Notes under the pieces: generated by a model
What the model saw: the letters and a program-made list of their open reading frames with translations, nothing else
What the model was told of the DNA's origin: nothing
Databases searched by the model: none
In this document: one piece after another, positions 1 through 58,217 of the stretch
Numbering within the stretch: position 1 is the stretch's first letter
How the letters are laid out: every line of letters begins with the position of its first letter
Assembly (NCBI GenBank): GCA_964534625.1
Contig: CAZHRF010000017.1
Location: forward strand, 1-58,217
DNA: 58,217 nucleotides
Source of the DNA: an uncultured archaeon
Lineage (GTDB): Archaea > Asgardarchaeota > Heimdallarchaeia > Heimdallarchaeales > Heimdallarchaeaceae
Direction: 5' to 3'
Made by a program: the position numbers and the translations under genes

Positions 1-97
1 CCACTCGTCGATAATTCCATTGATGAACAATTTTTCTTCCGTACGGACGTTGATTTCCTCTACAATGCGCTTTACGAATGTTATACGGGTAGCCCAT
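1..97 (-). CDS. 5' fragment of a basic protein running off the window edge, possibly ribosomal protein eL15
   Basis: ATG at 97 reads MGYPYNIRKAHCRGNQRPYGRKIVHQWNYRRV without a stop. Loose resemblance to eL15 N-termini (IREAW-like, WxYR). Only 32 codons are visible. Confidence 0.3.
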   Translation of the reverse strand, partial: MGYPYNIRKAHCRGNQRPYGRKIVHQWNYRRV

Positions 98-261
98 GGT
101 CAAAAAGAGAATTTATTTTATATTAGTAAGTATACTTGTTTTGATTTTAAGATTTTAAAATTTAAAATATGATACATAGAAAAAAAATTTAAATGGCGAA
201 AAAAGAATTATTCTTAATTACAAATTCCAACACTTTAGACAAAAAAAGAAAGGTAGAAAAA

Positions 262-786
262 ATGAACAACTATCAATACACTTTCAAGATACTTTTGCTT
301 GGCGATGGTGCAGTGGGGAAAACAAGTCTAGTTCAGCGATTTATTCATGATAAATTTAGTTCTGGTTATCTTATGACAATAGGAATGGAACCTTACTCGC
401 GTTTTGAGACAATCGACGGTACAAAAGTCTGCTTACAGCTTTGGGATATAGCTGGACAAGATCGCTTTCAATCTATGAGACATATATTCTATAAGGGAAG
501 TCTTGGTGCTCTAGTGACGTATGATATTACTAGACGACAAAGTTTTGAAAACCTCAAGAGATGGATTAAAGAAGCTAAAAATGAATCTCCACGAATTATG
601 CTTATAATGGTTGGAAACAAGAATGATTTAGAAGATATGAGAGATGTTTCTACCGAAGAAGGTCAAGAATTTGCAGATAAAATGGGTTGTATAGACTTTA
701 TTGAGACATCCGCAAAAACTGGTGAGAATGTATCAGAAGCTTTTCTTAATCTAGGTAAATCTATTTACGAGAGTGTAAGTAAGTAA
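262..786 (+). CDS. Rab-like small GTPase (Ras superfamily)
   Basis: G1 GDGAVGKTS, G3 WDIAGQDRF, G4 GNKND, G5 ETSAK. Likely start is ATG 262 (ORF track starts at 193). No C-terminal Cys. Confidence 0.92.
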   Translation: MNNYQYTFKILLLGDGAVGKTSLVQRFIHDKFSSGYLMTIGMEPYSRFETIDGTKVCLQLWDIAGQDRFQSMRHIFYKGSLGALVTYDITRRQSFENLKRWIKEAKNESPRIMLIMVGNKNDLEDMRDVSTEEGQEFADKMGCIDFIETSAKTGENVSEAFLNLGKSIYESVSK

Positions 787-849
787 ATAAAGGCTTTATT
801 GACTTTAAACATTACCTTAAATCTTAATTTTTTATCTTCTTGTTTAAGG

Positions 850-1332
850 TTAATCTAGTTTTTTTCCTAATTGTTTTCTTATTCTGCCTGAACTTATTTT
901 AATGCCTCTCTTATCATAAACAAAAGGTACAACTAGTACTAATAATTGATCTAAACCTTTCATTGCTCGTAATTTGTTGATTTCAACTCCTGTTGAATAT
1001 GTTTCTTCTGTTACCACGATACCTTCTGCTGTTTTATCTGTTAAAGCTGGTCCATATCGGTCTTTTATTGCCATAAGTTCATAATCTGTGGATCCTCTTT
1101 GTTCAAGAAACCGCCTAACATTTTCTTTGCGTTGTTCAAAGTTCTGCATTAAAAAGAGAAATTTATCTCGAGGTCGCATTCTTCTTGCAAAATCATCCGT
1201 AGTAATACCAACGCGAACTCGTTTTGAGAGAGACATGGCGGCTTCTAATAAAGCTCTATGACCATCATGGATGTGATCGAATGTTCCACCTAATAGTACT
1301 TCGTTTAACCAAGGCAAAGAAGACACCTGCAC
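850..1332 (-). CDS. coaD: Archaeal-type phosphopantetheine adenylyltransferase
   Basis: GGTFDHIHDGH (HxGH nucleotidyltransferase), D.YGP, VTEET and KISSGRIR motifs. Confidence 0.85.
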   Translation of the reverse strand: MQVSSLPWLNEVLLGGTFDHIHDGHRALLEAAMSLSKRVRVGITTDDFARRMRPRDKFLFLMQNFEQRKENVRRFLEQRGSTDYELMAIKDRYGPALTDKTAEGIVVTEETYSTGVEINKLRAMKGLDQLLVLVVPFVYDKRGIKISSGRIRKQLGKKLD

Positions 1333-1438
1333 TAAAACTTAACAGATACACTATAAACTTTTTTCTTGCTTTCACAGAAAAAAATTTTTAGTGCAAAATT
1401 AAAATTACTAATTATCTCAAATCATGCAACTAGCAATG

Positions 1439-1565
1439 TTTCCAGGTTCGGGATGGGTCTGGGTATTACCCTGACACTATGGCCGCGTCGAAACGCAGCG
1501 AAGGGTTCTTCCCAAGTCCTCTCGGAACTCAGTACAAAACCAAACGTAGTCAGACTTGACTTTCC
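1439..1565 (-). rRNA. rrf: 5S rRNA gene, circularly permuted (3' half, UUCG linker, 5' half)
   Basis: Minus strand 1488-1439 = ACGCGGCCAUAGUGUCAGGGUAAUACCCAGACCCAUCCCGAACCUGGAAA, the 5S 5' half with the conserved CCGAAC loop C. Minus strand 1565-1493 = GGAAAGUCAAGUCUGAC...GUAC...GGGAA...UUCGCUGCGU, the 5S 3' half. Helix I GCUGCGU/ACGCGGC is closed by UUCG at 1492-1489. Confidence 0.88.
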
Positions 1566-1719
1566 CGATCATCAGGACGCATCCAGATGATTTCTGTCAT
1601 TGCTGGATAATCAGCAGTAGAGTGGTTTTTTTTTCTTTTAAAAATGTTACTTTCTTGAAGAATATTGTCATTAATAAACTTAATAGGGCTTGCTAGACCA
1701 CAATTAAAATGAATTAATA

Positions 1720-1820
1720 TGGTGCCCCGAGACGGATTTGAACCGCCGCCTAGGGATTACTGTATGAATATAAAATAATCATTCCACAGTCCCCAATTCT
1801 AGCCACTATACTATCGGGGC
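1720..1820 (-). tRNA. tRNA-His(GUG) with a 26-nt canonical 37/38 intron (1783-1758) and encoded CCA
   Basis: Acceptor stem GCCCCGA/UCGGGGC, T arm GGCGG-UUCAAAU-CCGUC, anticodon GTG at 1787-1785, BHB formed by CUGU/ACAG with GGA and UAA bulges, 3' end ACCA. Confidence 0.95.
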
Positions 1821-1939
1821 ATAGTTTATATTTGCTGTTCCTTTTTTCTACTATTACCTTTTAAGCATTGCTGTTTTCAACTACTTTATGCTTACTCTTT
1901 GATAATTACTTTTTTATGTATTATACCTTAGGTTTTCAT

Positions 1940-2428
1940 ATGACCAGTTCTAGTAAAGGTAAAATAATAATACAGCTGCACAATTTTGCATCGGTCAATC
2001 ATTGTAGTGAGTTTATGAAAATAGCTCTTGGTTTGGGTGCACGAGAAATTGTTTTTTCAAAAGGTGTAGGGTCAGCAGCAAGTTCTGGTATTCCCATTGC
2101 TCAAAAGATGGCATTCGCTGCAAAAGCCAACTTCCTTGTTTTGCGTTCAATTCAAGATACAATTGAACTGCTTCACCCTGATGAAGTTTTTCTTTTTATA
2201 AAAGAGACTTATGCAAATGAACTGTTTGATCCTCAACAAGTGGTAAAATCTTATCAGAGTGGTAAAACGATTTTATTAGTTTTTGGAGGTTCAAGTACTG
2301 GTCTTTCAAGAAAAGACTTAGATCTAGGGCGATCGGTATTTATAAAAAACACAAAAGATATTGGATGTTTGGGGCAAGTAACTTTATCATTATATTTTTT
2401 ACGTGAAGCATTAGATCACATGCAATAA
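1940..2428 (+). CDS. DUF2122-like (SPOUT-fold / 'RecB-family nuclease' annotated) archaeal protein
   Basis: LHN...GSAASSGIP and LVFGG...GLSRKDL motifs resemble this archaeal family. Likely start is ATG 1940. Confidence 0.6.
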   Translation: MTSSSKGKIIIQLHNFASVNHCSEFMKIALGLGAREIVFSKGVGSAASSGIPIAQKMAFAAKANFLVLRSIQDTIELLHPDEVFLFIKETYANELFDPQQVVKSYQSGKTILLVFGGSSTGLSRKDLDLGRSVFIKNTKDIGCLGQVTLSLYFLREALDHMQ

Positions 2429-2437
2429 TATTAATTC

Positions 2438-2968
2438 TCATATATCCAGTCCTTCATCATCTATAATCATCATGCGAACAAGATTATTGAAAGCTTTCTC
2501 TGTATTAGTCCCTTCTTTAGCGGATGTAAATATATATTCTGCATTCCCATGGTACTCTACCAACTGTTGCATATCTTTTTCATCTACTTCAATGTTTTGT
2601 AAATCTATCTTATTAGCGATAAATACAATAGGTTTTTTGCCAACCACATCCACGAAAGAGTCTACCCAAGAAAACAATTCTTGCTGGGTTTTGTAATCTG
2701 TTGAATCACATATTGCCAAAGCTCCTGATGCAGCGAAGTAATATTTACTTCTTACAGCTTTGAAAACCGTTTGCCCTCCTATATCCCAAATCGACAAAGT
2801 AACTTGATAATCCATATAGTCTATCTCTTTTTTCATTATTGTTGTTCCTAATGTTATCTGATATACTGGACTGAAATACCCAGTTACAAAGCGCCTTACT
2901 GTAGACGTCTTTCCCACACCTGGAGGACCGATTAACATTACTTTCTTTGTTGCTTTCATCAAGTACAT
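2438..2968 (-). CDS. Rab-like small GTPase
   Basis: G1 GPPGVGKTS, G3 WDIGGQ, G4 NKID, G5 TSAK. Confidence 0.9.
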   Translation of the reverse strand: MYLMKATKKVMLIGPPGVGKTSTVRRFVTGYFSPVYQITLGTTIMKKEIDYMDYQVTLSIWDIGGQTVFKAVRSKYYFAASGALAICDSTDYKTQQELFSWVDSFVDVVGKKPIVFIANKIDLQNIEVDEKDMQQLVEYHGNAEYIFTSAKEGTNTEKAFNNLVRMMIIDDEGLDI

Positions 2969-2994
2969 CCTTTCCGATTATTTGTAGTTTATAT

Positions 2995-3840
2995 TTAATA
3001 AAAACTTATTGAGGCATAACCGACAACTTGTGATTTGTTTCCCGATACTTCTCCTGAAGTTGAGTAACCAAGTATTTTAACTTGATTCCTACCTGATTTT
3101 TCAGCTGCAATCATAGTAGCTAATATTGGCCCATATCCGCACATGGTTACTTTTAGCTGATCTTTAATTTCATACATTTTTTTACCACTCATCTGTTCAA
3201 TAGCTTGTAATACTTTCTCATCTTTTTGTTTTGCCTGTTCATGTGGTTCGTAGTGGGTGAAATCCGAGCTTGCTATAACAATGGCATTCTTATCTTTCAG
3301 TACTTTAGCTAATGTTTCTCCAAGAGATTTTGCGTGCTCATAGTTTTGTCTTGTAATAACTATTGGAACAAAATCAAAGTTGTTTTTGAGAATATACTGG
3401 AGAAACGGTAATTGTACTTCTACCGAATGTTCTTTTTCGTGAGATTCATCGTTTTTTTCAATTATATGATTATCTGCAACAAGCTGATCAGTTATTTCAT
3501 GATTAATTGACACATCTCCAAAAGGAGTCTCCCATTGGGTTACATTCTTTGGAACCGCTATTATTGGACCATATCCTCTATGATTCGGCCCAATAACAAT
3601 TATGGTGTCTGGTTCGTCATATTTACTTAGCTCTAGATAACTCATAGCTGCAATTGGGCCAGAATAAATATATCCTGCGTGAGGAACGACCAAAAAAGGT
3701 GTTTTTCCTTGGATTTTTTTAACTTCTCCTGGCATTTTTTTTGGTCCATACTCTGATAAGAAACTATTTTTAATCAAATCTCTTAATCTTTCTTTGTGTT
3801 TTGGATAAAAATGTCCTGCCACTGCTGCTATTCGTTTCAT
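2995..3840 (-). CDS. amrB: MEMO1 family protein (AmmeMemoRadiSam system protein B)
   Basis: AVAGHFYP, PHAGYIYSG, GPNH, EHSVEVQLPFLQ, SSDFTHY, CGYGP and VVGYA motifs. Confidence 0.92.
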   Translation of the reverse strand: MKRIAAVAGHFYPKHKERLRDLIKNSFLSEYGPKKMPGEVKKIQGKTPFLVVPHAGYIYSGPIAAMSYLELSKYDEPDTIIVIGPNHRGYGPIIAVPKNVTQWETPFGDVSINHEITDQLVADNHIIEKNDESHEKEHSVEVQLPFLQYILKNNFDFVPIVITRQNYEHAKSLGETLAKVLKDKNAIVIASSDFTHYEPHEQAKQKDEKVLQAIEQMSGKKMYEIKDQLKVTMCGYGPILATMIAAEKSGRNQVKILGYSTSGEVSGNKSQVVGYASISFY

Positions 3841-3903
3841 ATATGGAAATGTAATTTTATAATAAAAAATATTGTCATTGTGATTGGATAAGTTTTAGGT
3901 AAC

Positions 3904-6237
3904 TTATATAATTTGAAAGTTTAATTGCATATCTCTAATAATATTAGCGATGTCTTGTACAGAGGAAGATTTTAAATCCTCTCCATTGATTTGCTTAATT
4001 AAAACTGGTTGGTTGGTTTTATTTCTCTTTTTGTGATATTCATCAATTGAAGAAAATAACATAATTAAAGAGTGAACATCATTATATTCAGCCAAAAGTT
4101 CAATATTATTGATATAATCTATTTTTTTTGCTTGTTTATAATGGATGGCTGCCATTGGTAAACCATTTTTTAACACTAATTCAGCATAATTATCTGGTAG
4201 AGGGCGTAGAAATAATTTTCTTATCTTGAATCGTTTGATAAAAATGTTTTTGTATAAAACTATTAAGGGATCATTTCTTGGTAGATAACTGATATTACCC
4301 GTTGATACTCCCTCTTTATTGACAAACGCCATTAATTCATTTTCAATTGTTTTTGTTGTAAATTGCACTTCGTTTATTTCCTCAATATATCTCCCTGATT
4401 TTACACCAAATGCTGCAATCATTTCTTTTAGATACATTTCTATTTGAGTATTAGATAAACCAGTGATATTTGCTAATTGATTTATTGTTAGAGGTAAATT
4501 GGACGAGAGTATCCTATGAATGATTTCAATCCATGCTTCTTTCTGTGATTTTATGTTTTTTAAAGTTTGATTCTTTAGGAAAGCATCTACATCCATCCAG
4601 ACAAGTTTTCCTGAACTTGTTTTTGTTTTAACTATTCTATGTGCATGTTCTAGTTTGCTCAAAGAACTATAAAGAAGTTTTAATGACAGATTGAGTTTAC
4701 TTTTTATTTGTTGTGCACTCAATTTTTCTCTTTGTTTTATTAGTTTAAGAATACGTTCTTCAAAAGTTCCAATATGTCTTTTTGGACTTAGTTTAGTATA
4801 AATATTGTAATCCTTCGTGTTTATTAGACCATGTGGCAATCCACCATATTTACCCACAACTATTTGATTGTTAATTAGTAAAGTCTCAATTAAACTCTGT
4901 TTTCCAGTGTTTATTCTTGTTATTAATGATGAGATGGGTAAGGGAATACCTACTGATGATAGCAATTTTAGAATTTCAACTCTTGTCTTTTTTTGGGTTA
5001 ATTTATGTAAACTTTGATATTTTAATAAAAGAGGGGCGTATTTTTCCCAAGAGTATTGCACAGAATAACCTTGGGAGTTTGAAGAATAACCAGAGTATCG
5101 ATAAATAACTCCCTCATTTCTAATTCCGTACCCTCTCTGTTTCATAATATCTAACATCGTTTTAGTTTGGTTTTCCATTAATTCTGAATGGATGTGAGGA
5201 AAGACTAATTCTTTACCTTTATTCTCAGCAAATTCTTGAATTAGATCACGAATTTCTTTTTCAATGACATCATATTTTTTTGTTTTCCTTATATCTTGTA
5301 CTTGTAATTTATTGGAAATTAATTTATAGTTAAAGGAACAGACTGGCACTCCATTGGTTAATACAAGATATTTTTTCACTTCATTAAGTGGCATAAAATC
5401 AGCAGAACCCCAATATTTAACCAGGGGATCATTTTCAGGTAGAAGGGATAATTCTTCTTTTTTTTCTTCAGTAAGGATTTCTTTCTTGAATCTCTCCATT
5501 TGATCTAACTCACTTTTATCTAAAAATGCTTCATAGGTGGAATTTTCTATGAAATTTCCTCTAACTATTTTCCCTTCTTCATATAAATCTATTAAACTTG
5601 TACTTACCTTTCCTCCAGACAATTGTAAAATCTTCATAATTTGTGGTACAGTTATCGGACCATAATTTTTTATTGTTTCAAAAATTAGTGATTGAATGGC
5701 TTTTGTTTTACTCATCTGCTTTTCTTCTAAGAATTTAATTGGATCATAGACTAGCCAGCTATTCCCATCAAAAAACATTAAAATACGTAAATTTGATCTC
5801 AAATCAGTTAATATCTCCATAACTAGATCTCTATTTAGATCAAACTGTTCTATTATCTTTTGTCTCGTGGTACTGCCCTCCCCCTTAATATATTCTAAAA
5901 TGCTTCTAGTTTTTGTATTCTTATACTCATAATTATCTTCATAATTCTCGTAATAATAAAAAGGCAAATAATCTTTACTTATATAAGTCAAATTATTAGA
6001 TATGAACGGAGCTTGAATTACCAGATTATTCCTTAATAAAGAATCTAAAAGAGAAGAAGAATATGTTCTCATTCTTGCATGCAATGATTCTTGATCTAAA
6101 AAGTACAATAGATTTTTAGTAATTTCTATTGCTTGTTTGTAATGAATGCCCTTGAATTCCTTAGAAAGAGATTGTTTCTGCAGTAAATAAAATCCAAGTT
6201 CTTCAAGGTTTAAGCTGAAACTTACAGTATCAATCAT
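3904..6237 (-). CDS. Multi-winged-helix protein with two AlkZ/HTH_42-like modules; probable Lhr partner
   Basis: Repeated YGPIT..QI and NLPLT..QL wHTH blocks, each followed by G.F/YIE and LP.NDP, as in the adjacent Lhr C-terminus. Start overlaps the Lhr stop. Confidence 0.6.
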   Translation of the reverse strand: MIDTVSFSLNLEELGFYLLQKQSLSKEFKGIHYKQAIEITKNLLYFLDQESLHARMRTYSSSLLDSLLRNNLVIQAPFISNNLTYISKDYLPFYYYENYEDNYEYKNTKTRSILEYIKGEGSTTRQKIIEQFDLNRDLVMEILTDLRSNLRILMFFDGNSWLVYDPIKFLEEKQMSKTKAIQSLIFETIKNYGPITVPQIMKILQLSGGKVSTSLIDLYEEGKIVRGNFIENSTYEAFLDKSELDQMERFKKEILTEEKKEELSLLPENDPLVKYWGSADFMPLNEVKKYLVLTNGVPVCSFNYKLISNKLQVQDIRKTKKYDVIEKEIRDLIQEFAENKGKELVFPHIHSELMENQTKTMLDIMKQRGYGIRNEGVIYRYSGYSSNSQGYSVQYSWEKYAPLLLKYQSLHKLTQKKTRVEILKLLSSVGIPLPISSLITRINTGKQSLIETLLINNQIVVGKYGGLPHGLINTKDYNIYTKLSPKRHIGTFEERILKLIKQREKLSAQQIKSKLNLSLKLLYSSLSKLEHAHRIVKTKTSSGKLVWMDVDAFLKNQTLKNIKSQKEAWIEIIHRILSSNLPLTINQLANITGLSNTQIEMYLKEMIAAFGVKSGRYIEEINEVQFTTKTIENELMAFVNKEGVSTGNISYLPRNDPLIVLYKNIFIKRFKIRKLFLRPLPDNYAELVLKNGLPMAAIHYKQAKKIDYINNIELLAEYNDVHSLIMLFSSIDEYHKKRNKTNQPVLIKQINGEDLKSSSVQDIANIIRDMQLNFQII

Positions 6238-9200
6238 AGTGTCTCTCCATTTTTATTAATGAAATGTTATTTATGCGTTTTATTAGTAATGTTTTAACTT
6301 CTTCTTCAAAAAAAGCTTTTAAAGACTCTACAGCATTAATAATATAGTTAAACTCTTTTTCACTATTTACTCTCCGGTCTAATTGTATGTCTTTAATTAT
6401 CATTGCTCCCTTCTCTACTCTTTCAACTTTGCATACAGCGATAATTCTTTTATTCAAGACTATGCAATAATTTTCTGCTGAAGTTGAAAAATGCTTCATC
6501 AATATGTTATGAAAAACAGTTTGTGCAAAATCATATGGAGGAAGAATATAATACGTATTAATGGTTTCTAAGCTACGTGATAATGTGTTCTCCTTCTTTT
6601 CGTTTTCTAGCAATTTTTGATAAGCATCTTTTGTTATAAAATAGAATTGAAGTGCATCTTCAATAAATCGACCGGTTAAAATTTCTTCTCCATCTACAAG
6701 GTCTGTCATTATCTCTTTTATTTGAGATCTGTTGAGAACAGAAGGTATTGAAGTACGTTCAACGATTTGTTCTTCCGTAGCTATTCCTAAACTTTCCAAA
6801 ACATGCTTTACATATTTTTTACGTGCTTGTGTTATATCAATACTTTTCTTGTTAGATTCAAGCTCTAATATTTTATATTCTGATATTTTTCCATTACTAT
6901 CTAATTTGTTGCCAGCTATCATCATGTTTGCTTCTAGAGTCTTAATAGTAGAAAGCAAACTAATAGTGTTCCCTTTATAGTCTTCTTTCATATCTTCAAT
7001 AGATGTCAAACCACCTTTAATACATTCAACAACGAATTCATGATCCTCTTTTAATTTTCTCCTTTTTCTTACTCCAGCTATTCTTAATTCTATAAATTTA
7101 TCTGAGTAAAAAATTTCATTTTGTACATAAACGCGATTCTTTTCTATCAAACTATTTAACAAGTAAATTATTACAGTTTTCATTTCTCCAGGAAATCTTG
7201 CTTGGATTTCTTCAAAAGATAAAAAACCAAAATCTTCAATTAGCCTGAGTAAATTTTGTTCTGTTAGAGTATTGCCTTCATTTTTTAACCACATTTTGTT
7301 GATTAGATAGTTATGGATTAAAGATTCCTTGAACACCCTAGTAACGGATTCACCTCCCACTAGGGTGGCTTTTATTACTCTATATCCCGCTTTTTCGAAG
7401 ATTTCCCGTACTATGGTATTATTTTCAGATAGGATTGACGTTTCATTTATATCTTCAATTTGGAGACTCAAAACTTTGTGCATTCTCCTAGTGTATTCAA
7501 TAAGTTTTGCAGAAATTGTTTTTAATAATACTTCATTGTACATTATCGATTCATTCAATTTTAGATTATAAACTTGTAAGTATTTACCTCTTTGTAATTT
7601 ATATTCTATTGAACCTTTTATCTCGCCTCCAACAATGATAGGGTCTATGGTGCCATCTCCATAGATTTCATTTAGATGTCGTTTTAATCCCAAGTTTGTA
7701 AACGGGTCTGATTTGGGTATAATGACTATTAAGTCATCCTCTAAAAATCGATAGATGAACTTTTGTTTAATCGCTTTAATTTCTTCAAATCTACGTATTG
7801 TAAGATAATAATTTGTTTTTCGTTGTGTCAGCGTTTTTTCAATAATTGAATCTTTTTCAAGAAGAGATTTTATTACTCTTTCAACAGAACTGTATTTGAA
7901 GCCTGATATTTGAGTTAATTCTAATAGAGAGACTGGGCCTAGGGACTTTATGAACAGCATTATTACCTGCTGTAAACTCTCATTAATGGAGGGAAGCTTA
8001 TTATTATCCACATAGCGTGTTGTCACATCATATACATTGGGTGAAAAAATCCTAGGTAATGTTGTATCTACTAGGGGTGTTTTTCTGATTATATGCAACG
8101 TTTTATCAAGTAATATTAAACTTTCATGAACAACATTACTATCATAACCAGTATAGTCAATAAGATCTCTTTTTGTCATTGGACCATATTTTTTTAATGT
8201 CTCTAATATCTTTTCTTCTACCTTGGATAATTCATAAGGCTCTCTATATGCGACATAAAAATAAGGTAACTGTCTTATGCTAATATAAGAAACTCTATTC
8301 TTTGCAAACCTTCCTTGTAAAATCTTATTTTCTTTTATCAATCTCCGTAACCAATCAAATTCAAAATCTTGCATCCTGACTATTAATGAATTTAAATCTT
8401 CGATGAAGCCAAAGTGTTCTAAGATGTCTATTATTGAATCTTGGCTACTTCTATCTGTAAAATATTTTTTTAACGTAAAATTATATCTTATATAATTTAA
8501 TTCTTCATTAGTAAGTACAACAGAATCTGGTGATCTCATACTTAGGTTTCTTAATAGTTCTCTATCTTCTAGCAGTATATATTGTGGTTGAGACGTTGCT
8601 TTAATTATTTGTCCTTTTAATACGCTGCTTTCTACTTCTAATTCTTTTAGTGCTCTTTCTATTTTCTCTTTCTTTACAGCAAGATATGTGGTTATTGCAT
8701 CGAGTGTTTTTGGTCCGTGTGTAGATAAATATCGTTCAATTACTTTTTTCAAACACTCTTCAGGGTCTAGTTTTTTTGCTTGAACAATAAGATTCTTTGG
8801 TACTTTGTTTCTAACTAAACTATATTTCCATTTTAATTTTCCCTTATATAATATATACTGTGTTCTTGTAATCTGGAATGCTCTTTCAAGTTTTTTAATG
8901 CTTATTCTTAAATCAATAGGATCATAGTCTATTTTTTCTACCAGTTCATTGAAAGAAACGCTTATCTTGTCTTTCATTTTGTTTAAAATATATTTGTCTA
9001 TCTCTGATGGTTCTAAAGCTTGAATATATACATTCCAATAAATCGGATAATCCTTCATTGGAATGGTTCTATGATCATTATTTCCAATAAGAACCTCAAT
9101 AAACTCATTATCGTTCAGTAACTCTATGATCCATGTTCTCACTTTTTTGGGATCGGATATCTCTATATCATAGATACTGGGAGTTAATGATGTTGTGGTG

Positions 9201-11950
9201 CTAATGGGAGCTAGAACAGTTAGCGCTTTTCTTAAATGTTTTTTTGCTGATATTGGAACATTTTTATCTTTATAGCTTCGTGTATTGAAAATTTGTCTTA
9301 CTAGTCCTGCATCAAATAAAGTTTCTTTTGCTTTATCTTCCCCTATTACTTTAGCAAGTACTTTTTCATGAAGATCTCTTAATAGAGCGGTTCTGTCAGA
9401 TATTTGTACTACATCTGTAGATCCCAACAAAACTATACCATGTGCAAAAGGGCTTGGGATCTCTAATAAGGGGGTAAACTCAATCTTGATATCCTTTTTT
9501 TCAATTTTTTTTAATACTACTAATGAATTTTGTAAGTCCATGTAATCTTCAAGTATCTCTCGGTATGTTTCCTTAATGATTGGAAAATCATCTTTATCTT
9601 TTATTGAATTGAGTATTCTTTTTGCATACATGTTTTGTCGAGAAACAGGTATAGAACGTTTTGTTGAACGTCGTAATATCATGAACCCTCTATTTGCTAC
9701 ATGTCTGAATCTAGATTGAAATAATTCTGTATTGAGTATGGATTTTTTGATTATCCTTTCTAAATTTGTTGATTTAACTAAAGAGGGGATTTCATCTACA
9801 TCTAGTATTTTTCCAACTGGTAAGGTTAAAATGAATCCATTATCATTTACTGCTGCTGCAACATCACAATTCATTTTATTTCCTACTGTATATGCATAAG
9901 CCCGAGACAAAGCATCATTTACTCTTCTTCCATAGTATGCATGAAATATTATACACATTCGTCCTTGAGGATCAATAAATGATTCAATTAATAATCTATT
10001 ATCACTAGGAACGGTTCCTATATAGTTTAATTGTTCTTGGACATATTCTTGTATTGTTTTTGCCACTACTTCATCTGTTCTAAACGAAGAAATAATCCAT
10101 TCCATTAAATCTTCTTCTTTTTTCTTTAATTTATTTGCAATTACATTAATGAAGCGTCCGATCTGTTGAGACAATTCAAATGACCTAGGTAGTTCCTCTC
10201 CTACCCAGCTGGGGATGGTTGGTCGACGTCCAAATGCTTCTCCGACTATAACTCTAGATCCTATTGTTCTTTTAAATTGGTAAGTATGGCTTCCTAAAAC
10301 AAACACATCTCCAGTATTAAGTCGTTCTACAAATGTTTCTGATAATACTCCTAACCTCGTTCTATACGTCTCTAATTCAACATAATAATCGGCATTTTCG
10401 GGTATTGTACCAATGTTAGTATAAAATATTATACGTGAACTACGTTTTCTCCCAAAAGCATTTTCCTCAGGATCATACCAAATTTTACGATAAACCTTTC
10501 TCTCTCTCAATTCTAAATTATATCCACCTAAATATTCCACTGTTTTGATATAATCCTCATAAGATAGGTTTCTATAGCAATATGAACTTTTAATAAGATT
10601 ATACGCATCATCAATTGACCATCGTTTAATAACTGATATTCCTACAAGAAACTGTGCTAACACATCTAAACAGTTTAAAGGAATCTGTACTTTGTCAATA
10701 TCACGTCCATATACGCTTTTATTCAAAACTGCGCACTCAATTGAATCATCTCTATCTGTAACAATTAACCTCCCTTTTGCAATTTGACCTAATGAATGAC
10801 CACTTCTACCAACGCGCTGTAAACATTTTGCAACAGTTTTTGGAGACCCTACCTGACCAACAAACTCGACACTACCTATGTCTATTCCAAGCTCTAACGA
10901 TGTTGAAGATATTGCAGCTAATAACTCATTGTTTTTTAATCGATCTTCAACATCTAGTCTGATTTCACGTGATAGACTAGAATGATGAACAGCAATCTGG
11001 GAGGCATGTTCTGTACCCAGAAAGTCTTTAAGTTTAAATGCTACACTTTCTGCTCCCCTTCTTGTATTTGTAAAGATGATGGATGTTTCATGATCAAGGA
11101 TCAAATCAGATAAAATCACATAGATATTTTGTTGTACCTCAATGTATGGGGTGTGTAAAAGGTCTTTAACTGGGCTTAATACCGCTAGATCTAACCTTCT
11201 TTGAGGGGGTAAATTAGCGATATAACACTTTCTTTCTGTACACATTAAATCCCGACCAACGAGGAGTCGAGCAATTTCTTCTATGGGTGCTTGAGTGGCG
11301 GATAAACCTATTCTTGTTAATTCCCCCTCAATTAAGTCGCTTTCTAAATACTCTAAGAATAAAGATAATAATACTCCTCGTTTATTATTGCTTATTTCAT
11401 GAATCTCATCTAGCATTAGCCATCTAACAGTTTTTAGATTCAAAGACATTTTAGGTGAAGTTAATAACAATCCTAAAGATTCAGGAGTGGTTATAAGGAT
11501 ATGAGGAGGTGTTCTTCGCATTGCGTTTCTTTCTGCTTGTGTAGTGTCTCCTGTTCGAGTAGCCACACGTATTTTAGGTGTTTTGATGTTTTTTTCTGCA
11601 GCTAAATCTTGTATTCCCTGGAGCGGTTCTTCTAGGTTTTTTCTAATATCATTTCCTAGAGCTTTTAGCGGAGAGATATACAAAATGTATGTTTTATTTT
11701 TTAATGTGCCTTGTTTTGCTTTGATGAACAACTCATTAATAGCAGCTAAAAAAGCAGCAAAGGTTTTACCTGAGCCGGTAGAACTGAAAATCAATGTATT
11801 TCTTCTTTGATGAATTGAAGGTATAGCATATAATTGCGGAGGAGTAAAACCATTTGGGAATTTGGTTGTAAACCACTCACATACAATTTCATCAAGAAAC
11901 GCGTGTATTTGTTCATCTGTTGAACAATCTTCTAAATAGTAGATGGTCAT
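6230..11950 (-). CDS. lhr: Lhr-family SF2 helicase with a very long wHTH-repeat C-terminal extension (1906 aa)
   Basis: TPPQ Q-motif, STGSGKT, YISPLKAL, TTPESL, DEIH, SAT, HHSSL, SLELGIDIG, QRVGRSGH, GTIP, PSW and PSPFA Lhr signatures. Confidence 0.9.
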   Translation of the reverse strand: MTIYYLEDCSTDEQIHAFLDEIVCEWFTTKFPNGFTPPQLYAIPSIHQRRNTLIFSSTGSGKTFAAFLAAINELFIKAKQGTLKNKTYILYISPLKALGNDIRKNLEEPLQGIQDLAAEKNIKTPKIRVATRTGDTTQAERNAMRRTPPHILITTPESLGLLLTSPKMSLNLKTVRWLMLDEIHEISNNKRGVLLSLFLEYLESDLIEGELTRIGLSATQAPIEEIARLLVGRDLMCTERKCYIANLPPQRRLDLAVLSPVKDLLHTPYIEVQQNIYVILSDLILDHETSIIFTNTRRGAESVAFKLKDFLGTEHASQIAVHHSSLSREIRLDVEDRLKNNELLAAISSTSLELGIDIGSVEFVGQVGSPKTVAKCLQRVGRSGHSLGQIAKGRLIVTDRDDSIECAVLNKSVYGRDIDKVQIPLNCLDVLAQFLVGISVIKRWSIDDAYNLIKSSYCYRNLSYEDYIKTVEYLGGYNLELRERKVYRKIWYDPEENAFGRKRSSRIIFYTNIGTIPENADYYVELETYRTRLGVLSETFVERLNTGDVFVLGSHTYQFKRTIGSRVIVGEAFGRRPTIPSWVGEELPRSFELSQQIGRFINVIANKLKKKEEDLMEWIISSFRTDEVVAKTIQEYVQEQLNYIGTVPSDNRLLIESFIDPQGRMCIIFHAYYGRRVNDALSRAYAYTVGNKMNCDVAAAVNDNGFILTLPVGKILDVDEIPSLVKSTNLERIIKKSILNTELFQSRFRHVANRGFMILRRSTKRSIPVSRQNMYAKRILNSIKDKDDFPIIKETYREILEDYMDLQNSLVVLKKIEKKDIKIEFTPLLEIPSPFAHGIVLLGSTDVVQISDRTALLRDLHEKVLAKVIGEDKAKETLFDAGLVRQIFNTRSYKDKNVPISAKKHLRKALTVLAPISTTTSLTPSIYDIEISDPKKVRTWIIELLNDNEFIEVLIGNNDHRTIPMKDYPIYWNVYIQALEPSEIDKYILNKMKDKISVSFNELVEKIDYDPIDLRISIKKLERAFQITRTQYILYKGKLKWKYSLVRNKVPKNLIVQAKKLDPEECLKKVIERYLSTHGPKTLDAITTYLAVKKEKIERALKELEVESSVLKGQIIKATSQPQYILLEDRELLRNLSMRSPDSVVLTNEELNYIRYNFTLKKYFTDRSSQDSIIDILEHFGFIEDLNSLIVRMQDFEFDWLRRLIKENKILQGRFAKNRVSYISIRQLPYFYVAYREPYELSKVEEKILETLKKYGPMTKRDLIDYTGYDSNVVHESLILLDKTLHIIRKTPLVDTTLPRIFSPNVYDVTTRYVDNNKLPSINESLQQVIMLFIKSLGPVSLLELTQISGFKYSSVERVIKSLLEKDSIIEKTLTQRKTNYYLTIRRFEEIKAIKQKFIYRFLEDDLIVIIPKSDPFTNLGLKRHLNEIYGDGTIDPIIVGGEIKGSIEYKLQRGKYLQVYNLKLNESIMYNEVLLKTISAKLIEYTRRMHKVLSLQIEDINETSILSENNTIVREIFEKAGYRVIKATLVGGESVTRVFKESLIHNYLINKMWLKNEGNTLTEQNLLRLIEDFGFLSFEEIQARFPGEMKTVIIYLLNSLIEKNRVYVQNEIFYSDKFIELRIAGVRKRRKLKEDHEFVVECIKGGLTSIEDMKEDYKGNTISLLSTIKTLEANMMIAGNKLDSNGKISEYKILELESNKKSIDITQARKKYVKHVLESLGIATEEQIVERTSIPSVLNRSQIKEIMTDLVDGEEILTGRFIEDALQFYFITKDAYQKLLENEKKENTLSRSLETINTYYILPPYDFAQTVFHNILMKHFSTSAENYCIVLNKRIIAVCKVERVEKGAMIIKDIQLDRRVNSEKEFNYIINAVESLKAFFEEEVKTLLIKRINNISLIKMERHYD

Positions 11951-12012
11951 ATCCTAATTCACAAATTTTTTTTTAGTATAAATATCTGTTTTCTTTCCAT
12001 TCAGTATTACTT

Positions 12013-13338
12013 TTATTTTTTCTTTTGGACTTTGGTTGGACTAAATTTGAATTTGGCAATATAACCGCCTATGTTAGACATTTCTCTTGGGTCAATAAAT
12101 AGTGAGGATGCGGTGTGTCTAATAATTTTTCTTGTGTCCATTCGTTCTTTGTTTCTTTCAATTCTTGATAAAAAATATCCTTTTTTCTTCAATTCTCGTA
12201 TCCTTCTGGGAAACCCTTGTTCTTCATAATAAGAATAATTTGTTATCTCCTCAAATAGTTCTTCATTCTCCATCCAATCTATGGAATGTGTGACATAATT
12301 GATTAATGCATTAGGGTGCAAGCATTTGTACAAATCAGTTATAACACTATGTTGATACTTGACAAAACTTTTCAACCTATGTTGATCCAAATTTGAGGTG
12401 GTTACTGGTTTAAGTCCTGTTTTAGAGTTAGGTAATTCTAAGTATACAAGTGTGTACTTCATTCTATGTGTATCATTTATAAATACTTTAGGTGATGCTG
12501 TGACAATTCTAACTGCCTCATTTCCCACGCGTTGTATCTGTTTTTGGATTACTGTTGACTGCATTTTATTCCTTGCAACAATTGTTACTGGAAATTTATT
12601 TTTAGTCTTTTCAGCTATATAAGATGCAACTTCTCCTCTACCGGTGGTAAAAACTAAAATATTTTCTAGACTTGTTAAATCATCGAGATACATTGAATTA
12701 ACCGCTACTACTTCAACGGGTGTTAAGATAGAAAAATATCCTCGTCTATAATGTTGTAGTTCTGTAATGGGAGGGATGTATGCTACTGATTTTTCTATCT
12801 TCGCAACTTCTTGCAAAGGCAAATTCGCTAGTTCATTACTATTGACTAATGCTTTTGCATATGCAAGAAAATTACCCACATGATCAACCACTGCTATTTG
12901 TTGTCCTGTTGTAAAAAATTTTTCCGGGTCGTCAGTTTTAGGCTGTAACACGCCTGAGCTCAACACATTCTTACCCATCATGACATCTTGAGCTTGTTCT
13001 CTGTCTACATATAGAAAAGGCAAATCATCTGGAGGTTTATCAAAAATCTCTCCCTTTTCAATTTTGACTTCTAAAATATCTGAAAAAAATTTGTTCTTGG
13101 TAGCGAATATTTTGGAATCTTCAAAAATATTGATTAATGAATCGATATCAATTCTACTTGTATTAACTTGGACCCATAGAGAGTTATATGGTTTAGATAA
13201 ATCTTTTAATAAGGAATCTAGTTCACTTTTCGGCATATATTCTAACATGTGTGCCATTAAACTTCTCTTATAATGATGTTTATCTGCTAATTGTTGAATG
13301 ATATCTATGTGATTTTCTTCTTTTTCCGAGCTAGACAT
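12013..13338 (-). CDS. RsmB/NOP2-like m5C RNA methyltransferase homolog with PUA domain, probably catalytically inactive
   Basis: N-terminal QVNT, PUA-like region, Rossmann fold. Motif IV reads ELPNSKTG and motif VI reads YVTHSI...ENE, so both catalytic Cys are absent. Confidence 0.7.
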   Translation of the reverse strand: MSSSEKEENHIDIIQQLADKHHYKRSLMAHMLEYMPKSELDSLLKDLSKPYNSLWVQVNTSRIDIDSLINIFEDSKIFATKNKFFSDILEVKIEKGEIFDKPPDDLPFLYVDREQAQDVMMGKNVLSSGVLQPKTDDPEKFFTTGQQIAVVDHVGNFLAYAKALVNSNELANLPLQEVAKIEKSVAYIPPITELQHYRRGYFSILTPVEVVAVNSMYLDDLTSLENILVFTTGRGEVASYIAEKTKNKFPVTIVARNKMQSTVIQKQIQRVGNEAVRIVTASPKVFINDTHRMKYTLVYLELPNSKTGLKPVTTSNLDQHRLKSFVKYQHSVITDLYKCLHPNALINYVTHSIDWMENEELFEEITNYSYYEEQGFPRRIRELKKKGYFLSRIERNKERMDTRKIIRHTASSLFIDPREMSNIGGYIAKFKFSPTKVQKKK

Positions 13339-13486
13339 AGTATATTTAAATCTCAATTATACGCTTTAAGAATATTATTAAGATAGACTTTAACACAAGA
13401 ATAGTGTTTATTAGTTTTCTTATTTTGTACTTAGAATTAATAAGTTTCAATGGAAGTAGTCTTTTGTCTATCTTAAGTTTAAAATA

Positions 13487-13975
13487 TTATTGCCACTCCA
13501 TTAAGAAAGCTGACTCACCGTCTCGATAATAATTTGTTAATTCTTTTTTAATCTCGTATTTAAGTTTTCTATACATTTCTATTGCAGAACGATTTGAAAT
13601 GCGTACTTCAAGATAAATTTTTTCAACGCCATAATCTACTAGTCTTCTCATAGCGTTTTTCATCATTTTTGTACCCAATTTTTGACGTCTATATCTAGGA
13701 AGAACAGCAATAGAAATAACATGCCCTTTTAATGGTGCTAAACCTACGACTGAGCTTAAAGGTTTTTCCACTCTGCATAATACATATCCCCCTATTTTAT
13801 TGTTAACTTCGCCGACTATGCAAGTAAAACCAAAATTGGAGATTATGCGATAGAAAAAATCGAACGAATAATTTTCAGGGAGACATGCTCTGTTAATTTT
13901 CATAATGTCATTGATATCAGACAGTTCAGCTTGCCTAATAGTTATGTTTTCTTCTTTTTCTTCCATTGTTATCAT
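13487..13975 (-). CDS. ard1: Ard1/RimI-type N-terminal acetyltransferase (GNAT)
   Basis: INRACLPENY, GHVISIAV..YRR, LEVRISN..A..MY and YYRDGESA motifs. Confidence 0.88.
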   Translation of the reverse strand: MITMEEKEENITIRQAELSDINDIMKINRACLPENYSFDFFYRIISNFGFTCIVGEVNNKIGGYVLCRVEKPLSSVVGLAPLKGHVISIAVLPRYRRQKLGTKMMKNAMRRLVDYGVEKIYLEVRISNRSAIEMYRKLKYEIKKELTNYYRDGESAFLMEWQ

Positions 13976-14383
13976 CCAATCCAGATGTTTATATGTTAAA
14001 TTTTACTTTTAAAGCTTTTTTTACATATTAATGATACTATTATTAAACTAAACAATTGAAATTCTTAAAACATGTATTGTTATTATTCATTATATCAGTT
14101 GTTTAGGTTTAAATATAATATTTGGTCATATTTTCTCTCTTATTTACTTTTTGGAATTCCCCAATCTTGATACTTTTACACTTAGTGAGGAGAAAGCCAC
14201 TAAAAATTATTTTACTACTGATTAAAAATTTTATTGATATGACTATGGATTTTAGTAACATCATTACTCTATTTTCTATGTATTAATCCAGTTTTTTAAA
14301 AACAGTTAATAACCCTCAACAATAAGAATAAATAACAGAAAGCTATAACTAACATTAAGATTTGTTTGGAGGTCTAAAGTAAT

Positions 14384-17300
14384 ATGTCAAAACATTATCC
14401 CTATAATTTATGGATATCTGTTGGAACTGATTTTGGCGTTAGTTTTGCAACAATCGGAAATCTCGCAAAAGATTCTTCTATGATGCAAGGCATTCTGTTG
14501 AGTTTACAAAGCCTAATGTCAAGCGAGGTTCAAGTTACAGATTCAAGATTTATGACTGGACAAAATGAATATGTGCGTTTCGGCACTTTTACGTTAAATC
14601 AAGAAGAAATAGATGTTGTTGTACAATATATTCTTAAATCCAATGAACAAAATGAATTAGATGATCATGATGAACAGCTCGCCCAACAACTTGCTCTGTC
14701 TTTTTGTAAATTTATCGTTATGACTCCGAATTTCTATGAAAATGTTGAATCAGGAAGGTCTATCTCTAGGGATCATGTTGCAAAATCCTTTCTTAATGCC
14801 TGTACTATAACTAAACAAAAAATATCTGTAACCGAAGATGATAAATCTTTAATTAAGCACATTAATAGTGAATTAAAAAATGCTGAAAGTGATACATCTT
14901 ATTTTTCTACTTTATCCCAGTTAAAAGAATTTGAGAGTCTTTTAGATGAAAATGGTCTTGGTAGATCCTATATTCCTTCTTTCAAGCGCCAATTACTTCT
15001 TCAACTTCTAGCTCAAGATATATTAATTAAGTTAATTGAAAAAGACCCATTTGTACTTCTTGAATATAGGAGACCTAGATATATAATAGAAGAAATGGTT
15101 CATAGGGTAGAAAATTATATCCAAAATATTAAGATTGATGTAAAAAACATCATTACAGAGTATAATGGTAACGATTTAAATAAAAAAGCTAATAACTATC
15201 TGAAAAAACTATGTATTGATGAAATTCATTCTGCAGATCGGTTCATATCTCGCTATCTTGCAATAGATATTCTGAAAAAGTTAACTAAAAAAAGACCTCT
15301 CCTAGCTTTGAAGGATTTTAGAGATTTGAAACTTGAGAATGAAATAAAAAAAGAAATTCAGAGTACAACTAAAATCACATCACAAGGGGATATGATTTGT
15401 GATGCTCTAGTTGAATATTTAAAACCGCCAATTTTAGAGAAAGCAAGGCTTTTTTATAATAGTTTAATAAACTCATTCGGGGATAAAAGATTACCAGCAA
15501 GCGTATGGAGTGTAATTACTGATTTTACATTTTCTTTAATAGATGAAAATGATATTGAATTACCAAAGAAAACAAAGAAAAAGAGACATAGTTCTTCTGT
15601 TGAAGCAAAACGTTTTTTTATAAAAGAGAAGATGGAAGAGCTCTCTTTAATGAATAATAGTTGGAAAAAAGAGTTAGCAGTCAAATTTAAAGAAACTGGA
15701 TTAGGAAAGCAGCTTCAGATTCAAAATGTGGAAGAATCTGTCGTTTTTGCAGCAGCTTTGGAACAAGCAGTAATATCCACTATGAAAAAAATATTCCAAG
15801 ACCATCTTATTGATGAAGAAATGGGGGACATATTTGATTATATTATTATGCAATACAAAAAAATCGCTGCTCAAACCGTCTATGGGGATTTGATTAATAA
15901 CATACTACTTGATTTAAAAAACTATGAAAAGGTAACTAGGGAAAACATCAGTCTCTCCGTATTAGATTTAATAGAATCAGCAATAGAAGAGGGGGCAGTA
16001 AAAGCATACATCAAATCTATCCCTGTAAAAAGGAAAAAATCCTTTTTCAGAAGAAACATTAGTCTTCAATATGATGGACGAGAGATTACTACACATGAAG
16101 TTTTAAAGAAATTCAATGTGACAATAAGATATCACAATACTGTTACTCCACTACCCGAAATCAAAAAAGATGGAGAATTTCTAGTATATTGCTTGGCGCA
16201 AAAAAATATCTTAAAACGAGCGTATATAAAATCGTCTATACGAAATAGTCTATACCCCTATTCTGATGCCATCTATCAATTCCAAGAGAATATAATAACA
16301 AGAATTGATGGATTGATCACCTTATTTCAAGAACAAATGGTGGGTGATTTAAAACCAGCACATATACTACCTGAAGTAAAAAAAGATTTTCCTGTGTTTT
16401 CTTCACCATCCGTTCCTGAATGTTTGGAAAATAAGAATTTTGATCAAAAAACTAAAGAGGAATGGAGAGATCATTCTCCCAAAATTCATAAGATCCTACA
16501 AGACTTGATCAGTAGTTTTGTTGAACTAAGAAGTGATGATATTAACTACAAAAAGAAAGCAATGAAATTTTACAATTCTGCCATCAAAGATCTGAAAAAA
16601 GTTAGAAATAAATTAACAAATAGTTGGGATAAAATAAAAAATAACTTGGAAAAAGAATTGAAAAAGCATTCAAATGCAGGTATTAGTGGACTTGATAATC
16701 ATTTTGAAACAGTAGAAAATGAGATTGAAAATTGGATAGGAGAGGGTTTTTATATCAACAAACTTGAACCTGGAAAACTTACTCAAAAAAGATCTGTTTG
16801 TACAAAAGAAGTAAGGAACAAAAACCAAGCAATCCTAACAAAAAATATTGGCAATTTACCCAAAAACTTCTTAGAAATTGGATTGTCTATCTTATTATAC
16901 AAACGGATACCTGATTTTGTAATTGAAGAATCATATGGTCAAATGATAAGTGGAGATAAACACATATCAGCTGAAGTAAGAAAAGCTTGGGGTAAAAGCC
17001 ATTCCCGCAAAGAATTCGAGTCCAACCTTTATCTTAATATGCGTGTATTAGGTAACGCTTTAATTAAGAGTATACAAAACTATAGCCGCTTTACTCATTC
17101 ACAATATATAAAGAACGATATAGAGCTATCGAGCGTGAAAAAGGGATTCTACATTGTTATAGCAACGATCCCCAAAAGTATCTTCAAAACTAAAGCACAA
17201 TTGAGTTTACTTTTTACTTTTGATAACCTAGAATTTTTCTCAGAAGGTAATAATTGGCATGTAAGATTGTTTGTTGAACCTGAATATAGTAATTTCATGA

Positions 17301-17524
17301 ATAAATATAAAGACAGATTGATTGTTTTGAGTGACATTATCAGCTTTGTGGCAAGAATTAAATTTGAAGAAAAAACTGAGGCTATATTTGATGGTATAAA
17401 AGCCGTTTTTTCTTATTTAATAGAACATGGGGATAAAAATATTATAGATTTCTCTGAGTCTTTAAAAGAAGCCATATTTAGGTTAAGCGATTATCCTACT
17501 ATAACAGCAGAAGATGGTAAATAA
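14384..17524 (+). CDS. Large hypothetical protein (1046 aa), probable N-terminal longin-like domain plus long helical body
   Basis: N-terminal beta-beta-G-hydrophobic pattern, then helix MMQGILLSLQSLMSSEV, further strands and a helix, matching the longin arrangement. The rest is K/E/I-rich and helical. Confidence 0.5.
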   Translation: MSKHYPYNLWISVGTDFGVSFATIGNLAKDSSMMQGILLSLQSLMSSEVQVTDSRFMTGQNEYVRFGTFTLNQEEIDVVVQYILKSNEQNELDDHDEQLAQQLALSFCKFIVMTPNFYENVESGRSISRDHVAKSFLNACTITKQKISVTEDDKSLIKHINSELKNAESDTSYFSTLSQLKEFESLLDENGLGRSYIPSFKRQLLLQLLAQDILIKLIEKDPFVLLEYRRPRYIIEEMVHRVENYIQNIKIDVKNIITEYNGNDLNKKANNYLKKLCIDEIHSADRFISRYLAIDILKKLTKKRPLLALKDFRDLKLENEIKKEIQSTTKITSQGDMICDALVEYLKPPILEKARLFYNSLINSFGDKRLPASVWSVITDFTFSLIDENDIELPKKTKKKRHSSSVEAKRFFIKEKMEELSLMNNSWKKELAVKFKETGLGKQLQIQNVEESVVFAAALEQAVISTMKKIFQDHLIDEEMGDIFDYIIMQYKKIAAQTVYGDLINNILLDLKNYEKVTRENISLSVLDLIESAIEEGAVKAYIKSIPVKRKKSFFRRNISLQYDGREITTHEVLKKFNVTIRYHNTVTPLPEIKKDGEFLVYCLAQKNILKRAYIKSSIRNSLYPYSDAIYQFQENIITRIDGLITLFQEQMVGDLKPAHILPEVKKDFPVFSSPSVPECLENKNFDQKTKEEWRDHSPKIHKILQDLISSFVELRSDDINYKKKAMKFYNSAIKDLKKVRNKLTNSWDKIKNNLEKELKKHSNAGISGLDNHFETVENEIENWIGEGFYINKLEPGKLTQKRSVCTKEVRNKNQAILTKNIGNLPKNFLEIGLSILLYKRIPDFVIEESYGQMISGDKHISAEVRKAWGKSHSRKEFESNLYLNMRVLGNALIKSIQNYSRFTHSQYIKNDIELSSVKKGFYIVIATIPKSIFKTKAQLSLLFTFDNLEFFSEGNNWHVRLFVEPEYSNFMNKYKDRLIVLSDIISFVARIKFEEKTEAIFDGIKAVFSYLIEHGDKNIIDFSESLKEAIFRLSDYPTITAEDGK

Positions 17525-17555
17525 AATTAAATAAAAAAGTAAAAAGAATACTTTT

Positions 17556-18047
17556 TTAAATTTGATCGGTTAAGTTTTTACCTTCAATGAATCTATCACA
17601 ATATTTACATCGAAGAATCTGTGGTTCTGTTGAAATAACATCAAATGATGGACTTATTGGTTCTCTTCCATTTGATATGCAATTGGGATTTAAACATTTA
17701 ATAAATCCTTCAACATGTTTGGGGATTTGTAACAGAATCTTTTCTTTAACTTCATAATCTTTAATGATATTGATTGTTGATCTCGGGATAATAAAAGAAA
17801 GTTTTTGTTGCTCCTTTTTGGAGAGTTCTTTACCTTTAATCTTCACAACATCTTTTAACCCCATTTTTCTAGATTCGACTCTCATAGCTAGTGCGATGGT
17901 ATAGGGATAATTAGAATCGATATCTAATATTTTCAAAACACTCAACGCTTTTCCAGGCGGGATACGATCTATAACAGTCCCATTTTTAATTTTTGTTACT
18001 ATTAGTTTTTTATTATCACTTATTTTTTGTAATTCTTTTTCTTCCAT
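17556..18047 (-). CDS. pyrI: Aspartate carbamoyltransferase regulatory chain
   Basis: IKNGTVIDRIP, KDVVK, CLNPNCIS and CKYCD Zn site. Confidence 0.96.
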   Translation of the reverse strand: MEEKELQKISDNKKLIVTKIKNGTVIDRIPPGKALSVLKILDIDSNYPYTIALAMRVESRKMGLKDVVKIKGKELSKKEQQKLSFIIPRSTINIIKDYEVKEKILLQIPKHVEGFIKCLNPNCISNGREPISPSFDVISTEPQILRCKYCDRFIEGKNLTDQI

Positions 18048-18049
18048 TT

Positions 18050-18970
18050 TTAATCCAACCCTAACATTTTTAGGATAAGAGCCATTCTTATCCAGACACC
18101 ATTTTTTGCTTGTTCAAAATATTTTGCGTGTTTTGTGACATCCACATCATAATTAATTTCATTCACTCTTGGTAAAGGATGTAAGATAGTAAAATGGGGT
18201 TTAACATTACTTAACATGTCAGCTGAAATATTATATGCTCCTTTTAATCTTTCATAATCTAATGGATCAGGAAATCTTTCTTTCTGTATTCTTGTGACAT
18301 ATAAAACATCTAAATCATCTAAAACATCTGATAAATTGTTTTCAAAAGTATAATTAACTTGCAATTCATCCAATCGCAATGATACATTACGCCGAATTTG
18401 AAGCTCTGAAGGTGATATTAGTTTAATATTGATCCCAGAAAATTTTGATAATCCATATAGAAAAGAAGGTACTGTTCTTCCATATTTCAGATCTCCCATG
18501 ATACCAATAGTCAAATCATCAATACCATTGAATTCTTTTTTTATTGTATATAGATCCAACAATGCTTGTGTGGGATGTGCTTGAGTACCCGTTCCTCCCG
18601 ATATTACTGGAAGACTGGAATATATTTTCGCTACTTCACCAATACCTTCTCGAAAATGACGAATTACTACAATATCTGCATAATGATTAATCATTCTTAA
18701 GGTATCAGCTATACTCTCTCCTTTTGATGCGCTACTTACTTTTGCGGAGGAAAAGCCTGTGATTTGTCCTCCTAATCTTAACATCGCACTTTCAAAAGAT
18801 AATTTAGTGCGCGTGCTCGGTTCAAAAAAAAGTAAGGCGAGAATTTTTCCTTTGCACTTATCTGAATAGGCAACTGGATTATCTTCAATTTTTTTGGCTA
18901 AAGTAAATAGTTCATCAATAAAAATTCGTTCAACATCCTTTAGATAAAAAATATGTTGGGGATTCATCAT
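18050..18970 (-). CDS. pyrB: Aspartate carbamoyltransferase catalytic chain
   Basis: FFEPSTRT, HPTQALLD, GDLKYGRTV, TRIQKERF and HPLPR motifs. Confidence 0.97.
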   Translation of the reverse strand: MMNPQHIFYLKDVERIFIDELFTLAKKIEDNPVAYSDKCKGKILALLFFEPSTRTKLSFESAMLRLGGQITGFSSAKVSSASKGESIADTLRMINHYADIVVIRHFREGIGEVAKIYSSLPVISGGTGTQAHPTQALLDLYTIKKEFNGIDDLTIGIMGDLKYGRTVPSFLYGLSKFSGINIKLISPSELQIRRNVSLRLDELQVNYTFENNLSDVLDDLDVLYVTRIQKERFPDPLDYERLKGAYNISADMLSNVKPHFTILHPLPRVNEINYDVDVTKHAKYFEQAKNGVWIRMALILKMLGLD

Positions 18971-19074
18971 TCACTCCTCTAATAACGCAAAAGCTAATCA
19001 TAAATATAAATTGAATCATCTATTAAAAATGAGTGAAAGTGAAATTAATAATCGAAAGTTGAAAAAAGAAGGGA

Positions 19075-20706
19075 TTATTTAAGTGTACGATATTGTCCTA
19101 TTAACCAGTTAGAATTACTATTCTCGTGTCCTTTTTTTTCTTCTAGTACTTTTAATCCTTTATCCATCAAATCAATTTGACCCTTAGGCATTTTATTACT
19201 AGATCCTTGTATCTCAGCTTGAATGTTAGTATTTTGTTCAATCAAGAATTCCAAATTTTTCTTAAGGAAATTTTTAGCTTCAAATGCCATACAATCAAAC
19301 CCTATTTTGCCATTATCACCTGTTATAGGTAATTTTTTGGGTTTATTCATTTTAGGTGGGATTTCAAAGGGTATTAATACTTTGTAAATTAGTTTTTTCT
19401 TTTCTTTATATTTACCGATAGCAACAGGAACTTGTATTGTAACAAATTCTTCAGTATTATTCACTCCTAATACTTCGGATTTCATAGTATAATTGCTAAC
19501 TAGTTGATAATTATCTATAATATCTTGTTTAATCATGTCTCTCTTTTTCTTGAAGTTTTCTAAATCTTGTTTAGATCGTTCAGTTTTGTTTTCTTGTTTT
19601 TGTACCATTAAATCACGTTCAATTTCAGAATCTTTTATTTTCCTTTTTTCTTCTTCTTTGATAACATTTAATTTATCTGATATTGAACGTTTATCAACTG
19701 CTGCTTGCTGATCAACATCTACAAATTCGTGTTTCCTATTGTTCAACTCACGGTGAGCACTCTCTAAACCAGTACCAAAGGTTTGTGTTTCATCTTGTAA
19801 AATACGAATTTCATTTAACACACCATCAATATCAGAATCTGATGAAATTTCATCTAAACCTTTTTTTATTGAAGATAAATGTTGTTGTAATTCGTTTAGA
19901 TCATTGGTTATCCGTGACCAAATTTTACCCGATTTAACCCGAGAGAGAATATCTTGTTTTTCTTTTTTGGCTTCTTGGGCTATTCTTGTTTTCTCTTTTT
20001 CTTCTTCTTTTTCTATTTCTTTCAACTTGGTTTTTAATGCTTCATTTTGTTCACTTATTTTATCATCATATCCTTTCTTCATCTCTTTCTTCTTGTCAAT
20101 TTTATTTTTAATATCACTTTCAAATTCTTTTTCTATATCATCAAGCAAGTTTTCGACTTCTGTCTCTAATTGTTGTTCAGAAATGGCATGGTCTTGAATA
20201 TCTTTAATCTGTCTTCTAATATCTTGAATAGATACTAGTGGAGGAATTTTTTTGTATGAAGGTTTTTCTTCTCCTCTGTGTTGTGTAATAAGTTTAACCA
20301 TACCATTTTTACCTTCTCTGCCAAGTACCCCACTAACTTCAACGGTAGTTCCTTGAATTGACATTAGTTCTCTTTCAAGATTCTCTACTCGACCTAATCC
20401 TTCATCTTCTTCGGAAAGAATTTTGCGTATCTCTTGTTTATTGGGTATTTTACTAATGCTAATCCTATTTTTTTCAGGCTCCATGGCATTGATTGAAATG
20501 TAATTATTTTCATTTATTTTAACAGCATAAAATGGGACATAGCATTTGTAAATCGCTTCTAAGTCTACTGAAGTACTAAACAGGCCGCCTTCATTAACAT
20601 AATCTAAAGCTAAACCAAAAACTGAAGAATATTCTACAGCCTCAGCCTCACTTTCATCGTCAAAATCGTGTTTAATTAGTTTTAAAAATATATTTTGATT
20701 TGGCAT
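19075..20706 (-). CDS. Long coiled-coil protein with globular termini
   Basis: Central K/E/Q-rich heptad region flanked by YVPFY and QVPVA beta motifs. Likely start is ATG 20706. Confidence 0.6.
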   Translation of the reverse strand: MPNQNIFLKLIKHDFDDESEAEAVEYSSVFGLALDYVNEGGLFSTSVDLEAIYKCYVPFYAVKINENNYISINAMEPEKNRISISKIPNKQEIRKILSEEDEGLGRVENLERELMSIQGTTVEVSGVLGREGKNGMVKLITQHRGEEKPSYKKIPPLVSIQDIRRQIKDIQDHAISEQQLETEVENLLDDIEKEFESDIKNKIDKKKEMKKGYDDKISEQNEALKTKLKEIEKEEEKEKTRIAQEAKKEKQDILSRVKSGKIWSRITNDLNELQQHLSSIKKGLDEISSDSDIDGVLNEIRILQDETQTFGTGLESAHRELNNRKHEFVDVDQQAAVDKRSISDKLNVIKEEEKRKIKDSEIERDLMVQKQENKTERSKQDLENFKKKRDMIKQDIIDNYQLVSNYTMKSEVLGVNNTEEFVTIQVPVAIGKYKEKKKLIYKVLIPFEIPPKMNKPKKLPITGDNGKIGFDCMAFEAKNFLKKNLEFLIEQNTNIQAEIQGSSNKMPKGQIDLMDKGLKVLEEKKGHENSNSNWLIGQYRTLK

Positions 20707-20722
20707 TTTTGTATTTAACTCC

Positions 20723-21475
20723 TTAATAAGTAATTTTTCCATCGTGAATTTTTATAATTCGATCAGCAAATTTTCCTAGTTTGTGATCGTGTGTTGCAAT
20801 GACAACTGCAGCTCCTTCTCTTGAAATAAGTTTCATCTGTCGAAGAATTTGGTTCCCCGTTTCTGTGTCTAGGTTGCCCGTAGGTTCATCAGCAAAAACT
20901 ATCCGTGGTTCTTTAATTAAAGCCCGGCAAATGGCAACTCGTTGCTGTTCTCCTCCACTAAGTTGATCTGGAAAAGCATATTCTTTATCAAGTAAACCAA
21001 CCTTTCGGAGTAGTTTTATGGCTTTTTCTCTTAACTCTCCGCTGGGTATATTGGAAATATAAAGACTAGATTCAACATTCTCTACCGCTTTAAGGGTAGG
21101 AATAAGTTCCCAAGCTTGAAAAACAAATCCAACATTATGGCGTCTATAGGTGGTTAATTGATTTTCGTTCCATTCAGAGATATCTACAATATCTTCTCCC
21201 TCTTCATCTTTATTTTCTAGTTTTTCATTCCTTACTTGTTGAAATTTCGAACTAGCTCTAGCGGTATTGAACCATATCTGTCCTTCTGTGGGTTTATCTA
21301 AACCAGAAAGTACATTTAACATTGTAGTTTTTCCAGAAGCAGAGACACCTACAATCATAAGGATCTCTCCTGGATATACCTCAACATTTACTTTGTCAAG
21401 AGCTGTAACCACTTCGCTCCTCCCTCTCTGATATATTTTAGTAACATTTTCGACTTTTAGTATTGGTTCGCTCAT
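20723..21475 (-). CDS. ABC transporter ATP-binding protein (LolD/FtsE/MacB type)
   Basis: Walker [34 protein letters not shown] and THD motifs. Confidence 0.92.
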
Positions 21476-21479
21476 TTTA

Positions 21480-22673
21480 TCACCGTCCTTTGAATAAAAT
21501 TACCGTACTGACCCGATTAATAGAGAAGCTTGAGATTAGCATACCAGGAATAGAAATGACAACTACTATGATAAAGGATAATAGTAATGTAGTTGGAGTT
21601 AATAACTGGTTAGCAAGTGTATATCCCCTCAAGAGAAAGTACACTAATATAGCTAATATCCCTAATAAGTATCCAAACATACTAATAGTAAGGCTTTCCC
21701 CCAATAGATTAATTCTTATCTCTCCCTTTTCATATCCCATTGCACGAAGCACAGCAATTTCTCTCTTTCTAAACCATCCAAGTAGAAAGTTGTATAAAAT
21801 AGTTAGAATTATACCACCTAAAATACCTACCCCAAAGTAAAGATAATTCGTAGTTCTAATTTTTCTCATTTCTAATGGGTCTTCATATCTTGGGTCTCCC
21901 CATTCTCCATACGCACCTTCTGTTTGATATATGTATAATGGTGAATCCAAATCCATTAAGTTTAACATGTTATTATTAACATCTTCATTGAAAGGATTAA
22001 ATAACTCTCCAGTAACTGTTAATGCAATACTATGACTGTATATCTGGACATTACCTCCAACTTGCTGATTAATATAATCAAAGTCATCATTTGTGATATA
22101 AATTCTTACTCTATCTCTAAGTGCAATAGTAGTATCGTTTACTTGCCCTACAACATTGAGTTCAAATGGTTCTCCATCGTTAATGAACTGTAAAGTATCA
22201 CCTGTTTTAAGAGATTCACGAAATTCCCCTGTTATATTCGCTGCATCGATTTTAAGATAAGCATTAGTAGAAACTATAGCTTGCCCATTACTTGAAATAT
22301 AGCGACCAGAAAAGATATTACTTGGCTTGACTTCAAATAACCATTTGTCAGCAGGATCAACACTATAAAAGCGAATTTGTTCTCCTAAATCAAAATAACG
22401 GAATAAAACGACTTTTTCAACACTGGAAATAGTAGTTCTGTAATAATCAACTAGTTGCTCACCTACTGATTCGGTAACAGGATTGTTATTATCAGCCTTA
22501 ATATAGAAACCTTTGTGTCTCATTAGTTGAGCAGTATTGTATTCATTAAATGTACTAACAAATAATGTGGTGAATGTTGCAAGAAAAGCAAATATAATAA
22601 CAAAGGTAATCCATCTTTTTTTTGCTCGAAAAGCAAACCGAATAGAATTTTTCATTAGTCGCCAAAGTGCCAT
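21480..22673 (-). CDS. ABC transporter permease, FtsX/MacB-like
   Basis: N-terminal TM, large extracellular domain, RKREIAVLRAMG motif followed by further TMs. Confidence 0.88.
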   Translation of the reverse strand: MALWRLMKNSIRFAFRAKKRWITFVIIFAFLATFTTLFVSTFNEYNTAQLMRHKGFYIKADNNNPVTESVGEQLVDYYRTTISSVEKVVLFRYFDLGEQIRFYSVDPADKWLFEVKPSNIFSGRYISSNGQAIVSTNAYLKIDAANITGEFRESLKTGDTLQFINDGEPFELNVVGQVNDTTIALRDRVRIYITNDDFDYINQQVGGNVQIYSHSIALTVTGELFNPFNEDVNNNMLNLMDLDSPLYIYQTEGAYGEWGDPRYEDPLEMRKIRTTNYLYFGVGILGGIILTILYNFLLGWFRKREIAVLRAMGYEKGEIRINLLGESLTISMFGYLLGILAILVYFLLRGYTLANQLLTPTTLLLSFIIVVVISIPGMLISSFSINRVSTVILFKGR

Positions 22674-22755
22674 ATTATTTTCCCCATTATTTTTTAATTA
22701 TCCAAATTACATTACATTCTATCATTTTTAAAATCTCTTATTTAAAATAAATTAT

Positions 22756-23481
22756 TTAGTAAACTCGAGCACCAAAAATGGCTGTACCAACTCTAACCAT
22801 TGTTGCACCTTCTTCAATGGCTATTTCATAATCTATAGACATGCCCATTGAGAGTTCAGGTTTATCAAAGTCAAGTACAGGAATAAAATCACTTTTGAAT
22901 ATTTCATGCGTTTTCTTGAAAAACTTGCGGAGGGTAGGAATTTCTTTCTCAAACTCAAGTGGTGCTATTGTCATTAATCCTTGAACTTGTACGTTTGTAA
23001 ATTGTGTTTTTGTTAGTTCTAATAATTTTAATCCCTTCTCTCTCGTTAAACCCTTTCTGTTATCAACAGTACTAAAATCAACCTGAAGATAAATAGGATA
23101 GACTATCTCTCTTTTCTTTGCGCGTTTATTTATCTCTTTGAGTATTTTAAGGGATTTAACACTCTGAATGAGACAAGAAGTGTCTAAAGCAAGTTTAACT
23201 TTATTACGTTGCATATTACCTATGACGTGTATGTTTAAGTTGGGTGCATAGCTATTAATTTCAGGATATTTGTGTTTGAACTCTGTACCCATCACCTCAC
23301 CTATGTAGGAAAGACCAGCGTCAATAGCTGGAAAAACACGTTCTGTCTCAATTTTTTTTGTTACGCCAACCAAAGTAATTTTTGAAGGATCACGGCGAGA
23401 ATGTTTACATGCTTTGTCTATTTTATGTAAGACCTTTTCATAGTTTGTACGGATAGTATCTGGAGTGATGGTAGAATTCAT
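22756..23481 (-). CDS. yggS: YggS/PLPBP pyridoxal-phosphate homeostasis protein
   Basis: LVGVTK, HVIGNMQRNK, GLMTI and LSMGMS.DY..AIEEGATMVRVGTAIFG motifs. Confidence 0.92.
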   Translation of the reverse strand: MNSTITPDTIRTNYEKVLHKIDKACKHSRRDPSKITLVGVTKKIETERVFPAIDAGLSYIGEVMGTEFKHKYPEINSYAPNLNIHVIGNMQRNKVKLALDTSCLIQSVKSLKILKEINKRAKKREIVYPIYLQVDFSTVDNRKGLTREKGLKLLELTKTQFTNVQVQGLMTIAPLEFEKEIPTLRKFFKKTHEIFKSDFIPVLDFDKPELSMGMSIDYEIAIEEGATMVRVGTAIFGARVY

Positions 23482-23573
23482 TGATTAAAAGCAGAAAATC
23501 ATTATGATAAATATTTTGATAACTAGAAGATAATTAGGATAGGTTTTTAAAAGCGATTGGAAAAGATATTCTA

Positions 23574-24974
23574 ATGAATCATGAAATAATGGAGAAAATA
23601 TTAACGAAACTTGAAGATAAAAATGTGACGTATGGTGATATACGAATAGAAAATTCTGTTAGTTCTACTATACGTACAATTAATGGACAAGTTGAGCAAT
23701 CAACTACTGGAATTGATGCGGGATTGGGAATAAGAGTATTAAATCAAGGTGCATATGGTTTTGCCTATGGGCCTATTGAATCTTATGATAAAGTTATAAG
23801 TATGGCATTACAAGCAAATAAATTAAATATAAAACAAAAAAGACAAGATATTGAGTTAGCTCATGTGAAAATAGTTAAAGATTCGTTTGTTGGAGAACAA
23901 AAAGAAAATCTTGCAGATATGAGTTTCGAAGAGAAAATAGAGTTGACGTTTGAAGCAGATAAGGCGATGAAGGAAAAAGCGATTAAATCTCGTACTACTC
24001 GTTATGTGGAATTACAGAGAAAAATGATATTAGGGACAACTGAAGGCACTGTTATAGAGTATGATGTACCTTATTTGATTTTAATAGCTAATGCTGTTGC
24101 AAGAGAAGGGGGACAAACAATTGAAGGAAGAAGCAGAATTGGACATATAGGCGGACTTGAAATATTAAAAGAAAGAGATCCAACAAAGGTGGGAAAAACA
24201 GCTGTAGAACAAGCTTTGTCGGGTCTAAACGCACCTAAACTCAAACCCGGTTCATATCCTGTGGTTTTAGACGGAACGATTAATCATCTATTTGCTCATG
24301 AAGCTTGTGGCCATTCCGCAGAAGGCGATTTTGTACAAACTGCTGGTGTTTTACGAGGTAAATTGGGTAAAAATGTTGCAAATTCTATTGTAAATTTAGT
24401 TGACGATGGGACATTAGAAGAAGTCAATGGTCAGAAAACATTTGGTTACTTAAAATATGATGATGAGGGTGTTCCTTCTAAAAAAACCTATATTATACGA
24501 AATGGAAAACTGGAAACATATCTCACTGATAGGGCATCAGCGGCCCATTTCGACTTAGAACCAACAGGAAATGCCCGGGCTGAATCTTATGTTAATCCCC
24601 AAATTGTTAGAATGAGAAATACTTACATCTGTACTGATGACAAAAACTCTATGAAGAATGAAGAATTGTTAGAACTTATTGGTGATGGATACTTTTTGTC
24701 AATGGGTGGAGGTGGGCAAGTTGATCCTATAAAGGGCACATTTAATTTTGGGGTCTCAAAGATCTTTGACATTAAAAATGGAGAGATGGGTCAACAATAC
24801 AAACCTACCACACTTAGTGGGAATACTCTTATGACCTTGAATAAGATTATCGGTATATCAAATACGTTTGAAGATCCATATGAAAGCATAGGCTTTTGTG
24901 GTAAGGGTGGTCAATCTGCCCCTGTTGGTGTTACTGGTGGTTGGTTGGGAATTAAAAAAATCGTTATAGGATAA
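23574..24974 (+). CDS. tldD: TldD-family metalloprotease subunit
   Basis: HEACGH (HExxxH), YDDEG, TGNARA..Y...RMRNT and CGKGGQ motifs. Confidence 0.92.
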   Translation: MNHEIMEKILTKLEDKNVTYGDIRIENSVSSTIRTINGQVEQSTTGIDAGLGIRVLNQGAYGFAYGPIESYDKVISMALQANKLNIKQKRQDIELAHVKIVKDSFVGEQKENLADMSFEEKIELTFEADKAMKEKAIKSRTTRYVELQRKMILGTTEGTVIEYDVPYLILIANAVAREGGQTIEGRSRIGHIGGLEILKERDPTKVGKTAVEQALSGLNAPKLKPGSYPVVLDGTINHLFAHEACGHSAEGDFVQTAGVLRGKLGKNVANSIVNLVDDGTLEEVNGQKTFGYLKYDDEGVPSKKTYIIRNGKLETYLTDRASAAHFDLEPTGNARAESYVNPQIVRMRNTYICTDDKNSMKNEELLELIGDGYFLSMGGGGQVDPIKGTFNFGVSKIFDIKNGEMGQQYKPTTLSGNTLMTLNKIIGISNTFEDPYESIGFCGKGGQSAPVGVTGGWLGIKKIVIG

Positions 24975-24987
24975 AAGGTGAAAAAAC

Positions 24988-26448
24988 ATGTCAAATAACA
25001 CATTAAAAGATAAAATACAATCTGCACTAAATTTTGGATTAAAACAAGCTTCTAAATCTGGTGCCTCTCATAGTGAAGGTTTTGGTTTATACCAAAACGC
25101 TTACAACTTCCAATTAGAGAAAAATTTACCCAAACACAATCTAGGTATCAGAAGTGGGATAGCTTTTCGGATTATCGTGGATCATTCCATGGGTTTTGCT
25201 TATACTTCTTCTTTTTCCAATGAAGATATAAAACAAACCATTAAATTAGCGATAGAAAATGCTAGAGCACAGAAAAAGGATGAAAACATTACTGCTTTTC
25301 CCCAACCAAAGAAAAATCATTCTGCTATATTTGATTTGGATAAAAAACTTTATTCTTTATCTGTTGATGATGCTTCTTCTGCTTTTGAACAATTAGAACT
25401 AGATGAACTCCCTAAGGATCTCTATTTCCTTCAATCAATGGGTATATTTCAATCCGGAGACTCATTTTTGAAGAACTCAAACGGTATTGATATTCACGAA
25501 CAATTTGCAGGCTATGGATTGGGAACAGGTTTTCTTTCAATTCGAGGAATGCCTAGTTATGATTTTCATCTTGAAGGAACAAGATCTTGGGGTGATATAA
25601 ATCCTCGTGAAATATCGAAGAAAGCACTTGAAAAAACAATGGAATCAGGTAAACCAAAAACAATGAATATTGCTGGTAAGTATCCTGTTATCATAACCCC
25701 TGATGCTTCTTATGGTCTGTTTGGAGGATTATTTGTTGTTTTATCTCGTCTACTCCATGGGGATAAGGCGAGTAGAGGAGATAGTGCCTACGCAGATAAG
25801 ATAGGAGAAAAAGTAGCACCCGCTAATTTTACCTTAATAGATGATCCATTGGATACTCGGTTCATGACAGCTAGTCAGTATGATGCTGAAGGTATACCCA
25901 CTCAAAGAACTGAATTAATAAAAGATGGGGTCTTACAAACATATTATTTAGATTCTTATTATGGACGTAAATTGGGATTAGAGTCAAATGGAAAAGCAGT
26001 TAGAGGAGGTATGATGGGAGGAAATCCCGTATCGACCCCCCCTTCAATAGGTTCTTATACAACGATTATAGAACCCGGTGATGCCACAGTAGACGAAATG
26101 ATTGAAGAAATTAAAGAAGGGTTTATGATGAAGAGTTTGATGGGAATTCATATGTCGGACTTTTCAAGTGGAAGATTTTCAGTTACGGGATCAGGCTGGT
26201 ATATTAAAAAAGGAGAAGTAAAAACACCAGTACAAGATATATCCATGTCTGGAACCATTCCTGAGTTATTATTAAATATAGACTTAATCTCAAAAGAAAC
26301 CCAACAAGGATTGAATAATGAAGTACCGTACCTCAGAATAACAGAACTTGATGTGACTGGAAAAAAATTAGATTTTAAAGTCAGAATTGGATATAAAATA
26401 ATGAAAATACTCGTAAAACTTGGGATAATAAAAAATCCTTTAATCTAA
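24988..26448 (+). CDS. pmbA: PmbA/TldE-family subunit
   Basis: DDP, YDAEG and SGRFS motifs, no HExxxH, directly downstream of tldD. Confidence 0.88.
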   Translation: MSNNTLKDKIQSALNFGLKQASKSGASHSEGFGLYQNAYNFQLEKNLPKHNLGIRSGIAFRIIVDHSMGFAYTSSFSNEDIKQTIKLAIENARAQKKDENITAFPQPKKNHSAIFDLDKKLYSLSVDDASSAFEQLELDELPKDLYFLQSMGIFQSGDSFLKNSNGIDIHEQFAGYGLGTGFLSIRGMPSYDFHLEGTRSWGDINPREISKKALEKTMESGKPKTMNIAGKYPVIITPDASYGLFGGLFVVLSRLLHGDKASRGDSAYADKIGEKVAPANFTLIDDPLDTRFMTASQYDAEGIPTQRTELIKDGVLQTYYLDSYYGRKLGLESNGKAVRGGMMGGNPVSTPPSIGSYTTIIEPGDATVDEMIEEIKEGFMMKSLMGIHMSDFSSGRFSVTGSGWYIKKGEVKTPVQDISMSGTIPELLLNIDLISKETQQGLNNEVPYLRITELDVTGKKLDFKVRIGYKIMKILVKLGIIKNPLI

Positions 26449-26840
26449 TGAATTTTATTTTTTTATTTTTTCTTGTTTCTTTGTTATATTTGTCTATAAT
26501 TTATGTTTGAATAGTGCTATTTTAATCTGACTAAAGTATTTACTCACATGTTTTTTATCGATTTAATTTCTTCATGTTTCGCTTCTTCGAAATTTTTAGT
26601 AAAACTTGATTCATCAGCACTTATGATTATTTTACTAAAAATCTACTAACTCACTTTCCAATAATATTTTTAGTATTGGAATTAACTTTTTTCTAAATAT
26701 AAACTCAAAGAAACAATGAAATTAACTACTAAAAGTGAAAAATTTTTGTTATTGGTTTTGCGTTTAAATGTGAGATAAACACAAGATAAAAATTAAGGGT
26801 AAAAGTTAAAAAAAAGAAAAAAAAGAAATTAAGATATCAA

Positions 26841-29800
26841 CTATCTTCTTTTCTTTATAACTACTATTGAAACAATGCTTAGTAATCCAACGCTTATTAT
26901 GGCTAGATCTGCAAAACCAAAACCAATGTTAGTTGTTGGTTCTTCATCACCGTCTGTTGGAGTTGTTGCTGTACTTTCTCCGTCTTCTACTGTAAATGAA
27001 TAGTAACTGCCAGCATTGTCTTCTTCTGCTATATTGACATATATTGTAGCGTCTCTAGCTGTAATGTAGTACTCTACTTCGTCACCTACACCAAAACTTC
27101 CAATGTTTGCAGAATATGTGTCTCCAGATGTTAAAGCCATTGTCTCTTTCTGCCAGTCACTACTATTGACTCTGTAATGAACCATAACTTCTTGCACAGC
27201 TGTATCATCAGTAACATTAGCACTAACAACTACGTTATCACCTTCTACAGGTACATTTGGTGTGTGTCCAACATTAGTAATTGTTGGAGGTGTATTATCT
27301 GGATCAGGTGTATTAACCGATGGTAAGGTGACATAATCTGTAACAGGTGCCAAATTACCACTTGTAATAACTGTGTCATCAGCTCTTATTTTCATTGTTA
27401 AATGAGCTGCAAAGTTTGAAGCTGGGGCAAAGGTATCATCGGGTAGAGTGAGTGTTGCATCAACATCAACGGATAATCCTGCACCTAAGAATATACCAGT
27501 AGTATAGTCATAAGCAACCCAGAGCGAACAATTAAAGTAAATACCTGCAATTACTTGTTCCCATTCAAAATCTTCGTTCATGAAGTTCATTTCCATCCCC
27601 ATCCCCATGCTCATACCCATATACATGTACATGGTATCTGTTGATGCTTCATGATGAGAGTCCATAGTTCCATTTAAGTCGAAGTCAAACATGTCCATGT
27701 TAGGATTAGCTTCAAAAAGACCGACAGCTGCTTCACCAACCCAAGCCAAATTGCCCATAATAGACGAACCAGTAGTCATTAATCCTTCATATAAACTCCA
27801 ATCAGGCAAAACTTGAATCATGGGTGCTACTGTAGGATAATAAATCGATTCTGGACCAGATGTGTCACTAGGATTATTAGGGTCATACATTTCAAAAGTA
27901 TAATTTGTCCACAATTGATCGTGACCATTCCATGTAACATCCATAAAGGTTTTGCCTACAGCATCAGTACCACCAGATTTGAATTCGTCAAGATCACTGA
28001 TTACGTCACTTGGTACTTCAGGAGGTACGTCATATTCAAATGCAAAATCATCGACGAGGTAACTCCATGAATCAGGAACAACAGGATCGTGTAAATCATA
28101 GTGTTCTATGGTATTAAACTCAATACCTATAGACGCATCCATATTCGTCATGGAATAGAAGTCTATGGCAAAACTTAATGCTCTTAGATATCCTGTGTCG
28201 GTGTCATATTCTATGTTTATGATAATTTCAACATCGCTCGATTCGTCATTGAAGTATAATTCCATGGTAAAATTATCATTACCTTGATCCCAATTAGCTA
28301 CTATACCTGGATCATCCATACCGGGTTCCCATTCAATGTTTAAACCGTCATAAGCTGCCCAATCAGTCATAGGGGCATACCAAGAGATTGGTGAGAAGTG
28401 TTCTGTTAAAGGCTCATAATCATGTGTTTCCCAATCAAAATCATAATCCATGAGTGAAAAGTTTAATTCAGTAAACATGGTTACATCTATTGGAAAAGGT
28501 ATAACTGAACCTTCTTGTAATGTCCAAACAAAGTCAGGGAGGATTATATGGTAGAATGGTCCTTCATGAGTTAACCAATTGAGCTCATTACCGTCAGGAT
28601 CAACAAGATAAGCATAAAGCCAACCATTGTCATATCCATAACTATAACTCATAGGATACATGTGATTATATCCTTCTTCATATTCATTTGCAGGATCAGG
28701 ATGAGGATCAGATGTGGTGTTATCTTTTGGATTATCTTGTACATAATCGTTGGCACCTTCAGGAAAACCATCTTGGTAACCATTCCATACGGCATTTTGC
28801 ATACCATGAATATATTCCCAATTGTCTGGTTGCCAGTCATCACCGATATCATCAGCATAACCATGTTCATAACCAAATTCATAACCATCGACCTTACCGT
28901 CTTGATAACCAGCATCATAACTGTCCCAAGGATCGTGTTTGTTAGGTGGGCTGTAATAATCTCCATGATAGGTCGAAGAAGTATTGTCGTTGCGTCCATC
29001 GTACCAACCATTTTCGTAATGCTCACTGAAACCTTCCATATATCCTCGAACATAAGAATTCCCTTTTGGTCCATCAAATAATTTCCAGTAAAGATCGGTA
29101 TTGTAGTACTCTTGGGCACCTTCATAGAAGAAACCAGAGGAATAATAGGTGTGATAACCATTCTTATACCCTTCACCTTTAGCTAAGTTGGTAAGAGTAG
29201 ATTGATCATAAGGATCAGGATTATGTCTTACAGGAATACGGTCATTATTCACATAGTCGTCTTTTCCATCATCAAACCCATCTGGGCGTCCTTCTAGAAA
29301 ACCATCCATCCATGCATTGGCTGCAGTTGTTGGTTTGTCCCAATCAGGGTCAGAGGCACTATAATCAGACTGATAAAATGCATTACGTCCAACATGATAG
29401 CCAAAATAATAACCAACATCTTGACCAAAATAATACCCTTCATCAGAATCATACCAATGAGCCTCGGGCCAACTGAGCCATGGCCAACCAGACCCATCAT
29501 ATGCATCTGTATAACCCCAACTAAATGAACTAGGAAATTGGTCATGGAACCCATCCCAAAATTCACTATCTGTGTCAGTTATATCAAAATCGAAATTTGT
29601 TCTTGGCCAAGAGTCGTAATAGTATCCTTGATCTTGTGGTATAGCATCTTCAGGATAGCTAAATTGTGACAGGTTAACGTATGCACTCATATCAGAGTTT
29701 AGTTTAAGTGCTGACATCACTTGCATTAATGTTTGTTCTGTTTCGTTAACATGGTCTTCAGTATCCCAATCATACTGATAAAGATACGAATCTTCCATGT

Positions 29801-30110
29801 AAGTTACATACGACCATATCTGACTACCTTCTAGGGTACCTGATGTTCCAAAATTAAAATCTGGGACGTCGGGATCATCTATAAACATTTGATTTATAAG
29901 ATCCATAAAACCTTGTCCGTAGTGGAAGGAGGTAATATCATAAATGAATTTATCTCCAGCCTCTACTGATGGACTGGTTACCCAGTCCTCAATTGAAATA
30001 TTGGAAAAGTCAGGTGTTCCGCTAGTAGTAGCAGACACGGGCGACATCGCTGTTACCAGAGGTAACAGAATAAAAATTAGTCCTATCGCTAATATTGACT
30101 TATTTTTCAT
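26841..30110 (-). CDS. Secreted, membrane-anchored acidic cell-surface protein with GYxxGY repeats and a C-terminal Ig-like domain
   Basis: Signal peptide MKNKSILAIGLIFILL (start 30110; ORF track starts at 30179), Tyr/Gly/Asp repeat region, DNTPPTITNV...VEYYITARD Ig-like domain, Thr-rich linker, TM helix ending KKRR. Confidence 0.75.
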   Translation of the reverse strand: MKNKSILAIGLIFILLPLVTAMSPVSATTSGTPDFSNISIEDWVTSPSVEAGDKFIYDITSFHYGQGFMDLINQMFIDDPDVPDFNFGTSGTLEGSQIWSYVTYMEDSYLYQYDWDTEDHVNETEQTLMQVMSALKLNSDMSAYVNLSQFSYPEDAIPQDQGYYYDSWPRTNFDFDITDTDSEFWDGFHDQFPSSFSWGYTDAYDGSGWPWLSWPEAHWYDSDEGYYFGQDVGYYFGYHVGRNAFYQSDYSASDPDWDKPTTAANAWMDGFLEGRPDGFDDGKDDYVNNDRIPVRHNPDPYDQSTLTNLAKGEGYKNGYHTYYSSGFFYEGAQEYYNTDLYWKLFDGPKGNSYVRGYMEGFSEHYENGWYDGRNDNTSSTYHGDYYSPPNKHDPWDSYDAGYQDGKVDGYEFGYEHGYADDIGDDWQPDNWEYIHGMQNAVWNGYQDGFPEGANDYVQDNPKDNTTSDPHPDPANEYEEGYNHMYPMSYSYGYDNGWLYAYLVDPDGNELNWLTHEGPFYHIILPDFVWTLQEGSVIPFPIDVTMFTELNFSLMDYDFDWETHDYEPLTEHFSPISWYAPMTDWAAYDGLNIEWEPGMDDPGIVANWDQGNDNFTMELYFNDESSDVEIIINIEYDTDTGYLRALSFAIDFYSMTNMDASIGIEFNTIEHYDLHDPVVPDSWSYLVDDFAFEYDVPPEVPSDVISDLDEFKSGGTDAVGKTFMDVTWNGHDQLWTNYTFEMYDPNNPSDTSGPESIYYPTVAPMIQVLPDWSLYEGLMTTGSSIMGNLAWVGEAAVGLFEANPNMDMFDFDLNGTMDSHHEASTDTMYMYMGMSMGMGMEMNFMNEDFEWEQVIAGIYFNCSLWVAYDYTTGIFLGAGLSVDVDATLTLPDDTFAPASNFAAHLTMKIRADDTVITSGNLAPVTDYVTLPSVNTPDPDNTPPTITNVGHTPNVPVEGDNVVVSANVTDDTAVQEVMVHYRVNSSDWQKETMALTSGDTYSANIGSFGVGDEVEYYITARDATIYVNIAEEDNAGSYYSFTVEDGESTATTPTDGDEEPTTNIGFGFADLAIISVGLLSIVSIVVIKKRR

Positions 30111-30602
30111 AATTCTTTCGAACCCCTTTTCTCTCTTTCTTAAGAGAGTAGTTCTAATTATATATATGTCACTTCCCATTTAAAAATCTAGTGTTTCAAA
30201 TCTGTATATTTAAACAAGTGATGAAAAAATGAAGTTTTGTCGCGCTAGAATTGAAATTTGAAGTACCTATGCTATTCGGATACTAATTGAATTATAATGC
30301 TAAACTATCTTTCTCTTCCCTTGCTCTTGAGAAAAATGATTAAAAAGGGAGTAAATCATTGGTTTTCCTATAAAGTGTTGTTACCACCATTATTTATTAT
30401 CATAATGCATTAATAGATTTTTCAGGTCAATTATTTGGTGTATGGTTTTTTCATAATCCTTAGAGTTCATCTTACCCAGCAAAAATATGGTCGGCTAAGT
30501 ATGATTAGCAGAGTGAAAAAAATGCACATTAAGATGAACTTTGAAGTTCATGTTTTTTTAGTCATTAAAAATTAAATGTGAAGGAGACTGTGCTCTGTCC
30601 GT

Positions 30603-30788
30603 TCATTCAAGTTCAGTGATTTGACTATATTTGCTACCGAAGAACTCGAAGGTATGATAACTGCCACATTTGGGACAATAAAAGGTTATTGTAAACCCCT
30701 TTTTCATCTCTTCCCCTTCAAAACTTTGTTCTGTTTTTTTTCCACAGTATTTGCAATACATGGTCAATGTTGGTTTTTCTTCAGTCAT
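30603..30788 (-). CDS. Small Zn-ribbon protein
   Basis: CKYC...CPKC in 61 aa, GGAG-like RBS upstream, follows the aminotransferase on the same strand. Confidence 0.65.
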   Translation of the reverse strand: MTEEKPTLTMYCKYCGKKTEQSFEGEEMKKGFTITFYCPKCGSYHTFEFFGSKYSQITELE

Positions 30789-30843
30789 TTAAATCCATCT
30801 TCTCCTTTCTCTTTACCATTTTTATATGTATTGAAATACAAAC

Positions 30844-32001
30844 TTATTGTATGACTCTTTCCAATCTTTCAATAAATTCTTGTATTTGGTCAATATTGAC
30901 AGAACCAAAACTCCCTCGTATGTCTTTTGATCCTGATGGGCCAAATTCTGTTCCTGGTACCACCACAACTTTTTCCTTTTCAAATGCTGCATTAGAGAAT
31001 TCCTCTGCATCATTATATTTTGTATCTTGTATATTAAAGTAACAATAAAAACTACCTTGGGGGATTGGACAATTAATTCCAGATAAGGAATTTAATCCTT
31101 TTTCTATTGCGTTCCTTCTTTTTTCAAATTCTTTTTTGACAAAATTTACAAAATCATCAGCTTCTTTCGTATGCATGAACTCTGCCAAGGCAATCTGTGT
31201 TGGAGTGGGCGCATTGGCAATAACAAAAGAATGATATCCTAAAATATTTTTCATCAAAGTTGGATCAGCGACTCCATACCCCATCCGCCAACCCGGTACA
31301 CAGTATGATTTTGAAAAGGAATTAACTGTTATTGTTCGTTCATATGCCCCATTTAGTGAGGCTACATGAATGTGTTTTTTATTGTCATACAAGTAATATT
31401 CATACACTTCATCACTTATTATTAACAGATCGTTATCAACAGCAATATCAACTAGAGCTTGAAGTTTATTTTTTTCCATAATAGCTCCAGTAGGATTACT
31501 TGGAAAATTAATCATTATAGCTTTTGTTTTTTCGGTTATTTTTTCTTTAGCTTTTTCGACATCTATCTGATATGTCGGTGTTGATGGCATCCAAACTGTT
31601 TTTCCTCCCGATAATGTCACTTGACGGGGATATGTCAAAAAACAAGGATCTTGAACAAGAACTTCATCTCCTGGATTAATATATGCTTGTAATGCTGTAT
31701 ATATTAATTGACATCCACCACAAGTAACAATAACTCCTTCTTTAGGATCATATTCTGTGTTGTACTCTTTCAGATACTTGTCAGTAATAGCGGTTCTTAA
31801 TTGGAAATTACCTGGAGTTTGATCATAATTATTGTGATTATTATCAACAGCTGTCTTTAGAGCTTCTTTTAACCCTTTTGGAGTTTGAATATCGGGAGCA
31901 CCTATCCCTAGAGAGATAACTCCTTTAACACCTGCTGCTTTGGCAAAAAGTTCTCTAATTCCACTAGGTTTTATTTTCTTCATTTTTTCTGATTTAAACA
32001 T
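30844..32001 (-). CDS. PLP-dependent aminotransferase class I/II
   Basis: NFPSNPTG, SDEVY and SFSKSYCVPGWRMG (PLP lysine) motifs. Confidence 0.93.
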   Translation of the reverse strand: MFKSEKMKKIKPSGIRELFAKAAGVKGVISLGIGAPDIQTPKGLKEALKTAVDNNHNNYDQTPGNFQLRTAITDKYLKEYNTEYDPKEGVIVTCGGCQLIYTALQAYINPGDEVLVQDPCFLTYPRQVTLSGGKTVWMPSTPTYQIDVEKAKEKITEKTKAIMINFPSNPTGAIMEKNKLQALVDIAVDNDLLIISDEVYEYYLYDNKKHIHVASLNGAYERTITVNSFSKSYCVPGWRMGYGVADPTLMKNILGYHSFVIANAPTPTQIALAEFMHTKEADDFVNFVKKEFEKRRNAIEKGLNSLSGINCPIPQGSFYCYFNIQDTKYNDAEEFSNAAFEKEKVVVVPGTEFGPSGSKDIRGSFGSVNIDQIQEFIERLERVIQ

Positions 32002-32162
32002 GTATCATCCGTCCTATATCTATATACCAAAGTTTTCGTAGCGGTATTTTAACTTAATGCAATAACGTTGGGTGACAAAAATAAAAAATGGGGTGTTGTA
32101 TAATAGTTTAAAAGCAAAATACTATCATGAGTTCCGATAGGTTAATGGTGATCTTTTTTTCT

Positions 32163-33227
32163 TTATTTGCACAAAATTTCTTTTATTGGCTTTATGGGGG
32201 ATTGGAGACCTTGAAGTATTTTTTTAGTTTTCTTTCGCATTTTTCTTTTATCAAAATTATCCTGAAGAATAGTTCTTACTCTCTCTTTTGCTCCATTAAG
32301 TTCATATTCATTGAATAAGGGGATTCCAGTTGATGCAATATAGACTAATACATCTAGTGGTTTAGGATAGTAAGAGATTCCTGGTGAACCGATGGCAGCT
32401 GCTTCTCTGGCCATTGTGGCTCCTCCTGTTATACATAAATCAGCGTAATAATTTAAGGACAAAGTATCTACAGCTTTTTTAGGGATGATAATTCTATTTC
32501 CATATTTTTTTTCTAACTTCTCCTTTTGTGTAGTATACCTCGGAAAGATTACTGCTTTGCCATTATAATACTCGAAAATGTCGTCTAAAATTAAATCTAA
32601 ATATGTTTCACCTATCATTTTTTTCTCTAACATGTACGCAGCGCTACTTTCTTCAGGTCTACCCACAATAAAATGATCTTCCTTAGATAAGCCTAAATAT
32701 TTTAAAACGTCACTTTTTGGTTCAAAATCTTTTAACCATGCAACTTCATCTATACCATCATATGGTAACAATTGTTTTTCCCTTGTGCCAAGTTTTAGCC
32801 ATTTCTCTTTATCAATACATTGACTATAAATGAGATATTTAGATAAAGGAATAGTAAGCTTAGCAACAGCTGTAGCATGAGGTGAATCATTGATGTTGAT
32901 ACTAGGAATAGCTAAACCAAAAGCGACACGAGTAGATTCGGGACATCCAAATGAGATATGATAATCGGGTGGACTAGAAAGATTATTTATATAATTGGCT
33001 AAACTTTTTATTCGTTCTGTACCTGCTATCAACTTTCCATAGAGGGTTCCTCCTCCATGTTTTCCTTTTACTTCAACTTTCCTGCCTAATAAATCAAAGA
33101 GCGAAACTACGTAATCATAATCTCTACAGGTGAAAATCATTTCATGTCCTTGCTTTTCTAATTCCTTAGCTATTGCATCGAATAATAATGGTTCTTTGGA
33201 AGTGACAGCATCAAACCATATTCTCAT
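32163..33227 (-). CDS. DUF354 family GT-B-fold protein
   Basis: MRIWFD, GKHGG, YDGIDE, RPEES.AAY and GGATMAREAA motifs. Confidence 0.8.
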   Translation of the reverse strand: MRIWFDAVTSKEPLLFDAIAKELEKQGHEMIFTCRDYDYVVSLFDLLGRKVEVKGKHGGGTLYGKLIAGTERIKSLANYINNLSSPPDYHISFGCPESTRVAFGLAIPSININDSPHATAVAKLTIPLSKYLIYSQCIDKEKWLKLGTREKQLLPYDGIDEVAWLKDFEPKSDVLKYLGLSKEDHFIVGRPEESSAAYMLEKKMIGETYLDLILDDIFEYYNGKAVIFPRYTTQKEKLEKKYGNRIIIPKKAVDTLSLNYYADLCITGGATMAREAAAIGSPGISYYPKPLDVLVYIASTGIPLFNEYELNGAKERVRTILQDNFDKRKMRKKTKKILQGLQSPIKPIKEILCK

Positions 33228-33296
33228 TTTTTTCCGTCCTTATGATAAAAAGAGGTCATACCATTTAAAGCTTGTTAAATAGAGGTAGTAGAAGGT

Positions 33297-36200
33297 CTAG
33301 TCACATTTGCTGTAACCACAGACCCTACAAATGAAACACCCTTCAGCGATTTCAAGCATACCTCCACACTCGGGGCATTCAATTGTACCATTTTCACGAA
33401 CTATCTGTTCTCCATTTGTATATTGTTCTAATACGTGAGCGATACCATCAGAACAAGATAAAACGGTTTTTCCTTGATGGAAACTAGGGTTAGGACAACG
33501 AATACCTACCAACTGCCGAGTGATAGATTCAAGATTAATACCTGCGCGTAAAGATAATGAGATAAGTCTCCCCATGGCTTCATTTTGGCTAGCAATACAC
33601 CCTCCACTTTTGCCTACACTGACAAAGACCTCACATACCCCTTGTTGATCTCTATTTACTGTAACATACAATTTACCACAGCCAGTTTTAACTCTATGAG
33701 TTTTTCCCACGGTTGTCTCAGGTCTTTTTCGTGGTTCAAGTTTTACACTATGAGCTGTAGGTGCTCTAGATTTGGATTCTTCTTTTTTATCTTTCTTTTT
33801 TGTACTCAAAACTTGATACTTTCTAGAACCATCACGATACACAGTAACACCTTTACAGCCCTTTTGATATGCAAGTTTGTAGGCATTGGCGATATCATTC
33901 TTTGTGGCGGAACTCTTAAAATTAATCGTTTTTGATGTAGCATTGTCTACATATTTCTGAAAAGCAGCTTGAATATTAATATGATCTTTAAAGGAAAGAT
34001 CTTGAGTCGTCAAGAATAATTTTCTTACATCTTCTGGGATTTCTTCAATGTCTTGGATGGAATGTTGAGCAGCAACCTTCTCAATTAAGTCCTCAGAATA
34101 AAACCCTCTTTCTTTAGCTATTCGTTCAAAGATAGGACTGACTTCAAATAACTTCTTTCCCCCTAAAATATTCCTAACAAAAGCAATGGCATAATAAGGT
34201 TCAATCCCACTTGAACACCCAGCAATAAGAGAGATAGTACCTGTAGGTGCTATAGTGGTGATGGTTGAATTACGACGGGCATCAAATTTATTTGCAAAAA
34301 TGCTTTTGTCAAAATTAGGAAAACTGCCTTTAGTTTTACCCAATTTAATTGATTCATGTGTGCCTATTTTTTGAATATGTTCCATAACTTTCTCAGCAAG
34401 AGAAAGAGCTTCAGGGGTATTATAGGGAATACCAAGTAAAACAAGTAGATCAGCAAAACCCATGACACCTAACCCTATCTTTCTATTACCTTTAGTCATT
34501 TCTTCAATTTCATCTAAAATATACACATTTCGATCAATAACATTGTCAAGAAAATTAACTGCCAAACGAATGGTTTGTTCAAGCTTGTCCCAGTCAATTT
34601 TGCCATTAGAGACATGTTTAGCCAGATTAATGGAACCAAGGTTACAAGATTCAAAAGGTAATAATGGTTGTTCACCGCAGTCGAGGCTGATTATTCCATT
34701 GGCAATAAATGAAAGGGTTTTTGGTTCCGTTAGGTCATATACTTGCTCTTTACCTATATATTTAATGCTTTTAATTTTCTCTTCAAATCTTTCTTTTCTA
34801 CTCTTTATTTGTTTAATTTTTGTTATTTTATTGCCATATTTATTGAACAAAAACCCTACTTCATCAATGAACAACTGAAGCGAATCTCTACTAATATGTA
34901 ATTCATACAATTTACCATCTGTATCATAATAATGGATTTTTCCATCCTTTGTTTCATATTTAAATACGTTTTTCCTAGGTGGTCTACTTCTATTATAGAT
35001 CCTTGATTTAATTTTCATGTTAAGCAAGAGCATTTGTACCTGTTTGAGCAATTTTTTTGACTTAGATGATAATCTTACGTATGCTGAATGATTTTGTCTA
35101 TAGCTGAGTGTTCCATCTGCTGTAAATAGTCCTTGTAGAAAACCAATTACTGCTTTTTTGGGTGCTGTGAAAATTGTTTCGGGTACTGTTTTTGATTCTG
35201 CTTTTACAGCTTTAACTCCTAGTTTCCTAAAGAATTCAACGAAGTATTTTGAATGATAAGAAAGATGATATACACCGTTTTTTCTTTCTATTTCTTGAAT
35301 ATTCTTTCCATACCAGTTGTTTATAATTGGTTTAAGATAATTCATTACTTTTTTGTCTCTTTTAGCAAACGTAAAACCAACTCGACAGTTTTTATCTCCG
35401 CTTTTTAACCATCCATCTCCGATTAACCACCCTAAAACCCTTCCTAATTCTAAAGACCACGTTTCCGGATATTTATTGTGGTATATCTGACCATTTTTTC
35501 CTTTGTATTCATTATCAACTGTAAAAGGTAGTTTATAGTCGCTATTAAATCTACCATCACCAGCTTGAATGAATATCTTATGTTTATCGTTGTTTAAATC
35601 TTCAGCTTTTATCCATCCTTCGTTTGTTAATACTTGATGATATTTTGTGACTTTAAGTTGATATCCTGACTTCGTTGTAATTTTGAATATATCTTTAATA
35701 CCCGTTGAAAAAGCACGTGTTATAGGATTAAATGTTATTCCTTTTTGTTTTTTTTTCATTAGCAACACAGATCCATTGGCATTTGGTTGTTCAAGGGGAA
35801 CTCTATTATCAGTAGCAATCTTTATACCCCCTTCAGGATATCTAGAAACTAGTTCCTTCATCCGTACTAACCCTTTTTCAGTTGATATTAAGGTATCTCC
35901 AGTAACACAAGGATTAGTGCTCTCTATATCCCCTAATGCTGGTGTCGGATTTTCTTCGTTAATTCTATCAATAAATACTAATCCTGGTTCACCATTTTTC
36001 CATGCTAATTCGATTATTTTGTCAAAAACTTTTTTAGCATTGAGTTTGCCTACAACTTTCTTAGTTCGAGGATTGATTAGATCATAATCTTCATTTTTCT
36101 CAACTGCAGCCATAAACTCTTCCGTAGCAGCAACAGAGATATTAAAATTAGTGAGTTTAGTTTGATCTTCTTTAGCAGTTATAAATTCCATAATATCTGG

Positions 36201-39161
36201 ATGGTCAACTCTAAGAATACCCATGTTGGCCCCTCTCCTGCGATTATGTACTAATATACCATTTGCTACAAATTTACTTGGACCAGAAACTTCGATATCC
36301 ATTGTGTAATCTTCTTTTTTTGAAATAGATTTTATCTGAGAGTAGTAATAGTTAGGATTAGCTATAGACTTAAGATGTTTATCTTCTTTTAAAACTGGGA
36401 ATTTGTTGAATAAATCCAGAAGTCTTTTTCTTGATAACAATCGTTTTCCATTGGGATTATCTGTTATATAATGCTGAATTGCTCGATAGAATTGTCTATT
36501 TCCTCCTCTCTTTGTTCTGCCTTTATTTGTACCTGCACCAACATATTTGTAGTGTTTCTTTAACTTATTACCTTGATTTGGAATATAGTCAACATATTCA
36601 ATGGATTTAGATGGAAATCTTTCTAATAATAACTGGTTTTTTCTATCAGAAGAGAAACCAATTTCATCTCTAAATGTTTTTAAACTCCTTTCAGGAATGA
36701 TTTTAAGTTCGTATATAGGATTATTACCAAAACTATTTGCTCTATTTTCATTAATGGTTATTGATGAAATAACCTCAATTCCAAGTAGAAGTTGTTGCAA
36801 TTGATAAATTAATTTCTTAGAAATGGAATAATATCTTGGATATCCATCAGTATGGACATTACCATCACCTGCAAACAGCCCTCTTACAAAACTCTTGACA
36901 ATTTCTATTGAAGATTTAAAAATGATTTCTGGAATAAAAGCATCATAAGAAGAAGTTTTCTTCCAATTCATTTTTTCAAAATATTTACATAAATCACGAG
37001 AATAAAAGAAAAGGTCTGAGTAAGTATTCTTATTATCTATATTTCCTATGGAAAGATTGAATGTTACTTCCATTAACTCTTGAATTCGTTTAATTAAATC
37101 TTGATCTTTATTTTCAATACTAAAAACTATTCTTCCATTAGTGCTTATACATCCATCAGCCATATAGAGTCCTAGTATTTCGGCTAATTCGGGGGTAATA
37201 TGACTAGGTACTGATATGGCGTTGGCATTGAAATGTTGTTCATTGATTGGTGGTAATCTAACATTTGTTCCTGAATGTCCACCTAGTGAAACGATTAGCC
37301 AGTCACCAATTTTTAGATTTTCAGCTGCTTTCCACATCATATCTCCTTCTTCATTTATAGTAGCGATTAGGTGATTATAAGTGGGATTAATTTCTATTCC
37401 TAAATCTGTGGTAATTGTGTAAACTTCCGCTAGACTGTTATCCATTGATATATAGGCGTGATTATATCCTTCACCATCATAAACTAATGAATGCGTTGGA
37501 TTGTCTTTTAAGGGAGGACAATTTAGTAGATCCCCAAGGGGTAATGAACCATTATTAGTTCGGATTAGACTATCTGTTGCAATACATCCCCCTTGTTTTA
37601 TGGTATTGGTTGCTGCATTAAAAACTTCCATAAAGGAAATGGGTCCAGACGCTACGCCGCCTGTTGTTTTCACCACATCATTTTTAGGCCGAATGTTACT
37701 GAAAGCAAAGCCCGTGTTGTGAACTGATACAAATTGTGTATTTCCTCCAAGATAATTTTGATATCTGGGGACAGTAAAATCATAAAATTCTATTTCTCCC
37801 TTTTTTTGAGTAATTCTCTTAACTCTAAGTTTTCTACTTGCAACTAATTTCTTTTTCCTAGGATTTTTTTCCGTGAATAATAATTGTGTATATCCTGAGT
37901 TGAATTCAATACTCCACCATGCTCCTTGTATCTCCCTCTCTCGTTTATCTTTCCTGAATCTGACATTACAATTTATTCCAAGCAATGATAAATGCCTTAC
38001 AATAAAGTCTTTCATTTGTTTATCTCCGGTTGAAATACCCGATTTATCTTTTCCAATCCATCCATCTGCGTCAACTAATCCGGAGATTAAAGCACGTGGG
38101 TTTGGACAAATGAAGTTTGAGTTAGGAGTTAGTTTTTTCTCGGTATTGTTTTGGTTCAACTTAACAAATTTTTTGATGAAATCTGCTAGTTCTTTGTTAA
38201 AATTTTTATTAAATTCCGTATATTCTTCTTTTTGATTATATCGTGAAATTACGCTTAAACACTTGCAGTTGCTTCTAGGGTCTTCATAAATACTTCCTTT
38301 AGAACCTGTATACGATTCTATGATTTCTGATACTCTTTGTAAATATTGATCCTTATTAGAGTGAAATCTTAACCTCACACCGTTTACACCCGTATCAATA
38401 CTTCCATCTCCAAGGAAAAATCCGTATAACCACCAAAAGTCAGGTTCTTCATTCAAAAAAATATTATCATGAAATGAAGGAGTAATTAACCAATCGCCTT
38501 CTTTGAGTTCATCTGCTCTTTTTTTTAGAATGACGCCACCGCTTCTTTTATCTGGATACGCTTCATAGACAAAGAAAGGATGCCATTCTGTTACATTAAT
38601 ATAACCTTCAGATCCGAACTCAATTCGTAGATATGAGTCTTTATTGAATTTCCAGAGATGACTAACTTTAGCTCGAGTAAATGAGTTTGATCTCTTATCA
38701 AATGAAAAAACAGTAAATGGTTCACACTTATGACCTTTTTCGTCAGATGGAATGTCTGAGAAACCAGGTATGTTCTCAATAGGAGTAAATCCGTATTCAA
38801 GCGTTGGTATTATTGTACCTTTTGCACAACATCCACCCCCTGACTGATGTATTAATGCAGCATTTTTAACTGTGTCAAAAATTGATGGTAAAGAATCACC
38901 AATCGGGAGGACAAAGCATGCACTTAACTGTCCCAATTCTGTACCCGCATTCATTAGTGTTGGCGAGTTAGGTAGAAACCGTAAACTTTTCATCAATTGT
39001 TCAAATTTTTCTTTTTGTTTATCGTTATCTGCTATTGCTGTTGCAACACGTTTGAACATTTGATCTGGTGTTTCTATTATTTTTCTGTTCTTATCCCTTT
39101 GTAAATATCTTTTTTTCAATACTGTTAATGCATTTTTAGATAATTTAGTATTATCACTCAC
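33297..39161 (-). CDS. nrdJ: Adenosylcobalamin-dependent (class II) ribonucleotide reductase with three inteins and C-terminal TSCPD/Zn-ribbon; 724 aa if all inteins are removed
   Basis: FLPNSPTLMNAG, LSACFV, GGG|TG, RRGANM, TNP|CGEQ, SCNLGSINL, TIAPTGTIS, KGVTVYRDGSR and C-terminal CxxC pairs. Confidence 0.93.
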   Translation of the reverse strand: MSDNTKLSKNALTVLKKRYLQRDKNRKIIETPDQMFKRVATAIADNDKQKEKFEQLMKSLRFLPNSPTLMNAGTELGQLSACFVLPIGDSLPSIFDTVKNAALIHQSGGGCCAKGTIIPTLEYGFTPIENIPGFSDIPSDEKGHKCEPFTVFSFDKRSNSFTRAKVSHLWKFNKDSYLRIEFGSEGYINVTEWHPFFVYEAYPDKRSGGVILKKRADELKEGDWLITPSFHDNIFLNEEPDFWWLYGFFLGDGSIDTGVNGVRLRFHSNKDQYLQRVSEIIESYTGSKGSIYEDPRSNCKCLSVISRYNQKEEYTEFNKNFNKELADFIKKFVKLNQNNTEKKLTPNSNFICPNPRALISGLVDADGWIGKDKSGISTGDKQMKDFIVRHLSLLGINCNVRFRKDKREREIQGAWWSIEFNSGYTQLLFTEKNPRKKKLVASRKLRVKRITQKKGEIEFYDFTVPRYQNYLGGNTQFVSVHNTGFAFSNIRPKNDVVKTTGGVASGPISFMEVFNAATNTIKQGGCIATDSLIRTNNGSLPLGDLLNCPPLKDNPTHSLVYDGEGYNHAYISMDNSLAEVYTITTDLGIEINPTYNHLIATINEEGDMMWKAAENLKIGDWLIVSLGGHSGTNVRLPPINEQHFNANAISVPSHITPELAEILGLYMADGCISTNGRIVFSIENKDQDLIKRIQELMEVTFNLSIGNIDNKNTYSDLFFYSRDLCKYFEKMNWKKTSSYDAFIPEIIFKSSIEIVKSFVRGLFAGDGNVHTDGYPRYYSISKKLIYQLQQLLLGIEVISSITINENRANSFGNNPIYELKIIPERSLKTFRDEIGFSSDRKNQLLLERFPSKSIEYVDYIPNQGNKLKKHYKYVGAGTNKGRTKRGGNRQFYRAIQHYITDNPNGKRLLSRKRLLDLFNKFPVLKEDKHLKSIANPNYYYSQIKSISKKEDYTMDIEVSGPSKFVANGILVHNRRRGANMGILRVDHPDIMEFITAKEDQTKLTNFNISVAATEEFMAAVEKNEDYDLINPRTKKVVGKLNAKKVFDKIIELAWKNGEPGLVFIDRINEENPTPALGDIESTNPCVTGDTLISTEKGLVRMKELVSRYPEGGIKIATDNRVPLEQPNANGSVLLMKKKQKGITFNPITRAFSTGIKDIFKITTKSGYQLKVTKYHQVLTNEGWIKAEDLNNDKHKIFIQAGDGRFNSDYKLPFTVDNEYKGKNGQIYHNKYPETWSLELGRVLGWLIGDGWLKSGDKNCRVGFTFAKRDKKVMNYLKPIINNWYGKNIQEIERKNGVYHLSYHSKYFVEFFRKLGVKAVKAESKTVPETIFTAPKKAVIGFLQGLFTADGTLSYRQNHSAYVRLSSKSKKLLKQVQMLLLNMKIKSRIYNRSRPPRKNVFKYETKDGKIHYYDTDGKLYELHISRDSLQLFIDEVGFLFNKYGNKITKIKQIKSRKERFEEKIKSIKYIGKEQVYDLTEPKTLSFIANGIISLDCGEQPLLPFESCNLGSINLAKHVSNGKIDWDKLEQTIRLAVNFLDNVIDRNVYILDEIEEMTKGNRKIGLGVMGFADLLVLLGIPYNTPEALSLAEKVMEHIQKIGTHESIKLGKTKGSFPNFDKSIFANKFDARRNSTITTIAPTGTISLIAGCSSGIEPYYAIAFVRNILGGKKLFEVSPIFERIAKERGFYSEDLIEKVAAQHSIQDIEEIPEDVRKLFLTTQDLSFKDHINIQAAFQKYVDNATSKTINFKSSATKNDIANAYKLAYQKGCKGVTVYRDGSRKYQVLSTKKKDKKEESKSRAPTAHSVKLEPRKRPETTVGKTHRVKTGCGKLYVTVNRDQQGVCEVFVSVGKSGGCIASQNEAMGRLISLSLRAGINLESITRQLVGIRCPNPSFHQGKTVLSCSDGIAHVLEQYTNGEQIVRENGTIECPECGGMLEIAEGCFICRVCGYSKCD
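34680..35909 (-). mobile_element. Intein 3 in NrdJ (410 aa, LAGLIDADG), ends in Leu-Asp, inserted before the active-site Cys
   Basis: STNP|CVTGDT...TKYH...GWLIGDG...GLFTADG...IISLD|CGEQ. Confidence 0.9.
36243..37586 (-). mobile_element. Intein 2 in NrdJ (448 aa, LAGLIDADG), C+1 residue is Arg
   Basis: KQGG|CIATDS...TYNH...GLYMADG...GLFAGDG...ILVHN|RRRGANM. Confidence 0.9.
37716..38831 (-). mobile_element. Intein 1 in NrdJ (372 aa, LAGLIDADG endonuclease)
   Basis: HQSGGG|CCAKGT...T.WH...GFFLGDG...GLVDADG...VSVHN|TGF; canonical ends. Confidence 0.92.
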
Positions 39162-39475
39162 TTTAATACCCCTTAGTTGTACATCTATTTATTCTGTTAT
39201 TGTATATTTAGTCATCAATTACTAAAAAACTTAAATTGGAATTTAAGCTGTAATTTTGCCAAATTTAGGTTGAGCTCAAGAATGCATTTATCTTATTTAA
39301 GCGTTTTCAACGTTTACAAAGCGTATGGACGTGGTTAAGTGTTATTCTATTTCCGACAAAAATCTTAGCTATATTAATATGGTATTGTTAGGTATTTGAA
39401 GGCATTCCTAAGTAAATGGTAATTTAGTGGCATGAAATAGTATCTAAATAAAGTAGAAAAAAAAATATCGTTTGA

Positions 39476-39949
39476 TTATCCGCTTGATAATTGTATAATG
39501 ATGCTCTCATCTGCATAGTTATACGAAATTACAGGGTTCTTATGATAACTTCTCACATTGCCATTCATTGAGATTTCATCTAATTCAATTAATAATGATT
39601 TTAAGACATAAATGTCTGGATTGTCAATAGAAGCACCTCTGAGAGCATAATAATTACCGTCTTCACTTGTCGTAACTTCGATTTTATAAAAATCTGTTTC
39701 CAATTTTTCAGGTATATCAAGACCAACCGTTAAACTTATTTCTGTCGTTCCATCCATAATTTGTTGATCTGTTTGCTGTTTGATATTAAGCATTGTCTCA
39801 GAAATCTTTTGCACAATAAACTCAAGATTCATTTTAATAGAACTATCAGATATCGTACTATTTATACCTATCATAGTAACAGATATACCTGCTATTGCTA
39901 ATGACCCTACGAGCAAAATTGACATATACATTAAGTATTCGCTTGGCAT
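39476..39949 (-). CDS. Pilin-like single-TM protein
   Basis: N-terminal SEYL plus hydrophobic helix and beta-rich remainder, downstream of a class III signal peptide gene. Confidence 0.55.
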   Translation of the reverse strand: MPSEYLMYMSILLVGSLAIAGISVTMIGINSTISDSSIKMNLEFIVQKISETMLNIKQQTDQQIMDGTTEISLTVGLDIPEKLETDFYKIEVTTSEDGNYYALRGASIDNPDIYVLKSLLIELDEISMNGNVRSYHKNPVISYNYADESIIIQLSSG

Positions 39950-39962
39950 TTTTTATCTTCAC

Positions 39963-40835
39963 CTATGAAAATGTTAGTTCCATTTGTACTTTGATTAAAT
40001 TCATTTTTAATAAATGGGTTGTAAATTGGGAATTTGCAGGGAAGTAGAATGGATTTTCAATATGAATACTTCCATATTCATCTACAAGCTGAGTTTCACC
40101 TTGTATTGCCTCATTAAAATATACATCCTCTAGTTGCGTTTTTTCTGTTCCCAGATAGTTAATTTGGACATTTATTGATGTCTGTTCAGGTACATAATTA
40201 CTACTAGTATTATAAATAAGATCTATAGTAGTAATACCAATCTGGTATATCTCAGTGTTACCTTCTTGCTGGTAATCGATATTTAGAAAATATCTATAAT
40301 ATAAAGCCAGGTACAAGAAGTTAGTACTTTCACCAAAAATCCCCCTCGATTCGTTGAGAACCGTTATATCATTGTACAAAGTTGGACTACCGTTTAAGAA
40401 AAGGTAATCTTGGTTAGACGGTCCTATGAGATAACGATGTTCGCCTTTTTGATAATCAGCTGTATATGCGCTTCGATGCATTAATCTAGTGATTTTTTCT
40501 GTAAAAGGCATTTGAATAAGAGCATCATTCTGGTCTTTTAGATAAAAAAATAACTCCCAACTGTCATCAACATAGAGTCTACCTTCTTGCTGGGTAAATG
40601 TAAGTTTTTTTACTGCAGGTGGACGCTGATAACTTAAGTCTTTTACTACTGAGTCAATGGACGTAAAATATAATCGTGAACTATTATTGTAACTGTTGCC
40701 TTTGAAACTCTCTAAAGAAGGCCACATGTAAATTAAAGAGATACCTATAGATAACATTATTAAAGCAAACATTAATAATGTAGCTATTAGGGGGGAAATA
40801 GCTTTTCTTTTTTTAATTAGAGTCGATAAATTCAT
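39963..40835 (-). CDS. Archaeal type IV pilin-like protein (class III signal peptide)
   Basis: MNLSTLIKKRKA|ISPLIATLLMFAL prepilin/archaellin-type N-terminus. Likely start is ATG 40835. Confidence 0.75.
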   Translation of the reverse strand: MNLSTLIKKRKAISPLIATLLMFALIMLSIGISLIYMWPSLESFKGNSYNNSSRLYFTSIDSVVKDLSYQRPPAVKKLTFTQQEGRLYVDDSWELFFYLKDQNDALIQMPFTEKITRLMHRSAYTADYQKGEHRYLIGPSNQDYLFLNGSPTLYNDITVLNESRGIFGESTNFLYLALYYRYFLNIDYQQEGNTEIYQIGITTIDLIYNTSSNYVPEQTSINVQINYLGTEKTQLEDVYFNEAIQGETQLVDEYGSIHIENPFYFPANSQFTTHLLKMNLIKVQMELTFS

Positions 40836-40970
40836 TGGTTGAATTAAATTAGGTATTAACAAATTTAACTCTATCGGAAAAAGTAATTGCAATGCTATTT
40901 TTGTATCATACAATGGATGTTTCGAAATCTTTCGAAAAGAATATATATATTAGATAGATATGGAATGTGT

Positions 40971-43900
40971 ATGCAAGAAGGAATAGACGATTCATTGATG
41001 GATACTGGTGCTGGTGTTCCAATCTTAGAGGAAACCTATCCTGTGAGTCCGCCATTTTCGTATGTGTTAATACAAACTGATCCCATATCAAAAAGGACTA
41101 CTTACATGGTAGTTGAAATCCCCTTAGATAATAAGGAACAAGCAATATACAAAAAAATCTTAGATATCATGATTGAAGAACTTGATATTGAACGAGACAA
41201 ACTTAATCAAGAAAAAGCTGAAGAGTTTTTGAAAAAGAAGATTGTCGACATTATCAAGCGTTATCGTATATCTTTGAATGAATCTCAGTTTGAAAAGATT
41301 ATGTATTATCTATCACGAGATCTTATAGGGTATGGTAAAATTCAACCATTAATGTTAGATCCTAACATCGAAGATATTTCAAATGATGGTGTGGGTGTAC
41401 CAATTTATGTTTGGCATAGAAAGTACGAATCAATAGCAACTAATGTTGTATTTGAAGATGAAGGAGTTTTAGACAGTTTTATTATTAAAATGGCACAGAG
41501 AGCTAATAGACATGTAAGCATAGCCAACCCCTTATTAGATGCTTCTTTACCTGATGGAAGCCGTGTACAATTAAGTTATGGCAAAGAAGTTACTCAGCGG
41601 GGGTCTACATTTACTATACGTAAATTTAAAGCTGATCCATTTACAATATCTGATTTAATCTTATACAATACAATTGACTTAGATATTGCAGCCTATTATT
41701 GGTATGTAATGGAACATAATGTAAGTATATTGGTAGCAGGAGGAACTGCAGCTGGGAAAACAACCTTGTTAAATACTCTTGCAATGATGATTAAACCAAA
41801 TATGAAAGTAGTAACGATTGAAGATTCTGTGACTCCAGATAGCGAGATGCTTATTAAGAAAGATAATTCACTTGTTCGTGTAACAATAGGGGACTTAGTT
41901 GATGAAATGATAGATAAATATCCTTCAAGAAAGTTAGATAGTGGTCATGAAGTATGTTCAATCAATCCAGAAAATATTGAGATACAATCAATGCAAAATG
42001 AGTCTATTAAATTTACTCCTATTACTTCTTTTATCCGACATAAAATAAATAAAAAAATCTATCAAGTTATTACATCAACAGGAAGAAGGATAAAAGTTAC
42101 TGGTGATCATTCTCTATTCACGTTAGATGAAAATTGCAAGGTAACACAAATAGCCACTAGAGATTTACGAATAGGGGATAAAATTGCAACACCCAGATCT
42201 CTTGAATCATCAAAAACTGAAGTTGAAAAAGTTGATTTGTTAGATCATCTTAAACATTTAACAAATACATATGTAATAGGTTCTCCTGTTAAGAAAATAC
42301 TTAAAAAGTATAAGAATGAGCTTATAAACCATCTAGGTTTGAATATCCACACCTATAGATGGAGACTCAAAAAATCCCTATTGTCATGTAAAGACTTCTA
42401 CAAGCTCATTAGGTATTACAATCTCAATCTTTTAGCATCAAGTTTAGACAATATTGTCTTGAGGAGTAAAAATGGTTTGCATACTTTACCCCCCACTCTT
42501 TCTTTAACAGATGAATTTTTGGAAATGATTGGATTATGGTTAGCTGAGGGTTCCTATGATAAGCATTCGATTCTTATAACTAATACGGAAACTCCTTGTC
42601 GCAATCTTGTTAATAGAGTAGCCATTCAGCTTGGGTTACATGTAAAAGACCATTCTGATGGTGCAACTATGATGCTTAACAGCTCTCTTTTGAGAACAAT
42701 ATTTAAGAACGTATTAAATCTCAAAGGTCATGCAAATACGAAACGAATACCTAACTGGGTATTCAATCTCTCCAATCGTCAAATATGTTTGATTCTAAAA
42801 GGCTTATTCAGCGGAGATGGTTCCGTAAATAAACATGAGATTTGTTTGACATCTCAATCACTCGGACTACTAAAGGATGTTCAAACATTATTACTTAAGT
42901 TGGATATTCTCTCACACATATCTAAGAATAAGTATAAAAAAGATCAAACTTTCAGACTTAGGATTAGTTCAATATCTAACTTGGTAGGATTTAAAGATCA
43001 AATTGGGTTTATACAAACAAGAAAATTAGATGTATTAAAAACTCGTATTACAAACAGAGAAATGGCGCATCATAGTATAACTGATACTATTCCTATATCT
43101 AATAAAATGATTGAAACGCTTGAGAAACTTGATATAGAAAAGAAATTCCATTTCAAAACATATAAAAATAACCCAAAAAGCAATATTGGAAGGAATTACC
43201 TTGATAAGATTCTGGAGTATTATGGGGACCAATCATATAATTCCCATTCCCACTCCTTATTGACAAAAATGGAACTTACCGCTACATCAGATATTTTATG
43301 GGACAAAATTGTAAGTATTGAAGAACTTGATAGTAAATTCAATTATGTATACGATTTATCTGTTTCCGAAATGGAAAACTTTGTTTGTGAAAATATTGTT
43401 GTTCATAATACAGCTGAGTTAAATTTGGCTCATGAAAATTGGATACCTAGTGTCGTACGTTCTGGTTTTGGCGAAGCATCAGAAACAGGATTTAGACGGG
43501 GACAAATTTCCATGTATGAATTATTGCGTGCTGCTATGAGACAAAGACCTGATTACATAATTGTTGGTGAAATTAGAGGATCCGAGGCTTATGCAATGTT
43601 CCAAGCGATGAGTACTGGACATCGAGGACTTGGAACTATCCATGGTGATTCGGTAGAAGGCGTAATTCACAGATTAGAGAGTAAACCAATGGATATTCCT
43701 AGATCTATGATGAAATCATTAGATATTATTCATGTTATACGAAAGGTAAGGCATAAATCTAAATTTGCAAGAAGAACAATGGCTATTACAGAAATTATCG
43801 GTCTGGATCCAGTTACAGAAGAGTTATTAACCAACAAAATCTATCAATGGAACGCTCGAGAAGATGCATACATTAATTTTGGTAGAAGTTATGTAATAGA

Positions 43901-44090
43901 AAAAATTCTGGAGAACACGGGAGATACAGAACGTGAAGTACAAGAAGAAATGGAAAGGCGAAAAACCATTTTAAGATGGATGACAAAAAAGAGAGTACGT
44001 TACTTTGAAGATGTTGCTTCAATCCTACAAGAATACTATGCAGACCCAGACAGTTCTTTAGAAAAAGCAAGAAAAGGGTTAAAAGGATAA
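40971..44090 (+). CDS. Type II/IV secretion (archaeal pilus assembly) ATPase with intein
   Basis: LPDGSRVQ, FTIRKF, Walker A GGTAAGKTT, TIED|TAEL, RQRPDYIIVGEIRG and TGH..TIH motifs. Likely start is near 40971 (ORF track starts at 40887). Confidence 0.9.
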   Translation: MQEGIDDSLMDTGAGVPILEETYPVSPPFSYVLIQTDPISKRTTYMVVEIPLDNKEQAIYKKILDIMIEELDIERDKLNQEKAEEFLKKKIVDIIKRYRISLNESQFEKIMYYLSRDLIGYGKIQPLMLDPNIEDISNDGVGVPIYVWHRKYESIATNVVFEDEGVLDSFIIKMAQRANRHVSIANPLLDASLPDGSRVQLSYGKEVTQRGSTFTIRKFKADPFTISDLILYNTIDLDIAAYYWYVMEHNVSILVAGGTAAGKTTLLNTLAMMIKPNMKVVTIEDSVTPDSEMLIKKDNSLVRVTIGDLVDEMIDKYPSRKLDSGHEVCSINPENIEIQSMQNESIKFTPITSFIRHKINKKIYQVITSTGRRIKVTGDHSLFTLDENCKVTQIATRDLRIGDKIATPRSLESSKTEVEKVDLLDHLKHLTNTYVIGSPVKKILKKYKNELINHLGLNIHTYRWRLKKSLLSCKDFYKLIRYYNLNLLASSLDNIVLRSKNGLHTLPPTLSLTDEFLEMIGLWLAEGSYDKHSILITNTETPCRNLVNRVAIQLGLHVKDHSDGATMMLNSSLLRTIFKNVLNLKGHANTKRIPNWVFNLSNRQICLILKGLFSGDGSVNKHEICLTSQSLGLLKDVQTLLLKLDILSHISKNKYKKDQTFRLRISSISNLVGFKDQIGFIQTRKLDVLKTRITNREMAHHSITDTIPISNKMIETLEKLDIEKKFHFKTYKNNPKSNIGRNYLDKILEYYGDQSYNSHSHSLLTKMELTATSDILWDKIVSIEELDSKFNYVYDLSVSEMENFVCENIVVHNTAELNLAHENWIPSVVRSGFGEASETGFRRGQISMYELLRAAMRQRPDYIIVGEIRGSEAYAMFQAMSTGHRGLGTIHGDSVEGVIHRLESKPMDIPRSMMKSLDIIHVIRKVRHKSKFARRTMAITEIIGLDPVTEELLTNKIYQWNAREDAYINFGRSYVIEKILENTGDTEREVQEEMERRKTILRWMTKKRVRYFEDVASILQEYYADPDSSLEKARKGLKG
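41826..43409 (+). mobile_element. Intein in pilus ATPase (528 aa, Ser1, LAGLIDADG)
   Basis: TIED|SVTPDS...TGDHS...GLWLAEG...GLFSGDG...VYDLSV...IVVHN|TAE. Confidence 0.9.
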
Positions 44091-44199
44091 TCCCTCCCCT
44101 CTTTATTTTTATTGTAAAATTTAAGTTAAGCGTTCATAATCAGATAATGAAAGGTTTAATAACTAATTAATGTTAAAAAATATTAGTGAGATTGATATC

Positions 44200-44835
44200 A
44201 TGAAAGATGACAAGGATAAACGAGATAAGAAAAAGAAAAAGGAAGATGAGTGGCGGGATTCATTTGATGATATTGCTTTCAATTTTGATGCATATAGAGG
44301 AGATTTCGAAAAAATCTTTGAAGAGATCTTACCCCAATTGCGAGGGGGTTCTTTTGGTCGAATGATGGATGAAATGATAAAAAATTTAATGCGTACATTG
44401 CAAGATGGTTTTGATGCATCAAAATTTGAGGATTTTATGGAAAAATCATATGTTTATGGATTTAATATAGGCGTTGATGAAAGAGGAAAACCTGTATTTA
44501 GACAATTTGGGAATGTGAAACCTCAAGAAAAAGGTGATATCACCTCATCTGAATATAGAGAACCCTTAATAGATATTTTTAAAGAGAAAGAGAATGTGAG
44601 AGTAATTGCAGAAGTTCCTGGAATTGAAAAAGGGGATATAAAATTAACAGGAAAAGAAACATCATTAACTATCAATGCTCAGTCGAAAAATAGAAAATAC
44701 GAAAAAACAATTGAATTACCTGTTGCTGTTAAAATAGAGACAGCTAAAGCCAAATACAAAAATGGTGTTCTAGAAGTAGTAATTGAAAGAAAGGAAAAAG
44801 GAAAAAAAGATGAAGTAGAAATAAATATTGACTAA
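44200..44835 (+). CDS. hsp20: Archaeal small heat-shock protein Hsp20
   Basis: YVYGF...G.P.FRQFGN, EPLIDI, AEVPGIEK and AKYKNGVLEV motifs. Confidence 0.92.
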   Translation: MKDDKDKRDKKKKKEDEWRDSFDDIAFNFDAYRGDFEKIFEEILPQLRGGSFGRMMDEMIKNLMRTLQDGFDASKFEDFMEKSYVYGFNIGVDERGKPVFRQFGNVKPQEKGDITSSEYREPLIDIFKEKENVRVIAEVPGIEKGDIKLTGKETSLTINAQSKNRKYEKTIELPVAVKIETAKAKYKNGVLEVVIERKEKGKKDEVEINID

Positions 44836-44848
44836 ACTTTTCTTTTTA

Positions 44849-45307
44849 TCAATAATTTTTAAGAAACTCTTGGCTTTCGTTTTTGATTTCAAATTTCTCA
44901 TCAACTATATCCAAATGTAATGTATCCTTTAGAGATTTTTGACTGACAAAATTATGTTTTAAATCAAGTTTTATTTCACTTTTATTCAATTTAGAATAGG
45001 GTTTTGTAATTAATAGTTGATGTTTGTCTACTTGGATCATGGCACATAATAAGTTTTGTTTGCATCCGCCTTTGTAGAGATATTCTTTGTTTTGTGTGCC
45101 ATAAACTAGATTTCCTCCTTTGCTGGGACAATTACAAATTTCTATAAAAACTGGTGCATTACTATAATTTCGTTTCTTATTTGCTAGTTTTGAAATGGCT
45201 TTCTCAAGTCTATGACTGAGAAATGAATCTTGCGCTCTCATGACAACCATCATTAGAAGAAAAAGACTCAATAATATCTTTTGTAATATCGAGGGATTAT
45301 ATGGCAC
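44849..45307 (-). CDS. Hypothetical protein with N-terminal hydrophobic helix
   Basis: 152-aa ORF filling the gap, one TM or signal-like segment, several Cys. Confidence 0.45.
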   Translation of the reverse strand: MPYNPSILQKILLSLFLLMMVVMRAQDSFLSHRLEKAISKLANKKRNYSNAPVFIEICNCPSKGGNLVYGTQNKEYLYKGGCKQNLLCAMIQVDKHQLLITKPYSKLNKSEIKLDLKHNFVSQKSLKDTLHLDIVDEKFEIKNESQEFLKNY

Positions 45308-45521
45308 ACGTCCTTAATAAGGCTAGCGTAATATCCGGATAACACACACTTTCCATTGAATTTGGATTTAAAGTAGACTACTTAAAGACCTTATCATATT
45401 AATTTACTATATTTTAATATATATTTATTCCAGCTATCACTTTTTTGGTTTTTCAAAACAATTTGCAGATTAACCAAAGAAATAAAAACAGATTAATAAA
45501 TTTGATAGTAGAGGAACTCTA

Positions 45522-46229
45522 ATGTGGATTGCTAAAGTATCGGGTGTTACAAATTATGACACTGCCCTAGCTATGGATATCGCTGAAGAATTTGCTATAG
45601 GTTTAATTATTGATGACATTAAAGATATAAGAAATATTAGCAAATATGACGCTCGAAGAATATTTGCAAGTCTAGAAAACTGTACAGGAATTGCAGAAAT
45701 AAGTCCAACTTCTATTGATGATATCTTCTCTATCATTGATGAGTGCAAACCAGATATGATACAAATAAATGGAGAGTATTTACAAGATGAAAATGTTTTA
45801 ATTGAAATGCAGTCAATAATTCCTAGTCCTATAATAGGTTCTCTATTTCTTGATGAAAAAACACTAGAACCTCAGATATTGGGTGATAATCCAGTTAAAG
45901 CTGCCCAAATATTAGATCAATATGTTGCCGCTATTAATGTTAATCTACCACTAGGAAAAAGTTGGAAATCTCCAAACAAGAAAAAAGAAGTTGTAGAATT
46001 AATAACAAAGATAAAAGATTCAATTCATAATCCCCTAATAATTGGTGGAGGATTAGACTCTTTTAATGTAGAAAAAATTGTTCGCACACTTAAACCGAGT
46101 GCAGTTGATATTTCAACCGCAGTAGAAAGACCTTTGGGAATTAAAGACCCAGTTTTAATGCAAGAATTTTTGCAAGCTGTTTATGATTCAAAACCATATA
46201 TAAGTGGAGTCAAATTAAAAATGCAGTGA
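45522..46229 (+). CDS. Phosphoribosylanthranilate isomerase (TrpF)-like TIM barrel, catalytic residues altered
   Basis: AKVSG (canonical KICG), IQING, GGGLDSFNV and AVDISTAVE...G.KD motifs. Confidence 0.7.
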   Translation: MWIAKVSGVTNYDTALAMDIAEEFAIGLIIDDIKDIRNISKYDARRIFASLENCTGIAEISPTSIDDIFSIIDECKPDMIQINGEYLQDENVLIEMQSIIPSPIIGSLFLDEKTLEPQILGDNPVKAAQILDQYVAAINVNLPLGKSWKSPNKKKEVVELITKIKDSIHNPLIIGGGLDSFNVEKIVRTLKPSAVDISTAVERPLGIKDPVLMQEFLQAVYDSKPYISGVKLKMQ

Positions 46230-46266
46230 AATAATAAAAATAAAACCTGGTTTTTAATTTAGGCAA

Positions 46267-46974
46267 TTAAAAAAGAGATTTAATATATTCCCAGATTACC
46301 TTTTTTGAGATTTTAGAATCTCCAAAGTTGCGAGAGCCAAATACATAATTAATGTTATCAATTTTTAATTCGGCTTCATTTAATTTCAAAAAATCAAATA
46401 GTATTTTATATCCTTTCGGATTAAATTTTGATTTTTTTGTTACTATTATGGTTTGCCAAAGAACCGTTTTGCTACCAAAGAAACCTGACATGATATCCTT
46501 AGCTGCTTTTTTGTTGCGAAAGAATAAAGATATTCGCCCTAAAATAGTGGCTACTTTGGACATGAATTTTCTATGAATTGGCCATTCATCAACAACCTTA
46601 ATTCTATTGCCAACAACTAGATTATTACCTGATTTTAAAGAAGTATAGAACTCTTTAACTCTTTCTGGAGGATGTTGTAAATCACCATCCATGACTATAA
46701 ATTGAGGTGTTTCAACAAAATCAATTGCATGTAGAATACTTGCAGTTAATCCCTTTGAATCTTGCTTTTTTCGGTCAAGGAAGAATATGTCTAAGGAGCC
46801 CTTAAAGTTTATAACCTTTTCTTGAGTTTTATCAGACGATCCGTCGTCAGCTATGATTATTTTGGCATTTGGAACATATTCATCTAATTCTGAAAGTAAT
46901 GGATAAATACTATCTTCTTCATTTAGTGTGGGAATTATAATTGTAAGGTCGTTATACTCTTCAAGACCGCTCAT
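46267..46974 (-). CDS. GT2 glycosyltransferase (polyprenol-phosphate mannosyltransferase-like)
   Basis: IIIPTLNE, DDGSSDKT, MDGDLQHPP, DIMSGFF and R..GDSK motifs. Confidence 0.88.
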   Translation of the reverse strand: MSGLEEYNDLTIIIPTLNEEDSIYPLLSELDEYVPNAKIIIADDGSSDKTQEKVINFKGSLDIFFLDRKKQDSKGLTASILHAIDFVETPQFIVMDGDLQHPPERVKEFYTSLKSGNNLVVGNRIKVVDEWPIHRKFMSKVATILGRISLFFRNKKAAKDIMSGFFGSKTVLWQTIIVTKKSKFNPKGYKILFDFLKLNEAELKIDNINYVFGSRNFGDSKISKKVIWEYIKSLF

Positions 46975-47146
46975 AAATTGCAGTAAACTCAAACGATTAA
47001 TAATTTTTAGATATGATTTATATTAAAATAAGAATAAAGCAATAGTCGGTAGAAACAAAAAAATTACTGATATTCAATAAAATATGCAAAGCGATTGTGT
47101 TGTAACCAACACTAAATATATTAAGTACTAAAATAAGAGTGATAAT

Positions 47147-47770
47147 ATGAGCTTGTTTATTATCGAATCAACTGGTGAGTTGAATGAGTGTAATGACAAA
47201 GAAAAAGCATTACAATCTTGCAATGTGCTTATTGTTATATCTCATGACCAAAAAAAAGTTTTCACATGGATTGGCAGTCAAGCATCCCCTCATTCAAAGT
47301 TTGCTTGTGCTAGAGAAAGTTCAAGAGTTCGAATGGAGCTTGGATATAGAATAGCGAATTTGGAGGAGGTACACACAACAGATGAATTCCTAAAGGCTGT
47401 TGATGAAGTAACAGGCAGTTCAGATGATGTTTCGATTAAACCTCAACCTCAACTCAAAGCCCATTCCCGACCTAAAGAAGCCATAAGTTCAAAAAGTGAA
47501 TCACTACCACTAAAGTCTAAGTTATCTATAGATGAAATAGATCTAGATGAGATTTTCAAAAAACTGAGTACCCTCCCTCCTCTAGAAGATAAGATTAGAG
47601 ATTATGTTTTGATTGCAAATACATTATATATTTCTCCTGATGCTGTTGAGGGTGACGACTATGAAATAATGAATTCATTACCTGACGGTGCATTTGTAGC
47701 TGATGATTATATACCTCGATTATACGTAGAAGATGGTAAAATATTAGCTGTTGAATTGTGGCGCAATTAA
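47147..47770 (+). CDS. Single-gelsolin-domain protein with C-terminal extra domain (Asgard actin regulator-like)
   Basis: VLIVISH..KKVFTWIGSQAS..SKF gelsolin signature, linker, C-terminal RDYVLI...PRLYVEDGKILAVELW domain. Confidence 0.75.
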   Translation: MSLFIIESTGELNECNDKEKALQSCNVLIVISHDQKKVFTWIGSQASPHSKFACARESSRVRMELGYRIANLEEVHTTDEFLKAVDEVTGSSDDVSIKPQPQLKAHSRPKEAISSKSESLPLKSKLSIDEIDLDEIFKKLSTLPPLEDKIRDYVLIANTLYISPDAVEGDDYEIMNSLPDGAFVADDYIPRLYVEDGKILAVELWRN

Positions 47771-47840
47771 CAATTAAAAGCAGGATCCATGTTTCATGGT
47801 AAATTGTAAATCTAATAGTAAGCAATTATATTATTATTTA

Positions 47841-48377
47841 TTAATACTCCATCTGACTAATAACTTTTTTAGCTATTATGGTGTATATATCATCTACTCC
47901 AGTACCCATTTTTGCGGAGGATTCTAAAACTATATACCCGCTATCTTCCCATCTTTTTTGTGCTTCTTCCAATTTTACTTCACGTTTTTCAATTAAGTCT
48001 GTTTTATTCCCAACTATTACCATGGGTATATTAGAACATTTCTCTATTACCTCATTGATCCAATAATCCAAACTTTCAAATGTTTCACGTCGTGTCACAT
48101 CGTAAACCACAACTGCCCCATGAGCACCTGCATAATATCTCTTTCTAAGCGTTGCAAGCCTTTCTTGACCTACAGTATCAAAAAGAACTAGTTTTATTTT
48201 TGTGTCCTCATCTATATCTATCATTTTACTGTAGAAATCAACTCCCAGAGTAGGTAAATAATTGACTTGAAATTTATTTTGTGTGTATCTTACTGCAAGA
48301 CTAGTTTTACCTACACGATACATCCCAACATTGATTATTTTGATAATATATATAGTATCTTTAGATGAGGTATCCAT
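47841..48377 (-). CDS. Rab-like small GTPase
   Basis: G1 GMYRVGKTS, PTLGVDF, DTVGQE, YYAGA, GNKTD and ESSAK motifs. Likely start is ATG 48377. Confidence 0.9.
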   Translation of the reverse strand: MDTSSKDTIYIIKIINVGMYRVGKTSLAVRYTQNKFQVNYLPTLGVDFYSKMIDIDEDTKIKLVLFDTVGQERLATLRKRYYAGAHGAVVVYDVTRRETFESLDYWINEVIEKCSNIPMVIVGNKTDLIEKREVKLEEAQKRWEDSGYIVLESSAKMGTGVDDIYTIIAKKVISQMEY

Positions 48378-48431
48378 ATTGAAAGCATAGAAAGACTGAT
48401 ATAAGAGCATTTTGTTTTTACTCAAGGAAAT

Positions 48432-48469
48432 GTGAACTACTTGACAAAGTTTCTCGTGATGGGGCTGTT
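48432..48469 (-). mobile_element. Short IS200/IS605-type right-end scar
   Basis: Minus strand reads AGCCCCATCAC...GTAGTTCAC, matching AGCACCATCAC...GTAGTTCAC at the end of the tnpB remnant (57030-57059). Confidence 0.5.
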
Positions 48470-48629
48470 CTGTGAATTATTATCATGGAATTGCCTTAAT
48501 GCATGTGCCTTATAAAATAATAACCTTATATTTATATGCATATAAAAACTACATGAAAAAATGTTATATACTCACACTAATATTTTATGATGTAGTATAT
48601 TTAGATAAGTTCAAAGAGTGGATAGATAT

Positions 48630-49493
48630 ATGAGCAGTAAGATAGTTGAATCAATGGCATATTCCTATATAGGACGATTTATAGAACCCAATCTATCGGA
48701 GTTTGAAACGTTAAAAACAACACTGAGAAAAGCAGGTATAGATCAAAGTCTTAGAATGTATCTTTCCATTCGTATTTTTTGGGCTATTGTTCTATCAATA
48801 ACCTCTCTGATCCTGCTAATTGCAATAAAAATAATTTTTCCAGAGTTTTCTTTTATTCTTGTTATCATGCTTCCATTTTTTATCCTATTGTCTTTCTTTA
48901 TTTATATATGGTTATATCCTAATTATTTGCAAGGAGAAAGAAAAACGAAACTAGAGGCTGCCCTTCCAACAGCTGCGAGTTATATGACTGCAATGTCTTC
49001 AGCTGGTGTTACTCCAGATAAAATATTTGCGAGTTTATCAAAAGAAAAGATAGGTGAAGCAATTATAAAAGATGCAAAAAAGATAACTAGGGATATCTCA
49101 ATTTTTGGGTATGATATTGTTCATGCGTTGGGAGAAGCAGCATTAAGATCTCCTTCAGCCAAATATGCCAGTTTCTTAGAGGGTATTGTTGCAACATTTA
49201 CATCGGGTGGAGAACTTCAAAGATATTTAGAAGTTACAACAGAGGCATTAATGCAAGATAGGGTTCAGACTGAAAAGAATTTTATAGAAGCATTAGGGGT
49301 AATGGCAGAACTATTTATGGTTATGGGGGTTGTATCTCCTATATTTTTCATAGTTATTTTAGCTATGATGTCAATGTTATCAGATTCAGGTGACGCTTCT
49401 ATAGTATTGATGGCAACGCTCGTATATGTCATAATTCCTGTAAGTGAACTTGTAATTATATTATTGATTGATTTACAACAACCAGAGGTATAG
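48630..49493 (+). CDS. Type II secretion system F family (TadC/PilC-like) membrane platform protein
   Basis: LRKAG, LP.AASYM.AMSSAG and SGGEL..YL motifs, several TMs. Confidence 0.85.
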   Translation: MSSKIVESMAYSYIGRFIEPNLSEFETLKTTLRKAGIDQSLRMYLSIRIFWAIVLSITSLILLIAIKIIFPEFSFILVIMLPFFILLSFFIYIWLYPNYLQGERKTKLEAALPTAASYMTAMSSAGVTPDKIFASLSKEKIGEAIIKDAKKITRDISIFGYDIVHALGEAALRSPSAKYASFLEGIVATFTSGGELQRYLEVTTEALMQDRVQTEKNFIEALGVMAELFMVMGVVSPIFFIVILAMMSMLSDSGDASIVLMATLVYVIIPVSELVIILLIDLQQPEV

Positions 49494-50399
49494 GTGATTA
49501 AGATAACAATTAAAGATGAATATGAAATTAAGACAAGAGAATTTCAAGTTACTACTGATACAATTTATTGGACAATAGCTATTTTTGCTGGATTACTCCT
49601 AGTAATATTGGGTATTGTAGATGCAGTTTCACCTATGGTGGACTTTTTGGACATCCATGACTTTTTTATACTTGCTATTATTGTTGTAATGGGTGTTCCA
49701 ACATTTTTAATAGTGTATAGAGAAGAAAGAAGAAAAGCTAGAATTGATGAAAACCTCCCCTATCTTTTAAGAGAAATCTCAAATGCACAAAAAACAGGTA
49801 TGTCACTTCCGAGAGCTGTTAAAGAATCTGCAAAAAGGCAGTATGGCCCTCTAACACCCGAGTTACGCAAAATGTCTGCTAAAATAAGCTGGGGGATACC
49901 ATTCACCAAAGCAATGAAAGATTTTCAAAAAGCTATTAATACTCCTTTAGCTCAAAGAGCAACTCTATTAATCCTTGAAGCTGAAAGATCTGGAGGTAAT
50001 CTTGAAGATATATTTGAAGCAGCAGAAGAGCATGTACAACAAATCTTGAATCTTAAAGAAGAAAGAGAAGGAGCAATGAAACCCTATCTTTATATCGTTT
50101 ATGCTGCCTATATAATCTTTATTATGGTTATTGTCATTTTGTTTCAAACATTTTTCTATCCTTTTGGTACAGCCAATGTAAGTAGTGACTTGTTTACAAT
50201 TGACATAAATCTACCTGTATTGAAAATCTTATTCTTGCATATGCTTGCAGTACAAGGGTTGTTTTCTGGGCTCGTGGCAGGGAAGATGTCAAAAACGTCA
50301 GTAAGAGCTGGATTAATGCATTCGGTTGTATTAATGTTAATAGGTTGGATGGCCTTTAAAATATTAATACAAGCTCAGTTGTTATCAATCTCAATATAA
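49494..50399 (+). CDS. Second T2SSF family platform protein
   Basis: LPYLLREI...GMSL, YGPLT.E, WG.PF, SGGNL and GLVAGKM motifs. Confidence 0.85.
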   Translation: MIKITIKDEYEIKTREFQVTTDTIYWTIAIFAGLLLVILGIVDAVSPMVDFLDIHDFFILAIIVVMGVPTFLIVYREERRKARIDENLPYLLREISNAQKTGMSLPRAVKESAKRQYGPLTPELRKMSAKISWGIPFTKAMKDFQKAINTPLAQRATLLILEAERSGGNLEDIFEAAEEHVQQILNLKEEREGAMKPYLYIVYAAYIIFIMVIVILFQTFFYPFGTANVSSDLFTIDINLPVLKILFLHMLAVQGLFSGLVAGKMSKTSVRAGLMHSVVLMLIGWMAFKILIQAQLLSISI

Positions 50400-50409
50400 G
50401 GTGAAAGAA

Positions 50410-50838
50410 ATGGCCAAAATAGATGAAGAAGTTAAAAAATTACAAAGTCAGATGGAAGAATTAAAAAGTACAGTTAATCAGTTGAATTTCTACATTGTCA
50501 GTATTTTAGATGCAATAAAGAAAGGTTCGGTTATAGGTGATTCTGGTGATAAAGAGGGAGTTGGAGCAACCACAGGATCTGTTTCAGTTGATTTAGGACC
50601 ACTTGAAGATCGAATTGATTCTTTAGCCGATAAAATGGCTACTAAAGAAGAATTAAAGCAAATTAAAGATGAGATGAATAAATTAGTATCAGAGAAAATG
50701 AAGCATTCTGAAGAGATGCAACAAAGAGCAACGAATTTGTTAGATCGAGGAATGGAATTAGTTGAACTAGAGTCTACAATGGCAGAAATTCGAACTTTAT
50801 TAGAAGAGCGGATTTTAGAAGATAAAGAAGTAGAGTAG
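50410..50838 (+). CDS. Small soluble coiled-coil protein in the pilus operon
   Basis: E/K-rich heptads, GGTGA RBS before ATG 50410, tightly linked to the flanking genes. Confidence 0.6.
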   Translation: MAKIDEEVKKLQSQMEELKSTVNQLNFYIVSILDAIKKGSVIGDSGDKEGVGATTGSVSVDLGPLEDRIDSLADKMATKEELKQIKDEMNKLVSEKMKHSEEMQQRATNLLDRGMELVELESTMAEIRTLLEERILEDKEVE

Positions 50839-50850
50839 GGTGAATAGTAT

Positions 50851-52011
50851 TTGAACCTATTACGGAAAATAGTAAAAAAGAAAAAAGGACAAGTAAGGGG
50901 AGTAGATTTTGCTTTGGCTATGTTAATTTTTATTATTGCATTTAGTCAAATTATACTTGTCTTGACAAATTTACTAATACCAACAGTCTTTCAAATGGAA
51001 ACTTACTCATACGAGCAAGAGCTTAACAAGTTATATAGTTCGGTTTTTTATTCTTCTGGTAACCCTGAAGATTGGTATCTGTTATCAACAAACACTCTTG
51101 TTACAAGCGACTTTAAACTTGGGTTGGAACGGACATCAGGGGAATTAGATTTTTCAAAAATTAACAGACTTTCAATGGGTTTACAAGATTATTGGTATAT
51201 ACGGTATGAAACAGTCAGAACCTCATATCCTTTTCCAAATAATTTTGCAATAGGAATAGAACCCCAAGTAAAAGTAACAATTGATGAATATAATATAGCT
51301 TTAGGGCAGATTTCAATTACTGGACAAGTATTGAAATATCAGACAGCTATTGAACATGCACATGTGTGGGCTTTTGCCATAAACAACGAAAATAGCATTA
51401 GTACTACAAAAACAACAACACAAAATATTGATGATTCTATATCTTTTCAGTTTGATTTGTCATTACCTAATAGTTCTGCTTATACGGTTGTAATATTTGC
51501 CCGAGTTGGAGATGTTTATGACACATATAGGGTGGTAAGATTTATCTCTGAAACAAGTTTTGATTATGAAATCTCTGAATTCGATTTTACGCCATATGTA
51601 AGAGAAAATAGCCAAAGTGCTTCTTGTAGTGTAGATGTTAGCTTTAATAGATATCCAAATAGTGATAATGCACGTGCAACCGTAGTTTTTCCATATAGTA
51701 CCAGTATAACTAATTTTTCAACCAATTTGATAAAGGAAAATTTAAGCAATCAAGGAAACATTTATTCTGCAACTGGGTTACCTATTCCTACATCGGGTTT
51801 TGCTGTTGTGATCATTCATGAAAGAGTAGGGGATACATATAGAGCAGGTTTCATGGGAATACCCCACTTTCTTTCTTTAGATGTAGGGGGTGTATTTGGG
51901 CTTAATTCAGAAACAGCGCGTGATTATATGGCTGGTGGAGAATATATACTCAAATCAGAATTATTAACGATAAGGAACAAGTTGGTGAATGGATATGTTA
52001 TGTTCTGGTAG
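50851..52011 (+). CDS. Minor pilin-like protein (class III signal peptide, KKG|Q)
   Basis: KKKKG|QVRGVDFALAMLIF, S.G.PEDW motif, GGTGA RBS. Confidence 0.75.
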   Translation: MNLLRKIVKKKKGQVRGVDFALAMLIFIIAFSQIILVLTNLLIPTVFQMETYSYEQELNKLYSSVFYSSGNPEDWYLLSTNTLVTSDFKLGLERTSGELDFSKINRLSMGLQDYWYIRYETVRTSYPFPNNFAIGIEPQVKVTIDEYNIALGQISITGQVLKYQTAIEHAHVWAFAINNENSISTTKTTTQNIDDSISFQFDLSLPNSSAYTVVIFARVGDVYDTYRVVRFISETSFDYEISEFDFTPYVRENSQSASCSVDVSFNRYPNSDNARATVVFPYSTSITNFSTNLIKENLSNQGNIYSATGLPIPTSGFAVVIIHERVGDTYRAGFMGIPHFLSLDVGGVFGLNSETARDYMAGGEYILKSELLTIRNKLVNGYVMFW

Positions 52012-52483
52012 AAAGATTTTCAAACATTTAAGAAAGAAAAAAGGACAACTCTTTGTTATAGAGGCCTTTATAGCTGTATCAATAATGATAATAATGGTTA
52101 CAGCCATATACGAAGTACAATTAGCCACACAAAAACCAGTAAAAACGGGTTATGATGGGTTTTTATATACAGTGATGAAACAATTGGATGAAAATGGTAA
52201 TCTGGATGAATTAATTCATGCAATAAGAAATGATAATAATACTGCATTAACAGAGGTAAAAGTAACAATAAAAGAAGCAATTTATGGTGCTCTCCCAGAT
52301 AATGGGGAATTCCGAATGTATATTTATGATATGATATCAGAAGAAATATTAGAGGATGGATGGGTGAATATGAATTATCCATTAGGAAATGCAGTATATG
52401 GTATAGAATACTTAGTAACGGAAATAAATGGTGAAAATGCACCACACATATTTCATATAGATTATTGGTTAATAGGTGTTTAA
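51989..52483 (+). CDS. Pilin-like protein (KKG|Q)
   Basis: RKKKG|QLFVIEAFIAVSIMII. Confidence 0.75.
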   Translation: MDMLCSGRKIFKHLRKKKGQLFVIEAFIAVSIMIIMVTAIYEVQLATQKPVKTGYDGFLYTVMKQLDENGNLDELIHAIRNDNNTALTEVKVTIKEAIYGALPDNGEFRMYIYDMISEEILEDGWVNMNYPLGNAVYGIEYLVTEINGENAPHIFHIDYWLIGV

Positions 52484-53167
52484 ATGAAGTTTAAAACATT
52501 AAAAAGAAAAAAAGGACAAGTTTTCCTTTTAATGGCAATTCTCATCCTTTTATATCTTATACTGCTATCAACAACAGTATTCAAAGTAAGTCAAAGTCCA
52601 TATATCGAACCATCAGCTAATGAAGAGGCAATAATGCGATATGTGGATAATTCTGTGTCTGCAGTTCACGAACTAGTGGATGTGGCATTACATCAATATA
52701 CATATGTTGGTCTGACGGTAGCTGAATGTAAAGAGAATTTTGAAATAGGATTGAATGATATTGAAACCTTTCTTAAACGCCAAAGTTTAATTGCTAGAGT
52801 AGACCTAGTTGAAAATACCTTTTTGATTAGAAACTCTTCAACCAGCGCAAATCCGATATATTTAGAACTAAATGCTGATATAGAGTTAAAAATTGAAAAT
52901 CCTTCAGTAATCTATGAATCCCTTCTTTCCCTAAAAGTTATCTATGAAATGCAATATTCTTCAATTACCGATGATACTAATTATTTATATGCGTTTAAAA
53001 GTATAAATAGTGAAAGAAAATCTGTTGGCACTTGTAGTGTTGAAGTCACGCCAGATACAACCGTTATAAATTTGGGTGATGGTAGGTATCAATTAGATCT
53101 ACAAGCGGGGCAAAATATCCAAATAGCATTTCAATCTCGGATTTATCTGTGGGCTATAATTGAGTAA
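52484..53167 (+). CDS. Pilin-like protein (KKG|Q)
   Basis: RKKG|QVFLLMAILILLYLILL. Confidence 0.72.
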   Translation: MKFKTLKRKKGQVFLLMAILILLYLILLSTTVFKVSQSPYIEPSANEEAIMRYVDNSVSAVHELVDVALHQYTYVGLTVAECKENFEIGLNDIETFLKRQSLIARVDLVENTFLIRNSSTSANPIYLELNADIELKIENPSVIYESLLSLKVIYEMQYSSITDDTNYLYAFKSINSERKSVGTCSVEVTPDTTVINLGDGRYQLDLQAGQNIQIAFQSRIYLWAIIE

Positions 53168-53269
53168 GAATTTACAAATATTCTTTTTTTCAATCTCTCT
53201 CTCTCTCTCGACTGGTTGATTTTCTTCATCAACCCAAATATTTAACAAAAAAAAAGGAATGTTTTCCAT

Positions 53270-54997
53270 ATGGATGAGGAAACCAAAAAGACTATCTATA
53301 AAGAAGCATTAACCAATGCTTATATCTACGGTAGTACTAATTCAAAGATAGTCATTCAGAAAATCATGGCAGCATATCCTGAATTAAGGAAAGAAGCAAG
53401 AACGATTCTACCAGAAATAGAAAAAACAGTTTCTTCAATAAATTCACTATCAAGTGAAGATATACGTGCTAAAATGGAAATGGATTACCTTGAAATTGTT
53501 GAAGAATTAAACAAAGAAGAGGAACAAGAATTTCTAGATGATCTCCCTAATGCGAAGAAAGGAAAAGTAAAAGTAAGGTATCCTCCAGAACCCTCAAAAC
53601 ATCCACATATTGGTCAACTTTTGTCTTTTTGTATTAACCACTTAATCGCGGAAAAATTTGATGGTAAAACAGTTCTAAGATTTGATGATACAAACCCTGA
53701 AAAAGTAAAGAAGGAATATTATGAAAGTTTCCGAGAAGCTATAATTTGGTTGGGATTACAGCTAGATGAAGAAGTAAGAGCTTCCGATTATATGAATGTA
53801 TATTATGATAAAGCAAAAGAGCTTATTAAGAAAGATGAAGCTTATGTCTGTTTCTGTACAAGAAAAAAAATGTCAAAACTTCGAAATGAAGAAAAGAAAT
53901 GTAAATGTAATGTAAATCAAACTATTGAAGAAAATCTCGCTTTTTTTGAAAAACTTGTTGCTGGCGCTTATAAAACGGGTGAATCTGTTGTAAGATTAAA
54001 AGGAGAAATGGATTCTTCTAATGCGGTACTAAGGGATCCTGTTTTACTTAGGTTATCTGATGCCCACCATTGTATTCAAGATGACAAATATGTTTTGTGG
54101 CCAATGTATGATTTTGAGTCTCCAATAATGGAACATATTACTGGCGTAACGCATGTATTACGGAGTCAAGAATTTGGTAAAATGAGACAAGAATTACAGT
54201 CATTAATTGCTAAAAAATTAAATTTAAACGTACCAGAGTTTTACCAATACAGTAGATATAATATCCGTGGATCAACTACAAAAGGAAGGGAAATTCGTAC
54301 ATTAGTAGAAGACAATGTGGTTTCAGGATGGGATGATATACGATTAATGACTTATCAAGCTTTAAAAAAAAGAGGTATACAACCACAAACATTTATTGAA
54401 ATAGTGAAAACATTAGGTGCAACAAAATCTATAACCAATATTGATTGGTCTTTAATAGCCTCCATTAATAGAAAGATTCTGCATCCACAAGCTAGCCACT
54501 ATTTTTTTGTTGATAATCCAATAGAGTTAGAATTTAAAAGTCCAATAAATGAAAATATAGAAATCCCCCTACATCCAGAAGATAGGGCGCGAGGAACAAG
54601 AACATTGGATATTAATGATAGAGTTTTTATAAGTGGGCAGGATGCTAAGTTCTTAAAAATAAATACTATGATTCGATTAAAGGATTTATTTAATATAAAA
54701 ATAGTTGAAAAAATAGCCGATAGCAAATGGTTAATTAAGAGAAAAAGTGGTGATTTGCTTTCTAACTTGCCTAAAGTTCAGTGGGTATCCGACTACATTC
54801 CAGTTGAAATTATAAAACCCGAAATGTTATATTTAAATAATCGAATAAATAAAGATAGCTTGAAATTGATATCTGGATATGGAGAAAAAAATCTTTTAAG
54901 AACTAAAGAAAATGAGATTATTCAATTGGAAAGATTTGGTTTCGTAAAAATAAACGAGAAGAATAAAAAAATTAAAATGAATTATATTCATGGTTGA
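53270..54997 (+). CDS. gltX: Glutamyl-tRNA synthetase (archaeal type)
   Basis: RYPPEPS..PHIGQ, LRFDDTNP, RDPV, WPMYDF, THVLRS.E, GWDDIRL and QLERFGF motifs. Confidence 0.92.
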   Translation: MDEETKKTIYKEALTNAYIYGSTNSKIVIQKIMAAYPELRKEARTILPEIEKTVSSINSLSSEDIRAKMEMDYLEIVEELNKEEEQEFLDDLPNAKKGKVKVRYPPEPSKHPHIGQLLSFCINHLIAEKFDGKTVLRFDDTNPEKVKKEYYESFREAIIWLGLQLDEEVRASDYMNVYYDKAKELIKKDEAYVCFCTRKKMSKLRNEEKKCKCNVNQTIEENLAFFEKLVAGAYKTGESVVRLKGEMDSSNAVLRDPVLLRLSDAHHCIQDDKYVLWPMYDFESPIMEHITGVTHVLRSQEFGKMRQELQSLIAKKLNLNVPEFYQYSRYNIRGSTTKGREIRTLVEDNVVSGWDDIRLMTYQALKKRGIQPQTFIEIVKTLGATKSITNIDWSLIASINRKILHPQASHYFFVDNPIELEFKSPINENIEIPLHPEDRARGTRTLDINDRVFISGQDAKFLKINTMIRLKDLFNIKIVEKIADSKWLIKRKSGDLLSNLPKVQWVSDYIPVEIIKPEMLYLNNRINKDSLKLISGYGEKNLLRTKENEIIQLERFGFVKINEKNKKIKMNYIHG

Positions 54998-55002
54998 TAA
55001 TA

Positions 55003-56016
55003 ATGGCAGGAGAAGGATTTATAATATTTTTACTATTTGTTGGCTTTGCAATAATGCTTATAGCAAAAGCACAAGCTAATAAAAATAAGAAAGAGAAAAG
55101 AGAAAAACAGAAATATAAACCATATCGCCCCATAAAAATGGATCAGAATCAATACAGGGGACAAGAACAATCGGTTCAGAGTCCTGGTACAAGCGGTATT
55201 TATCAAACTAGTTATAGTTATTCTGATACTCAGAATGATGAACAAAGACGAGGATCTCAAAGAACAGAGACACGCCCGAGGGAAAGAGCTGCTTATGCAA
55301 GTGCTGATGAATATTATAGAGAAGGGATGTTTGATCAAGCAAAGGATGAATATCTTAAAACAGGAAGGATTTTTGGAGCAGCAAAATCCCTAGCAGCTAA
55401 AGGCGTTGAATATCATGAAGAAGCTATTGATCTAATTCAAAGATATGCTCCGGAACGAGAGGATGAAATGGTAAGGAATCTTTCAAGATATTTTTTTGAT
55501 AGTGGAGATATAGAAGCAGCTGGGTCTATTCTTTATAGATATGGATTAGAAAATGAAGCAGCTGCAGTATTGGCTACTATTAACAAGACATATGGGGATT
55601 TATATGGTGGTGAAACGGTAGAAGTAAGTCCAATTTATGAAACAGAACTGGATGATGAAGAGGGATTTGAACAAACTCAACAAAGTCTAGAAGAACTAGA
55701 GTCTTTAAGCCAGGAAGTTAGTTCAATAGGTGAGCCTGAAGAACCATTTGCAAAAATGGAAGACGAGACGAGACGAGACGATAAAGAAGAATTAAAAAGA
55801 AAAAGACCTGTCCCACAAAAATTGAAAATTGCAACCAGTAAATTAGAAGGAAGATGTAGTGTTTGTATGTCTTCTATAGAAGCTGGAGAAAGTTTTGTAC
55901 GCTGCCCATTTTGTGAAGTACCCTCTCATTATTCTCATATTATTGAATGGATAAAGGTAAAACCTCAATGTCCTAACTGTAGAAGAAAATTAACAGCTGG
56001 AATGTTTACGTATTGA
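55003..56016 (+). CDS. N-terminally membrane-anchored protein with TPR-like helices and a C-terminal RING finger (putative E3 ubiquitin ligase)
   Basis: TM GFIIFLLFVGFAIMLIA, helical-repeat segment, acidic linker, CSVC-x11-CPFC-x4-H-x2-H..W..CPNC. Confidence 0.75.
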   Translation: MAGEGFIIFLLFVGFAIMLIAKAQANKNKKEKREKQKYKPYRPIKMDQNQYRGQEQSVQSPGTSGIYQTSYSYSDTQNDEQRRGSQRTETRPRERAAYASADEYYREGMFDQAKDEYLKTGRIFGAAKSLAAKGVEYHEEAIDLIQRYAPEREDEMVRNLSRYFFDSGDIEAAGSILYRYGLENEAAAVLATINKTYGDLYGGETVEVSPIYETELDDEEGFEQTQQSLEELESLSQEVSSIGEPEEPFAKMEDETRRDDKEELKRKRPVPQKLKIATSKLEGRCSVCMSSIEAGESFVRCPFCEVPSHYSHIIEWIKVKPQCPNCRRKLTAGMFTY

Positions 56017-56088
56017 TATTGCGTTTAGGCTTTTTCCTGTTTTTCTCCAAATAGTAACATTAAAAAGAGATTTTAAGAACAAAAAAAT

Positions 56089-56574
56089 ATGGTAATGCTT
56101 CCACCATATACTCCTAATATAATTAAAGAATATATAGATGAAAATATCCAAACGCAAATTGCAGGTTTTGATTTAACCGTTAATAAAATACTGAAAACCG
56201 ATGAGGTTGGGGTATTGGACTTTGATAATTCAAAACGAAAAATACCTAAACACATTGAAATTGCAACCATTGATGGTAAATGGATATTAGAGCAAGGAGG
56301 ATATATAGTACGATACAATGAAGAAGTTAATGTACCATTGGATTCAATAGGTATTGTGCTTCCAAGATCATCACTGATGCGGTGTGGTTCCACACTTTTT
56401 TCAGCTGTTTGGGATCCAGGTTACAAAGGAAAAGGTATGGGATTATTATACGTAACGAATCAGCTTATACTTTATAAGAATGCAAGAATAGGACAAATAC
56501 TATTTGTACGCACTTCAAAACCAGTAAAAAAAGGTTATTCTGGCAAATTTCAAAATGAAGGGATAAATGAGTAA
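56089..56574 (+). CDS. dut: dUTPase / dCTP deaminase family protein
   Basis: AGFDLT, PRSSL.R, AVWDPGYKG and ARIGQ motifs. Confidence 0.85.
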   Translation: MVMLPPYTPNIIKEYIDENIQTQIAGFDLTVNKILKTDEVGVLDFDNSKRKIPKHIEIATIDGKWILEQGGYIVRYNEEVNVPLDSIGIVLPRSSLMRCGSTLFSAVWDPGYKGKGMGLLYVTNQLILYKNARIGQILFVRTSKPVKKGYSGKFQNEGINE

Positions 56575-56720
56575 TGTTTTAGTTTAAATAGGAAAAACAG
56601 TAATATTAGTAATAAAGAAACGCTGTTGCTAATCGTGTAGTGAATAGTTTGTAACACGAAGGTATCATTAACACCTGATATTCTCCTCCTTGATGTATGA
56701 AAGATAATTTAACTTTATAT

Positions 56721-57059
56721 TGCGGGAAGTCTCCTTGACTTGGCTGGGAGATGAAAGTAAAACAACAGCAAAAGAGTAGTAGAAATCAGCGAAACAAAGA
56801 CATCGAAGAGATGTTGTGTCTGTGAGAGTGAAAAAGCTATGCCCCTCTATAAGAGAAAATATGAATGCGGGAATTGTGGTACAATTATAGATAGAGATGA
56901 AAATTCTGCCATCAATATCATGTCAAGGTACCTATCCCAGAATGGCTTGTGGACAGCCTATCAACTTTTTGTTGGTAATTTGCGACAAACAGGCATTGCC
57001 ATACACCATCAGGGATTGTACTCGCAGGAAGCACCATCACTTGGGGTGGTGTAGTTCAC
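56721..57059 (+). mobile_element. Internally deleted IS200/IS605-family (tnpB) element
   Basis: Left-end-like hairpin GGAAGTCTCC...GGAGATGAA, 3' fragment of tnpB, right-end hairpin CACCATC/GGTGGTG ending GTAGTTCAC. Left boundary is approximate. Confidence 0.75.
56761..57054 (+). pseudogene. tnpB: tnpB 3' remnant (Zn ribbon plus RuvC-III)
   Basis: In-frame E..TSKRCCVC...YECGNCG...DRDENSAINI, preceded by stop codons; the N-terminal portion is absent. Confidence 0.82.
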
Positions 57060-57109
57060 GGATTAACGGAAAAATTAAAGAAAAAGAAAAAGAAAGATAA
57101 TGTGATATA

Positions 57110-58183
57110 ATGTCTAAAAAGAAAGATGTAAAAGGATCTTCCAAATCTGATAAGGATGTGAATGAAGAAGAATGGTTAGATGAAATCGTTCCTGAGTACA
57201 CAAATGGAAAGGATAAAGAAGATGAAGAAAAGAATATGGGTGATATAACCGTTAATAAAATACCGGGTATTGGTCCAGCTATTGCAGATAAACTACGTTC
57301 TTCTGGATACCTGACTTTAGCTGCAGTTGCACATGCATCTCCTGTTGAACTCGTTGAGCATTGTGAAATTGGTGAGCAAACAGCTAAAAGGATTATAGCA
57401 TCAGCTAGAAATCAAGTGGGCGTGGGATTCAAAAGTGCAAAACAGATTTTAGATAGCAGGACAGAACTAACAAAAATATCTACTGGATGTAAAAATCTTG
57501 ACGAACTGCTAGATGGGGGAGTTGAAACAAAATCTATTACTGAACTATCAGGAGAATTTAGGACAGGAAAAACTCAATTGTGTTTTCAATTAAGTGTTAT
57601 GACAGCAATGAATCAAGATAAAGGTGGATTGGGTGCGGGGGTAATATATATAGATACCGAGGGAACTTTTAGACCAGAAAGAATAATCAGCATATGTAAA
57701 AAATATGATACTTCTGAAGAGGAGGTATTAAATCGAATAAATGTAGGTCGTGCATATAACTCAGATCATCAAATGTTATTAGTTCTTGAAAGCCCAAAAC
57801 TTATTAGAAAAAATAATGTGAAGTTGTTAATAATTGATTCCTTGACCAGTCATTTTAGAGCTGAATATACCGGAAGAGGTTCATTAATGGAGAGACAACA
57901 AAAATTGAATAAGTTTTTACATCAATTATTGAGGCTTGCTGATGTATATGGACTAGCTGTTTTAGTTACTAATCAAGTACTTGCAAAACCAGATGTGCTC
58001 TATGGAGAATCAATTTTCCCAATTGGAGGAAACATTGTAGCTCATTCATGTACAACACGGATATATCTGAGAAAAGGAAAAGGAGAAAAGAGGATTGCAA
58101 GAGTTATTGATAGTCCCCATATTCCAGAAACAGAAGCCGTGTTTGCGATAACAGAAAGTGGGATAGCTAATCCAAATTATTAA
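57110..58183 (+). CDS. radA: DNA repair and recombination protein RadA
   Basis: HhH IPGIGP, FKSA polymerisation motif, [27 protein letters not shown] and GGNIVAH motifs. Confidence 0.95.
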
Positions 58184-58217
58184 TATTCTTCTTTTTCTTT
58201 AATTTTTCCATTTTTTT

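What the first reader, a model, noticed from the sequence alone, without database searches (positions are those of the whole stretch)
1425..1625. Structured leader and trailer around the permuted 5S: candidate circularisation or processing signal
Seen: the roughly 60-nt leader (1625-1566) is GC-richer than the surrounding spacer. Its AGCAAUG (1604-1598) is complementary to CAUUGCU (1438-1432) directly after the 5' half. Alternatively, leader UGAUG-A-UCGGG-AAA can pair with CCUGG-AAA-CAUUG, placing the two AAA stretches on opposite strands either side of a short helix, a relaxed bulge-helix-bulge/loop geometry. The leader can also fold AUCCAG/CUGGAU and CCUGA/UCGGG hairpins and carries CUGA and UGAUGA box C/D-like words. 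Established: archaeal EndA cuts BHB/BHL motifs and RtcB ligates them, and the neighbouring intron-containing tRNA implies this machinery is present. Inference: the permuted 5S may be matured by tRNA-splicing enzymes. The motif is not a canonical 3-4-3 BHB.
Basis: partly seen in the sequence, partly recalled or inferred. Interest (0 to 1): 0.7.

Follow-up and report, generated by a model that had tools for sequence, protein, structure and literature searches.

The report
Splice-type flanks of permuted 5S
The sequences before and after this archaeon's back-to-front 5S ribosomal RNA gene form a conserved stem carrying tRNA-intron-type cut signals, here doubled around a small hairpin, so the transcript is most likely cut and rejoined into a 121-base ring with a normal 5S sequence.

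Summary
The structured leader and trailer are partly as described. AGCAAUG (1604-1598) pairs with CAUUGCU (1438-1432). Alone this helix is not significant: 479 of 5000 shuffled trailers match it. Across 31 loci of the same family, however, 10 of its 11 pairs show compensatory changes. The real leader hairpin is AUCAUCUGGA/UCCUGAUGAU (1591-1582 / 1577-1568), which also covaries.

The permuted 5S occurs in 79 of 83 genomes of the class (Heimdall-group Asgard archaea) and in many other families of the phylum. Outside this family the flanks form a textbook helix, 3-nt bulge, 4-bp helix, 3-nt bulge. Cutting after the second bulge base and ligating restores the canonical ...CGG-AA-GUYAAG in two different registers.

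In this family the leader carries two acceptor sites around the hairpin, which reads as a roughly 31-nt intron sitting at the junction. The genome encodes two EndA-family subunits and RtcB.

This scan has noted permuted Asgard 5S genes with such motifs many times on other DNA. I found no publication describing them.

The parts
1636..1644 (-). A/T-rich TATA-like box (UUUUUAAAA), about 30 nt upstream of the stem; the likely promoter of the 5S unit
   Evidence: Read from the sequence. An aligned A-rich box (AAAGATT-AAAAAA) lies at the same distance in family loci. Inference only; no promoter tool for archaea was available.
1598..1604 (-). P1a: leader strand of the processing stem (AGCAAUG)
   Evidence: Pairs with 1438-1432. 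10 of 11 stem pairs are compensatory across 31 family loci. It is present in the minimum-free-energy fold.
1594..1597 (-). Distal acceptor strand ACAG. CAG pairs with CUG 1445-1443, and A1597 faces G1442.
   Evidence: CAG is invariant in 30 of 31 family loci and 98.9% paired. It directly abuts P1, as the single acceptor does in other families. It is paired in the minimum-free-energy fold.
1591..1593 (-). Distal bulge AAA; predicted cut between 1592 and 1591
   Evidence: Geometry from the strict scan. The cut position follows the established rule of cleavage after the second bulge base. Inferred.
1568..1591 (-). P2 hairpin AUCAUCUGGA-UGCG-UCCUGAUGAU (one U.U mismatch)
   Evidence: The 8 core pairs are 97.2% paired and 4 of them are compensatory. 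It is in the minimum-free-energy fold. The sequence occurs only at the two 5S loci of the genome.
1564..1567 (-). Proximal acceptor strand CGGG, pairing with CCUG 1446-1443
   Evidence: 99.2% paired. Position 2 alternates G/A opposite the invariant U (16 G.U, 15 A-U).
1561..1563 (-). Proximal bulge AAA; predicted final cut between 1562 and 1561, so the mature RNA starts at A1561
   Evidence: The third base is always A, while the second varies in one relative (AUA in G012). The product restores CUGG-AA-GUCAAG.
1441..1561 (-). Predicted mature permuted 5S (121 nt): 3' part, helix I closed by a UUCG loop (1492-1489), then 5' part
   Evidence: Consensus fold has 37 pairs, 28 of them compensatory. 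Own model R1 scores 125.5 bits here. Rfam 5S scores only 24 bits, below its cut-off.
1443..1446 (-). CCUG: donor-side strand of the central helix. It is shared by the distal and proximal acceptors, and in the mature fold it is part of helix III.
1439..1442 (-). Trailer-side bulge G-AAA. Predicted cuts lie between 1441 and 1440 (proximal register) and between 1440 and 1439 (distal register).
   Evidence: In relatives the retained bases are invariant, while the base just before the stem varies A/U/G.
1432..1438 (-). P1b: trailer strand of the processing stem (CAUUGCU)

Best explanation
The locus is one short transcription unit: leader, 5S 3' part, UUCG-capped helix I, 5S 5' part, trailer.

Leader and trailer pair (P1). 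This places the end of the 5' part (CCUG-GAA-A) against acceptor strands in the leader, forming bulge-helix-bulge-type substrates for the splicing endonuclease EndA. RtcB then joins the 5' part to the 3' part. The product is a 121-nt covalently closed 5S (window 1561 to 1441) with a normal helix III (CUGG-AA-GUC).

In this family the signal is doubled:
- a distal acceptor (A)CAG-AAA lies right after P1;
- a proximal acceptor CGGG-AAA lies right before the 5S;
- the hairpin P2 separates them.

The likeliest route has two steps. First, the distal motif, with P1 as flanking helix, is cut and ligated into a ring that still carries about 31 nt (A1591 to A1562). In that ring P2 directly flanks a second motif (CCUG/CGGG, bulges GAA and AAA), so the insert is removed like an ordinary archaeal intron. 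A one-step cut at the proximal site gives the same product.

Status of the steps:
- Shown: the pairings, their covariation, the geometry in relatives, and the presence of the enzymes.
- Inferred: cleavage, ligation, circularity and the order of steps.
For: 1. The gene really is permuted. The own genome has no canonical 5S and two permuted loci. The consensus fold has 37 pairs, 28 compensatory.

2. P1 and P2 covary in 31 family loci, and the proximal helix is 99% paired.

3. The permuted gene is found in 79 of 83 genomes of the class. In a 151-genome sample of the phylum it is found in 81, while the canonical Rfam 5S passes its cut-off in 49, mostly in other families.

4. In 44 loci, 42 of them outside this family, a stem of 5-15 bp directly abuts a 4-nt acceptor, with 3-nt bulges. 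Cognate leader/trailer stems have a median of 11 bp. Trailers from other families give a median of 4 bp, 95th percentile 7.

5. Cutting after the second bulge base gives ...CGG-AA-GUYAAG in both registers. When the acceptor is 2 nt from GUYAAG, the donor helix is the last 4 nt before AA. When it is 3 nt away, the donor helix is shifted by one.

6. The joined 31-mer occurs contiguously in ordinary archaeal 5S genes.

7. The nested design recurs independently in another family: GGUGGCAACA-CGUG-AGA-[hairpin]-CGUG-AGA-GUUAAG in G093 and G103. A species of the same genus as G093 (G113) lacks the 30-nt insert.

8. For the window, the in-silico ring intermediate has P2 (10 bp, one mismatch) flush against both the bulge and CGGG.

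9. Enzymes: an EndA catalytic-type subunit and a divergent second subunit, plus RtcB.

10. Precedent: the permuted SRP RNA of Thermoproteus is cut at a leader/trailer BHB by a heterotetrameric EndA and circularised (PMC4731332).
Against: - No RNA run was listed for this sequence, so no junction, end or circularity was observed here.
- The window's distal central helix has only 3 Watson-Crick pairs plus an A.G mismatch, and P1 is only 7 bp.
- In the linear precursor the proximal site lies at a three-way junction, not in a plain bulge-helix-bulge.
- No helix flanks the motif on the 5S side in any lineage, so all these motifs are of the 'hBH + loop' kind.
- The central helix competes with helix III of the 5S fold.
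- One copy in a sister genus (G004/G007, copy 1) lacks the distal CAG, so the two-step route cannot be universal.
- The central helices show no double compensatory change, because CCUG is fixed by the 5S.
Confidence: 0.62

Rival explanations
1. One-step maturation. EndA uses only the proximal site (CGGG-AA|A with CCUG-GA|A). The distal CAG, P1 and P2 merely hold the precursor in shape, for example by keeping CCUG away from helix III until cleavage. The product is the same 121-nt ring.
For: - Copy 1 of G004/G007 lacks the distal CAG. It has a 5-bp helix GUGGU/ACYAC flush with the proximal acceptor.
- Heteromeric EndA enzymes accept relaxed motifs (PMC4731332).
Against: - The distal CAG is invariant in 30 of 31 loci and sits exactly where the single acceptor sits in other families.
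- In most family members no helix abuts the proximal acceptor in the linear precursor.
Confidence: 0.2
2. Linear permuted 5S. The stem only guides endonucleolytic trimming, by EndA or another nuclease. The ends are not ligated, and the 5S works as a linear molecule with its ends in the helix III bulge, like permuted mitochondrial 5S rRNAs.
For: - Permuted linear organellar 5S rRNAs exist (PMC4267664).
- Helix I is closed by a tight UUCG cap, so the fold could hold together without ligation.
Against: - The spacing of acceptor and donor in two registers always reconstitutes exactly the canonical bulge length. Ligation needs this; trimming does not.
- EndA products (2',3'-cyclic phosphate and 5'-OH) are RtcB substrates, and RtcB is present.
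- Both known archaeal precedents circularise.
Confidence: 0.1
3. The hairpin P2 and CGGG-AAA are kept in the mature RNA as an expansion of helix III. Only the distal site is cut and ligated.
For: - P2 is as conserved as the 5S itself within the family and covaries.
- The distal motif is the more canonical one.
Against: - The proximal acceptor keeps exact complementarity to CCUG and the AAA spacing that yields a canonical junction.
- The analogous insert is present or absent between close relatives in another family.
- The insert would sit in the conserved AA bulge.
Confidence: 0.05
4. The leader is a box C/D-like or L7Ae-binding element, or the complementarity is chance.
For: UGAUGA and CUGA words occur in this copy. 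The 7-bp helix alone is not significant.
Against: The words are absent from the paralog and from relatives. The stem covaries strongly.
Confidence: 0.02

Closest known systems
Permuted, circularised SRP RNA of Thermoproteus tenax / T. uzoniensis (Plagens et al. 2015, PMC4731332)
   Same: - A permuted structural RNA gene.
- Leader and trailer fold into a bulge-helix-bulge at the new ends.
- A heteromeric splicing endonuclease cuts and RtcB-type ligation closes the ring.
- The gene was missed by standard models.
   Different: - The RNA here is 5S rRNA.
- The trait spans most of an Asgard class and many other families, rather than a few species.
- In this family the signal is doubled around a hairpin.
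- No RNA or enzyme data exist for this locus.
Circularly permuted tRNA genes (Cyanidioschyzon merolae, Soma et al. 2007; some Thermoproteales). Cited from my own knowledge and as cited in PMC4267664.
   Same: The 3' half is encoded before the 5' half. The ends form a BHB, and a circular intermediate is made by the splicing machinery.
   Different: tRNA circles are reopened at the acceptor ends by RNase P and tRNase Z. Here helix I is sealed by a 4-nt loop with no spacer, so reopening is unlikely.
BHB motifs in archaeal 16S/23S processing stems with circular pre-rRNA (PMC8339473, PMC12918454, PMC7758197)
   Same: A leader/trailer processing stem carries a BHB. EndA cuts, and ligation gives circular rRNA species.
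   Different: Those genes are not permuted, and circularisation is not needed to build the sequence. These papers state that 5S is not processed this way.
Permuted mitochondrial 5S rRNAs (Valach et al. 2014, PMC4267664)
   Same: 5S with a permuted order of halves and a closing loop at helix I.
   Different: They are organellar and linear, with no BHB and no splicing-enzyme involvement described.
Archaeal BHB introns in tRNA, for example the tRNA-His intron at 1723-1820 of this window
   Same: The 1591-1562 segment has the build of such an intron once the ring is closed: 4-bp helix, two 3-nt bulges, and an internal hairpin flush with both.
   Different: In the DNA it lies in the leader, at the permutation point. 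It becomes an internal intron only after a first ligation.

Membership tests
Canonical hBHBh' splicing motif (3-4-3) | Central helix of exactly 4 base pairs | tested here: inconclusive
   The proximal CGGG/CCUG gives 4 pairs including one G.U. The distal ACAG/CUGG gives 3 pairs plus an A.G mismatch in the window, and 4 pairs (UCAG/CUGA) in many relatives.
Canonical hBHBh' splicing motif (3-4-3) | Two 3-nt bulges on opposite strands, each 3' of its central-helix strand | tested here: met
   The bulges are AAA (1593-1591 or 1563-1561) and AAA/GAA (1442-1439), in the right polarity.
Canonical hBHBh' splicing motif (3-4-3) | Outer helix h directly flanking the motif on the discarded side | tested here: met
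   The distal site has P1 (7 bp in the window, 11-12 bp in relatives) flush with the acceptor. The proximal site meets this only in the modelled ring, where P2 is flush.
Canonical hBHBh' splicing motif (3-4-3) | Outer helix h' on the retained (mature RNA) side | tested here: not met
   GUYAAG does not pair with the bases 5' of CCUG in any lineage. The motif is therefore of the relaxed hBH/BHL kind.
Relaxed BHB/BHL substrate (a 4-bp helix flanked by at least one 3-nt bulge; definition in PMC4731332) | A 4-bp helix with at least one 3-nt bulge next to a helix | tested here: met
   definition read.
Relaxed BHB/BHL substrate | Actual cleavage by the cognate endonuclease | not testable with these tools
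   This needs an in vitro assay or RNA end mapping.
Permuted RNA genes matured by splicing-type circularisation | The halves are in swapped order and the native ends are joined by a loop | tested here: met
Permuted RNA genes matured by splicing-type circularisation | The predicted ligation restores the canonical sequence | tested here: met
   The product CCUGGAAGUCAAG matches ordinary archaeal 5S genes over 31 nt.
Permuted RNA genes matured by splicing-type circularisation | Junction-spanning RNA reads or a circular product | not testable with these tools
   No RNA holder was listed. Earlier notes of this scan report such reads for relatives, but I did not check them.
Heteromeric (alpha-beta) archaeal EndA | Two different EndA-family subunits, one catalytic and one structural | tested here: inconclusive
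   Two ORFs of 183 and 191 aa each carry both EndA domains and are 21% identical to each other. The first is closest to the solved crenarchaeal chains 3p1z_B, 3ajv_B and 2zyz_B. By eye, the second lacks a His at the expected place. The catalytic residues were not formally aligned.
Box C/D sRNA / L7Ae K-turn element | Conserved C (RUGAUGA) and D (CUGA) boxes | tested here: not met
   The words are present only in this copy. The paralog reads CCAGAUGCUC and relatives read CCAGAUGGUC.

The most novel reading that the evidence does not exclude
In this family a core ribosomal RNA is built by two successive rounds of tRNA-type splicing. The first cut-and-join closes a permuted 5S transcript into a ring. 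That act converts a leader segment (1591-1562) into a true bulge-helix-bulge intron, which a second round removes. This would be a 'topologically activated' intron: one that exists only after circularisation. It appears to have been gained independently in two Asgard families.
Probability: 0.35. Interest if true: 0.88.

Novelty: new variant of a known kind. Interest (0 to 1): 0.78.

Why it matters
- 5S rRNA is universal, and the literature I read treats it as the one archaeal rRNA not matured through circular forms (PMC12918454). [quoted passage not shown]
- It explains why 5S genes 'could not be predicted' in closed Heimdallarchaeum genomes (PMC8813620).
- It gives annotation pipelines a concrete model to add.
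- The doubled signal offers a natural system for studying how EndA chooses between competing sites, and how introns arise at splice junctions.

Tried and rejected
- RNA evidence: no RNA holder was listed for window:1400-1660, so read laying could not be used.
- I scanned metagenome contigs for the predicted joined 31-mer. This gave 15 hits, all ordinary unpermuted archaeal 5S genes on kilobase-scale contigs. None carried the helix I cap together with the junction.
- I scanned species genomes with a degenerate helix-I-cap pattern. It was too loose: most hits were chance matches in bacteria. Only two hits, titled Candidatus Heimdallarchaeota, were confirmed as permuted 5S loci.
- I rejected box C/D and L7Ae because the words are not conserved.
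- I considered the leader as a relic of a 5' half, because Rfam aligned GGAUGCGUCC... to 5S positions 1-24. I did not pursue this: that stretch is the covarying P2 hairpin.
- I looked for P2 as a repeated mobile element. The sequence occurs only at the two 5S loci of this genome.
- ARAGORN found no tRNA in the window, but Rfam finds the intron-bearing tRNA.

Full report
**What is at the coordinates**

All coordinates are read on the minus strand. The locus runs in this order:
- an A/T-rich box, about 1644-1636
- AGCAAUG, 1604-1598
- A-CAG, 1597-1594
- AAA, 1593-1591
- the hairpin AUCAUCUGGA-UGCG-UCCUGAUGAU, 1591-1568
- CGGG, 1567-1564
- AAA, 1563-1561
- the 5S 3' part, starting GUCAAG at 1560
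- helix I, GCUGCGU-UUCG-ACGCGGC, 1499-1482
- the 5S 5' part, ending CCUGGA at 1446-1441
- AA, 1440-1439
- CAUUGCU, 1438-1432

The leader has 43% G+C against 20-28% in the spacers.

Rfam at its gathering threshold sees only the tRNA at 1723-1820. In E-value mode it gives a 24-bit sub-threshold 5S match. The whole assembly (120 contigs, 89.8% complete) has no canonical 5S. It has two permuted loci: this one and C3:64852-65082.

**Is the leader/trailer pairing real?**

Taken alone, the 7-bp helix is unremarkable. 479 of 5000 shuffled trailers give one as long.

The paralog settles the question. It has CCCAAUAGGGA before the conserved CAGAAAUCAUCUGG and UUCCUGUUGGG after CCUGGAA, so the sequence differs but the pairing is the same.

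I aligned 31 loci of the family (alignment A2) and counted pairs for named structures.

| Helix | Pairs | Cells paired | Pairs with compensatory changes |
|---|---|---|---|
| P1 stem | 11 | 91.5% | 10 |
| P2 hairpin | 8 | 97.2% | 4 |
| CRGG/CCUG (R = G or A) | 4 | 99.2% | 0; only change is G.U (16) to A-U (15) |

None of 500 shuffles reached the observed values, and sliding the partner by one to three columns dropped pairing to 26-46%.

UGAUG is simply the 3' strand of P2. The box C/D words are private to this copy.

**How far the arrangement reaches**

- A covariance model of the permuted core (A1 and R1; 37 pairs, 28 compensatory) finds full-length matches in 79 of 83 genomes of the class, in all seven families.
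- In an even sample of 151 genomes of the phylum it matches 81. Rfam's canonical 5S passes its cut-off in 49 of the same 151, concentrated in other families: f11 had a match in 26 of 26 genomes and f17 in 17 of 19.
- Two loci fetched by pattern carry titles naming Candidatus Heimdallarchaeota and score 127-128 bits with R1.
- Wu et al. 2022 wrote that 5S genes "could not be predicted" in the closed Heimdallarchaeum genomes (PMC8813620). The two single-contig genomes of this family each hold two permuted copies.

**The motif in other families**

Outside the window's family the flanks are textbook.

| Family | Leader | Trailer |
|---|---|---|
| f8 | GGUAGUAUCG-CGUG-AAA-GUUAAG | CACG-GAA-CGAUACUACC |
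| f6 | GAAAUCCAUCG-CCGG-AA-GUUAAG | CCGG-AAA-CGAUGGAUUUC |
| f4 | CCGCCGUGA-CCGC-AA-GUCAAG | GCGG-AAA-UCACGGCGG |

A strict scan required the stem to be flush with a 4-nt acceptor and both bulges to be 3 nt. It found stems of 5-15 bp in 44 loci.

Cognate stems have a median of 11 bp. Leaders tested against trailers from other families give a median of 4 bp, with the 95th percentile at 7 and the 99th at 9 (n = 86 cognate and 6026 non-cognate).

The established cleavage rule for archaeal BHB motifs is a cut after the second bulge base. The neighbouring tRNA-His intron is consistent with it: GGGGA/UCCCU, CUGU/ACAG, bulges GG|A and UA|A, and AUGA/UCAU.

Applying that rule gives ...CGG-AA-GUYAAG in both registers:
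- When the acceptor lies 2 nt before GUYAAG, the donor helix is the last four bases before AA.
- When the acceptor lies 3 nt before GUYAAG, the donor helix is shifted one base upstream.

One family (f3) consistently gives AUA instead of AA. This correlation is what ligation at those exact positions predicts. For the window, the joined 31-mer occurs contiguously in ordinary archaeal 5S genes.

**The window's family: a doubled signal**

Here the stem is not flush with the acceptor next to the 5S. A strict motif exists only with a distal acceptor directly after P1:
- window: AGCAAUG-ACAG-AAA with CUGG-AAA-CAUUGCU
- most relatives: GCCUAGUAAGG-UCAG-ANA with CUGA-AAN-CCUUNCUAGG

After the distal site come P2 and a second, proximal acceptor CRGG-AAA. 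The distal CAG is invariant in 30 of 31 loci. The minimum-free-energy fold of the window transcript forms P1, CAG/CUG and P2 (z = -2.3).

The same design arose separately in family f18. G093 and G103 read GGUGGCAACA-CGUG-AGA-[hairpin]-CGUG-AGA-GUUAAG. G113, of the same genus as G093, reads GGUGGCAACA-CGUG-AAA-GUUAAG, so it lacks the 30-nt insert.

I then modelled a first cut-and-join at the distal site:
- In the window this puts P2 (10 bp, one U.U) flush against a GAA bulge on one side and CGGG on the other.
- That arrangement is an ordinary BHB intron of 31 nt (A1591 to A1562).
- Its removal gives CCUGGA-AGUCAAG.
- In relatives the modelled intron is 29-33 nt, with geometry ranging from perfect to two mismatches.
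- One copy in a sister genus (G004/G007) lacks the distal CAG. It has a 5-bp helix GUGGU/ACYAC flush with the proximal acceptor, so a one-step route is possible there.

**Enzymes**

The genome encodes:
- a 183-aa EndA subunit, closest to solved crenarchaeal EndA chains;
- a 191-aa divergent EndA-family protein, 21% identical to the first;
- RtcB.

Plagens et al. describe heterotetrameric EndA as the most permissive type. They show it cutting a leader/trailer BHB of a permuted SRP RNA that is then circularised (PMC4731332).

**Verdict**

- The interpretation, maturation by the tRNA-splicing enzymes, is supported by comparative evidence. I refine it to a nested pair of BHB-type sites, equivalent to an intron at the permutation junction.
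- The predicted product is a 121-nt ring, 1561 to 1441.
- Cleavage, ligation, circularity and the order of steps are inferred. No RNA data could be obtained.
- Earlier notes of this scan describe permuted Asgard 5S genes with BHB flanks in many other genomes. Some report a roughly 30-base intron and environmental RNA containing the joined form. I could not check those RNA claims.
- I found no paper describing a permuted archaeal 5S.

Noticed in passing
L094 (G049, family f5), 5' part of the permuted 5S: An insertion of about 30 nt lies inside the 5S 5' part: ...CAUUCCGAA[AGAUAUGAAGGAAUUUCUUCAUUCCGGGAA]CCCGGAAACAGGAUCC. It is flanked by a repeated UUCCG. This may be an intron at a different position from the one in the window's family.
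   Followed up: no
L105 (G093), L113 (G103) and L106 (G113), family f18: A 29-30-nt hairpin plus a duplicated CGUG-AG is present at the 5S junction in G093 and G103 but absent in G113, which is in the same genus as G093. This design is independent of, and parallel to, the one in the window's family.
   Followed up: partly
window 1723-1820 (-): tRNA-His (anticodon GUG) has a 26-nt intron at 37/38 in a textbook hBHBh' motif: GGGGA/UCCCU, CUGU/ACAG, bulges GG|A and UA|A, and AUGA/UCAU. ARAGORN reports no tRNA here, but Rfam does.
   Followed up: partly
L041 (G032, f3) and L098 (G077, f7): Permuted 5S genes occur as tandem copies, each with its own compensating leader/trailer stem. A related locus (L081, G034) pairs a copy-1-type leader with a copy-2-type trailer, probably because the assembly collapsed the repeat.
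   Followed up: no
L043-L045 (G033, G037, G035; f4): The permuted 5S lies directly downstream of what looks like the 3' end of a 23S rRNA gene. In this family it is therefore probably co-transcribed with the large rRNA.
   Followed up: no
L133 (G197, f14): The loop capping helix I carries an extra hairpin of about 30 nt. The size of the cap varies between lineages (4 nt here, longer in f24), which argues against a conserved reopening site.
   Followed up: no
L040 (G001, second copy): This is a degenerate second copy: the donor strand is mutated to CCUA and there are several core changes (92 bits against 131 for the other copy). It is probably a decaying paralog.
   Followed up: no
window 1-900 and 2400-3000: Small Ras/Rab-like GTPase genes flank the locus on both sides, in keeping with an Asgard origin.
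   Followed up: no
family f3 loci (L041, L080, L082-L087): The predicted joined sequence has a 3-nt AUA bulge in helix III instead of the usual AA, and this is consistent across four genera.
   Followed up: no

What the first reader, a model, noticed from the sequence alone, without database searches (positions are those of the whole stretch)
1439..1565. Circularly permuted 5S rRNA gene with native ends sealed by a UUCG tetraloop
Seen: on the minus strand the 3' half of a 5S rRNA (1565-1493) precedes the 5' half (1488-1439). The normal 3' and 5' termini are joined as GCUGCGU-UUCG-ACGCGGC, a helix I capped by a UUCG loop. The other helices still pair: GUCAGG/UCUGAC, CCAG/CUGG, GGUUU/GAACC, CUGAGUUC/GGACUUGG, loop E GUA/GAA and loop C CCGAAC. 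The break lies in the A-bulge of helix III, with GGAAA present at both new ends; one circle turn (1565-1444) is 122 nt, which is 5S size. Established: permuted 5S genes are known from some algal organelles, and permuted tRNA and SRP RNA genes from archaea. I do not know of a permuted 5S gene on an archaeal chromosome. Inference: intact pairing suggests a functional gene, giving either a permuted linear 5S or a covalently closed circular 5S. Standard rRNA finders would probably report only a partial hit.
Basis: partly seen in the sequence, partly recalled or inferred. Interest (0 to 1): 0.93.

Follow-up and report, generated by a model that had tools for sequence, protein, structure and literature searches.

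The report
Permuted 5S rRNA gene, ring-forming
This Heimdall-group Asgard archaeon encodes its 5S ribosomal RNA back half first, between cut signals of the tRNA-splicing type. A normal 5S can therefore arise only by cutting and rejoining the transcript, most likely into a closed 121-base ring, which explains why 5S genes seemed to be missing from these relatives of eukaryotes.

Summary
On the minus strand, 1560-1493 is the 3' part of a 5S rRNA, 1492-1489 is a UUCG cap on helix I, and 1488-1441 is the 5' part.

- **Detection:** Rfam's 5S model gives only two sub-threshold hits.
- **Structure:** all five helices are recovered without bias from 24 homologues. 96.5% of cells pair and 26 of 35 pairs show compensatory change.
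- **Copies:** a second copy lies on contig C3. No colinear 5S was found in this genome or in two single-contig relatives.
- **Distribution:** my model of the permuted form hits 80 of 83 genomes of the class and most Asgard families. Rfam's colinear model hits exactly the complementary families.
- **Processing signal:** leader and trailer pair. A 4-bp helix flanked by two 3-nt bulges (bulge-helix-bulge) sits at the break. Cutting there and joining gives CCUGGA·AGUCAAG, identical to colinear 5S.
- **Enzymes:** the genome encodes two EndA paralogues and RtcB.
- **Family peculiarity:** this family has an extra conserved leader hairpin.

This scan has found the same thing before on other DNA (160 notes, at least 110 genomes). 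I found no publication of it in the paper library I could search.

The parts
1635..1645 (-). A/T-rich TATA-like box (AUUUUUAAAAG), about 35 nt upstream of the leader helix. Putative own promoter.
   Evidence: Read by eye. Relatives carry a similar GATTAAAAAAC box at a comparable distance. Not tested.
1598..1604 (-). Leader strand of the outer leader-trailer helix (AGCAAUG)
   Evidence: Pairs with 1438-1432. In the family alignment A3, 9 of 10 pairs of this helix show compensatory changes.
1591..1597 (-). ACAG-AAA module. This is a first copy of 'helix strand plus 3-nt bulge', whose CAG can pair with CUG 1445-1443.
   Evidence: CAG is invariant in the 15 distinct family sequences, and the fourth pair forms in only 8 of 15. 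Its role is unresolved.
1568..1590 (-). Family-specific leader hairpin (UCAUCUGGA-UGCGU-CCUGAUGA)
   Evidence: 88.5% of cells paired, 5 of 10 pairs with changes on both sides. Absent from other Asgard families, except for an analogous module in f18.
1564..1567 (-). H: leader strand (CGGG) of the 4-bp central helix of the bulge-helix-bulge motif
   Evidence: Pairs with CCUG 1446-1443. 100% paired in the family. It changes together with its partner across the phylum: CGUG:CACG, CCGG:CCGG, CUGG:UCAG, CCGU:GCGG.
1561..1563 (-). B1: 3-nt bulge AAA. Predicted 5' cut between 1562 and 1561.
   Evidence: Position and size are conserved in 32 loci of some 20 families. The cut position is inferred from the canonical rule, after the 2nd bulge nucleotide.
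1493..1560 (-). 5S rRNA 3' part: helix III closing G, helix II 3' strand, helix V, loop E, helix IV, helix I 3' strand
1489..1492 (-). UUCG tetraloop capping helix I where colinear 5S has its free ends
   Evidence: Caps in relatives are mostly of UNCG type (UUCG, UGCG, UACG) and reach about 30 nt in one Loki-like genome.
1441..1488 (-). 5S rRNA 5' part: helix I 5' strand, loop A, helix II 5' strand, loop B, helix III, loop C
1443..1446 (-). H': CCUG, partner of H. It overlaps the 3' strand of helix III (CUGG 1445-1442).
   Evidence: The overlap means the cut-signal fold and native helix III exclude each other. Their energies lie within 1-3.5 kcal/mol.
1440..1442 (-). B2: 3-nt bulge GAA. Predicted 3' cut between 1441 and 1440.
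   Evidence: Joining the two cuts gives CCUGGA·AGUCAAG, the sequence of colinear 5S.
1432..1438 (-). Trailer strand of the outer helix (CAUUGCU)
1378..1404 (-). T-rich tracts downstream, a putative archaeal terminator
   Evidence: Read by eye. Relatives have T runs right after the trailer helix. Not tested.

Best explanation
This is one of the two functional 5S rRNA genes of the organism, and the only kind of 5S gene it has. It is transcribed from its own promoter as a precursor of roughly 200 nt in the order leader, 3' part, UUCG, 5' part, trailer.

Leader and trailer pair. The leader's CGGG pairs with CCUG at the end of the 5' part. This forms a 4-bp helix flanked by two 3-nt bulges (AAA and GAA), that is, a bulge-helix-bulge motif.

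The tRNA-splicing endonuclease (two EndA paralogues, probably a heterotetramer) cuts in both bulges. RtcB then joins the new ends. The product is a covalently closed 121-nt 5S rRNA. Its helix III and AA bulge are restored exactly, and its helix I is permanently capped by UUCG. This ring then serves in the ribosome.

Shown here: the gene order, the fold with covariation, conservation, mutual exclusivity with colinear genes, the motif, and the presence of the enzymes.

Inferred: the cuts, the ligation, and that the ring is the mature form.
For: 1. Structure and covariation.
2. Sole 5S. RF00001 finds nothing else in this genome or in the single-contig relatives G004 and G007.
3. Distribution. Model R1 hits 80 of 83 class genomes and 14 of 14 high-quality ones. 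In 151 genomes of the phylum, R1-positive families and RF00001-positive families are exact complements.
4. The motif. In 32 loci of some 20 families, a leader-trailer helix of up to 17 bp flanks (outside f1, f3 and f18 it directly abuts) a 4-nt H:H' helix with two 3-nt bulges, and H changes together with H'. In this family the outer helix has 9 of 10 compensatory pairs.
5. The junction. The predicted cuts give a junction with no nucleotide missing or added relative to colinear Asgard 5S and to colinear 5S genes of other archaea.
6. Enzymes. Two EndA-family genes of 183 and 191 aa, 21% identical, each with the N-terminal and catalytic domains, plus RtcB.
7. The cap. Helix I caps are stable UNCG loops or variable extensions, not processing sites.
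8. Precedent. The permuted SRP RNA of Thermoproteus is cut by the splicing endonuclease and stays circular (PMC4731332).
9. Published puzzle. 5S genes 'could not be predicted' in the closed Heimdallarchaeum genomes (PMC8813620).
Against:
- In this window the flanking helix does not abut H. A 7-nt linker and a hairpin intervene, giving a three-way junction, and the outer helix is only 7 bp. The motif is therefore relaxed, not canonical.
- H' overlaps helix III, so the cut-signal fold must compete with the native fold.
- Within the family H:H' is invariant, so its covariation comes only from comparison across the phylum.
- Circular 5S species seen in Sulfolobus and Halobacterium were read as degradation products (PMC12558985).
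- A circular 5S inside a ribosome has never been shown.
Confidence: 0.72

Rival explanations
1. The precursor is cut at the same two bulges but the ends are not joined, or the ring is re-opened. The ribosomal 5S would then be a linear, permuted RNA, nicked in the helix III bulge and held together by base pairing.
For: Brown-algal mitochondrial 5S is permuted in the final linear product (PMC4267664). Helices II and III and the pair G1560:C could hold a nicked molecule together. My data do not distinguish a ring from a nick.
Against: From general knowledge: fragments released from bulge-helix-bulge motifs in archaea (introns, pre-16S, pre-23S) are ligated by RtcB, which is present here. The closest precedent stays circular. 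The ends are juxtaposed within a helix, which is ideal for ligation.
Confidence: 0.14
2. In this family the cut is made at the first module (ACAG-AAA, 1597-1591), which directly abuts the outer helix. The mature ring would then be about 155 nt and keep the leader hairpin as an expansion at the helix III bulge. Alternatively, this larger ring is an obligatory intermediate from which the hairpin is later removed as a bulge-helix-bulge intron.
For: The hairpin and the CAG-AHA module are conserved with covariation in the family. In genus g4 the first module with the outer helix forms a textbook motif (UCAG:CUGA, with bulges ACA and AAA). An unrelated family (f18) shows the same duplicated module, CGUG-AGA, hairpin, CGUG-AGA. 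In the larger ring the hairpin would be flanked by a canonical intron-type motif.
Against: The second copies in genus g5 have the hairpin outside a canonical inner helix (GUGGU:ACCAC) that abuts H, so there it must be removed, yet their cores are nearly identical to the first copies. All other families lack the hairpin. In this window the fourth pair of the first module is an A-G mismatch.
Confidence: 0.08
3. The leader-trailer helix is a processing stem for other nucleases, not EndA. The resemblance to a bulge-helix-bulge motif would then be a by-product of the duplicated GGAAA left by the rearrangement that created the gene.
For: The repeat GGAAA at both ends could be a relic of a tandem duplication. 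5S maturation in other archaea uses other nucleases (FAU-1 in Thermococcales, cited in PMC7758197).
Against: H follows H' through at least five different sequence pairs across the phylum, while bulge sizes stay at 3 nt. A relic would decay, not covary.
Confidence: 0.05
4. Pseudogene, retrocopy or assembly artefact.
For: None beyond the odd gene order and the sub-threshold Rfam scores.
Against: Two copies with non-disruptive differences, compensatory changes, and conservation in 80 of 83 class genomes including single-contig assemblies. There is no other 5S gene.
Confidence: 0.01

Closest known systems
Permuted, circularised SRP RNA of Thermoproteus tenax / T. uzoniensis (Plagens et al. 2015, eLife, PMC4731332; abstract read)
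   Same: An essential structured RNA gene with its 3' part before its 5' part. [quoted passage not shown] The product is a functional circular RNA. This also explained a 'missing' gene.
   Different: A different RNA (5S rRNA, a ribosome component). The distribution covers most families of a phylum, not a few species. This family has an extra leader hairpin and a duplicated cut module. Circularity has been demonstrated there and is only predicted here.
Circularly permuted tRNA genes of Cyanidioschyzon merolae (Soma et al. 2007, as cited in PMC4267664)
   Same: Permuted gene order. Bulge-helix-bulge-type processing of the leader and trailer, through a circular RNA.
   Different: There the ring is only an intermediate and is re-opened at the acceptor stem. 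Here the old ends are sealed by a 4-nt UNCG loop with no sign of a re-opening site. That case is eukaryotic nuclear; this one is archaeal.
Circular pre-16S/pre-23S rRNAs and circular or permuted mature 23S rRNA in archaea (PMC7758197, PMC12918454)
   Same: rRNA excised at a bulge-helix-bulge motif in a processing stem and ligated. Circular rRNA can reside in ribosomes.
   Different: Those genes are colinear. PMC12918454 states explicitly that this pathway applies to 16S and 23S 'but not 5S rRNAs'. Here the gene itself is permuted, so ligation is needed to recreate helix III.
Permuted mitochondrial 5S rRNA of brown algae (Rfam mtPerm-5S; Valach et al. 2014, PMC4267664)
   Same: A 5S rRNA whose helix I is closed as a hairpin, so that the ends lie elsewhere. 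It too was missed by standard models.
   Different: There the ends sit at the three-way junction (between the alpha and gamma domains), the product stays linear, and no splice motif is involved. Here the break is in the helix III AA bulge, with a splice motif.
Circular forms of colinear 5S rRNA in Sulfolobus and Halobacterium (Danan et al. 2012, as cited in PMC12558985)
   Same: Covalently circular 5S-derived RNAs exist in archaea.
   Different: They come from colinear genes, have heterogeneous junctions, and are interpreted as degradation-related. They are not the obligatory route to a functional molecule.

Membership tests
5S rRNA (Rfam RF00001) | Three-way junction with helices I-V and loops A-E | tested here: met
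   RNAalifold recovers all helices. 96.5% paired and 26 of 35 pairs compensatory. A joint fold with colinear genes gives the canonical 5S structure.
5S rRNA (Rfam RF00001) | Conserved loop C (CCGAAC) and loop E (GUA/GAA) sequence motifs | tested here: met
   Invariant or nearly invariant columns in A2. They align with colinear Asgard 5S.
5S rRNA (Rfam RF00001) | Score at or above the curated gathering threshold (38 bits) on the genomic sequence | tested here: not met
End-to-end alignment was used instead.
5S rRNA (Rfam RF00001) | It is the organism's ribosomal 5S (incorporated in the 50S subunit) | not testable with these tools
   Indirect only: no other 5S gene in this genome or in closed relatives, and exact complementarity with colinear genes across the phylum.
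Permuted RNA genes matured by the tRNA-splicing machinery (Thermoproteus SRP RNA type) | The 3' part is encoded upstream of the 5' part on one strand and in one transcription unit | tested here: met
Permuted RNA genes matured by the tRNA-splicing machinery (Thermoproteus SRP RNA type) | Bulge-helix-bulge motif at the termini: a 4-bp helix between two 3-nt bulges on opposite strands, flanked by helices | tested here: inconclusive
   The central helix CGGG:CCUG and the bulges AAA and GAA are present. In this window the flanking helix is separated from H by a linker and a hairpin (three-way junction). Most other families, and the second copies of genus g5, have the canonical form.
Permuted RNA genes matured by the tRNA-splicing machinery (Thermoproteus SRP RNA type) | Splicing endonuclease and RtcB-type ligase encoded by the organism | tested here: met
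   Two EndA paralogues with PF02778 and PF01974. RtcB at 564 bits.
Permuted RNA genes matured by the tRNA-splicing machinery (Thermoproteus SRP RNA type) | Junction-spanning RNA, circular product | not testable with these tools
A junction scan of metagenome contigs returned only colinear genes of other archaea.
mtPerm-5S (brown-algal permuted mitochondrial 5S) | Ends at the junction of the alpha and gamma domains, with helix I replaced by a 5' hairpin; a linear product | tested here: not met
   The break here is in the helix III AA bulge (beta domain). Described in PMC4267664.

The most novel reading that the evidence does not exclude
In most Asgard lineages sampled, including the whole Heimdall class that holds the closest known relatives of eukaryotes, the ribosome carries a covalently closed circular 5S rRNA made by the tRNA-splicing enzymes from a permuted gene. 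The permuted-versus-colinear state is a rare genomic change that splits Asgard families cleanly. In this family maturation may go through two splice events: ring formation, then removal of a hairpin 'intron'.
Probability: 0.65. Interest if true: 0.9.

Novelty: new variant of a known kind. Interest (0 to 1): 0.85.

Why it matters
- **It solves a stated puzzle.** 5S genes 'could not be predicted' in the closed Heimdallarchaeum genomes (PMC8813620).
- **It shows a gap in annotation.** Rfam-based pipelines systematically miss the 5S gene of most Asgard archaea, and genome-quality standards count 5S.
- **It would be a first.** This would be the first 5S rRNA that must be spliced to exist, and probably the first circular 5S in a ribosome. 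That would tie ribosome biogenesis to the tRNA-splicing machinery in the lineage nearest to eukaryotes.
- **It offers a phylogenetic character.** The clean split between permuted and colinear families is a discrete marker for Asgard evolution.
- **It is directly testable.** One RT-PCR or one RNA-seq mapping would settle it.

Tried and rejected
- **Junction scan.** I scanned metagenome contigs for CAGACNCATYCCGAACCTGRAAGTYAAG. All 15 hits are colinear 5S genes of other, GC-rich archaea. This shows nothing about the ring, but it does show that the predicted junction equals a natural colinear sequence.
- **Strong RF00001 hits in the class.**
  - G070:C798 and G047:C310 (80 bits) look bacterial, with hairpin-plus-T-run terminators. 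I judged them contaminants by eye.
  - G033:C117 (48 bits) is a colinear 5S on a contig whose 356-aa ORF is only 41-48% identical to every Asgard genome. It is therefore foreign, not a colinear copy of the family.
  - G021:C90 (38.4 bits) is an artefact of a permuted locus.
- **Specificity control for R1.** In 101 genomes of a euryarchaeal phylum, the hits of 40-52 bits that I inspected are colinear or tandem colinear genes.
- **Energy comparison.** The native fold and the two cut-signal folds lie within 1-3.5 kcal/mol, which is not decisive.
- **Box C or kink-turn in the leader hairpin.** CUGAUGA occurs in this window but is not conserved in relatives. Rejected.
- **MFE pairing of UCGGGA with loop C.** Seen in some MFE folds, but not conserved where the leader has CAGG. 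Rejected.
- **ARAGORN.** It does not find the neighbouring intron-containing tRNA, although Rfam does.
- **Naming the families.** Attempted through RtcB loci. Only two same-order genomes could be tied to record titles ('Candidatus Heimdallarchaeota archaeon'). Other family labels remain anonymous.

Full report
**What is there.** On the minus strand of the window the order is as follows.
- 1645-1635: a TATA-like box.
- 1604-1598: leader helix strand AGCAAUG.
- 1597-1591: the module ACAG-AAA.
- 1590-1568: a hairpin.
- 1567-1564: CGGG.
- 1563-1561: AAA.
- 1560-1493: the 3' part of a 5S rRNA.
- 1492-1489: UUCG.
- 1488-1441: the 5' part of the 5S rRNA, which ends in CCUG-GA.
- 1438-1432: trailer strand CAUUGCU.
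- After that: T-rich tracts.

Rfam at its curated thresholds reports only a tRNA in the whole window. With relaxed thresholds the 5S model gives two abutting sub-threshold hits of 24.3 and 20 bits, against a cut-off of 38.

**Is it real?** A second copy, 92.5% identical, lies on contig C3 (64937-65058). Its flanks are unrelated except for the leader and trailer elements. Every relative in the family, and then in sister families, matches the permuted order colinearly.

RNAalifold on 24 cores, given no structure, returns helices I, II, III, IV and V, plus the two pairs that bridge the new ends. Counting on that structure gave these results:
- 96.5% of cells are paired.
- 26 of 35 pairs have changes on both sides.
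- 0 of 500 shuffles reach the observed values.
- Slid controls pair only 32-48%.

I cut the window sequence in the UUCG loop and re-ordered it. It then aligns end to end with eight colinear Asgard 5S genes. Identity is 61-65% (48% to one divergent gene), and there is no gap at the new junction. The joint consensus fold is the textbook 5S structure.

**Is it the only 5S?** RF00001 at E up to 10 finds nothing in this genome (89.8% complete) except the two permuted loci. The single-contig relatives G004 and G007 likewise have only two permuted loci each.

A covariance model of the permuted core (R1) finds full-length matches of 70-142 bits in 80 of 83 genomes of the class, and in 14 of 14 high-quality ones. 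RF00001 passes its cut-off in only four of those 83 genomes:
- two look like bacterial contaminants;
- one sits on a foreign contig;
- one is a marginal artefact of a permuted locus.

Across 151 genomes of the phylum the two models are complementary.
- R1-positive: families f1-f5, f7-f10, f12-f14, f18, f19 and f21-f26.
- RF00001-positive: f11 (25/26), f17 (17/19), f20, f15, f27 and f28.
- No family is positive for both, apart from f4, whose single RF00001 hit (G021:C90, 38.4 bits) is the marginal artefact noted above.

I inspected 20 loci from other families by eye, and all are permuted. As a specificity control, R1 in 101 genomes of a euryarchaeal phylum gives only hits of 40-52 bits; the four best, which I inspected, are colinear or tandem colinear genes.

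**Organism.** Two genomes of the same order carry the record title 'Candidatus Heimdallarchaeota archaeon'. The window also encodes Asgard-typical small GTPases.

**How it most likely works.** In 32 loci from some 20 families the same anatomy recurs.
- A leader-trailer helix of up to 17 bp flanks a 4-nt segment H; outside families f1, f3 and f18 the two directly abut.
- H pairs with the last nucleotides of the 5' part (H').
- Each strand has a 3-nt bulge just 3' of this helix.

This is the geometry of the archaeal bulge-helix-bulge motif. The geometry itself is established knowledge, not tested here.

H follows H' through different sequences: CGUG:CACG, CCGG:CCGG, CUGG:UCAG, CCGU:GCGG and CNGG:CCUG. 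Cutting after the second bulge nucleotide on both strands and joining the ends gives ...GGA·AGUYAAG or ...GGAA·GUYAAG. This is exactly the sequence of colinear 5S at the helix III AA bulge. For this window the ring is 1561-1441, 121 nt.

The genome encodes two divergent EndA paralogues of 183 and 191 aa. They are 21% identical, and both carry the N-terminal and catalytic domains. It also encodes RtcB. From general knowledge, two such paralogues suggest the heterotetrameric enzyme type, which tolerates relaxed motifs.

The caps on helix I are stable UNCG loops, or variable extensions of up to about 30 nt. This argues against re-opening there. The closest precedent is the permuted SRP RNA of Thermoproteus. 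It is cut by the splicing endonuclease and stays circular (PMC4731332).

**Peculiarities of this family.** Here the outer helix does not abut H, although it is well supported (9 of 10 pairs compensatory). Between them lie a conserved NCAG-AHA module and a hairpin (5 of 10 pairs compensatory).

The module is a second possible H plus bulge. Together with the outer helix it forms a textbook motif in genus g4. Cutting there would give a ring of about 155 nt. In that ring the hairpin would be flanked by an intron-type motif and could be removed in a second step. An unrelated family (f18) shows the same duplicated module.

The second copies of genus g5 place the hairpin outside a canonical inner helix. 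I therefore take the hairpin to be leader, not mature RNA.

H' overlaps the 3' strand of helix III, so the cut-signal fold and the native fold exclude each other. Their computed energies differ by only 1-3.5 kcal/mol.

**What is not shown.** No RNA data could be obtained. A junction scan of metagenome contigs was uninformative. The cuts, the ligation and the ring as the mature ribosomal form are therefore inferences.

**Known or new?** Full-text searches found no description of a permuted or obligatorily circular archaeal 5S.
- A 2026 paper states that circularisation applies to archaeal 16S and 23S 'but not 5S rRNAs' (PMC12918454).
- Wu et al. 2022 report that 5S genes 'could not be predicted' in their closed Heimdallarchaeum genomes (PMC8813620).

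The mechanism class is known from permuted tRNA and SRP RNA genes. I therefore rate this a new variant of a known kind.

This scan has noted the same feature many times on other DNA: 160 notes in at least 110 genomes. Some of those follow-ups report environmental RNA that contains the ring junction. I could not check that claim.

Noticed in passing
window 1723-1820 (-): A tRNA gene (Rfam, 46.9 bits) with an insert of about 29 nt in the anticodon loop and the anticodon region CUGUGGA, so probably tRNA-His(GUG). It lies about 100 nt upstream of the 5S unit on the same strand. ARAGORN does not find it. It needs the same splicing enzymes.
   Followed up: partly
L027 about 1501-1638 (= G033:C117:8277-8414, -): A colinear 5S (48 bits) with a 23-nt hairpin insert exactly at the helix III AA bulge. 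The insert is flanked by CACG-GAA and CGUG-AAA, that is, an intron-type bulge-helix-bulge motif at the same site where Asgard genes are permuted. The contig's 356-aa ORF is only 41-48% identical to all Asgard genomes, so the contig is probably from another archaeal lineage.
   Followed up: partly
L032:1452-1723 (-) (G070:C510): Two tandem permuted 5S units, each with its own leader-trailer helix and cut motif. Helix II differs between the units by compensatory changes.
   Followed up: partly
L094 (G099) and L093 (G197), Loki-like family f14: The permuted 5S of G099 has an extra segment of about 30 nt between CCGAA and CCCGGAA in loop C/helix III, with GGGAA repeated at its end. This is possibly a second small intron. 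G197 has an extension of about 30 nt in place of the helix I tetraloop.
   Followed up: no
L080 (G093, family f18): The leader reads outer helix, CGUG-AGA, hairpin, CGUG-AGA, core. This is the same duplicated cut module as in the window's family, but with unrelated sequence.
   Followed up: partly
G000:C21:28499-28726 (-) and G000:C1:136969-137235 (+): Two divergent splicing-endonuclease paralogues (183 and 191 aa, 21% identity). The second has a weak Sen15-like match. This suggests a heteromeric enzyme.
   Followed up: partly
window 2438-3840 (-): A Memo-family gene (281 aa) next to an Arf/Ras-like small GTPase (176 aa), both typical Asgard 'eukaryotic signature' genes. The ORF at 850-1332 (-) carries a GGTFDHIHDGH motif of the nucleotidyltransferase (PPAT-like) type.
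   Followed up: no
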